Below are positions 1 to 64,000 of a stretch of 64,000 nucleotides of DNA, piece by piece (the stretch's first letter is position 1; each line of letters opens with the position of its first letter). Source of the DNA: Prorocentrum cordatum (Eukaryota). A program made the position numbers and the translations under genes. The notes under the pieces are model-generated. The model was not told the DNA's origin. It made no database searches and was given only the letters and a program-made list of their open reading frames with translations. Where the stretch lies: the NCBI GenBank assembly GCA_963575745.1, contig CAUYUJ010000007.1, positions 1 to 64,000 of the forward strand. The letters run 5' to 3'.

Positions 1-2
1 CA

Positions 3-218
3 GACGCGCAGCATTGGGGCACGCACGCCTTCAGGAGAGGCTTCGCAAACGACGCGTTGCGTGCTGGTGGCCCCTCGGCGTTGTTCTGGTCAGGGGGCTG
101 GCGTGGCGTGGCGGCATTTGGGTACGCCACGGCCCAGTCTCGCGGGGAGCTGGCAGCAGCCGAGTGGCTTGCGGAGTTTTCCGAGTCCAGTGGGGGCGAA
201 GGCCAGGGCGCTGCCTAG
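3..218 (+). CDS. C-terminus of a tyrosine recombinase (partial; start lies left of the window; absent from the ORF track)
   Basis: Frame starting at base 3 reads DAQHWGTHAFRRGFANDALRAGGPSALFWSGGWRGVAAFGYATAQSRGELAAAEWLAEFSESSGGEGQGAA*. This contains H-x-x-R (HAFR), GGW and the catalytic Y with box II spacing. TAG at 216-218. Confidence 0.85.
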   Translation, partial: DAQHWGTHAFRRGFANDALRAGGPSALFWSGGWRGVAAFGYATAQSRGELAAAEWLAEFSESSGGEGQGAA

Positions 219-348
219 ACCGCAAGGCGCCAGTGACCAGATCCGTTCGGATGCATTGGGCGCTGGAAAAGTACGTCCGAAGTGCATCGGTCCTTGTCGG
301 CCTCGTCGGCAGATCCGCCGCCCTTGGCAGCCCCGCTCTGGTTGCATT

Positions 349-468
349 GGGCCATTGGAAAAGTCCAGACTGGGCCAACCTGGCGGCGCCTCTTGTCCCA
401 CGTGCCCAACGGTAGCGCGGGGGCGCCGACCATTAGCATTGCTCCGGGCGCGGTTCAGCAGGATTTTC
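349..468 (+). repeat. Split direct repeat B1
   Basis: gggccattggaaaag...cagcaggattttc, identical over 120 bp to 1113-1232. Confidence 0.95.
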
Positions 469-1036
469 ATCGCCCCGAAATCTCGCAGCGATTTGGGGGG
501 CAGGAAAATCCTGGGAGCGGGCCCCTTGGTGGCCTCTTCCCCTCGGGGCCTCTGCGGCCTTCTATGCTCGCTCTCACTGCTTGGCAGTGCCCTGGCGGCG
601 CGGCGGACCTTTCTCACAGTCGGTGGCCGCTGGCCGGCGGATTTGGCGGTGCCTCGCCCTGCCTCCTTCCGCTTGTCCTCCGCTTCTGTTGCTGGCGGCT
701 GGTTGGTGATTGATTGGCAGGCTTCTCGTCCCAGACTGCCCCGAGTGCTCGGGTAGCACCTGTGGCAGTTGCTGTTCGCTCTTGCTCCTCGCTTCTGCCG
801 GCTACCGTGGCGGCAAATTGATTGGCAGGCTTCTTGTCCCAGACTGCCCCGCGTGCTCGGGTAGCACCTGTGGCAGTTGCTGTTCGCTCTCGCCCCGGCG
901 CCGGCTACCGTTCAAACGCCTCAGCGCTGGCCACCCCGTGGTTCGGCTGGTGCGGTTGCGTGTCGCTGGTGCTCTCGTCGCCACTCTGAGCCGTGCCCGT
1001 GCTCTCGTTGCCACGGGTTGGGGGTTGGCACTGCTC
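469..1036 (+). repeat. Split direct repeat A2 (internal copy of the element 5' end)
   Basis: Near-identical to the reverse complement of 7513-7973. Has an extra internal duplication (gattggcaggcttct...gttcgctct near 713 and 820) that is single-copy in A1. Confidence 0.9.
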
Positions 1037-1112
1037 GCGCTTGTCTCCCGTTACCCGCCCTCGTCCTCCCTGTGGCGCTGCGCGCAGGTTAGCGTCGGCG
1101 CCCCTGCCAGGC

Positions 1113-1232
1113 GGGCCATTGGAAAAGTCCAGACTGGGCCAACCTGGCGGCGCCTCTTGTCCCACGTGCCCAACGGTAGCGCGGGGGCGCCGACCATTAG
1201 CATTGCTCCGGGCGCGGTTCAGCAGGATTTTC
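1113..1232 (+). repeat. Split direct repeat B2 (element 3' terminus)
   Basis: Identical to 349-468, followed directly by host-repeat sequence. Confidence 0.95.
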
Positions 1233-1964
1233 TGGCCTTTTCTGGCCATCCTGGAGGCCCTCTTGGAGGCCTCTTGGGCCGTCTTGGGCCAGCTTCGAGC
1301 CAACTTCGGCCATCTTGGTGGGCTCCTGGCCCGTCCGACGCCGTCGGAAGCCGTTCGGGGGGCCTTTCTGGGCCGACTTGGGGCCCTCTTGGGGTGCTCC
1401 AGGGCCGTCTTAGAGGCCATCTTGGGCGTCTTGGAGGCCTCTTGTGTCGTCTTTGTGCCCTCTTGGGGCCGTCTTGAGGGCCTCTTGTGCAGTCCTGAGG
1501 CCATCTTGGAGGCATCTTGGGCGATCTTGGGGCGATCTTTGCGGGCTCTTGGGCCGTCTCAGGCCGTCGGAAGAGATCGAAAAGAAGCAAATGCCCAAAT
1601 CTTAAGAAAACCTGCGAACAATCAATGATTTCGGCCTCTCTGGGGCCTTCCTGGAGACCCTCTTCGTCTTGGACTCTCTTGGGCCGTCTTGGAAGCCGTC
1701 TTGGACCATCTTCGGCGGACTTGGAGGCCATATGAGACCATCTTGGAGGCCTTCTTGGGCCAACGTGGCCATCTTGGAGGCCATCTTGAGCCTTCTTGGA
1801 GGATTTTTCTGGGAATTGAGCTCCTTGAAGATCGTCCCAGGATCCCGGCGGGACGGGCCGAAACCCCAGGGGGAGTTCTTTTGGAAAAGAGCCAGAACCA
1901 AATCCGAACTCGTCTAGCACGCTAGGCAGGCACCCCTGTGGCAAGCCAACAGGGGGCGGCGGAT
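1233..1964 (-). mobile_element. 5' half of a Helentron-like non-autonomous unit (same family as 7980-19630, opposite orientation)
   Basis: Minus strand starts atccgccgccccctgttggcttgccacagggg...ttttccaaaagaactccccctgggg, like the unit heads at 8741, 10257, 12443, 15498 and 18567. Interior is ccaagatggcc-type repeats. Confidence 0.7.
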
Positions 1965-2194
1965 CCAGTGGCCTTCGGCCCATCCCGTCTCAGTGCCTGG
2001 GTTGTGGGTTAGAGGCCTCTTGGGTGTTCGTTGGCATCTCGTGGGCGGCCTCTCGGGGGCCTCTTGCAGGCAGTTTTGAGGCCTCTTGGCGGCCGTTTGG
2101 TGGCCTCTTGGGCCCTCATTTTGAGCCTTGGGATTCTTGCTCCTTTGGGTTCTGTTGGGGGTACTCTTGGAGCGCTCTCGGGGTTTCTCCATCC

Positions 2195-2866
2195 ACAAAA
2201 TTCAACCCACGTTGCCTGCTTTCGAAAATCGAAAAGTGCTGCCTGGTCTGTCCGCGCTCTCTTCAAAGCCGCCCGCGGAGGAATATCGGACTGCCCAAAC
2301 GGACTTTCCGGCAACCGGCTCATGTCGCGGATGGCTTGCGCCAGCACGGCCGGGGGCAACAGTTCTGACCGACCCCTGGCCTCCGCCACCAGCGCCAAAG
2401 CTGCCTGCCCCCGTTGGATGTGGCCCGCAGGCTCGGTCTCTGCACCTAAGGCTGGGTGATTTGGGACGACAGGAGCTGGCGGTGGCTCGGCACGGCGGCT
2501 GGCTGGCTGCGACGACGCAGGGCGGCCGTCGGACCGCGCAGACTCCATCTCGCACAGCTCTACCAGCCGTACCACAAATGGCGGCGAGCACGAGGACAGC
2601 GACGGCCAAACCCGCTGAGCCTCCTGACATGCCAGCCCGCAAAAATCCAATGGATCTGTGGCCCCAGCCCTTGCGAGATCCGAGCAAAGAGCTGCGATAT
2701 CACGCCCTGGAGGATGTGCGCTCGCCGCCTGTCTGACCAGGTTTAACAGCACATTTGGCAAGACCAATTCCTGCGACGCCTCACCAGAGCTCCCAGCTCC
2801 CACAGCAAGCTGCCGCCCCGGCTGGGCCGCAGCGCTCGCGCGACTCTCATCGAGAAAACGAAGCAT
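2195..2866 (-). pseudogene. N-terminal part of ORF3 (probable YR ORF), interrupted after ...KQATWVEF
   Basis: ATG at 2866 (MLRFLDES...), directly downstream of the pol stop. Complex sequence runs until ~2195 and then switches to ccaagaggcc-type repeat. YR identity is inferred from position only; no catalytic motif lies in this part. Confidence 0.55.
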
Positions 2867-2870
2867 CACG

Positions 2871-2890
2871 CTGAGCCAAACGCTACGGAT
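2871..2890 (-). other. Degenerate DinoSL-like motif 4 nt upstream of the ORF3 ATG
   Basis: Minus strand ATCCGTAGCGTTTGGCTCAG versus DinoSL (T)CCGTAGCCATTTTGGCTCAAG; both ends conserved, with small deletions. Confidence 0.6.
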
Positions 2891-2989
2891 GGCATGCTGA
2901 CAACATGACTGCACTGGAATCCGACAAGAGGAGCAGCAGGCGCATATTTTCCGAAGCGGACCAGTGCAAACAGCCCTCCAGGTATTACT

Positions 2990-5163
2990 CTAGCGCCGCC
3001 ATGGGGCGTCCGGAGGATCTTCCCACGACACGCGCGAAAAACCTGCCTCGACCATCCGCTGCAAATCTGCTTCCTTGTGCTGCTGCCTCGTGGGCGCATC
3101 CGCGAGATTTAAATTGCTGGGCACGTAGAACGCATACAGAAGAGTGCCCGTCCTGGCGACGCGCAGCCATAAATGCCCGAGGAGATCATTCCAGTCTGGC
3201 TGTCGCGACGACCCGCGGAGCAAAGTGCCGAGAGCCGTCTGGTTATCTACAAACAAGACAACCTCAAGCTCGCCAAAGCTCTGGTTTTGAAGCCAGTGCA
3301 GTGCGCAAATCGCGGCCAACAGCTCCCAGGTGGCAACTTGTGTTTTTCTATAGCAAACCCAGCGCCAGACAGCACCGGAAACTCGTGCCGAGGACCAGAC
3401 GCGCGCGTTGGGCGCACAAACCACCCAGGCGAGGTCACCACCGCCAGTGGCGTCAGAGTAAACTATGCACTTTGTCCTGGCTGTGGGCTGCAAACAAAAT
3501 ACGCGCCGTTGCGGCACGCAGTCTAGAAACCGCAGCCACCACTGAAGCGCCCGCTCCAGGCGCCCGGTCCAACGCCCAGACTCCCCGGTAGAGTGGCGGA
3601 ACAGGGGTGCCAAATGCACACGCGCTGCTCGGCCGAAAACCGCTGAGGTTCCCCAACTGAGTTTGCTGGCCAACTTCTTGGCTTCTGCTGGGGAAATCGC
3701 CTGCCGCGCAAGAATGCCCTGAATCTGGCGCTTCCATCGCGAGAGCTTGTCAGGGCCAACCGACAATCGCACAGCGCAGGCCTCGCGCTCGACCGCGCAG
3801 TCAACTCCAAGGATCGGAGCCGCTGCTGACGCCGAAACGCGCTTGGAAGCGTCGAGCTCCCACCCTAGCAATTCAGATACCACCTCTGCGGCAACTGCGC
3901 TGGCCCCAGCTGGCGTTGCCAAGTGCGGCGCGCCCTCGAGGGTTCCGTCCAGCCCAAAAAGGTCGTCCACGAACCGGAGGAAAACAACATGGAACTGCTT
4001 GGCCAAAATTGCCCGGACGGCAGCGCCAAAGCGTTCCCAATTGTACACAGACGCGACAGCGCCGAAGGGACAAGCGAAAAGCTGCAGGCCCAGTCCGCGG
4101 GCCTCCGCCGAACCCCACGTTACCACCGCAAATTGCAGGTGGGAGCTCGCGAGGGGAAGGGTCTTGAACGCACCTACGAAATCCTCCTTGCGAAGCGCGG
4201 CTCCGCCAGCGCCCGCGCGGACAACCTTGCACGCCACGGCAACGAAATGGTCCAGCGTGTCGTGCTGGATGGCTTCACCTACTGACACAGCCGCATTCAC
4301 ACGGGATGCCGTGAAATCGTCGACGCAGCGCACCTTCCGTGAATCCCCTCTCCAGCCCTCGTCGGCTGGAAACCTGGCTGTGAGCACGCATGTGTCACGC
4401 AACGGGCGCCGCCTTGCGTGGCCATCGCTGGCCTCTTCGATGCATTTCTGCTCAAACGCATCGCGAACGGACTGCTCCACAGCCCGAGGCCGCCTCACAC
4501 GGCGACGCGTGACAGAGTTCAAAACTGGCGCCTGTGCGCGCAAAGAAACCGCATTTTCAGCGGGAGCAGAGAAAGAGATGCATGGCAGAACCCCGCTGCG
4601 CGGAATTTCGCCGATCAGAGGGAAACCACTCTGCAGGTCGCGCACCAGCCGGTCGTCGGGTCGTCGGGCCAGCTGATCGCCTCGAGCATCTCCGACAGAA
4701 CAAGCAAATTTTTCTTCGGACCAAGAACACTGCGGACGTGCGCAGGCAAACCCGCGAATTTGCCCGCCCACAGTGGGTCCAGCACGCGCTTGCGCTGCCG
4801 CCAGTACTCGAGGCTCGCAGCGCGGGACTCGGCCAACGCATGCCCGTCGAAGGCAAGCACCTGGCAAAGCGAGTCTGCCACAGCTGCAGGGATCTCGGGA
4901 AGCTCGTCACAGGACGGAAGACCCAGAGCCCAGTTCAAATGATCGAGCGGCGTGCAATCACGCACTGCAGGATCGTCCAGGAAGCTATGTACAGCCCTCC
5001 GCGCCGCAGCGACACGAGGACAATCGAGGCATGCAAACTGAAAAGGAAGCTCCGCCTCCCCCCGCGGGGCAGAACGGAGCGGAGACGCACCAACAGCACC
5101 GCCGGCGACAAAAGTGGCCGAAGCGTCGCTGGCAGCACTGCTGTTTCCGCTAACGGAAGCCGC
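2990..5163 (-). pseudogene. pol: reverse transcriptase + RNase H, with one frameshift from an 8-bp duplication
   Basis: RT motifs KVRCVDDF, EDFVGAFKTLPL, CPFGAVASVYNWER, FLRFVDD, ILGV. RNase H motifs YSDATG, WELLAA, FVDNQTA, YVPSNLNLADAPTR. ggtcgtcg is duplicated at 4651-4666; removing one copy joins ORF 4615-4965 to ORF 2990-4867 (ISWPDDRLVRDLQSGFPLIG). No methyltransferase domain after RNase H. Confidence 0.9.
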
Positions 5164-6429
5164 TCACTTCTTCCACGCTTTGGCGCCGCGGTCCTGGCTC
5201 TGCCAGCCGCCCTGCCAGCCGCCCTGCTGCTTGCGTGGGCTGCGCGAGCGCGGCGGCACCAACGGAGACCTGGGCGCAGGGGACTGCGCCGCCGAGCTGG
5301 CGGCAGAGCCGTGACCGGAACCGCCCTTCTGAGCGGCGCCGTCGGCTTTCCCCTTGCCCTTGCCCTTGGTGTGGGCGAACCTCGCAGCATCAGAAGCCCT
5401 GGCTGTCACCTTGTCCCTGGCCTCCTTGGCCAGGTCTCGGTCGATCCTGGAGAACATCACTTTCCAGTCGGCGTCGCCCTTCTCTAGGCCCTTGGCCATC
5501 GCTTTCCGCGCCAGGATGTCGTACTGGTACGCGGTGCGGGCGCCGCCGTGCTCCTCCGCCACCTTGGCCAGCAGGAAGCTGTACCCCAGGATGTCCAGGG
5601 GGGTGGCGGTTTTCATGAGGATCAGCTTGACTCCCCAATCAAGCAAATGGGCCTGGAAAGTGGCGTAGCCGGGGTAGTCGACCTCCGTAGCGGCGCGAGC
5701 GCGCTTCAGCTCGGCCATCAGCCGCTGGCGGTCGGGCACCGACCCTTCCCCAACGGGGACCTCGACGGCCGGCACGCGTGACCATGAAGGGCGAAAGTTC
5801 CTTTGCAGGTCCTCGCCTTCTGCGCTGCCGACGTACAGGCGGCCTTTATCACGTGCGACGCGGCCTGCCGCCTCGAAAACAGCCAAGTTCTCTTCCGATG
5901 GCAGCAGATCCTCCGGGAAGGTGGCCATGCCAAGCTCAGCAACCCGCTCAGACAGCTTAAAAGAAAGCGCCTTGGTTGACCGCTTGTGGGTGGCCGCCTG
6001 GGCTTCCAAGTACTCGCGCATCGTGGAAGCCAAGGCGGCCTCGGGAGTTGGAGGAGGCGGCTCCGTGGCCCCGCACTTCCTCTGAACACGGAGTGCGAAT
6101 GCGATCTGGGCTGGCTGCACTGCCCACGCACGGAACACGGGGCTCTCACCATCCTTGTCGTACGGCTTCTCGCCGTGTTTGATCGTGCTGCTGATGACGT
6201 CCCGCATGGCAGGCTCGGCCAAGTCCAGGGGAGAGATGGAGCCCATCGTCTCCCCCAGCAGGCGCCCGACGGACAGGTACCAGAAGAGGTCGTGCTTCGC
6301 CTTCGGCGACGGATCAACGCCGAGCAGGAACGAGCACCATTCCACCATGTCCTGTTGCGCCGCGCCTCCCAGGGCACCCTGGGGCAACCCAGCAACGAAG
6401 GCGAGCACATCCTGCTGCGCGAAAGCCAT
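5164..6429 (-). CDS. gag-like ORF1, 421 aa (MAFAQQDV...AKAWKK)
   Basis: First ATG after the repetitive leader, non-repetitive protein with a basic low-complexity C-terminus (KGKGKGK, RSRSPR), directly upstream of pol. Function inferred from position. Confidence 0.75.
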   Translation of the reverse strand: MAFAQQDVLAFVAGLPQGALGGAAQQDMVEWCSFLLGVDPSPKAKHDLFWYLSVGRLLGETMGSISPLDLAEPAMRDVISSTIKHGEKPYDKDGESPVFRAWAVQPAQIAFALRVQRKCGATEPPPPTPEAALASTMREYLEAQAATHKRSTKALSFKLSERVAELGMATFPEDLLPSEENLAVFEAAGRVARDKGRLYVGSAEGEDLQRNFRPSWSRVPAVEVPVGEGSVPDRQRLMAELKRARAATEVDYPGYATFQAHLLDWGVKLILMKTATPLDILGYSFLLAKVAEEHGGARTAYQYDILARKAMAKGLEKGDADWKVMFSRIDRDLAKEARDKVTARASDAARFAHTKGKGKGKADGAAQKGGSGHGSAASSAAQSPAPRSPLVPPRSRSPRKQQGGWQGGWQSQDRGAKAWKK

Positions 6430-6482
6430 TATGTGATGGCAGAAGACGCCAGCGTAGGGGGCGCAAACTGGGCGGCAGGCAG

Positions 6483-6504
6483 CTTGAGCCCAAGTGACTG
6501 CGCA
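6483..6504 (-). other. Degenerate full-length DinoSL-like motif 53 nt upstream of the ORF1 ATG
   Basis: TGCGCAGTCACTTGGGCTCAAG versus TCCGTAGCCATTTTGGCTCAAG: 17/22 identical with no gaps. Confidence 0.65.
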
Positions 6505-6659
6505 CAACGGCCAATACATGCCTGGAACGGGGCCTTGCCCCCTGGACGCGCCTGGGTCCGAAACGTCTCCACGTTCACTGCACGAGCGCTCAGCAGCCAA
6601 CCTGGGACGCAGCCAATGCGCAGCACACTGGGGCTGGCCCGACAGCAGACCTGGTCCCG

Positions 6660-7505
6660 AAGACACCGCCACACCTGGGGCAGAAGTGCCGCGCAGCACA
6701 CCAGGGGTAGCCCACCGCAGGCCGAGCCCACGTGGGCCCGCAGAAACTGCGCACCTGGCCAGAAACGATGGCTGGTATAGCCCCCAACAAAGCACCCCTG
6801 AGCCCGAAGAGGCTCCCGTGCGGCACAGACGGGCGGGCCGGCACAGGGCCGACAGAGCCCACCTGGGCCCCAAACACTGCCACACCTGGGGCAGAAGCCA
6901 TGTGCAGCACACCGGGGCTGGCAACGACCGAGCGCCCCTGGGCCCGAAAACGCTGCCTCTCCAGGGGCACGACGACACGCAGCAGCACTGGCTGCAACGG
7001 CCCGGCACACCTGGCTTGCACACTCTGCCACACCTGGGGCAGGAACGACTGGGCCCGAAACTGCAGCCACACCTGGGGCAGAAGCGATGCCCAGCACACC
7101 TGGACTGGACAACGCCACGCGAGCACACCTGGGCCCGAAACTGCTGCCACACCTGGGGCAGAGCGACGCACACCAGTACGGGCCTGACAACGCCAAGCGA
7201 GCACACCAGGGCCCGGAATTGCTGCCACACCTGGGGCAGAAGCGATGCACAGCACACCTGGGCCGCACAACGCCGAGCGAGCACACCTGGGCCCGAAAGC
7301 GCTGCCACACCTGGGGCAGAAGCGACGCACAGCACACCCGGGCTGCACCACGCCAGCGAGCACACCTGGGCCCGAAATTGCTGCCACACCTGGGGCAGAA
7401 ACGATGCACAGCACACCTGGGCTGTACAACGCCGAGCGAGCACACCTGGGCCCGAAAACGCTGCCACACCTGGGGCAGAAGCGATGCACAGCACAACTGG
7501 GCTGC
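6660..7505. repeat. Minisatellite in the element 5' leader, built on cacacctggg sub-repeats
   Basis: Recurrent gccacacctggggcagaagcgatgcacagcacacctggg...gagcacacctgggcccgaaa units. Confidence 0.9.
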
Positions 7506-7512
7506 CGATGCG

Positions 7513-7973
7513 GAGCAGTGCCAACCCCCAACCCGTGGCAACGAGAGCACGGGCACGGCTCAGAGTGGCGACGAGAGCACCAGCGACACGCAACCGCACC
7601 AGCCGAACCACGGGGTGGCCAGCGCTGAGGCGTTTGAACGGTAGCCGGCGCCGGGGCGAGAGCGAACAGCAACTGCCACAGGTGCTACCCGAGCACGCGG
7701 GGCAGTCTGGGACAAGAAGCCTGCCAATCAATCCCCAACCAGCCGCCAGCAACAGAAGCGGAGGACAAGCGGAAGGAGGCAGGGCGTGGCACCGCCAAAT
7801 CCGCCGGCCAGCGGCCACCGACTGTGAGAAAGGTCCGCCGCGCCGCCAGGGCACTGCCAAGCAGTGAGAGCGAGCATAGAAGGCCGCAGAGGCCCCGAGG
7901 GGAAGAGGCCACCAAGGGGGCCCGCTCCCAGGATTTTCCTGCCCCCCAAATCGCTGCGAGATTTCGGGGCGAC
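7513..7973 (-). repeat. Split direct repeat A1 (element 5' terminus)
   Basis: Reverse complement matches 469-1036. Confidence 0.9.
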
Positions 7974-10900
7974 AAAAAAGCTGATTTTCCCTGGGTGTTT
8001 GAACGATTTTGACATTTGCTTCGTTTCGGCCTTCCGGCGGCCCGATACGGCCCAAGAGCCCCCAAAGATCGCCCAAAGATCGCCCACGGGGCCCCAGAAC
8101 GGCCCAAGAGGCCCCAAAGACGACCCCGAGAGGCCCCCAAGACGGCCCAGGAAGCTTTTACGACGCCCAAGATGGCCTCCAAGACGGCCCTGGAGCATTC
8201 CAAGAGGGCCCCAAGTCGGCTCAGAGAGGCCCCCCAAACGGCTTCCGACGGCGTCGGACGGACCAGGGGCCCACCAAGACGGCCGAAGATGGCACTAAGA
8301 TGGCCCAAGACGGCCCAAGAGGCCTCCAAGAGGGCCTCCAGGAAGGCCCGAAAATGCCAAAATCATCGATGTCCCATGAGTTTTTGAAGGATTGTGGCAT
8401 TTGCGTTTTTTCGGCCTTCCGACGGCCCGAGACGGCCCAAGTGCCCCCGAAGATCGCCCAAGAGGCCCAAGACGGCCCCAAGAGGCCCCTAAGACGGCCC
8501 AAGAGGCCTCCAAGACGCTCAAGATGGCCTCCAAGACGTCCTCCAAGACGGCCTCCAAGGCCCGAAAGGGTCAAAATAGCCTCCAGGCGGCCAAGATGAC
8601 CTTCAAGATGCCCACGTGTTCCCCGAAGGCTTTCCAAACCGATTCGGGGAACACATGGTCCGATAGCTTGGCAGGTCTGGCCTCAACGTTCGACCACATA
8701 GGCGCTTCCAAAAAGGTGATTCGCCGTTGGCGTCTTCGATCCGCCGCCCCCTGTTGATTTATCACAGGGGTACCTGGCGTGCCAGATCTTTCGATTTTGG
8801 TTTTGTTTTTCTGTTCCAAAAAGAACTCCTCCTGGGGCTTCAGCCCGTCCCGCCGGCCACCCGAAGGGCGCATAATTCTCCCGAAAACTCTCCCAAGACG
8901 GCTCAAGATGGCTTTCAAAACCGCCCTGATGGCCCAAGATGGCCTCCAAGATGCCTCCAAGACGGCCAAGATGTCTTCCAAGACGGCCACGATGGCTCTA
9001 ACATGCATCCAAGACGGCCCAAGAGGCCTCCAAGACGGCTTCCAGGAGAGACAGAAGAGGCCGAAAACATTGGTTCTCCCCAGATTTGTTGATAGATTTG
9101 GGGATGTGTTTCTTTTGGGCCTTCCGACAGCCCAAGACGGCCCAAGAGGTTCCAAAGATCGCCCCAAGATCGCCCACTGGCCACCCGAAAGGAACCTCAA
9201 CGACCGCAAAAGATCCTCTAAGACGGCTCCAGAGGGCCTCCAAGATGGCCACGTTGGCCCAAGATGGCCTCCAAGATGGCCAAGATGGCCTCCAAGTCCG
9301 CCAAAGATGGTCCAAGATGGCATCCAAGGCGGCCCGAGAGAGTCCACGATGCCTTCAAGTTCGTCCAAGATGGCTCCAAGATGGCATCCTAAGGCTGCCC
9401 AAAAAGCCCCCAAGAGGCCTCCAAGACGTCCTCCAGGAAGGCCCGAAAGGACAAAAATCATTGATTCTCCCATAGAAATGTCATTAATTTTGGCATGTTC
9501 TTCTTATCAGCTCTCCGACGGCCCAGGACGGCCCAAGAGGTCCCAACATCGTCCCAAGAGCGCCCAAGAGGCCTCCAAGATGGCCCCATGACAGCCCAAG
9601 AGGCCCCCCAGAGGCTCCCGAGAAGGCCCCAAGACGGCCCAAGATGGCCCCGAAGACGCCCAAGATGGCCTCCAAGACGGCCAAGATGGCCTCCAAGATG
9701 CCTCCAAGACGACCAAGAAGGCCTCCAAAACAGCGAAGATGGCCCCAAGATGCACCCAAGACGGCCCCAGATGGCCTCAAGATGGCCTTAGACTGCCCAG
9801 AAGGCCCGCGAGAGGCCTGCAAGATGGCCCAAGAGGCCTCCAAGACGTCCTCCCGGAAGGCCGGAAAGGGTCAAAATGGCCTACAGACGGTCAAAATGGC
9901 CTACAGACGACCAAGATGACCTTCAAGATGCCTCCGAGTGTTCCCTGAAAGCTTTCCAAACCGATTCGGAGAACACTCGTTCCGAAAGATTGGCAAGGAT
10001 CTGACCCAACCTTCGGCCAGCAGGCCCCAAGACGCCTCCAAAAACTCACAAGAGCCCCCAAGGGGCCCCGAACACGCCCATTCCTCACTCTCCTCCTCTT
10101 CCCCGTCCTCCTCCACGTATTCCCCGACGGCTTTCCAAACCGATTCGGGGAACACATGGTCCCATAGCTTGACAGGGCTCTGGCCTCAACGTTCGGTCAC
10201 ATAGGCGCTTCCGAAAGGGCAGAGGGCGGCGGTGACTCGCCGTGGGCGTCTTCGATCCGCCGCCCCCTGCGCTTGTCACAGGGGTGTCTGGCGTGCTGGA
10301 CGCTACCGTTATTGTTTTTGGTTCTTTTTTCCAAAAGAACTCCCCCTGGGGCTCTGGCCCGGCCCGCCGGCCACCCGAAAAGGAGCACCAGTCCCGGAAA
10401 CAATCTCAACGTCCAAAAAAAATCTTTTCGGGTCAATGCCTTTCCCGCTCCAAGATGGCCCTAGACGGCCTCCAAGACGGCTCAAATGGCCCGTGATGGC
10501 CTCCAAGTTCGCGCACTATGGTCCAAAATGGCCTCCACGACGGCCCAGGAGGGTCCAAGATGCCTCCAAGTCGGCCCAAGAAGCCTCCAAGACGGCCCAA
10601 GAGGCCTCCCTGAGGTCCTCCAGGAAGGCCCGAAGAGGCCAAAAGCATTGTTTTTTTCAGTTGGTTTTTGATAGATTTGGGTATTTGCTTCTTGTCGGCC
10701 TTCCGACGGCCCGAGACGGCCCACGAGCCCCCAAAGGTCGCCCCAAGATCGCCCACGAGGCCTCCAAGGGGGCCCCAGAACGGCACAAGAGTCCCCCAAG
10801 ACGGTCCCAACATGGCCCCAAGACGGCCCGAGAGGTCTCCAAGACGCCCAAGATGGCCTCCAAGACGGCCCTGAAGCACCCCAAGAGGCCCCTGGCGCCC

Positions 10901-11867
10901 AAGTCGGCCCAGAGAGGCCCTCAAGACGGCTTCCGAGGGCGTCAGACGGGCCAGGAGGCCACCAAGACGGCCCAAGATGCCTCCAAGATGGCCCAAGACG
11001 GCCCAAGAGGCCCCCAAGAGGTCTCCAAGACGGCCCCAGAGGCCCCCAAGAGGGCCTCCAGGAAGGCCCCAAGAAGCCAAAATCACTGATTTCCCTTGAA
11101 GTGTTTGATGTATTTGGGCATGTGCTTCTTCTCGATCTTCCGACGGCCCGAGACGGCCCAAGAGCCCCCGAAGATCGCCCCATCGCCCAAGATGCCTCCA
11201 AGATGGTCCCAGAACGGCCCAAGAGGGCCCCAAGACGGCACCAAGAGGACCCCAAGACGGCCCAAGAGGCATCCAAAACGCCCAAGATGGCCTCCAAGAC
11301 GGCCATGGAGCACGCCAAGAGGGCCCCAAGTCGGCCAAGAGAGGCCCACAAGACGGCTTCCGACGGCGTCAGACGGGTCAGGAGGCCATCAAGACGGTCT
11401 CCAAGACGGCCCAAGAGGCCCCCAAGAGGGCCGCCAGGAAGGCCCGAAGAGGCCAAAAGCATTGATTATCCGTACGTGTATGACTGATTTGGGCATTTGC
11501 TTCTGTTCGGCCTTCTCACGGCCCGAGACGGCCCAAGAGCCCCGAAGATCGCCCCAAGATCGCCCAAGAGGCCTCCAAGATGGTCCGAGAAAGGCCCAAG
11601 AGGCCCCCAAGTCGGCACCAAAATGCCCAAGATGGCCTCCAAGACGGCCCTGGAGCACCCCAAGAGGGCCCCAAATCGGCCCAGAGAGGCCCCCAAGACG
11701 GCTTCCGACGGCCTTAGACGGACCAGGAATGCCCTCAGACAGCCAAAGAGGCCCCCGGGAAGCCCCCCGAAGGCCGCCAAAGGAGGCCCCCAAGATACTT
11801 CCAAAAGGCTCCCAGGAAACTCCAATAAGGCCCCAAGAGTGCCCCCAGAGGCTCCCAAGATACCCCC

Positions 11868-12280
11868 TCGTCCTCCTCCTCCTCCTCCTCCTCCTCCTCC
11901 TCCTCCTCCTCCTCCTCCTCCTCCTCCTCTCCTGCTCCTCCTCCCCCTCCTCCTCCTCCTCCTCCTTCTCCTCCCCCTCCTCCTCCTGATCCTCCTCCTC
12001 CTCCTCCTCCTTCTCCTCCTCCTCCCTCCTCCTCCTCCTGATCCTCCTCCTCCTCCTCCTCCTCCTCCTCCTCCTTCTCCTTCCCCTCCTCTTCCTGATC
12101 CTCCCTCCTCCTCCTCCTCTCTCCTCCTCCTCCTCCTCCTCCTCCTCCTCCTCCTATCCTCCTCCTCCTCCTCCTCCTCCTCCTCCTCCTCCTCCTCCTC
12201 CTCCCCCTCCTCCTCCTCCTCCTCCTCCTCCTCGTCCTCCCTCCCCCACTTCCTCCTCCTCCAACTTCCCCTCCTCCTGA
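11868..12280. repeat. (CCT)n microsatellite
   Basis: Direct observation. Confidence 0.95.
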
Positions 12281-13240
12281 TGTTCCCCGCCATCCTCCCC
12301 CAAACGTTCCCTCAAGGGTTTCCACAACGGTTGGGGGAACACATGGCCCGATAGCTTGGCAGAGCTCTTGCCACAACGCTCGGCCACATGGGCGATTCCA
12401 GAAGGCGGGAGGCGGCGGTGATTCGCCGTAGGCGTCTTCGATCCGCCGCCCCCTGCGGTCTTGCCACAAGGGTACCTGGCGTGCTGGATGCTTGGAGGTT
12501 TTTGGTTCTTTTAGAACTCCCCCTGGGGCTTCCGCAGATGCCGCCGGCCACCCGAAGGCTACGTTCGAGGTGGCTGCAAAGGTTTGTCCTTCTCCAAATG
12601 GCTCCAAGATGGCCCTCAAGTTGGCCCAAGATGGTCCAAGATGGCCTCCAAGACGGCCCAAGAAAATCCAAGACTGCTCCAAGTTCGCCCAAGAAGCCTT
12701 GCAGACGGCCCAGGGCCCAAGACGGCCCAGGAGACCCCCAAGAGGCTTTGAAAACGGCTTGAAAAGGCATCCAAGAGGTCCGCAGAAGGGCCCAAAGAGG
12801 CAAACATCATTGACGTTCGTATGTGTTTGAGGGATGTTTGTTTTCTTATGAGGCCGCTCCCTGTTCTCATCTTCTTCTCAAAAGTCAGCCGTGTGTACAC
12901 ACAGGCAGTCCTGGCCTTCCTGTCTTTATTCTCTCGCTGCGCCGTACTTCGAAGAGAGAATGCACATGAACGCAACCCTGCGGAAGCCCGAAGCCTGGAG
13001 AACGTCGGTAAACTATGCACATGCGCTCGCTTGATTGAAGCTAGAAACTAAAACTGCTGAGGCTGGGCCTGAAAAGTATCATGCACCGTAAATGGTCGGC
13101 TTGCGAAGCAGTGGCTCCAGCGTGATAGTCATCCTCACAGGTCGAATAGAATAGGCGAAGTAAGGCAGGGGTACTACTAGCAGTATATGTGAGGAGCATC
13201 CCGAAATTAGCGAGGGCAAACGGAGGAGGGAACCTATACA

Positions 13241-14350
13241 TCATTCCCGAAACGGTGAGCATGCGCGTCTGAACAACATGCACAGACTGAAAAGCATGCC
13301 TGCAAGGCATTCCAAACAAGTTAGTGACTGGTATGCTGACAAGCTCACTCGTACACTGGGAACATTAGCCAACCTTTCAGTGGGATGCAAACTCCTGACA
13401 ATAGGATGTCCGCTGCTGGCACGACAAAGCTGCACAAGTGGAACTCGACTCACGCTTATCGTGTGAATGGTCAGTGTAGCAAGGCTGTAACCAACACCAA
13501 GCGACAACAAGACCTTGCGTATCTCTCTAACGAGCTGCTGCCCAGCTTCACTCTCGAAGTACGGAGCAATCAGCTCAATACAACACATGTAGATCACGAT
13601 GAGCAAGTAGGCCGCAAGAACCTGCACGACAATATTGCAGTCGCAAATTGAGGTGTTTGTATATGTTCGTGGTGGTTCAAGGGGAACTATAGCACACCGA
13701 GTCCATTCGACCTTATGTATTTCCCATATGTCCATGGCGACAATGTTATGCTTAGTGAGGATCCGATATATACTGTAGCCTAGCGATCCAGGAGCACACT
13801 TAGTAGTGCACGATGAATACAAATCGCGCATAGCTTCAGCAAGCATGGCAATTCCTAAAAACACCAGCACTGGCTCAGGCAAATGCACTTCCATAAACTT
13901 CGAAAACCAACAACCACTGAGCAATGACAGAAATGCGAGTGCTCTTGCAGAGTAGCGAATCACGGAATGGCCTTGATTCTGGCATCCCATCTGTTCGCAT
14001 TTGTACAGGAAAGCTACTCCGCACAACTCGCAACTGAAAGCTCGATCTGCATTCTTGATGCGCCAGGTCTCCAAGCAATTGCAGCAAATATACCGAATGG
14101 ATCCAGAGCACCAGCACGGACTCAAAAGAGCCTCCCCGTTCTGCAGGTGACAGACTCGGCATATCGCACCACCTTCTGCTGAGGCACCCCAATCTGCAAT
14201 TGGAACCAAAAATGCTTCTGGCAAAGGTCTCAAGAAAATTGTGCCGCGCGATCCAAGAAGCGATTGTGCAGCATCATGCATGGATGGGCAGTGGAAATGG
14301 TACGTGCTGTTGTTGGGCTCGGTGCCTATGTCTGCATTCTCTTGGGCCAT
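13241..14350 (-). CDS. RING-CH (RINGv/MARCH-like) membrane E3 ubiquitin ligase-like protein, 369 aa, retrogene
   Basis: CRVC-x11-CWC-SGSIRYI-C-x2-C-LETW...CELC followed by several hydrophobic segments. ATG lies 5 nt after the SL. Frame is intact. Confidence 0.8.
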   Translation of the reverse strand: MAQENADIGTEPNNSTYHFHCPSMHDAAQSLLGSRGTIFLRPLPEAFLVPIADWGASAEGGAICRVCHLQNGEALLSPCWCSGSIRYICCNCLETWRIKNADRAFSCELCGVAFLYKCEQMGCQNQGHSVIRYSARALAFLSLLSGCWFSKFMEVHLPEPVLVFLGIAMLAEAMRDLYSSCTTKCAPGSLGYSIYRILTKHNIVAMDIWEIHKVEWTRCAIVPLEPPRTYTNTSICDCNIVVQVLAAYLLIVIYMCCIELIAPYFESEAGQQLVREIRKVLLSLGVGYSLATLTIHTISVSRVPLVQLCRASSGHPIVRSLHPTERLANVPSVRVSLSAYQSLTCLECLAGMLFSLCMLFRRACSPFRE

Positions 14351-14355
14351 GATGA

Positions 14356-14376
14356 TTTGAGCCAAAATGGCGACGG
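14356..14376 (-). other. Dinoflagellate spliced leader copy
   Basis: CCGTCGCCATTTTGGCTCAAA, 19/21 identical to CCGTAGCCATTTTGGCTCAAG. Confidence 0.92.
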
Positions 14377-14874
14377 CGTATGTGTTTGAAGGATTTGGGC
14401 ATTTGCTTCTTTTCGGCCTTCCGACGGCCCAAGACGACCCAAGAGGCCCTCAGGATCGCCACCAGAGCGCCCGAGAGGCCTCCAAGATGGCCCCATAACG
14501 GCCCAAATGGGTTACAAGACGGCACCAAGAGGGCTCCAAGACGACCCAAGAAGCATGTTAAGATGCCCAAGATGGCCTCCAAGACGGCCCTGGCGCGCCC
14601 TGAGAAGGCCCAAAGACGGCCCAAAGAAGCCCCCAAGACGTGCCAGGAACGCCCTACGACGGTCACAGAGGCCCCGGAAAAGCTTCCAAATGCCCCCCTA
14701 AGCCCCGAGGAGACCTCCAAGAGGCCTCCAAGGGGCGCCCAGGAAACTCCCTGGAAAACCCCGAGAGTGCCCAAATAGGCTCCCGGCCTCCTCCTCCTCC
14801 TCCTCCTCCTCCTCCTCCTCCTCCATGTTCCTCCCTTTCCTCACCGTCTTCTTCTTCTTCCTCTTCTTCTTCTT

Positions 14875-15330
14875 ATTAATATGACTATTATTATTACTGT
14901 GTTATTATTATTGTTATTATTAATAAGAGTATGATTCATATTGGTGGTGTTTCGTATTTGTCTGATTAGTCTTATTATTCTTATTATTAGCATCATCATT
15001 ATTATTATTCTACCATTAATATTAATACCCGTAATACTAGTATGATTATTATGATTGCTATTACTACTACTACAACTACTAATACTGGTATAACGATCAT
15101 TCGTATGTTATTAGTATGCTTGTTAGTAGTGATATTATCAATAGTATTATTACGCTTATTATTATTATTAATAATAATAATAGTAATAATAATAATAATA
15201 GTAAAAATAATAATAACAATAATAATAATAATAATAATAATAATATGAATAGTATGACTACTATCATTACTCTTTTTCGTCATCTTGTTATTCTTCTTAG
15301 TAGTATCATTGATATTAGTATTATTAGTTT
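14875..15330. repeat. Degenerate (TTA)n/(TAA)n AT-rich microsatellite
   Basis: Direct observation. Confidence 0.9.
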
Positions 15331-15890
15331 ACTTCGTCTTCGTCGTTCTCCCCCGCAGATTCCCCGAGGGGGGTTCCACAACGACTGGGGGAACAGATAG
15401 TCCGAAAGATTGGCAGAGCCATGGACGCAACTTTCGGCCACGTAGGCGCTTCCTAAAAGGCAGGGGGTGGCGGTAATTCGCCGTAGGCGTCGTCGATCCG
15501 CCGCCCCCTGTTGGTTTGCCACAGGGGTGCCCGGCGTGCTAAATCATATCGCTCTTGGTTTTGGCTCTTTTTTCAAAATAATTCCTACTGGGGCTTCGGC
15601 CCGTCCCGCCGGCCACCCAGGAGGCCGCACAAGGGAGCATAATCTTCTAAAAAACTCTCCCTAGGCGGCTCGCGATGGCGTTGAAGATCGCCAGGTTGGC
15701 CCAAGACGAGCTCCAAGATGCTTCCAAGACAGCCAAGATGGCCTCCAAGACGGCTAAAATGGTCCCAAGATGCCCCCAAATCCGCCAAAAAAGCTTCCAA
15801 AACGGTCCAAGAGGGCCCAAGAGGCCTCCAAGAGGCCTCCAAGACGGCCCAAGAGGCCTCCAAGAAAACCTCCAGAAGGCCCGAAAAAAA

Positions 15891-17348
15891 TTATCCTGGC
15901 GAAAGACCCAACCATAAGCAATTGTTGGTAACGCGTTGTGGGTGCCGCTTTCGGTGGGGCTCCATATGGGGCCACGAAGCGCTGCCTTGGATGGGGGAAC
16001 CGCATGCGGACTGCGCCACCGGGGCGGGCCTTCGGTGGAGCTCCCTATGGGGCTACGAAACGCTGCCCTGGGTGGGGGAACCGCATGCGAACTGCGCCAC
16101 TGGGGCCTTCGGTGGAGCTCCCTATGGTGCCACGAAACGCTGCCCTGGGTGGGGGAAGCGCATGCGAACTGCGCCACGGGGGCTTTCGGTGGAGCTCCCC
16201 ATGGGGCCACGAAGCGCTGCCCTGGGTGGGGGAACCGCATGCGAAGCAGCCACTGGGGCCTCGGTGGAGCTCCCTATGGGGCCACGAAACGCTGCCCTGG
16301 GTGGGGGAACCGCATGCGAACACCCCCACTGGGGCCTTCGGTGGAGCTCCCTATGGGGCCACGAAGCGCTGCCCTGGGTGGGGAACCGCATGCGAACACC
16401 CCCACTGGGGCCTTCGGTGGAGCTCCCTATGGGGCTACGAAACGCTGCCCTGGGTGGGGGAACCGCATGCGAACACCCCCACTGGGGCCTTCGGTGGAGC
16501 TGTGGAGCTCCCTATGGGGCCACGAAACGCTGCCCTGGGTGGGGGAACCGCATGCGAACACCCCCACTGGGGCCTTCGGTGGAGCTCCCTATGGGGCTAC
16601 GAAACGCTGCCCTGGGTGGGGGAACCGCATGCGAACACCCCCACTGGGGCCTTCGGTGGAGCTCCCTATGGGGCCACGAAACGCTGCCCTGGGTGGGGGA
16701 ACCGCATGCGAACACCCCCACTGGGGCCTTCGGTGGAGCTCCCTATGGGGCTACGAAACGCTGCCCTGGGTGGGGGAACCGCATGCGAACACCCCCACTG
16801 GGGCCTTCGGTGGAGCTCCCTATGGGGCTACGAAACGCTGCCCTGGGTGGGGGAACCGCATGCGAACACCCCCACTGGGGCCTTCGGTGGAGCTCCCTAT
16901 GGGGCCACGAAACGCTGCCCTGGGTGGGGGAACCGCATGCGAACACCCCCACTGGGGCCTTCGGTGGAGCTCCCTATGGGGCCACGAAACGCTGCCCTGG
17001 GTGGGGGAACCGCATGCGAACACCCCCACTGGGGCCTTCGGTGGAGCTCCCTATGGGGCCACGAAACGCTGCCCTGGGTGGGGGAACCGCATGCGAACAC
17101 CCCCACTGGGGCCTTCGGTGGAGCTCCCTATGGGGCCACGAAACGCTGCCCTGGGTGGGGGAACCGCATGCGAACACCCCCACTGGGGCCTTCGGTGGAG
17201 CTCCCTATGGGGCTACGAAACGCGTGAGAGGTGTGCCGAGAGCAGAGGCAAGGAGGGGGAGGAGGGGGAAGAGGAGGAGGAGGAGAGGAGAGGACGCGGG
17301 CACCGTCTCTTCAAAACGAGGACCCAACACCACAGGATGGTTGGGAAC
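15891..17348 (-). mobile_element. DINE/HINE-like non-autonomous element with a central 77-bp tandem array (~16 units)
   Basis: Inverted cccaaccat (15907-15915) / atggttggg (17337-17345), partial third copy cccaacacca, a gga tract, 77-bp periodicity, A-run flanks. Confidence 0.75.
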
Positions 17349-20300
17349 AAAATCGTTTATTATCCGCCGGTTTTTGGAGGATTTGGGCATGTACTTCTTG
17401 TCGGCCTTCCGACGGCCCGAGACGGTCCAAGAGCCCCCAAAAATCACCACAAGATCGCCCAAGAGGCCTCCAAGATGGCCCCAGAACGGCCCAAGGACCC
17501 CCAAGACCGCACCAGGAGGGCCCCAAGAAGGCCCAAGAGGCCTCCAAAACGCCCAAGACGGTCCTGGAGCACCCAAAGAGGGCCCCCAAGTCGGCCCAAA
17601 GAGGCACCCAAGACGGCTTCCAACGACGTCAGACGGGCCAGGAATGCCCTAAGACGGCCACGGAGGCTCCCGAGAAGCCCCCGAAGGCCCCAAAGAGGCC
17701 CAAGGAGGCCCCCAAGATGCCCCCAAGAGGCTCCCAGGAAGCTCCCAGGAGGCCCCAAGAGGGCCCCCAGACGGCCAAGCAGGCCTCCACGACGCCCAAG
17801 ATGGCCTCCAAGACGGCCCTGGAACACCCCAAGAGGGCCCCGAGTCGGCCCAGAGAGCCCCCCAAGACAGCTTCCGACGGCGTCAGACGGGCTAGGGGCC
17901 CACCAAGACGGGCCAAGCTGGCTCTAAGATGGCACAAGACGGCCGAAAAGGCTTGCAAGAGACCTCCAAGACGGCCTAAGAGGCCTCCAAGAGGGCCCCC
18001 AGGAAGGCAGGAAAAAGCAAAAATCACTGAAATTCCTTAGGTGGAGTTCGGCATTTGCTTCTCTTCGGCCTTCCGACGGCCCGAGACGGCCCAACAGCCC
18101 AGAAAGATCGCCCAAGAGGGCTCCAAGACGCCCAAGATGGCCTCCAAGACGGCCCTGGAGTACCCAAAGAGGGCCCCCAAGTCGGCCCAAAGAGGCACCC
18201 ACGACAGCTTCCGACGACGTCAGACGTGCCAGAAGACGGCCACGGAGGCTCCAGAGAAGCCCCCGAAGGCCCCCAAGAGGCCTAAGGAGGCCCCCAAGAT
18301 GCCCCCAAGAGGCTCCCAGGAAGCTCCTAGGAGACCCCAAGAGTGTCCCCAGAGGCTCCCCAGACTCCTCCTCCTCCTCCTCCTCCTCCTCCTCCTCCTC
18401 CTGATCTTCCCCACCATCCTCTCCCAAACGATCCCCGAAGGGTCTCCACAACGGTTGGGGGAACTCATGGTCCGATAGCTTGGCAGAGCTCTTGCCACAG
18501 CGCTCGGCCACATGGGCGATTTCAAAAGGCAGGGGGCGGCGGTGATTCGCCGAAGGCGTCGTCGATCCGCCGCCCCCATGTTGGCTTGCCACAGGGGTGC
18601 CGGGCATGCTGAGCTTCTTACACTTTGGTTTTCGTTCTTGTCCGAAGGGACCCCCCCTGGGGCTTCGGCCCGTCCCGCCGGCCACCTGGGAGGAACCCCA
18701 AAAGCAGAAATCTTCCAAGACGGGTCACGATGCCCTCCAAGAGGGCGAAGATGTCTGAAGATGGCCTCCAAGATGCCTCCAAGACGGCCACGATGGCCCC
18801 AAGAGACCCCAACATGGCCCCAAGATGCACCCAAGATGGACCACGACGGTCTAAGACGGCCGAAAAGGCCTGCAAGAGGCCTCCAAGAAGCCTTCTAGAC
18901 GGCCCAGAAGGCCCCCACAGGGTCTCCAGGAAGGCCCCAGAGAGGCCGAAATCATTGATTGTCCGCAGGCTTTTTAAAGATTTGAGCATTTGCTTCTTTT
19001 CGATCTCTTCCGACGGCCCGAGACAGCCCAAGAGCCCACAAAAATCGCCCCAAGATCGCCCAAGAGGCCTCCAAGATGGCGGCCCCATAACGGTCCAAAT
19101 GGCCCCCAAGACCGCACCAGGAGGGCCCCCAGACGGCTCAAGAGGCCTCCGGGACACCCAAGATGGCCTCCAAGACGGTCCTGGAGCACCCCAAGAGGGC
19201 CCCCAAATCGGCCCAAAGAGGCACCCAAGACGGCTTCCGACGACGTCAGACGGGCCAGGAATACCTTAAGACGGCCACAGAGGCCCCCGGAAGCTCCCGA
19301 AGGCCCCCAAGAGGCCCAAGGAGGCCCCCTAGATGCCCCCAAGAGGCTCTCAGGAAGCTCCCAGGAAGCTCCAAGAGTGCCCCCAGAGGCTCCCAAGATG
19401 CCCCCTCTTCCTCCTCCTCCTCCGCCTCCTCTTCATCCTCCTCCTCCTCCTCCTCCTCCTCCTCCGGATCTTCCCCGCCATCCTCCCCCAAGTGTTCCGC
19501 GAAGGGTTTCTATATCGGCTGGGGGAACACATGGTCCCATAGCTTGGCAGAGGTCTTGACACAACGCTCGGCCACACAGGAGATTCCAAAAGGCAGGGGG
19601 AGGCGGTGATTCGCCATAGGCGTCCTCGATACCATGGCAAGACTAAGGCTGCGAACGAGAGTCCGAAAAAACAAACCTAACATTTTGTTGGACGGATATC
19701 TCAAGCTATCCTCCGCTTTAAGCGGTGTGCGCTCAGAGCAGGAACATAGCAAGGCCACAGGAAAGCGTGGCATTGACAGTGTAGCTCCGCACATGTGTCA
19801 AATGCTCGTCCGTCGTCGTGGTCGGTCGTCCGTCGTCGTGACCGATACGTCGTCGACATCGTCGTCGTCAATCGAGGTCGTCAGTCGCCGTCGGTGGGAG
19901 GATGAGGAGGAGGAAGAGCAGGAAGAGGAGGAGGAGGGCGAGGAGGAGGAAGAGGACGTCAGATATGATGCGAGCGCACCCAGCTTGGCCCTCACCCCTC
20001 TCCCCTCAACCCATTTTCCCTTCCACAATCCACAGATACACATTAGGAGTACTGCTCGCCTCTCTCCCCTGACTCCGAGCAGACGATATTTTGCGACCCT
20101 CTCCGCGAACTGCTTTCTTACACACACGATTCAAGCCAACACAACACAAAAAACACAACTACAAAAACATGGATTGTGGCTTTTTACAACCGAATGTCTC
20201 CGGCGTGAAAGAACGGTGTCCCCGTGGCAGCGTGGGCCTCACCTTGGGAGCTGCGCATTGCTTCCGCCGTTCAGCATGGCGCTCTCGCCCCAGCGTGGGC

Positions 20301-20904
20301 AACTTTTCCGGATCCAAGTCTTTTCTCGTCGTTATCGCCCCCTCCTTCAACCCCCTACGCCCTTCCCCTGGTCCTCCTGCTCCTCACGCTCATTCCTCTC
20401 CAGCTCCTGCTGCTGCTGCTATTCGTCCTTCCGTCTTCATCCTTTTTTTCCCCCTTTTCCTCCTGCTCATCCTCCTGCTCATCCGCCACCTCCTCCTCCA
20501 ATGCAGCTACCTTTTCTTCCGACTGCGCGCAGCAATGGGGTCCTCATTTGAGTCCCAGGTCCGCTACGAAACGCGTCGGCGGATACAGAAACAACAGCGC
20601 AATGGAAAGGAGTGGGTGGGAGGGGTAGGATGCCACGTATGGTGCGAGCGCACCTCGTTTGCCCCTTCCTCCCTCCCCCCATGCCCCTCCCCCCCTCCCC
20701 CAGTCCAAGCCCGCGCTGCCTCGAGAACCCTCACCGAATCCAAAGCGGACCTCCTCTGGAAATGCTCGGTCTCCCGGGGGCCCCGAACGGCACCAGGGGC
20801 ACCCCGCGAGCCCGCCCAAGATGGCACGCCCCGCCGCGGGCGCCCGTGCTGGAGACCGAGGCCTCCCGCCTCTCGTGGTCGGGCAAGCTCACCCGCGGGG
20901 GTGG

Positions 20905-20986
20905 AGATGACGATGATGACGGATATGACGATGACGATGACGATGATGATGCTGACGATGATGATGCTGATGATGATGATGATGAC

Positions 20987-21053
<67 letters not shown>

Positions 21054-21500
21054 GTGATGTTGATGGTGATGATGATAATGATGATGATGATGATGATGAT
21101 GCTGATGATGATGCATGCTGCTGCTGATGATGATGGTGATGATGATGGTAATAATAATGGTGATGGTGGTGGTGATGATGCTGCTGATGATGATGGTGAT
21201 GCTGATGATGAGTAGGGTGATGATGATGATGATGATGGTGATGGTGATGGTGATGATGATGATGATGATGATGATGGTGCTGCTGATGATGATGCTGATG
21301 ATGATGATGAGAGTGATGATAATAAAAGGAATAATAATATAATAATAATAATAATAAGAAGAAGAAGAAGAAGAATGATGATGATGATGATGATGATGAT
21401 GGTGCTGATGATGATGATGCTGATGATGATGGTGATGATGATGGTGATGATGATGATGATGGTGATGATGATGGTGATGATGGTGGTGATGATGATGATG
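20905..21500. repeat. (GAT)n microsatellite
   Basis: Direct observation. Confidence 0.95.
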
Positions 21501-21597
21501 ACGTGAGTGTTTTTGCTGCTAGGGCGACTCCCGCCCTGTGGCGTGTGGGGTGGAGGTGCTCTGAAGGGCGCCGCGCACGGGGAAGAGGCGCAAGTGG

Positions 21598-21811
21598 AGG
21601 CTTCCCAGCCAGGGTCGGAGCGGGTGGGGTCTAAGGGTTGCGCCGCATCGCCGATGCATCGCCGATGCATCGCAGACGTATCGGCGCCGTCGGCGCAGAC
21701 AAAATCTGGCTCCACATCGAGCCGCATCGCCCGTTGAGCCGCATCGCCGATACATCGACGATGCGGCTTGATCCTCCGACAATGTCCATTCGGATCCGAC
21801 TTGGGAAGCCT
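21598..21811. mobile_element. MITE-like element with gcatcgccgat core; related pieces at 37406-37620 and 38565-38625
   Basis: Inverted ends aggcttccca / tgggaagcct; the internal motif is shared with the other two loci. Confidence 0.5.
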
Positions 21812-22251
21812 AGGGCAAGAGGGGGCGGCACTCTAAGAAGGCGGGGGGCGGCTTCTTAGAAGGGCCCAGGGGCTTCTCAGGAGACTTCTTAGAGGAACAA
21901 GAAGCGGCATAAACATCAACTTTCGGCGTTCCGCTCGGATCTCTTGGATCGGCGCTGGGCCCCCCTCCCCTGGCGCGCGGAAAGCGCCAGAAGCGGCACC
22001 AGAGGCACCGCCAGGGAGGCCCAGCGCCGATCAGAGAAACCCGCGCGGAGCGCCGAAGGTTCAGGAGGGCTTCTCGGAAGCCAGGAGGCCGTTTTAGGAA
22101 GGCCACGTCCTTCTTAGAAGACTGTGTCCACCCCGACAGTGCCTATGTGCGTGACGACACCCAATGTTCCCCAGACGCTTGTGGCTAGAAAGTGGCAACG
22201 GTATTTGGCATAGGCCCCAGACATTGGCCTTGTATAGAAGGTAGACTTGGC

Positions 22252-22494
22252 CCTGATGAGCCTGTTTTCCACCACAACCACCACCACCACCACCCTGAGT
22301 AGGACGGGGAAGGGGTCCTCCTCTCCTCCTCCTCCTCCTCCTCATCCTCCTCCTCCTCCTCCTCCTCCTCCTCCTCCTACTCCTCCTCCTCCTCCTCCTC
22401 CTCCTCCTCCTCCTCCTCCTCCTCCTCCTCCTCCTCCTCCTCCTCCTTAATCCAACTTCTGGTGGTGGTGGATGTGGAAAACAAGCCCATCAGG
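22252..22494. repeat. Inverted repeats enclosing a (CCT)n tract
   Basis: cctgatgagcctgttttcca versus tggaaaacaagcccatcagg (18/20 complementary). Confidence 0.6.
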
Positions 22495-23382
22495 CCCTGC
22501 AACTCTTAGGAAGGCCTCACCCTTCTCAGGAAGCCCCCCTGCCTGCGTCGACGGTCGACCCCCTTGCGCTACCCGGCGGTGCGCACCGCCAGCTTCTTGG
22601 ACAGCGGAGGCACTGGTCATCACACCCCCTCCTCCTCTCGTGCGTGAGCGAGCGTGAGCGAGTGTGAGTGCAACGAGTAGAGTGGATGTGAGTGGGGGGT
22701 GAATGCGGTGTGCGCGCGTGTGGTGATGCGGTGGTGAGGAGTGTGATGATGTGACGGTGAGGGGCGTGAGCGGAGTGGGGCGTGGAGGGGCGTGAGTAGA
22801 AGCGTGGGCGATTTCCCGACGTCCTCCCACAAACTCGCGATTTCTCTGACCTCCCCGCGTGGTGCAACAAACAAGCTGCTTCGTCGCGGCTGACTTGACA
22901 ACAAGACGCCGTCGGGGCAGCCGAGGGACGCTTCGGGGCCAGATTGGGCACAGGAGGAGCGCGAGAGGTGCGGCAGGGGGGAGAAGGACGTCGCGGGCGG
23001 CAGAGCGCGCTCAGACCGTGACGTTACTGCGCGTGTGCGCCGGAGCACACGCTTCCAGGACAGGTTCCTGACAATCTCCGGCCGCTGTCCGCAGGGGGGC
23101 CGTCAAAACGGCTGAAGGCGAGAGGCCGGTCCCCACGGAGAGTCCAGGCCTCTGGGGAGCCTCGCGGACCCGCGCGATCCAGTGCCCCCTCCCCCACTCC
23201 TGCCTCCCCCCTCCAATCCACCCTCCGCTCTAACCTCTCCCCTCCCCTCCCCTCCCTCCCCCTCTGCCCTCCCGTCCACCCTCCCCTCCCGTCCCCTCGC
23301 CCATCCCATCCCCCCTCCGATTCCTTCCCCCGCGGTGCAGGGCTGGCTCGATGAGGGACAGGCTCGACGGGGAGCGGTTTTC

Positions 23383-23577
23383 GGGGAACAAAAAGTGACA
23401 TAAACATAAGAACTCGGAGGTCCGCGCGGGTTTCTCGGATCGGCGCTGGACCCCCCTCCCTGGCGCGCGGAGCGCGCCAGGGGCGGCGCCTCCGGCGCCG
23501 CCGGGGGGGTCCAGCGCCGATCCGAGAAATCCGCGCGGACTTCCGAGTTGTTATATTTATGTCACTTTTTGTTCCCC
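23383..23577. mobile_element. Foldback MITE with ~70-bp TIRs (GGGGAAC...GTTCCCC); decayed copies at ~21893-22062, 41565-41675, 42065-42240
   Basis: ggggaacaaaaagtgacataaa...cggatcggcgctggacccccc has a near-perfect inverted copy at the other end. Confidence 0.8.
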
Positions 23578-23714
23578 TAGGTTCGACCGAGGACCGGTGC
23601 GACAGAGGACCAGGTCGACAGCAGGGACCAGTTCGCCAGACCCGGGTTCGACGGACCTGGGTCGCCACCCCCCGCCCCCGCGCATCCTCCCCACGCCCCC
23701 ACCGCCCTTCGACC

Positions 23715-24035
23715 CCGAGCGCGTTCCACTGCTCGCAAGGTAGCTACTCGCAAAATGTGAAGTCGGGCGTGTCCCCCTGCAAGGGGATTTTCGACGAGAA
23801 ATAAAAGATGCTGAAAAAATACACCAAAAAGGTCCAAAAATATTCCAAAAATAGTCCCCGTTTTCTTTGTTTTGACTACTTCTGGACAAAATTGGGAGTA
23901 TGTTTTATTTTTCGTTGATAATCCCCCTGTAGGGGGACAGGCCCGACCTAACGCAAATGGCCTGGGTCCGCCAGGCATGGTGTTTTTGTCGGACGCTTGC
24001 GGGTAGGCACTTTGCGAGTAGTGGAACGCGCTCGG
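23715..24035. mobile_element. MITE with cgagcgcgttccactactcgcaaag TIRs
   Basis: TIRs at both ends; the same TIRs occur at 37942-38085 around a different interior. Confidence 0.75.
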
Positions 24036-24084
24036 CGACTCTGAACACTCCTGGCCAAACACTTTTGCCGCCCCGCAGGCGTGC

Positions 24085-38366
<14,282 letters not shown>

Positions 38367-40489
38367 CTTGAAGCCAGACGGTCGGCAGAGGAACCACGGT
38401 AAGACGGACACGGCGCGGAGGCGCGGGTCGAGGGTGCGCTGTCAAGGACACGTGTCCCATCCCAGTTCATTTTTGGGACGGCCCCTCGACCCAATACGAG
38501 CCCCCAGAAGCCGAAAACTGCCGAAAAACTCACCGTCGCAATATTTGAACGACGCGAGGATGTCTAGGTGCATTGGCGATGCGGCGCGATCCTCCGACCC
38601 CGATCTACTCTGGCCTCATTTGGGTAGCATGGGTTCTCCGAAGGCGGGAGGGCCCGCCATGGGCCAGCTGCCTCCCTTAGAGGACCCCCTTCCACGCGCG
38701 CCCACCCTGGGGCGACGCCGAGCAGCGGAAGGTCCCGCGCAAGAGAGGGGCCGACAGAGCAGTCGACCAGAGTGGAGCAAGATGCCCGATGCAGGCGCAC
38801 GCGGAGCAAGACGGCACATGGTTCGAGAGGCCGATCACGCGAGCCAGCAACGGCGGGTTCTCGTCGTGACGAACATCGGCTTCCGACATCGCGTGGACGT
38901 TTCAGCATTGAAAGATCGCCGCTTCCCGATGGCGCCGATCGTTCGACGTCGGCCGACTCTGGGCCGCCGCCGGCGCTCAGACTTCAACGTCCAAGATGTG
39001 GTCGCCGCTGCGTCGTTACGACGTGAACCTATACTCGGGCGAGTGTTCGACATACGCAGAAGGCAGTTACACTTCAAGAAGAAATGCGAGCCAGCGTGAA
39101 CACCGACCAGTGTGGTTCTAGCAAACCATGTGGTGCAATATATGTGGTGCAGTGTATGCTGTGCAATCTATGTGGGGCAAATTATGTTGTGGAATATATG
39201 TTGTGTACCATGTGTGGTGCAATGTAGTGCAGCTTGTGTGATGCAAACTACGTGGTGCAATTAATCATTGCGCACGTGTGAATTGTCAACTTCATTGATC
39301 GCGCAATCATCCCACCCACCCAACCGCAACTTGATTTGAAAGCCCATGAAGCGGCAATGGCGGTGCCTGGCTAAAGCTTTTGAAAGATTCCAGGATGCGC
39401 GCGCGACGACGCGCGCGTGTGCACTCCGTCTATTTGCTGTAAGGGATCATTTAAAGATCTTTGAAGATGAAGAAATGTGCTCGCATTACATGTTTTGCAA
39501 GGGATGCGGGAGGGGGTCGATACGGTATCGAATATATGAAGTCGTTGTTTGCGCAAATCGAGCAAACAGTTTAAATGGTTGAGCTAGGTGAAGAAGCACA
39601 TGGGATCTTGTACCCACATCGGTCTTCCCCAGCGCTTCGGCACAGGAAAACTCACGCGAGCCTAAGCATTCCGCCCCGCGCGCAGCTCGTGTACGCGCGA
39701 GGAGGGCCTCGTGTGGGCACAAGGCGGGCGTGAGAAGAGAAATGTTTCTCCCGACGGGCAGGCATGCCACGAATTCCGCCCACGCCGCTGGAACCTCTAT
39801 AGTTTGCGACCAGCGATGGAAACACAGGCGGATGGGAGCTAGCGGAGGAGGAAGATGGGGGAAGGGGAGACGAAGAGGAGGAAAGGGGGAGAAAAGGCCT
39901 TGCAACGCTCCGCATCTTCCCCAGCATCATGGCGGGCGGACTCATCGAACACCAACAAAAGCCGGTACACAATGCGCACCGTGACTTTGAAACGCCACAC
40001 CATTCGGATTTCATCTGGGCATTGTCTGGCGTGCACCTCCAGGTTTCGGTATTGTTCGGAAAGCTAGTCATGGCCTCGTCTTCGGGATCATCAATGAATT
40101 CGTATTTAGCATGAACGATGGGACAAAATCAGATGTAAATTGCACACCCCCAAGGGGGCGGATAAGTCCGGCCTCGGAAGGGTGGTGGATCTAAATCCCT
40201 TTTTCAAGAGGAAGACCTGTGCTGTGCAGCCTATGCAGTGCAATCAATTGGCGGCGACGAGGCGGCGACGGGGCGGCAACGGCGGGCACATAGGGACAAG
40301 ACCGGCACACGGGCCCAGACGACGGGCGGCGACGAGGCGGCGACGGAGCGGCAACGGCGAGCACGTGGCCGCCAGACCGGGAGGCACACAGGACGACGGG
40401 CGGCGACGAGGCGGCGACGGGGCGGCGGCGGGGTAGCAACGGCGGGCACGGAGCTGCCAGACCGACACGCAGGCCCAGTTCCTTAGAAA

Positions 40490-41520
40490 ATGATCCTGGC
40501 GAAGGACCCAACCATGAGCAGTTGTGAGCAGCGCAGTTGTCAGTATCGTCTTCGGTGGAGCTCCCTATGGGGCCACGAAACGCGTGAGGGGCGTGCCGAA
40601 ATGCGCGCGATCACGCTCGCAGTGCCTGCCAATGGGACCTTCAGTGGAGCTCCCTATGGGGCCGGGAAACGTGGGAGGGGTGTGCCAGTGGAGGGGCGGC
40701 GGCATGCGAACGGAGCCACTGGGGCCCTCGGTGGAGCTCCCTACGACGCCACAAAACGTGTGAGCGGTGTGCCCAAATGGGGTGGAACTGCATGCGAACG
40801 GAGCCACCGGGGCCTGAGGTGGAGCTCCCTATAGGGCTACGAAGCGTGTGAGCGGCGTGCCCAAATGGGGGTGGAACCGCATGCGAATGGAGCCACTGGG
40901 GCCTGAGGTGGAGCTCCCTATTGTGCTACGACAAGTGTGATGGGTGTGCCCAAGTGGGGGTGGAGCCGCGTGCCAACGGGGCTTCTGGGGCCTTCAGAGG
41001 AGCTCCCTATGGGGCCCCGAAACGTGGGAGGGGTGTGCCCAAGTGGGGGTGGAACCGCATGCGAACGGAACCTCTGGCTCCTTCGGTGGAGCTTCCTGTG
41101 GGGCCACGAAACGCAGGAGGGATGTGCCCAAGTGGTGGTGGAACCGCATGCGAACGGAGCCGCGGGGGCCTTCGGTGGAGCTCCCTGATGGGCCACGAAA
41201 CGCGTGAGGGGTGTGCCGAGATGGGGGCCGAACCGCATGCGAACGGAGCCACTGGGGCCTTCGGTAGAGCTCCCTATGACGCAAGGAAGCGTGTGAGCGG
41301 CGTGCCGACATGGGGGGTGGAACTGCATGCGAACGCAGCCACTGAGGCCTTCGGTGGAGCTCCCCATTGGGCCACGAAACGTGTGGGGTGCGCCGGAACT
41401 GACATGCGGAGAGCAGAGGCAGGGATGGGAGGAGGGAGGAAGGGGGAGGAGGACGGAGGAGAGGAGACGCGGGGCGCTCTCTTCAAATCGAGGACCCAAC
41501 ACCACAGGATGGCTGGGAAC
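40490..41520 (-). mobile_element. Complete, more diverged copy of the DINE-like tandem-array family
   Basis: Same termini as 15891-17348 (tcctggcgaaggacccaaccat ... aggacccaacaccacaggatggctgggaac); A-run flanks. Confidence 0.75.
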
Positions 41521-44112
41521 AAATAGGAACCCCTGAGTGCAAGCACAGTTCGGGAAAACCGGCATGAATAAAGTTTTCGGCGGTCCGCGCGGATTTGTTA
41601 GATCGGCGCTGCAGGCGCCGCCAGGGGGGTCCCAGCGCCGATCCGAGAAATCCGTGCGGAGCGTCGAAAGTTTATGCTCACGCAGATTTACGCAGAAGGC
41701 AGCTACACGTCGCCACCATTACCACGCCTGGCCAGGGCCGTCCTGGGTTCTGGCACGGCGCAGACTATCTCCTAGCCTTGACCAGGAGGGTCTATGCGCC
41801 ATCTTGGGGCCCTGGCGGGCATGGCGGCGCATAGCTGCCTCACGGGGGGAGGATATGTCTTGGAGTACCATGTCGGATCTGCTCCAGAGCAGGAACATAC
41901 AGTAAACGGATCTACCCTTTCTCTGGCCTTGTACTGCGCCGAGCGCAACGGCCCCAATGTGTCTATAGACGCTTGTGGCTAAAACGTGAGAGCGCTGTTT
42001 GGCCTAGACGTGTCTGAGGGCACCGGGCAGAAATTACAGGAGCTGTCAACAATCTGAACAGCCAAAAGCTTACGGAGGTCCGCGCGGACAGTATTGGGCT
42101 GGCGCTGGCCCCCCCTCCCGCATCCCCCTCTCGACGCCCCCAGCACGCCCCGCGCGCCAGGAAAGGGGCGCCGGGGGAAGGGGCCCAGCGCCAGCCCAAG
42201 AAATCCGCGGGGACCTCCGAATGCTTGTGTATGAAGGTTTCGTTTTGGGGGGGAGAGGGCGGCGGGTGGCGGGTGGCGCGGGGCGGCACGCAATTTTGGA
42301 CTCCACGTCCGAGCGTCTCCAGGGGGCGTCGAGTCCAGCCGCATGCTGCAACGGAGGCAGGTAGGCGGCACGCAAATCTTGTTCACGAGGCGAAAGGCAT
42401 CTGCTTAGATGAAACCTGCTCGCCATCATGACGCGTACTTCTGCAGAGACCAGGTGAAGACTGGAAGAGGGGACGGCGCAGAGACGTCTTCCATCCGTCG
42501 CCTCCACACAGGGGATCACGAAGTATCTCGTGAAGTCAGCGATGCCTTCGAAGGATGCCTCGAACGGTCTGGGGAAGCTCACGCCTTGGCAAGCTTATCA
42601 CGACGGCTTGTGACGATAGCATTCCGCACCGAAAAAAGGCTACTTGGCGCTTACATATGACGAGGCGAAGCGCACCTACGTTTGTCGTCGATGACACCTG
42701 CATCGCATAGCAATAAGAGCAGTGACTACGTCACCTAAAAATATACGCGTCTGCGGAGATGACGTGTGCATCACGCAGGGCTGCAGGGGCGGCAGTGTAG
42801 ACAGAAAATCGGGGGCATCCAAGAGGGGGCGTCCAAGAGGGGGATTCACAAATCATAGCCCGAGGCATGTGCGCGGCCCAGGGGGCCACGGAACGTACAG
42901 CACACGTAGAGGGGCCATGAGATCTGGGGAGATACCATGGCCCCCGCCGTGATATCCAGCCCCCCTAGTGATCACCCCCCTCCTGGACCCCAGAAACGCC
43001 TCCCATGGATGCCCGGGACGGCCCGGGACGGCCACGGGATCACGCCTCGGTGACTGCAGCCTTCTGGCGGGCGCGCACAGGGGGGCGGCCGTCTGCTACC
43101 CCGGATGGCACACAAGAGTCGCCCCCCCTTCCTTTCAGTGGATTTCGACGGGGGGATTGGGCGCGCGCCGTCGGGGCGGGGCTGGGGGGGGGGATGGCAG
43201 CTTTGCAGCTCTCGAGTTCCTGGGCCAGGTGGGGGGGGGGGGAGGAGAATTTTGGACGCACGTGGAGCGGGGTGTGGGGGGGGGATGGGGCGTTCCGTTG
43301 AAGATTAGTCGTCCCCCCCCCCGATGACTGTGCCGTGCGGAATGAGGAGGCTGGGGGCTTCTTGGAGGGCATGGGCCTTAGGCAGTGGGGGCCGATCCAC
43401 CAGAAACCTTCCACAAGAAACCCAACCCGGAGACCCCAGGACGTCCATGGATTTTTGGTGGGAACGCCACACCTTCCGTCGCAAAACCATCGAAACCCAA
43501 GAAATTCAGGGCGCCCTGGAGGCACGCAGGGTGCTTCTTGGCACGGGTCTCCACTGTACGGGCCCGCAGGCTTCGGAGAAGGCTTCTTAGAGGCCGGGAG
43601 AGGGCTTCCCAGAAGCCCTCCCCTCGCGCCACGCCCAAGCGCGCGCGCACCCCTTCGGTGGCAACTCATGGGAGCCTCCCGTATCAACCTGCTGGCTCTT
43701 GCGAACCGACGCTAACCGACGCCAGTCGACATTCATCGACCATGAATCGACGCGCAGTCGACGCCAATTGACGCTAATCGACGCGAATCCCCCCAGCCCT
43801 CGGGGCGTAGGCGGTGGAACGATCTGTTTCTCCCCTCGTCTCCCCGAGGTTTTGCGGGGGGGGGGTCGCGAGCGGTCAGGGCGCCCAAGATGGCCCAGTA
43901 TTGAAGGGGCCCTGGGACACACAAATAAATACACAAAAAAAGATGTTCCCCATATTTTCCTATATTTTCTTGGTTTTTGTCTTCCCCGCCACTTCCCATA
44001 TTTTCCCATATTTCCCCATATCCTAAGGATTGGGGTTCTTGTTATTACTCTGACGCCTCCCACTGCTCCTCCTTCCTCCCGCTCGCGCCTCCCTCCTCCC
44101 AATGATAATCAC

Positions 44113-44300
44113 CAGATAAGACAAGACAAGATAAGATACTACAAGATAAGATAAGATAGCACAAGATATGATAAGGTAAGATAAGATATATGACAAGGTA
44201 GGATAATATATAAGATAAGACAGCCTATGGAGTAATAAGATAAGACAAGATATGATGCGATAAGATGAGTTGATATAAGATAAGCTAAGACAAGATAAGA
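44113..44300. repeat. (AGATA)n microsatellite
   Basis: Direct observation. Confidence 0.9.
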
Positions 44301-44317
44301 GATTTCACTCACACTCT

Positions 44318-45545
44318 CTCATGATCACAAAACGCTGCCAGGGGCATCATTTGGGAGCCCCAAGGGGGAGCCACCCTGGCTGATATCACGAGCCCGTTCG
44401 CGCCGATTTTGGTGGGACGTCTCAGCTAAAATTGCCGTTTGGCCTCCCCAACATGTCTCTCTTGAGAGCCTCATGGTCACAAAACGCTGCCAGGGGCATC
44501 ATTTGGGAGCCCCAAGGGGGAGCCACCCTGGCTGATCTCACGAGCCCGTTCGCGCCGATTTTGGTGGGACGTCTCAGCTAAAATTGCCGTTTGGCCTCCC
44601 CAACATGTCTCTCTTGAGAGCCTCATGGTCACAAAACGCTGCCAGGGGCATCATTTGGGAGCCCCAAGGGGGAGCCACCCTGGCTGATCTCACGAGCCCG
44701 TTCGCGCCGATTTTGGTGGGACGTCTCAGCTAGAATTGCCGTTTGGCCTCCCCAACATGTCTCTCTTGAGAGCCTCATGGTCACAAAACGCTGCCAGGGG
44801 CATCATTTGGGAGCCCCAAGGGGGAGCCACCCTGGCTGATCTCACGAGCCCGTTCGCGCCGATTTTGGTGGGACGTCTCAGCTAGAATTGCCGTTTGGCG
44901 TCCCCAACATGTATCTCTTGAGAGCCTCATGGTCACAAAACGCTGCCAGGGGCATCATTTGGGAGCCCCAAGGGGGAGCCACCCTGGCTGATCTCACGAG
45001 CCCGTTCGCGCCGATTTTGGTGGGACGCCTCAGCTAGAATTGCCGTTTGGCCTCCCCAACATGTCTCTCTTGAGAGCCTCATGGTCACAAAACGCTGCCA
45101 GGGGCATCATTTGGGAGCCCCAAGGGGGAGCCACCCTGGCTGATCTCACGAGCCCGTTCGCGCCGATTTTGGTGGGACGCCTCAGCTAGAATTGCCGTTT
45201 GGCGCCCCCAACATGTATCTCTTGAGAGCCTCATGGTCACAAAACGCTGCCAGGGGCATCATTTGGGAGCCCCAAGGGGGAGCCACCCTGGCTGATCTCA
45301 CGAGCCCGTTCGCGCCGATTTTGGTGGGACGCCTCAGCTAGAATTGCCGCTTGGCCTCCCCAACATGTCTCTCTTGAGAGCCTCATGGTCACAAAACGCT
45401 GCCAGGGGCATCATTTGGGAGCCCCAGGGGGGGTCCACCAGGGGCTTCATAGTCACCAAACGCTGCCAGGGGCAGCATTTTGGCTTCCCAAAGAGGAGTC
45501 GACCCGGGCCTCCTAGTCGCCAGACACTGCCAGGGGCACCATTGG
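44318..45545. repeat. 152-bp tandem satellite, 7 full near-identical units plus decaying partial copies
   Basis: tcacaaaacgctgccagggg starts at 44325, 44477, 44629, 44781, 44933, 45085, 45237 and 45389. Confidence 0.97.
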
Positions 45546-45704
45546 GATTCAGACTCGCACCCAGACTCACTCATACACAAGCTCACTCACACTCAGATTC
45601 ATTTCTTCAGAGTCAGGCACACACAGACGTACCCATACTCAGACTCACCCACACTCAGGCTCACCTAACCCAGACTCCGTCAGAAGCCAGTAGCGAAGAG
45701 AGCA

Positions 45705-45707
<3 letters not shown>

Positions 45708-45736
<29 letters not shown>

Positions 45737-45782
45737 CGGGAGAGAGCGAGCGAGAGAGAGAGAGAGAGAGAGAGAGCGAGGA

Positions 45783-45815
<33 letters not shown>

Positions 45816-45978
45816 GAGAGGAAGATAGAGAGAGAGAGAAGGAGAGAAAGAGAGAGAGAGAGAGAGAGCAAGAGAGAGAGAGAGAGGAAGCGAGAGAGAG
45901 GGAGAGGAGAGAAAGAGAGAGAGCGGAGAGAGAGAGAGAGGGGGAGTTGAGAGAGGAGACAGGCGAGAGAAAGAGAGA

Positions 45979-46020
<42 letters not shown>

Positions 46021-46047
46021 AGAAGAGAGAGAGAGAGAGATAGAGAT

Positions 46048-46083
<36 letters not shown>

Positions 46084-46501
46084 NNNNNNNNNNNNNNNNN
46101 NNNNNNNNNNNNNNNNNNNNNNNNNNNNNNNNNNNNNNNNNNNNNNNNNNNNNNNNNNNNNNNNNNNNNNNNNNNNNNNNNNNGTAGTAGTAGTAGTAGT
46201 AGTAGTCGTAGTAGTAGTAGTAGTAGTAGTGGTAGTAGTAGTAGGTGTGGAGTAGGAGTGGGAGTGGAGTGGGAGTAGGGAGTAGGAGTAGGAGTAGGAG
46301 TGGAGTAAAGTAGGAGTTGGAGTAGGAGTAGGAGTAGGAGTAGGAGTAGGAGTTAGGGAGTAGGAGTCGGAGTAGGAGCAGGAGTAGGAGTAGGAGTAGG
46401 AGTAGGAGTAGGAGTAGGAGTACGAGTAGGAGTAGGAGTAGGAGTAGGAGTAGGAGTAGGAGTAGGAGTGGGAGTAGGAGTAGGAGTAGGAGTAGGAGTA
46501 G

Positions 46502-46545
<44 letters not shown>

Positions 46546-46950
46546 ATAGTAGTAGGAGGAGGAGTAGTAGTAGTAGTAGTAGCGCCAGAACCGCCGACGC
46601 CACGCCGTAAGTGAAGCAGCATCAGAAGCAGGCAGCAAGTCGCCGAGGCAGCAGCGAAAGCAAGCAGGCACGGAGATGAGGGCGGGGCATTGGGATGTGT
46701 TTTACATCTACATGTGTGTCTACACCTACGTCTACATCAACACCTAAAAATACATCTAGACCTACATGTACATCTACACCTACAGCTACATCTACATATA
46801 CACCTGCATCTACGTCTAATCTACATCAACAGCGAGACTCACATCTACATCTACATCCACACCTACATCTACACCTACACCTACATCTACATCTACATCT
46901 ACATCCACATCTACACCTACACCCACATCTGCATCTACATCTACATTTAC
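45708..46950. repeat. (GA)n, (GTA)n/(GGAGTA)n and (CATCTA)n microsatellites around a 100-N gap at 46084-46183
   Basis: Direct observation. Confidence 0.95.
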
Positions 46951-47628
46951 AATTTCGCATTGGCTGTGCTTGCTTTGCTTTTGGTGTTGCTTTTGCTTGG
47001 TTGTGTTTTTGCTTGGTTTTGCTTGCTTGGCACCCAAGGAGCGCAACTGGGGGAACCGCGCGTTTGCTTTTACCTTTGCTGTTGCTTTTGTTTGGCTCCC
47101 AGGGGGCTGGGGGAACCGCCCCCCACCTTTTCCCTTCATCCGTCGGCGATGCTCACCACGCCAGCGGGACCCCTCTCCCCCTGAGGCAGCACCGTGCAGT
47201 CGCGCTTTGGGTCACAGCCGCACGGCTCCCCCCCGACACTGTGGTGCGGATCACTGAGGACTGGGCGCTGAGTGGTTCAGCCTACAACGCCTGTACAGCC
47301 TTCGGCCCCTTTCCAGCTGTCGCGCGCTGTTTTCCGGTCTCGGCCGCTCAGCCGCTCGACTTGTGCAGGTCGACCGTTGAAGTCTGGCGCCACATCGGCG
47401 ACTCACTTCGGGGCATTCTCATTTTCTCCGGGCACAGCGGCCTGCCCACTGTGGTAAGGGCTTCTGCGCCTTCGTGAGTTTGCCTCTCGAATTCTCGGAC
47501 GCCGCTTTTGCTCCCTGATACTAGTCTCGGGGCCGCTGACCAAAACATGATGGACCCACGAAGCCGGAAAGGGATATAGACATGTGGAGCATGGACACGT
47601 TTTCACGATACCCAACTGGGCAACACCT

Positions 47629-48445
47629 CACGAAACATCCCACGAGACACTTCACGAAACATCCCACGAGACACCTCACGAAACATTCCACGAGACACCT
47701 CACGAAACATTCCACGAGACACCCCGCGAAACATTCCACGAGACACCCCACGAAACATTCCACGACGACAGGCAACCACTCAACCAAGGCGGTGTGGTCG
47801 TGCTGGGGAGTGGTCGTGCTGGGGTGTGGTCGTGCTGGGGGGTGGTCGTGCTGGGGGGTGGTCGTGCTGGGGGGGTGCTGGGGGGTGGTCGTGCTGGGGC
47901 GTGGTCGTGCTGGGGCGTGGTCGTGCTGGGGCGTGGTCGTGCTGGGGTGTGGTCGTGCTGTGGTGAGGTCGTGCTGGGGTGTGGTCGTGCTGGGGTGTGG
48001 TCTTGCTGGGGTGTCTTGCTCGTGCTGGGGTGGGGTCGTGCTGGGTGGGTCGCTGGGGTGTGGTCGTGCTGGGGTGTGGTCGTGCTGGGGTAGGGTGGGG
48101 TCGTGCTGGGGTGGGGTCGTGCTGGGGTGTGGTCGTGCTGGGGTGTGGTCGTGCTGGGGTGTGGTCGTGCTGGGGCGTGGTCGTGCTGGGGTGGGGTCGT
48201 GCTGGGGTGGGGTCGTGCTGGGGTGTGGTCGTGCTGGGGTGGTCCGCACCCTGTGATTTATCGATCGGGTCGTGCTGGGGTGTGGTCGTGCTGGTGCTGG
48301 GGTGTGGTCGTGCTGGGGTGTGGTCGTGCTGGGGTGTGGTCGTGCTGGGGTGTGGTCGTGCTGGGGTGTGGTCGTGCTGGGGCGTGGTCGTGCTGGGCGT
48401 GGTCGTGCTGGGGTGTGGTCATGCTGGGGGTGTGGTCGTGCTGAG
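47629..48445. repeat. 12/24-bp minisatellite (cacgaaacattc/cacgagacacct) followed by a 16-bp minisatellite (gtggtcgtgctggggt)
   Basis: Direct observation; ccgcaccctgtgatttatcgatcggg occurs at 48244 and 48451. Confidence 0.93.
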
Positions 48446-49289
48446 GTGTCCCGCACCCTGTGATTTATCGATCGGGATTTCAAAAACAAGCGTTTCGCCT
48501 GAGACATCCTCAAATTTTAATCCGCCGGCCTCCTTCGACCTCGATATTTATCAGGGAAAGAATCCGCCGGCCTCCTTCAAGTTGGGCACCGGGGACATGT
48601 TTACATACTAAAAGAGAACCCTGGGCCAAAGCCCTTTCCGGGAAAAAGGATCCCCGCCTGCCTCCGTAGCCTCGAGCTCAAGCCGCCTCGGCCCGAGCCC
48701 GCCCCTGGTCCGGGTTCACGCCGGGCCCCCCGTCGCGATGGCTTCCAGCGCCGCCCTGCGACGGCGGCAGCACCTTACCGCCGCCGCCCGGGACGGGCCG
48801 CCCCGCCCGGGTCCTCCGCATGCCGCTGCTGCGGATGCAAGCCGCCGCCGCCTCCCCCCTGGAGGCTGGCGCGCGGGAGGCGGCGGCGGCTGGCGGCGGC
48901 GGCGGCCGGCCCAGCTGAACCCCCGCTGGCGCCTGGCCGCCGCCGCCCGGGCTTGCGGCGGTTGCCGCCGCCGCTGCCGCTGCCGCTGCCGCTGCCGCTG
49001 CCGATGCCGGCTCCCCGCCGGCGGAGGCGGCGGCGGGGCGCGCGGCGGTGGCCCGGCGCCGCCGCGGCCGCCCCCGCCGTCGCGGCGTGGCGCGGGCGCC
49101 GCCGCCGCCACCGCTGCCCGCCCGCGGCTCCCCTCCGGCGGCGGCGGCAGCGGCGGCGCGCGGACAGCGTGACGGCCGCTGTCGCGGCGGCCGCTGCTGC
49201 CGCCGCTGCCGCCGCCGCTGCCGGCCCCCTGCCGGCGGCGGCGGCGGCGGTTGGCGCGGTGGCCAGCGCCGCCGCGGCAGCATGCCGCT

Positions 49290-50870
49290 TGCCCGGCGGC
49301 CTGCCCCACAGCCAGCTCGGCGGCCAGCCACCCGGATTGCCCGACTGCCAGCCCCACGGCCTGCCCGGCTGCCAGCCCAGCCGGCCTTCGGCCAACCCGA
49401 CTGCCCGCCCCACGGCCAGCCCGACGGCCAGCCCGACTGCCAGCCCCACGGCGGCTCGACTGCCAGCCCGACTTCCAGCCCCACGGCCAGCCCGGCCAGC
49501 CCCACGGCCAGCCAGACGAACAGCCAGACGGCCCGCCCCGAGGCCAGCCCGATTGCCAGCCCCGCGGCCAGTCCCACGGCCAGCCCCACGGCCAGCCGCC
49601 AGCCCGACCGCCAGCCCCACGGCCGACCCGACTGCCAGCCCCACAGCCGGCCCGACGGCCAGGCCGAGCGCCAGCCTCACGGGCAGCCCGACGGGCAGCC
49701 CCGCGGCCAGGCCGACGGCCAGCCCAACGGCCAGCCCCACGGAAAGTTTGGCTGGCGACCAGCCTCTCGGCCAGCCCGACTGCCAGCCCCACCGCATGGC
49801 CGGCTGCCAGCCCCACGGCCTGCCTGACGGCCAGCCCGTTGGCCCGCATGGCCAGCCCGACTGCCAGCCCCGCGGCCAGCCCCACGGCCAGCCCCACGAC
49901 CAGCCCCACAGCCAGCCCGACGCCCGCCCGACTGCCAGCCACATCGCCAATCCCGCGGCCAGCCCCACGGCCAGCCTGGCCAGCCCAACGGCCAGCCAGA
50001 CGGCCACCCCCACGACCAGCCCCGCGGCCAGCCTGACTGCCAGCCCCTCGGCCAGCCCCACGGCCAGGCCCACGGACAGCCCGACTGCCAGCCCCACGGC
50101 CCGCCCTACGGCCAGCCCGACTGCCAGCCCCACGGCTGGCCCCACGGCCAGCCCGACTTCCAGCCCCACGGCCAGCCCCACGGCCACCCCCACGGCCACC
50201 CCCACGGCCAGTCCCACGGCCAACCTGACCTCCAGCCCCACGGCCACCCCCACTGCCAGCCCGACCGACAGCCCCACGGCCAGTCCGACTGTCAGCCCCA
50301 CGGCCAGCCCCACGGCCAGCCCTACGGCCAGTCCCACGGCCTGTCCCGCAGCCAGCCCGACGGCCCGCCCCACGGCCAGCCCGACGGCAAGCCCGACGGC
50401 CAGCCCGACTGCCAGCCTCACGGCCAGCCCGATCCCCAGCCCCACGACCAGCCACACGGCCAGCCCCACGACCAGCCTGACCGCCAGCACGGCCAAACTG
50501 AAGGCCAGCTCCACTGCCAGCCCGACTGCCCGACCCACGATTATCCCTGCAGCCAGCTCCACGGCAAGCCCGACCGCCAGCCCCACGGCCACCCCGACTG
50601 CCAGCTCTGCGACCAGTCCGACGGCCAGCCCGACTGCCAGCCCAACGGCCAGCCCGACGGCCAGCCCGACAGCCAGCTCCACGGCCAGTCCCATGGCCAG
50701 CTCCACGACCAGCCCCACGACCTGTCTGACGCCTCACCCGACACCGCCCCCGACGCCCAACCCGACGCCCTACCCAACACTCCACCTGAGGCCTTGCCTG
50801 TCGCCCAGTCCCACGGCCAGCCCCACGGCCAGCCCGAGAGCCAGCCCGACGGGCAGCCCGACAGTGAAGC
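49290..50870. repeat. Degenerate 12-bp tandem repeat gccagccccacg (reads ASPT in one frame)
   Basis: Direct observation; coding status unsupported. Confidence 0.9.
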
Positions 50871-51769
50871 CACCCTCCAGACGGCACTGGGGAGTCCCAC
50901 CGAGCCCGCGCGCCAGCCTTCCCCTGGCGAGCGGGACAACGAAGCCATCCTCCAGCTGGTTTCGAGGAGCCCTTTCGCCCCTATTCGTCCTCCTTCGACT
51001 GCCAGCGACTCGACGCGGGCGGACGCCTCGACGAGCATCCACGGGGCAACCCCTGCATCCCTGCAAAGCGCGCCAAACCGCCCCCCCCCCCTGGCGGGGG
51101 CGGGGGCTCCACCGTCGAGACGGGCCGGCAGCCCGACCGGAGGGCATCCTTGGCGCGTCGGACGGGAAGTGAGTGGGTGGACGCCCAGTCTGTTCGCGGA
51201 TCGCCAGCAGTCAGGACCACGGGACTCCAACACTGGAAGGCCGCTCTATAAAGCCCGGGCCCACGACTCCCAATGGGAATCCCACAGGGAGTCACCAAAC
51301 GAGACGATCAGGCACCTTCAGGTCACCCTGGGCGCGTCGTTCACAGCCGTCTGGCACGCCTTTTCCAAGCAACGCGCTGCCCCTGGCACCATGCGCGCTT
51401 CCGACCCGCGTCGGCACGACCAGCAAACCTGCGTCGCTTTCCCCACCTCACTTCACAACCACAGCTGCGATGCTCGGGCCATGGGCGATTCTCTGGGCCT
51501 GGGAGTCGACTGGGCGCAAGTGCGCGGGCAACATGTGGGACACCAAGCAGGCGCGAACAAGGGGCGCCAGGCACCGCCGGGAGATGGTCGGGATCGCGTG
51601 GCCGCCGATAATGACCGCACACTGTAGGGTGGGTCTACTCTCGGGCGACTCGTCAGCCTCCTTCTGGTTGGCTCCACGGCGGCGGCTCGCTACCCTCCTG
51701 GTTGGCGCCGCGCTTCTCTTAACTCCACGGCGGCGGCTCGCCGCCCTCGTGGTTGATTGCCCTCAGGGC

Positions 51770-54700
51770 CTGTCTCGGCCGTCGCCTCCTTCGGCTGTTG
51801 TGTCCGCCGCCCGCTCCACGCCGTTGTGGCTGTCTGCTGCAATGGTGTAGAACGGGCTGCGGCCCCCTTCCATTCCCTGCGGCTGTGAGCTACACCCTAC
51901 AAGAGGACCGCATGCCTCAGGCGAAGCCATCCCCCTTCCCTACGCGGTTGTCTGCTACACTCCGGCCATGCATCGGGATGTCTCAGGTGGAACCACTTCC
52001 CATCTCTACGCGGCTGGCAGCCGCACCCCAGCAGTGCATTGGCAGGTCTCAGGCGATACCATTTCCTTCCTTCCCGCAGCTATTTGCCGCACCTCAACAG
52101 AGCGCCGGCTAGTCGCAGGCGAAACCACCTCCTACCATCACGCGGCTGTTAGCCACCCCCCAGCGGAGCATTGGCTGGTCTCAGGCGGAACCACTTCTCA
52201 CAATAGCTGCACCCTACCAGAGGGCCAATATGTCTCAGGCGTTGCAATCATCTAACGTTCTGCGGCTATTAGCTGCACTCTGGCTCAGGTTACTTCAGGC
52301 GGGACCGTCTCCCTCCACTCTGCTGATGCTAACTTCACCCCCGCTGGACGTCGGCCCATCCCAGGCGTCACACGTCTCAGGCGAAGATAACCCTTTCCCG
52401 CCTTCCTGCGGCTGTCTGCTGACGGTCGTATCCTGGCCCCTTCACCCTGCTCGCGGCGACTGCGGCATCCGGTTGCCCCTCCGCTGGCCTTCCCCAAGTG
52501 GCTGCACGGCGGCATGTCTCAGGCGTAGCCATTTCCCACCATCCTGCGGCTGTTAGATGCACCCTACCAGAGGACCAGCATGTCTCAGGCGAAACAGTCT
52601 CCCACTTGCAGCAAATACAAGGAGTGGGAAGCCTTTCCTACCGCCCCGCGGCTGTTAGCCGCACCCCAGCAGGGCAACGGCTGGTCCCAGGCGAAACCAC
52701 TTCCTAACAATCTCCCACTTACGGCTTGTTCAGCAGGTCTCAGGCCAAACCACCTCCTACCATCCCGCGGCTGTTAGCCGCACCCCAACAGAGCATCGGC
52801 TGGTCTCAGGCGAAACCTCTTCCTACCATCCCGCGGCTGTCTTGGTTAAGGCCGCGCAGTAGCACGCAGCGGACAGGGCCGCCGTGGGAGCGTGAGGGGC
52901 GCCCGCGCATGCGCCTTATTCGTTGGCAGGCGGTATGCTCTGGTTGTCCCTGGATTTGTCGCGGGGAGGCTGATTGGCCCAGGTTGGCTGCCTGTCGGCT
53001 GGGGGAGGTTGCGTTTTCAACGACATGGGACAGTTGTAAGCCTCTCCCCCGAGCAGGGGCCAGCGGGTGCTGTGGCAGAGTGAATACAGAGCTCGTTAAG
53101 CCACCTGTGCCCAGAGGGCTGGTTGGACTTACGGCCACGTCCACGGCGGGCTCCACGTTGAATAAGCAGCAACGCGAGCGGGGGGCGAGGTGAGCTGCGC
53201 AACGTCGAGTTGTACGTCCACGAGCTCAACGCAGTCGAGCAGCACCACGTCGGCCAGCACCATGGTGGGCAGCAGCACGACGCTGGCGAATAGGGCAGGG
53301 TCCTCCCCTGGGTTGCCCCGCGCATCGCGGTCTTGCAGTACGTCGCGGACGACCAGCTGTGCGTCCTCGAGCCAAGCGGCCACGACCAGTACCGTCTCGT
53401 GGCCGCAGTACGAGCGGCCCCAGCAGCACGTCGGCCAGCTCGAGCGCGTCCAGCAGCACAACGGCAACGTCCACCACCCTGACTCACAGTGCACCGTTGG
53501 CTGCAGCACGCCTCTGACGACCAGTACGTTTTCAAGTGCGACAGTGTCGAGCAGCACCACGGCGGCTAGCACGACGATGAGCAGCGGCACGACGCTGGCA
53601 AATACCACAAGGTCACTCACACCACGCTGACCGAGGCGAGCTCATCGGCTAGTCTGTGCGGTCCAGTACGGCCAGGCGCAGGGCGTCGTCCACGGCCACC
53701 TCCACGGTGAGCTCCACGACGACAGCGAGCAGCACCGCGAGCGTGGGCGTAGCGTGCAGCGCAACTTCGCGCAGTGCGGCACAGTCGAGCAGCACCACGC
53801 CGGCCTGCACTACGGTGTGCAGCGGCTCGACGCTGACGGCTACGACAGAATCATTCACTACCGCGCTGCCCGGGACGAGGTGGTCGAAGGCCAGCACGTG
53901 TGGCTCCAACAGCACGACGGTCAGCTCGAGTGTGCCCCGCCGTGCAACCACATTGTCCACCACCTCGACTTCCAGTGCATCGCTGTCTAGCAGTGCGTCT
54001 CAGAAGCTCTCCAATGCTTCCTCGAGCAGCACAGGCATGGCCAGTACGGTCTCGAGCATGCGACGTCCCAGCCACCTCTACGGTGAGTTCCATGGCGACA
54101 GGGAGCAGCAGCTTGAACGAGGTCGTACTACGCAGAATGTCGAGCAACACCCCGCCGGCTAGAACGAGCGCGAACAGCAGCACAGCTGCATTGCCAACGC
54201 CTGGTCTCCAGTGCGCCGTTGGCTTGCAGCACGTCTCAGACGTACCGCAGTGAGACCTCGAGCAGTACGGCCACGGCCAGTACGGTCTCGAGCCATGCAC
54301 GTCCTCTGCCACTTCCACCGTGGGCCCCACGTCGGCACATAGCAGCAGCGTGAGCGAGGTCGAGACGTGCAGTGCAACGTCGAGCAGCACGAGCTCGGGT
54401 GCGACACAGTCGAGCTGCACCACGCCGGCAAGTACTACGTCGAACTGCGACACGGCGCTGTGGGAACGTCAGGGTCACCCAGTCCCACGCTGTGCGAGCT
54501 GGGTTCCACGGCCAGTACGAGCGGCACCAGCGGCACGGCGGCCACCTCGTGCGCGTCCTGCAACACAACTGCACTGTCCGCTGCATGGCGCCACCAGTTG
54601 CCCGCCCTGCCCACCGCCCGCTCCACGCCGTTGCGGCTGTCTGCTGCACTGGGGTGGATCGGGTTGTGGTCCCCTACCCCTCCTTGCGGGTCGGGTGCTC

Positions 54701-56140
54701 GGTCTTATCCTGGCCAGATCGCCCTTCACCGACTGGCCCACTGGACTTGCCTGGGTCGCCATCCTTTTCCTGGTGCCCCCCGCTGCTGTCCCTCCCTCGC
54801 CCTGGTGCACCTACCTCCCCTGGCGGACCCTCTGGGTTCGCTGGGTCTTCTCCCGCACCTGGCAGCTCCCTTTATCTCCATGGTCGCCTTTCCACCCTCC
54901 TTCTGGTTGGTTGCCCTCGCCTCGTCTGTCGTCTCCTTCGGCCGTTGTGTCCACCGCCCGCTTGACGCCGCTGCGGCTTCCTGCTGCACTGGTGTGGATC
55001 TGGCTGTGGCTCCCCTCCCCTCCCTGCGGGCTGGGCTCGACGATCCTTCTGGCCACTTCACCCAGTTCGTGGCCGTCTGCGGCATTCGGCTACCCCCACG
55101 TTTGCCGCTCCCATGCAGAGCTCCAGTATGTCTCAGGCGAAGATAACCATTTCCCACATTCCTGCGGCTGTTGGCTGCACCCTACCAGTGCACCGGGACG
55201 TCTCATGCGTAGCAATCGCGTTGATATCCCCCACCACACTGCGGCTGTCAGCTGCATTCCGGCCAGGTCTCGGGTTGTCTCTGGTTTTATCTTTTCCCCC
55301 CGCTCTGCGGCTGTGAGCTGCACCCCAGCTGGGCTTCGTCGCGTATCTGGCGGGATCACTACCCAGCATCCTGCGGCCGTTTGCTGCACCCCTACCTTCT
55401 ATGCAGGCTCGGCCCGTACCCCCCGGGCTGCACGTCTCAGGCGAAACTATATCCCCCTTCCTGCGGCTGTTAGCTGCACCCTACCAGAGGACCTATATGT
55501 CTCAGGCGTTGCAATCATCCAACGTTCTGCGGCTGTTAGCTGCACTCTGGCTCAGGTTGCCCCAGGTGGCACCGTCTCCCTCCACTCTGCTGCTGCTAAC
55601 TTCACCCCCCTGGTCGTCGGTCCATCTCAGGCGTAACATGTCTCAGGCGAAGGTAACCTTTTCCCACCTTCCTGCGGCTGTTAGCTGCACCCTACCAGAG
55701 AACTAGGATGTCTCAGGCGAAGCATTCGCGGTGCCTTCCCCCATCTCACTGCAGCTGTCTGCTGCGCTCTGGCCCTAGTTTCGGGATGTCTCAGGTGTAT
55801 TATGTTCCCCTCGCTCTGCGGCTGTTAGCTGCACCCCTGCTTGGCGTCGTCATTGCGTCAGGCGGGTTCACCTCCCCGCATCCTGCGGCTGTTACCTGTA
55901 CCCCCCCCCCATCTTGGCTGGCGCGGCCAGTTCCCCCCAGGCTGCACGTCTCAGGCGAAACAAATTCTCACCTTCCTGCGGCTGTTAGCTGCACCCTACC
56001 AGAGGACCCCATGTCTCAGGCGAAGCAATCCTCCAACGTTCTGCGGCTGTTAGCTGCACTCCAGCTCAGGTTGACTCAGGTGGCAACGTTTCCCTTCACT
56101 GCTGCTGCTCCCCCCCGCTGGACGCCGGGCCACCTTAGGT
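51770..56140. repeat. Complex block: two related ctcaggcg / gcggctgttagctgcaccc repeat arms (51770-52850, 54610-56140) around degenerate cagtcgagcagcaccacg repeats
   Basis: 52205-52415 resembles 55471-55680 and 55985-56130; 51770-51885 resembles 54610-54690 and 54925-55030. Confidence 0.7.
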
Positions 56141-57439
56141 GAACCTTTCTGCTAGCGCGACTGCTAGCTGCGCTGGCCCTGGAGATGGCCTGGGGTACTG
56201 TATTCCGTCCTTCAGCAAGGGCGCTTTCGCGCTTCCACTTGCTCCTGCCGCCGTTGGTCACTCCTCGGTTCTGTGCTCTCCTTGCCTTTACGTGGCATCG
56301 GCAACCGACTGGATTGGATTCGGGCCCTCCGCTGCCTACTTACGTCAAGTACTGGGAGTACTGCAAGTTGTGGGCGGACCTCTACTTGTTCCACGTCTGA
56401 GCCGCGGCTGTTCTTCTTCCTTCCCGCCTCTTCTGTTCTTGTCTCTCGTCGCCGCCTCTCCTCCTTCCTGTTCTCTCTTCCTTCGTCCGTCCTCTGTGCC
56501 CGACTCTCGCCTGCTGTTCGACCCTTTGACGCCGCGCGGGTGCCCGCCTGCGGTCGCGATCAAAAAAGTATCCCCGCCAGCCCATCCAGAAACGGTGCCC
56601 AGGGGAGTTGAGGTGATCAGGGAAGCGGGGGAGCATGCAGAAGAACAAAGGGCGGGGGAAGCCGTCCGATACCCCAAGAGGGGGAGGATGGTGGAACGTC
56701 TGGGGGGCATCTCGGGTGCCTCGGGGATCCTTTGAAGCCTCTTGGGGGCCTCTTGGGAGCCTTTTGGAAGCATCTTGGGCGCCTCTTGGGGCCGTCTGGG
56801 CGCCTCTTGGGGCCATTTTCGGGCGCTCTTGAGAGCCTTAGGAACGCTCTTGGGGCCATCGTCGAGATCGATCAAATAAGAGGGAAGCTTCAATGAGGGT
56901 CCCCCCTCGGGAGCCCCAAAAGTCGCCTCTTGGTGCGCTTTGGGGGCGCTTTTGGAGCGCTCTTGAGCGCTATCGGGGCCGTCTTGGGGCTCTCTTGGGC
57001 CCCTCTTGGGGACCTCTTGGGCCATCTTGGAGCCTTGAGGCGTCGGATGGCCATCGGAAGCGAAAAGGCGAGAAAGCAATCATCAATGATTCTTTTCGTT
57101 TTGACGGATCTGGGAATCTTGGGGAACTCCTTGGGGTCTCGGAGGCTTCTGGGAGCCGTCTTGGAGCTTCTTGGGGTTTGTTGGAGCATTTTGAAAGCCA
57201 TCTTGAGGCATCTTGCGCTGTCTTGAGCCATATTGGAAGTCATCTTGGGCTCTCCGAGGCCCTCGTGGGACCGTCTTGGAGCATCTCACACGTTCCGACG
57301 CATCGCCGCCCCCCCCCGTCCATGTCCAGGGGAGGGGTAAGGGGGGCGGGGTGAACCCCTCCCCGAAGGGGAAGAAGGGGGTTGGAAAAGGAAACCCCCT
57401 AGACCACCTACGCCCAAAGGGCTGGTGGGTTTACGATTA

Positions 57440-58383
57440 CCGCGTTGCGGGTGCCGGTTTCACTGGACCTCCCCATGGGGCCACGATCCTCGTTAAAGGT
57501 GTGACGAAGTAGGGCAGCGCCGCTGTGCGAACTTTGCCACTGGGGCCTGCAGTGGAACTCCCCATGAGAGGCCACGATCCTCGTGAAGGGTGTGCCGAAA
57601 TTGGTGCGGTACCGCCATGCGAACGCGGCCGCTGGGGCTTTCGGTTGAGCTCCCTATCCTGGTGCGGGGTGTGCCGAAGTGGGCGCGGTGCCGCCATGCG
57701 AACGCAGCCATTTGGACCTTCGGAGGACCCTCCAATGGGCCACGATCCCTTCAGGGGTGTGCCGAAATGGGTGCGGTGCCGCCATGCGAACTGATCAACT
57801 GGGGCCTCCGGTGGAACTCCCTATGGGACCACGGTCCTCGTAAGGGGTGCGCCGAAATCGGTGCTGTGCAGACGTGCGAACGCAGCCACTGAGGCCTTCG
57901 GTGGAGCTCCCTGTAGGGCCACGATCCTCGTGAGAGGCGCGCCGAAATAGGACGGCGCCGCCATGCGACGCAGCCACTTGGGCCTTCGGTGGACCCCATT
58001 TATGGGGTCACAAAACGCGCGAGCGGTGTGCCGACATGAGCGCGGTGCCGCCATGCGAATGCAATCACTATGGCCTTCGGTGGAGCTCCCTTTGGGGCCA
58101 CGAAGCGTGTGAGTGGTGTGCCGAAATTGACGTGCGGAAGGCAGAGGCAGGGGTGTAAGGAAGGAGGGGAGAGGAGAGGAGAGGAGAGGAGAGGAGAGGA
58201 GAGGAGAGGAGAGGAGAGGAGAGGAGAGGAGAGGAGAGGAGAGGAGAGGAGAGGAGAGGAGAGGAGAGGAAGAGGAGAGGAGAGGAGGAGAGGAGAGGAG
58301 AGGAGAGGAGAGGAGAGGAGAGGTGGTGACGCGGGGCACTGTCTTTTCACAGTGAGGACCCACCACCTCAGGACGGTTGGGAA
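57440..58383 (-). mobile_element. Diverged member of the DINE-like tandem-array family with a (GAGAG)n tract
   Basis: gccttcggtggagctccc units and terminus gaggacccaccacctcaggacggttgggaa. Confidence 0.7.
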
Positions 58384-59130
58384 AAGGTGGAAGGTCTCAT
58401 GCCGACAGGTTGCCTCCTACGCAAGCCCCAGAAGCGGGGGAGAAGGAGGAGGAGGGAGGAGGGAAGAGGAGAAGGAGAAGGGAGGAAGACGAGGGGGGAC
58501 GAAGAAGGAGGAAGAGGGAGGACAAAAGAGGACGGAGGAGGCCGGCGCCCCCCAGGTGTGGCGGCGCAAGCCCGCCTGGTGCACGAGCTGCTGATGCTCG
58601 GGGAGGTGTGCCGGGCCGCCGCGGCCGCTGGGGGCCCTGGGAAACTGGCCACCGGGGCTGGCGCGGCCAGAACTTCGACGCGGATCCAGCGGTCGCGACG
58701 GAGGCCCAACGAGGGGAAACCGATGGAAGGGCAGTGGCATCGGTATTTTGTCCTCCTCCGAAATCCGACTCCACGTGTCGATGACCCCCAGAACGTGCGT
58801 GAACGCAAACGTGCGTTTGTCTACCGACGCAGGCGGCGAACCTCATGAGGGCCGACGCGGGCTGCGTGCTGTCGATGGGGCTGAACGGGGCAAACACTTT
58901 TTGAGCCCACGGGTGCACGGGTGTGCGAGACGGCCACGCGCCGGTCGAAGCGAGCGGTGGGATGCACCGGAAGCGGAGAGAGAGAGAGAGAGAGAGAGAC
59001 ACGAAGCGAAAGCGCAAGAAGGTGAGGTGCAAAGGACGGGGCCCGACCAAGCCGTGCAGGCCAGCGCGGGAGAGCCGAGTAGGCAACTGCGTCCCCGCAA
59101 CGGGGCCACAGCCAATGAAGAACTCGGCAA

Positions 59131-59286
59131 CTAGGAGACCACATGCGAACCCTTCCCCTGCCCCCCACGATTTCTGAGGGGGAGGGTGGGGTTCATTTCG
59201 TTCGGGAGCTATCGAGCGAAGTGAACCCCACCCTCCCCCTCAGAAATCGTGGGGGGTAGGGGTAGGATTCGCATGTGGCCCCCTAG
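59131..59286. mobile_element. 156-bp foldback element with CTAG at both ends
   Basis: ~70-bp arms: ccccacgatttctgagggggagggtggggttca / tgaaccccaccctccccctcagaaatcgtgggg. Confidence 0.8.
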
Positions 59287-59579
59287 CAACACACACACAC
59301 ACACACACACACACTTTGGGCTAACACCTGGGACGCCTGGCAGCTTGGAGATCACAACTCGGCTCTCCGGCGTGCGTTCGGGACGATCCGAGCACCACCC
59401 GAAGGTCCTCGGCAAGGCGCAGCCGCTGGAACGCACCCCGAGGCTGAAACCCGCCGGGAACCGACGACGACGCCCGAGAACCTCGAATCTCAAACCCGGG
59501 CTCGCCGCCAAGGGTCGCTTCTTGACGACCCCGGGGCCCACGGAGGACCCCAGGAGCCCGAATGCGACGGAAGTCTCAC

Positions 59580-59825
59580 TGCGCCGACCTTGCAGAAGTT
59601 CTGCAGCGGATGTTTGGCGTGGATTTCTGTCAATGCACAACCCCGAAACGGCCAGCGGAAAACGAAGCGAATTTCGCGCGGCTATTGTTTAGTCTTCATT
59701 CCTGGCCGCCAAAATCCGCACGAAAGTCACCTCGAAATCCGGAACGACATTCTCCAGGACACTCTGGGCCCATCTGATTGTTGTCTGGACGAAATCCGCT
59801 CTGCGATGTTGGCGCCATGAGAAAT
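59580..59825 (+). repeat. Dispersed repeat; second copy at 63186-63427
   Basis: ctgc(g/a)ccgacctt...ccaggacactc(t/c)gggcccatc...gaaatcc(g/a)ctctgcgatgttg in both copies. Confidence 0.85.
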
Positions 59826-60225
59826 CACGAGGATCATCGAACCTGGGATTGAACAGGGACCGACCGTCCCGGTATTCCTATAGGCCTACCACGAAGTTTC
59901 TTAGAACCCAGAAATGTTCGAAAAACAAAGACAGTGTTCTTAGAGCATGACCCCGACGAATTCAAGCAAGACAGCTCCGGCCAGAGAAGTTCTAAGAACA
60001 TGTCTTGCAGACCCCGAAAAGATTATTCGAACATTCTCTGGTAGACTTCTTTAGAGAGCAGACAATTCACCCCATAACAAGCACCCCGACAAACGAAGCC
60101 GTTTGGTAAACGCATCCAAGGAAGGAGCCGAACAGGGCAGGGCCGCTTAGTAAACGCCCAGGGCCGTTTAGTAAACGCCAATTGCCGGGGTCGGGGTGGT
60201 CTTCTCCCCCCTGCTTCTAGGGCAG

Positions 60226-60467
60226 CCAAGACGCTTCTTTGGACGCCTGAAATGGGTACGGAAAAAATGGGTACAATGCCCAACTGTAAATATTGTCTCA
60301 AACCAACAGCGGCCGCTGTTGGGCAGGCGGCCTTCTGTCTCGAATGGACACAGGCCGCGGCGGCGTGGACAGCGAGTCCAGTTCAAAATGAACAGGAACT
60401 GCTGTTGGGCATTGTACCCATTCTTCCCGTGCCCATCTCGTTCGTGCAGAGCTTCGCCACTGCTTGG
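60226..60467. mobile_element. MITE-like element
   Basis: Perfect 19-bp inverted repeat aatgggtacaatgcccaac (60266-60284) / gttgggcattgtacccatt (60404-60422), with degenerate outer extensions. Confidence 0.65.
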
Positions 60468-61489
60468 TGGGGAGGCCCCCGAGGCACGGGCCTCGGGCGC
60501 TGGCCCCCGCGCCGGCGCGCCGCGGCCCGCCTGCCCCAGCGGCGCAGTGCCAGCGGCTGGCCCGTGGGCCCGGGCGGCCCGCGCGTGCGGGGGAGGGGCA
60601 CGGGGTCGGGGGGCGCCGAAGGGGGCCCACTGCGGCATGTCTGACCAATCCCCTATGTGTTGACTATTTTTGGATATTGCTCCCGTAGAGGGATAGGCCC
60701 GACTTAACCCTAATCCCCATTCACACCTCGAGCCCCACCGTCTCGCCACCTCGGTTGCGGAGATCTGCCCCCCGAAGCCCGAGGATAGCAGCCCATGTCC
60801 CCATCCAGGGGGGGCAGATCGGCCAGTGGGGCCCGGCCCACGCTGACGGAGATGGGGATCGGTTACACGATGCTCACAGCAGCAGCTGCAGCAGCAGCAC
60901 GCGTTTGTCGCGAATCGTAAAAGAGCAATCCATGTCCTACTGTGCGACTGGATTTGCAGGGCTGGCGGATGCGCGAGAGGTTTGCTCTGACGGTGGCGCC
61001 TCGTGGAGGAGACCCTCCCTCCCTGCCCAGACCTCCTGGAGGTAATGGGGGATCGAGATATCTGGGCGCTTCCTGTAGGGGGGGAGTGGGATCGACTCGA
61101 GGTCAAAGTCGGAGTCGAGGAGAAGTCGGAGTCGGCGCCGGCGGCGAGCTCGCGCGGGCGGGAGCGGGGAGCGCGAGGGCGTTGGGCCTACCCGGGGCCC
61201 CGAAGCTGGCCGGGAAGCGGCGCTGCAGCCACCCCCCCGCCCTTCGACGGACGAAACCAAGAGGAGGGCAAAGTCGGGTGAGGAGGAGGAGAAAGATGAT
61301 GGTGAGGAGGGGGAGGAGGGGGAGGAGGAGGCGGAGAAGGAGGAGAACGGGGAGGAGGAGTAGGCGGAGGAGGGGGAGGAGGAGGGGAGGAGGCGGAGGA
61401 GGGGGAGGAGGAGGAGGAAGAGGAGGAGAGGGAGGAGGAGGGGGAGGAGGGGGAGAAGGAGGAGGAGGAGGAGGAAGAGGAGCAGGAGT

Positions 61490-63003
61490 AGCAGAACAGC
61501 ACACCATGGTGCGGGGGCGGGCGGCCGAGCGGTCCTCAGCCGACCACGGAGATGGACAGGCACTGCACGATGCACTCGGCGAGGACGGAGAGGGCCCCTC
61601 CCTCGTGCAGGCCCGTGGCGGCGCATCATCCACGGCATGCCGTGGGTAGCCGCATCGCGAGGGGATGCGTGAGAGCCCGATGCACCTCCTCCACGAGGGT
61701 GCACTCCCTACGCAGCCTCGCATGGTGAGCAGCCTGGCACCTCGCGCCGCCGATGCGGGGGAAGCCGTGGAAGTCGACGTCCTGCCACGGCGCGAAGGGG
61801 GCTGCTTTGGTGCGGAGCGGCGTGCGCCTAGGGGCGGAGTGCGGAGTCTCCGCCTGGTGCTGGCCAGCGTCAGGGAGGCTCATGGTCTCCACCGCCGAGC
61901 CAGCCGCCGTCGCCACATCCGCGGAGCTCAGGTCGTTGTCGGAGGCGTCTGGGCGGGGGTGTGCAGTGTCTCGGCGAGCAGCTCCGCGGTGTTGCGCCTC
62001 CGACGGCGCTTGCACGTGTAGTGAGTCTGCCTGGGCAGCCGCCGTGCTATCGTCCTCCTCCGTGGTGGGCCCCACTCCAACGTCGCCAGGAGCAGGCGAG
62101 TCCTCGTCCTGCAGGGTCATCTTGACGACCTCCAGTAGCATTTCGTCCGCGTTGGCGACCAGGGGCTCGAGGTGCTGCCAGAATCGGAAATGGCAGCCAC
62201 GAAGGACGAGACGGCGTCGGGGGTCTCCATGGTGGTAACCTGATTGGGCTGCTGCTGCCAGGCGTTGGGCGGCACGTGGTGCGGTGCCGCCGCCTGGACC
62301 TCGGGGTCGTCCGCCACCAGGGGGCCGACGGGGTCGCAGCGGCCAATGCCCTCCTCTGTGGTGTCCTCCACCTCCTCCTTCGTCGCGCAAGGGTAGCCTG
62401 CAGCGGCCGCCTCCGACGCGGCAGGGGGGAGGGGAGGGGCGGGCGCACTCGGGGCCTCCACGTCCAGCGACTCGCCGAGGGTCGGCGTGTGGGTGTCCGC
62501 GGTCGGCGCCGATCCGCCCCGTCCGATCCTGGGCCCAGCAGCGGCCCAGTCCAGTGCAGCAGAGGATGCGCGAGCGAAGCCGCCCGGCGGCACGCGCTGG
62601 GCGTGCCAGGCGGCGCTCCTGCGGAGGCAGCGACTGCCTGGCACAGGGCGTCCCTGCGCTAGCAGCTGGAGCGCCGGCCTGGCCGCCCGCTCGCGGTCTT
62701 GCCAGGAGCCTGGCTCGCAGGGAGCCAGCGAGGCCCACAACGCCGGCTCGCACGCCGCCTGAGCTCTCTCTCTCGCCATTCGCCTTGCCGCCGATGGCCC
62801 CCACAGGTGGGCCTGCGCAGCGCAGAGCGAAGGCGGCCGCCACTCCGCAGGGCGACCTCCCGCAGCCATTGCATGCACCGTGATCCCAAAGCCCCGCTCC
62901 CCCAAAGCCCCAACGCCCGCCGCGTTGCCCCGACTGTTAGGCCTGGGGACAAGGTCCAGGAGCGGGGAACCTACGGAAAGGCATGAGCCAAAATGGCTAC
63001 GGA
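61490..63003 (-). pseudogene. SL-capped retrocopy of an unknown transcript, frameshifted, no poly(A)
   Basis: TCCGTAGCCATTTTGGCTCATG at 63003-62982 (21/22). ORF from ATG 62869 (MAAGGRPAEW...) probably continues in the 61626-62843 frame (LEPLVANADEMLL...). Embedded in (GGA)n. Confidence 0.75.
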
Positions 63004-64000
63004 AGGAGGAGGAGGAGGGGGAGGAAGAGAAGGAGGGGGAGGAGGGGGAGAGGAAGGAGGGGGGGAGGAGGAGGAGGAGGAGGAGGAGGGGGAGGAGGAT
63101 GAGGGGAGGAAGGAGGGAGGAGGAGGGAGGAGGAGGAGGAGGAGGAGGAGGAGGAGGAGGACGAGAAGGCAAAGTCGGGTAAGGACTGCACCGACCTTGC
63201 AGACGGGCTGCAGCGGATTTTCGCGCGGATTTCTGCCAACGCAAGACCCCGAAACGGCGAGCGAAAAACAGAGTGAGTTTTACGTGGATGTTTGTTCAGC
63301 CTTGATTCCTGGCCAAAAACTCCGCACGACATCCACTTCGCAATCCGGAACGAAATTATCCAGGACACTCCGGGCCCATCCGATTGTTCTCCGGACGAAA
63401 TCCACTCTGCGATGTTGTCGCCATGATAAGTCGAGATTGAATACCTGTGTCCCGAGGCATGTGTGCGACGAAAAGGAGCGGGTCTCACGCGAGATGGTAG
63501 AGCGACCGCACGCGTCGGCTGACGCGGGCCGCCAGCGTGGCACGCCTGCATCGAAACCGGGGCGCTTACGAGCCGCATTACGCGGGCAGCTAGCACGCAA
63601 ATGTCGGCGCAATGGACCCCGATTTCCTCGGTCATTCGTCTGTGCGCGGACGAGGGTGGAGCCTGGGAACGGAATGAAAGAAGAAGAGGGAGAAGGCGAT
63701 GCAGTCTGTGAGGTTTCATGACCCTGGCCACGATATCCAAACACACCGTCCTCAGGACGAGGAGGAGGAGGAGGATCCGGCTCGTGGACCCCCCCGAACG
63801 GAGTCGGGGAACGCCAGCTGCCCCGACCTCCCCGCGTCGTTCGCAAAATCACTACGTTTAGGTCGAGCATGTCCACCTACAGACGGATTTCGGACGAAAA
63901 ATAAAATCGTCCCCAGACTATGATTTGACTATTTTCTGATTGCCCCCAGGAGAGGGACAGGCCCGACTCAACACTACGGTTGCTTGTTCTACGTTTTCGT

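Follow-up and report, generated by a model that had tools for sequence, protein, structure and literature searches.

Spliced-leader-like motifs ahead of the gag and recombinase genes of a dinoflagellate DIRS-order retroelement suggest two leader-capped messages copied back into its own DNA

The window analyzed here is a stretch of 64,000 nucleotides from the dinoflagellate Prorocentrum cordatum (contig CAUYUJ010000007.1). The element at this locus is a retroelement of the DIRS order, equipped with a tyrosine recombinase (YR) and present as a defective copy on the minus strand. Read in the direction of its genes, it consists of a leader block, tandem repeats, gag, a pol region placed in frame behind a TGA, and a recombinase ORF (Table 1); its defects are an 8-nt frameshift in pol and the truncation of ORF3. 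Two short motifs similar to the 22-nt spliced leader of dinoflagellates (DinoSL, or SL) precede gag and ORF3, respectively. Both had been noticed in an earlier, sequence-only reading, and direct reading of the minus strand confirms their positions, their distances to the two start codons, and their placement inside the element in sense orientation to the ORFs.

Table 1. Features of the element and its surroundings in the window.
Feature	Positions	Strand	Basis or remark
Leader block A (5')	7513..7983	-	inverted repeats, 93-100% complementary to 459-1036
Tandem array 5' of gag	6590..7505	-	80-nt unit, 5.8 good copies at 7049-7505 (TRF, self-BLAST)
SL-like motif 1, TGCGCAGTCACTTGGGCTCAAG	6483..6504	-	53 nt 5' of the gag ATG
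ORF1, gag-like, 421 aa, stop TGA 5166-5164	5164..6429	-	translation
pol (RT + RNase H), stop TAG 2992-2990	2990..5163	-	frame read-out, homologs, AF2 model
Third SL-like match, within RT coding sequence (AVRAILAK)	3998..4021	-	4 edits from SL
SL-like motif 2, (A)TCCGTAGCGTTTGGCTCAG, then CGTG and the ORF3 ATG	2871..2890	-	4 edits from SL
ORF3, N-terminal ~225 codons of a tyrosine recombinase	2184..2866	-	phmmer homologs
B-type host repeat, 10-43-nt periods, CCAAGACGGCC-like	1230..2183		TRF; in place of the element's 3' part
Inverted copy of leader block A	459..1036	+	inverted-repeat search and BLAST

The gag-like ORF1 matches no Pfam family, and its relatives found by tblastn sit 5' of pol in L001, L002 and L004. 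The pol region shares the frame of gag and follows directly behind the single TGA, its first methionine lying about 160 codons in according to the frame read-out. In L010, too, pol continues the gag frame after one stop codon and lacks a start codon of its own. The gag-pol junction of L009 is heavily frameshifted. In the window, pol is disrupted by eight extra nucleotides near 4651-4658, which the contigs of runs X1, X3 and X5 do not contain. Ten homologs of pol were found, with identities of 42-70%. Pfam RVT_1 is only marginal on pol (E 0.014-0.16); the top Foldseek matches of an AF2 model of the window pol residues (pLDDT 77) are the reverse transcriptases of HIV-1 (p66), MLV, foamy virus and CaMV, aligned over about 480-600 columns (E 2e-11, probability 1.00). 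Judged from this model, pol is a retroviral-type reverse transcriptase (RT) with RNase H, as in the DIRS order. Its length is wholly accounted for by an N-terminal conserved region, RT and RNase H, and no Pfam family of a protease or DDE integrase is matched by any ORF at E values up to 0.1.

Gammaretroviruses make pol by stop-codon read-through from gag. The present element resembles them in that gag and pol share one frame, one stop lies between them, and pol lacks its own start codon; it differs in that the stop is a TGA, accompanied by an uncontrolled hairpin prediction (-36 kcal/mol), and in that read-through is what we infer from this layout. The sequence-only reading had seen neither a leader motif nor a nearby ATG before pol. 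From the gag stop to the conserved start of pol there is indeed no SL-like sequence (best score 15), and the location of pol in the gag frame behind one TGA explains why both are missing.

Eleven homologs of ORF3 were retrieved with phmmer. Their alignment (A2) to the window copy stops at WVEFCGWR, while the open frame continues through repeat sequence to a stop at 2009. The catalytic half, and with it the R-K-H-R-(W/H)-Y signature, is absent from this copy, having been lost at about 2184; at 2184 a contig of run X1 (record 1) departs from the window and extends for another ~1022 nt. For the family, alignment A2 reveals the recombinase residues LR..E, RRK, THxxRRG, GxW and Y. Pfam Phage_integrase scores 29.1 bits on ORF3 of L010 (cut-off 27.1), the family profile matches the C-terminus of Cre (E 1e-5), and the fold has Cre, XerH and the integrases of P2 and lambda as top Foldseek matches. 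The order pol-then-YR recurs in L003, L007, L009, L010 and L048. The earlier designation as a YR retrotransposon is hence appropriate for the family, on account of the RT/RNase H fold, the recombinase residues and the Cre match; the window copy itself has lost the catalytic half of the recombinase and has a frameshifted pol. A full-length recombinase relative of 492 aa is located on contigs of merely 1554 and 1534 nt, which hints, if weakly, that the recombinase has its own transcript.

The termini of the element are harder to read. Members of the DIRS order are characterized either by inverted terminal repeats with an internal complementary region (DIRS1) or by split direct repeats (Ngaro, PAT). 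By BLAST, block A occurs at just two sites in the window, i.e. the two listed in Table 1. Its outer edge (~7980) adjoins an abundant host repeat, B, with B-type matches from ~7972 onward, and the inverted copy is bracketed by two direct repeats of 120 nt (349-468 and 1113-1232; 100% identical). This inverted copy is either a terminal inverted repeat of the DIRS1 type or a partial second copy arranged head to head. Host repeat has taken the place of the element's 3' part, so the two blocks may stem from different copies. The replacing repeat has inverted matches to 8031-11775, and contigs have loose ends within it at 2143-2183. Among the partial relatives, no terminal repeats were found. The tandem array, whose degenerate copies extend down to ~6590, is a family feature; such arrays are also located 5' in L004, L007 and L048, and motif 1 lies downstream of it. 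As for motif 2, its place is between pol and ORF3, not only in the window but also in L003 and near-identical contigs. Since this junction is spanned by ~99% identical contigs of other runs (X1 record 1, 2184-3619; X2 record 10, 2837-3231), the motifs are part of the transposing unit.

Motif 1 matches the DinoSL (DCCGTAGCCATTTTGGCTCAAG) at 17 of 22 positions without a TCCGTA head. Motif 2, ATCCGTAGCGTTTGGCTCAG on the minus strand, is separated from the ORF3 ATG by four nucleotides and is four edits from the 21-nt core of the leader; 18 SL positions are kept, three deleted and one substituted. The similarity to the leader was assessed at two scales. In 100 dinucleotide shuffles of the window, searched on both strands, matches of at least 17/22 appear at a mean of 0.13 per shuffle (at least one in 13 shuffles) and matches within four edits at a mean of 0.17 (at least one in 17 shuffles); accordingly, neither motif is rare at window scale. 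For the positional test, the best local alignment to the SL within the 120 nt 5' of each ATG was compared with 2000 shuffles. Here the score of motif 1 has a p value of 0.0015, and that of motif 2 is reached in none of the shuffles. The 17/22 match, for which a comparison with shuffled sequence had been proposed, is therefore, like motif 2, no more than mildly unusual in the window as a whole but stands out by its position.

The most informative relative for motif 2 is L003, the closest one that covers the start of ORF3 (pol C-terminus 69% identical; the two ORFs start MLQFVDKSR and MLRFLDESR). It carries TCCGTATCCATTAGGGCTCAAA, an 18/22 match to the SL which ends one base before the homologous ATG and whose score again none of 2000 shuffles reaches. 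The motifs of the window and L003 each agree with the SL at 18 of 22 positions but with each other at only 15, and they have no deviation from the SL in common. The spacer of about 105 nt that separates the motif from the pol stop can be aligned at 55%, compared to 51% for shuffled sequence; in the final 300 nt of pol, identity is 67%. A star-like decay of both motifs from the SL, and hence an independent leader copy in L003, is well supported by this comparison, as is the earlier claim of an SL-derived motif before ORF3. Because the motifs are far nearer to the canonical leader than the spacer is to its homolog, we take them to have been either refreshed repeatedly or kept by selection. Motif 2 recurs in one of the five relatives with an ORF3 start region; in the four others (L007, L009, L010 and L048, with the first ATG of the ORF taken as start codon in distant relatives), SL-like matches are non-significant (p 0.14-0.86). 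The expectation that the motifs would be conserved relative to flanking sequence holds for L003, where the motif is kept next to a randomized spacer, but not for more distant relatives, which possess neither motif.

For motif 1, and so for the earlier claim of an SL-derived motif before gag, the support is moderate. L004 (pol ~43%) contains ATCCGTGGCTCAAG, i.e. TCCGT..GGCTCAAG, at 59 nt 5' of the gag ATG and just after its own tandem array (p 0.005). This is the only recurrence among four relatives with a gag start region; L001, L007 and L010 are non-significant (p 0.19-0.89). Conceivably, motif 2 alone is a true leader relict, while motif 1, which consists essentially of the 8-mer GGCTCAAG and scattered matches, and its echo in L004 arose by chance. 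This would be in line with the 13 shuffled windows that contain a match of this quality, with the three non-significant relatives and with the missing TCCGTA head, which every other strong natural SL match carries. Moreover, the 8-mer is not enriched over 67 loci (251 kb), where it occurs six times in sense and once in antisense orientation, with ~3.8 expected per strand at equal base use. Against it speak the positional p values in the window and in L004, the similarity of the 3' 15-mer of motif 1 to the truncated-relict form (12/15, p 0.0016), and the placement of both copies 53-59 nt before gag, right after the tandem array, with unrelated intervening sequence. We regard this explanation as unlikely, though it deserves serious consideration.

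The natural background of the window was surveyed in the same manner. Only 18 of 2116 half-overlapping 120-nt segments score at least 24, and these represent nine distinct sites: three canonical relict loci, three sites within the element, and three others starting with TCCGTA, which by their sequence look like decayed relicts themselves. The third site within the element, which the sequence-only reading had missed, lies in the RT coding sequence and scores on par with the two motifs (local score 26). Judged by its lack of conservation in the three relatives compared (L001, L002 and L004 score 10-14), it is a coincidence, and being equally good yet unconserved, it serves as a negative control for motifs 1 and 2. 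From this coincidence, and from the window-scale expectations, one could argue that both motifs are chance matches in GC-rich, repeat-rich sequence. We give this possibility hardly any credence, given that the L003 copy occupies the equivalent position to the base, that shuffling never attains the motif 2 scores in either sequence, and that natural matches of such quality outside the element all resemble real relicts. Position and recurrence make a chance origin unlikely in general and very unlikely for motif 2.

A local benchmark exists. From 34738 onward, the window contains a canonical array of relict DinoSLs. The last unit of this bona fide array is decayed to CCGTATCGGCTCAGG, with an internal loss similar to that of the element motifs. 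Like a relict, motifs 1 and 2 resemble the 22-nt leader beyond chance; but whereas a relict lies where a retroposed cDNA begins, next to unrelated sequence on the 5' side, both motifs are internal to the element. Tandem truncated relicts (CCATTTTGGCTCAAG units), such as repeated recycling leaves in retrogenes, are absent at the element motifs.

These results suggest that the element makes two leader-capped messages which are copied back into its own DNA. We hypothesize, with a probability of roughly 0.6, that the motifs are remnants of leaders which trans-splicing had attached to the element's own gag-pol and recombinase mRNAs. According to this model, both would be decayed DNA-encoded copies of the host leader and would show where two mature mRNAs begin, one for gag(-pol) and a subgenomic one for the recombinase; pol would be produced via read-through of the gag TGA and need neither a leader nor an ATG of its own. 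The trans-spliced mRNAs would be reverse-transcribed and then recombine with, or partly replace, the full-length template, which would bring the leaders into the lineage. Subsequently the leader copies would be refreshed by such recopying or held by selection, the latter for instance because they provide a proven AG acceptor for splicing or a promoter-like TTT(T/G) core.

Selection could also act without any recopying, if the motifs were leader mimics maintained by their function as cis signals, i.e. as a trans-splice acceptor, internal promoter core or translation signal. A motif at 82% identity to the SL in two lineages with a randomized neighboring spacer would fit, and distant relative L007 repeats its own 23-nt motif before pol and ORF3, which indicates that intercistronic signals exist in the group. 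TTTT, TTTG and TTGG show preferential retention in relicts, as reported by Song et al. 2017 (PMC5585692), where a promoter role is proposed. Yet the copies of the window and L003 share no derived change, and each deviates at positions at which the other is canonical. The AG at SL positions 6-7 is gone from L003, as is the TTTT run; the loss of the AG argues against a strictly conserved acceptor there. This pattern fits independent decay or recopying better than a shared constrained signal, and the motif is missing in more distant relatives; we thus consider selected mimics decidedly improbable. More improbable still is that ORF3 is not original and that motif 2 is the fossil of its capture, in which case a recombinase mRNA that carried a leader, derived from a host gene or Crypton-like element, would have been retroposed beside gag-pol. 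A full-length relict directly at an ATG is, in the accounts of PMC3229502 and PMC5585692, the standard sign of a retroposed dinoflagellate gene. But homologous recombinase ORFs lie 3' of pol in the relict-less L007, L009, L010 and L048 (pol 26-42%), so that the gene is older than the split of the window and L003 copies; and as the neutral spacer between these two is already saturated, a fossil that old should be gone.

Returning to relict leaders from the element's own mRNAs, a more far-reaching version can be entertained only tentatively, as we deem it possible but rather doubtful: SL trans-splicing would be an integral part of the life cycle of this YR family, with encoded leaders that define the gag-pol and recombinase mRNAs and are continually rewritten by template switching during reverse transcription. 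The internal relict would then be no fossil but a living record of recombination from subgenomic mRNA to genome.

In dinoflagellates a single leader is placed on nuclear mRNAs, and relict leaders identify a large fraction of the genes as retro-copies. To our knowledge, there is hardly any description of how trans-splicing is dealt with by the retrotransposons from which the reverse transcriptase comes. Where such a relict separates two genes of an autonomous element, a trans-spliced subgenomic mRNA for the integrating enzyme is predicted; if it exists, the motif would record, at the level of DNA, recombination of this mRNA with the genomic RNA of the element. For annotation this means that the set of "retrogenes" identified by a relict leader on their 5' side may contain internal transposon cistrons.

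Among the closest known counterparts is the relict DinoSL of retroposed dinoflagellate genes, attributed to mRNA recycling (Slamovits and Keeling 2008, as presented in PMC3229502 and PMC7245778; Song et al. 2017, PMC5585692). Common to both are a DNA-encoded copy of the 22-nt leader, in sense and just 5' of an ORF, and its decay by substitutions and internal deletions. In contrast, the motifs described here are internal to an autonomous retroelement; one is located between two element genes, both have element sequence on their 5' side, neither sits at the start of a processed cDNA, and each is a single unit instead of an array of truncated ones. With respect to the element itself, a close match is SymbioDIRS, the DIRS-like retrotransposons of Symbiodinium that occur both with Dnmt3 and without it (de Mendoza et al. 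2018, PMC5890265). As portrayed there, they resemble the present element in an RT too divergent for Pfam RVT_1, an RNase H, a separate tyrosine-recombinase ORF and a dinoflagellate host. Their own repeats are laid out as A-coding-B-A-B. Some SymbioDIRS include Dnmt3, whereas no DNMT domain was detected by Pfam in the window element; the terms "spliced leader" and "DinoSL" do not occur in the text of that paper. The third system is Cer1, a Ty3/gypsy element of C. elegans. It differs in host, element order and downstream gene, and its leader is not DNA-encoded. According to PMC3315495, Cer1 has a shorter subgenomic mRNA that receives an SL by trans-splicing, whereas its full-length gag-pol RNA has to avoid being spliced; this offers a working analogy for the two RNA classes that we infer here from DNA.

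Both spliced-leader-like motifs that the sequence-only reading had placed in the retrotransposon copy are confirmed by direct reading of the two intervals on the minus strand, which also carries gag, pol and ORF3. Motif 1, TGCGCAGTCACTTGGGCTCAAG (6504-6483), matches the dinoflagellate spliced leader (SL), DCCGTAGCCATTTTGGCTCAAG, at 17/22 positions and ends 53 nt before the gag ATG (6429). Motif 2, ATCCGTAGCGTTTGGCTCAG (2890-2871), lies four edits from the 21-nt leader core and is followed by CGTG and then by the ATG of the recombinase gene ORF3 at 2866. The outcome of the shuffle controls depends on scale. At that of the window neither motif is remarkable: 100 dinucleotide shuffles, both strands included, contain a mean of 0.13 leader matches of at least 17/22 (13/100 shuffles with one) and of 0.17 matches with at most four edits (17/100). 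By position both are unusual; when the best local alignment to the leader in the 120 nt before each ATG is set against those in 2000 shuffled versions of that stretch, motif 1 obtains p = 0.0015, and the score of motif 2 is reached in 0/2000. A chance match, for which the window-wide rate leaves room and the positional test hardly any, is very unlikely in the case of motif 2.

Within the window itself, the score of motif 1 is reached by 18/2116 half-overlapping 120-nt windows, which correspond to nine sites: three canonical relict loci (relicts being decayed leader copies encoded in the DNA), three sites in the element, and three others starting with TCCGTA that resemble decayed relicts in their own right. 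Of the element's three sites, the one other than motifs 1 and 2 (4021-3998, minus strand, four edits) falls within conserved reverse transcriptase (RT) coding sequence (AVRAILAK) and must be a coincidence; its counterpart scores only 10-14 in L001, L002 and L004, the three relatives where it was locatable. The canonical relicts are the two near-perfect copies of the table and 34738-34702 within the relict-leader array; they have one to three mismatches each, and none was found in 100 shuffles. Because the window carries them, the host is a dinoflagellate. The array lies 142 nt before a 167-aa ORF (34559-34059), and its last unit, CCGTATCGGCTCAGG, which follows two better ones, shows internal loss of the same style as the element motifs. 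The 369-aa ORF behind another relict contains a Cys-rich stretch that by eye we take to be RING-CH-like.

Leader relicts, gag and flanking repeats in the window
Feature	Position	Strand	Remarks
ORF1, gag	6429-5164	-	421 aa
Near-perfect relict leader	14377-14356	-	5 nt before 369-aa ORF (14350-13244)
Relict-leader array	34738-34688	-	Full leader (1 mismatch), then CCATTTTGGCTCAAG, then decayed CCGTATCGGCTCAGG
Near-perfect relict leader	63003-62982	-	112 nt before 250-aa ORF
Decayed leader-like site	~60262-60237	-	Starts TCCGTA; probably an old relict
Decayed leader-like site	~42076-42060	-	Starts TCCGTA; probably an old relict
Decayed leader-like site	48663-48682	+	Starts TCCGTA; probably an old relict; ATG ~55 nt downstream
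B repeat, very abundant	1230-2184 and 7972-11860		Opposite orientations flanking the element; 10-43-nt CCAAGACGGCC-like units
(CCT)n run	11866-12000		Beside B repeat

A profile scan of metagenome contigs yielded 67 related loci, five of which cover the ORF3 start and four the gag start. Motif 2 recurs in L003, the closest relative at the ORF3 start (pol C-terminus 69% identical), and no SL-like motif is detected at the ORF3 start of L007, L009, L010 and L048 (pol 26-42%; p 0.14-0.86). In L003, TCCGTATCCATTAGGGCTCAAA stops a single base short of the ATG that opens MLQFVDKSR (the window ORF3 starts MLRFLDESR), with a score reached in 0/2000 shuffles. Window and L003 share 67% identity over the final 300 nt of pol; the spacer of ~105 nt is 55% alignable, compared with 51% for shuffled sequence. 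Motif 2 and the L003 motif agree with each other at 15/22 positions and each with the leader at 18/22, and they have no deviation from the leader in common. Independent decay from, or re-copying of, the canonical leader predicts such a star-like pattern, which would not be expected of an element-specific signal merely resembling the leader. The spacer is randomised, yet both motifs still agree with the leader at 82%; the copies must therefore either be renewed from time to time or be under selection. A pure leader mimic held by selection would account for this excess conservation, but fits neither the absence of shared changes nor the loss of AG and TTTT in L003. Another reading, in which the family arose by capturing a recombinase mRNA that bore a leader, is contradicted by far more distant relatives, whose homologous recombinase ORFs have no relicts.

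Some further sites in the related loci deserve mention. In the distant relative L026 (pol 28%), the recombinase-like region is followed by a near-perfect leader (4641-4662, one edit), 7 nt ahead of an ATG; the leader could belong to a neighbouring retrogene or a fourth cistron. L007, likewise a distant relative and one in which pol starts with an ATG of its own, has two exact copies of a 23-nt motif (one Y position), at 2699-2721 and 5037-5059, ~125-180 nt before the pol ATG and before the recombinase ORF; two matches occur in 0/200 shuffles, and the motif may be an element-specific intercistronic signal. The pol stop TAG of L001 (~5005-5025) and L009 (~2757-2775) lies inside GCGTAGCAA(A)AGTGG(G)C; the likeness to CGTAGCCATTTTGGC of the leader is faint and not significant (L009 p 0.14). 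At the ORF3 start of L015 and L016, GGCTCAAG overlaps the start and codes for M-A-Q-G, and was left as a coincidence. A general SL enrichment across the 67 loci (at most five edits; 10 sense and 5 antisense sites in 251 kb) was not used, because the site density is no higher than that of real relicts in the window.

Motif 1 has a counterpart in one of the four loci covering the gag start: in L004, ATCCGTGGCTCAAG ends 59 nt before the gag ATG, right behind the tandem array of that locus (p 0.005), and L001, L007 and L010 have no significant SL-like match there (p 0.19-0.89). The stretches between motif and ATG, 53 nt in the window and 59 nt in L004, are unrelated. Since the family characteristically has a tandem array in front of gag (window, L004, L007, L048), motif 1 is internal to the element. 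That only motif 2 is real and motif 1 a product of chance would agree with the three loci lacking it and less well with its position-specific p-values in the window and L004; we regard this as improbable, although well short of negligible. A derivation of the 5' half of motif 1 from the tail of the tandem array was dropped (alignment to the array, p 0.147).

The sequence-only reading had also noted that pol lacks both an SL-like motif and a nearby ATG, and this holds: the best leader alignment in the interval from the gag stop to the point where pol conservation begins scores only 15. Pol directly follows the gag TGA in the gag frame, its first Met comes only after ~160 codons, and the Met-less stretch is nonetheless conserved among relatives. 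A single stop between gag and pol, in the same frame, is likewise present in L010; L009 was discarded as a further example, its pol being in another frame. Read-through gag-pol expression has this arrangement, and a pol that would be reached by read-through of the TGA explains the absence of an ATG and a leader-like motif. For the 80 nt after the TGA (5163-5080, minus strand), RNAfold gives an uncontrolled prediction of a long hairpin of -36.3 kcal/mol; the corresponding L010 segment has only a weak fold (-7.5).

At the family level, the assignment to the tyrosine-recombinase (YR, DIRS-order) retroelements stands, and is based on RT plus RNase H in pol, on the recombinase relatives and on a recurring gene order. 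The ORFs of the window yielded nothing against Pfam at E up to 0.1, no Pfam family was found for ORF1, and pol matches RVT_1 only marginally, around FVDD. In L001, L002 and L004, an ORF1 relative precedes pol. Pol has 10 homologues at 42-70% identity; a sequence comparison with the PDB gave nothing meaningful, and of 30 pattern matches of its profile in viral contigs none was confirmed. Its AlphaFold model (pLDDT 77) matches retroviral and caulimoviral RT with RNase H (E 2e-11). For ORF3, a word-indexed homology search found no relatives and an exhaustive phmmer search 11. The full-length relatives P0017 (492 aa) and P0025 (500 aa) possess an extra domain with LR..E, RRK, THxxRRG, GxW and Y; the L010 ORF3 passes the Pfam Phage_integrase cut-off (29.1 vs 27.1 bits), the family profile matches the catalytic C-terminus of Cre (E 1e-5), and the top Foldseek matches of the P0017 model (pLDDT 67.5) are Cre, XerH, P2 and lambda integrases (probability 1.00, E 2.5e-3). 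Pol is followed by the recombinase also in L003, L007, L009, L010 and L048. The contigs of the full-length relatives measure only 1554 and 1534 nt, a weak hint, from records of unstated type, at a stand-alone recombinase transcript.

The copy in the window is damaged. Its coding part has no second copy within the window. The pol frame shifts near 4651-4658, where ~99% identical contigs in the sequencing runs X1, X3 and X5 have eight letters fewer; by our count, taking these out brings the two pol frames into one. A diverged copy (X3 record 24) covers 6247-6539; the four runs compared with the window all consist of DNA contigs. ORF3 homology stops at WVEFCGWR (~2189), an X1 contig (record 1) matches from 3619 down to 2184 and continues with ~1022 nt unlike the window, and 2183-1230 is B-type host repeat; hence the catalytic half of the recombinase and the true 3' end are missing. 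The element lies within or adjoins a B-repeat array. An inverted copy of the leader block 7513-7983, 93-100% complementary to it, occupies 459-1036; this copy is either a terminal inverted repeat of the DIRS1 type or belongs to a second element copy in head-to-head arrangement. Two 120-nt direct repeats, 349-468 and 1113-1232, bracket the inverted copy; they are 100% identical, which suggests that the sequence was recently rearranged or misassembled. Assembly gaps in the window amount to 200 N (first ~26416, last ~46183).

We propose that the element would be transcribed through all three ORFs and its RNA processed like host polycistronic RNA. The mRNA obtained by adding a leader ~50-60 nt ahead of gag would encode gag and, when the TGA is read through, gag-pol; trans-splicing of a second leader directly ahead of the recombinase ORF would produce a subgenomic mRNA. 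Reverse transcription starting on a processed mRNA and switching to the full-length template, or recombination between cDNAs, would then insert leader copies into the element precisely where the two motifs lie. These copies would later be renewed at times or kept by selection, a relict offering a proven AG acceptor; a TTT(T/G) promoter-like core in relicts is a proposal of Song et al. 2017 (PMC5585692). Trans-splicing, read-through and recombination are all steps that we infer from DNA. The initial interpretation, that the element recombined with its own trans-spliced mRNAs or keeps leader mimics, is partly supported, by one informative relative per motif: L003 for motif 2 and, more weakly, L004 for motif 1.

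Relict leaders before retroposed genes are described as textbook knowledge for dinoflagellates (PMC3229502, PMC5585692, PMC7245778), and DIRS-order elements whose RT goes unrecognised by Pfam are known from Symbiodinium (PMC5890265), in a paper whose text nowhere mentions the leader. A preprint (10.1101/783902) argues for two non-overlapping sets, the leader-tagged genes and the RT genes. In the portions of the full-text literature consulted, we found no report of relict leaders inside an autonomous retrotransposon or ahead of an internal cistron. What appears new here is the presence of relict leaders in a YR element, with a second relict in an internal position. The nearest working analogy for two RNA classes, which for our element we infer, is Cer1 of C. 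elegans, whose subgenomic mRNA is reported to be SL1 trans-spliced while its full-length RNA is not (PMC3315495).
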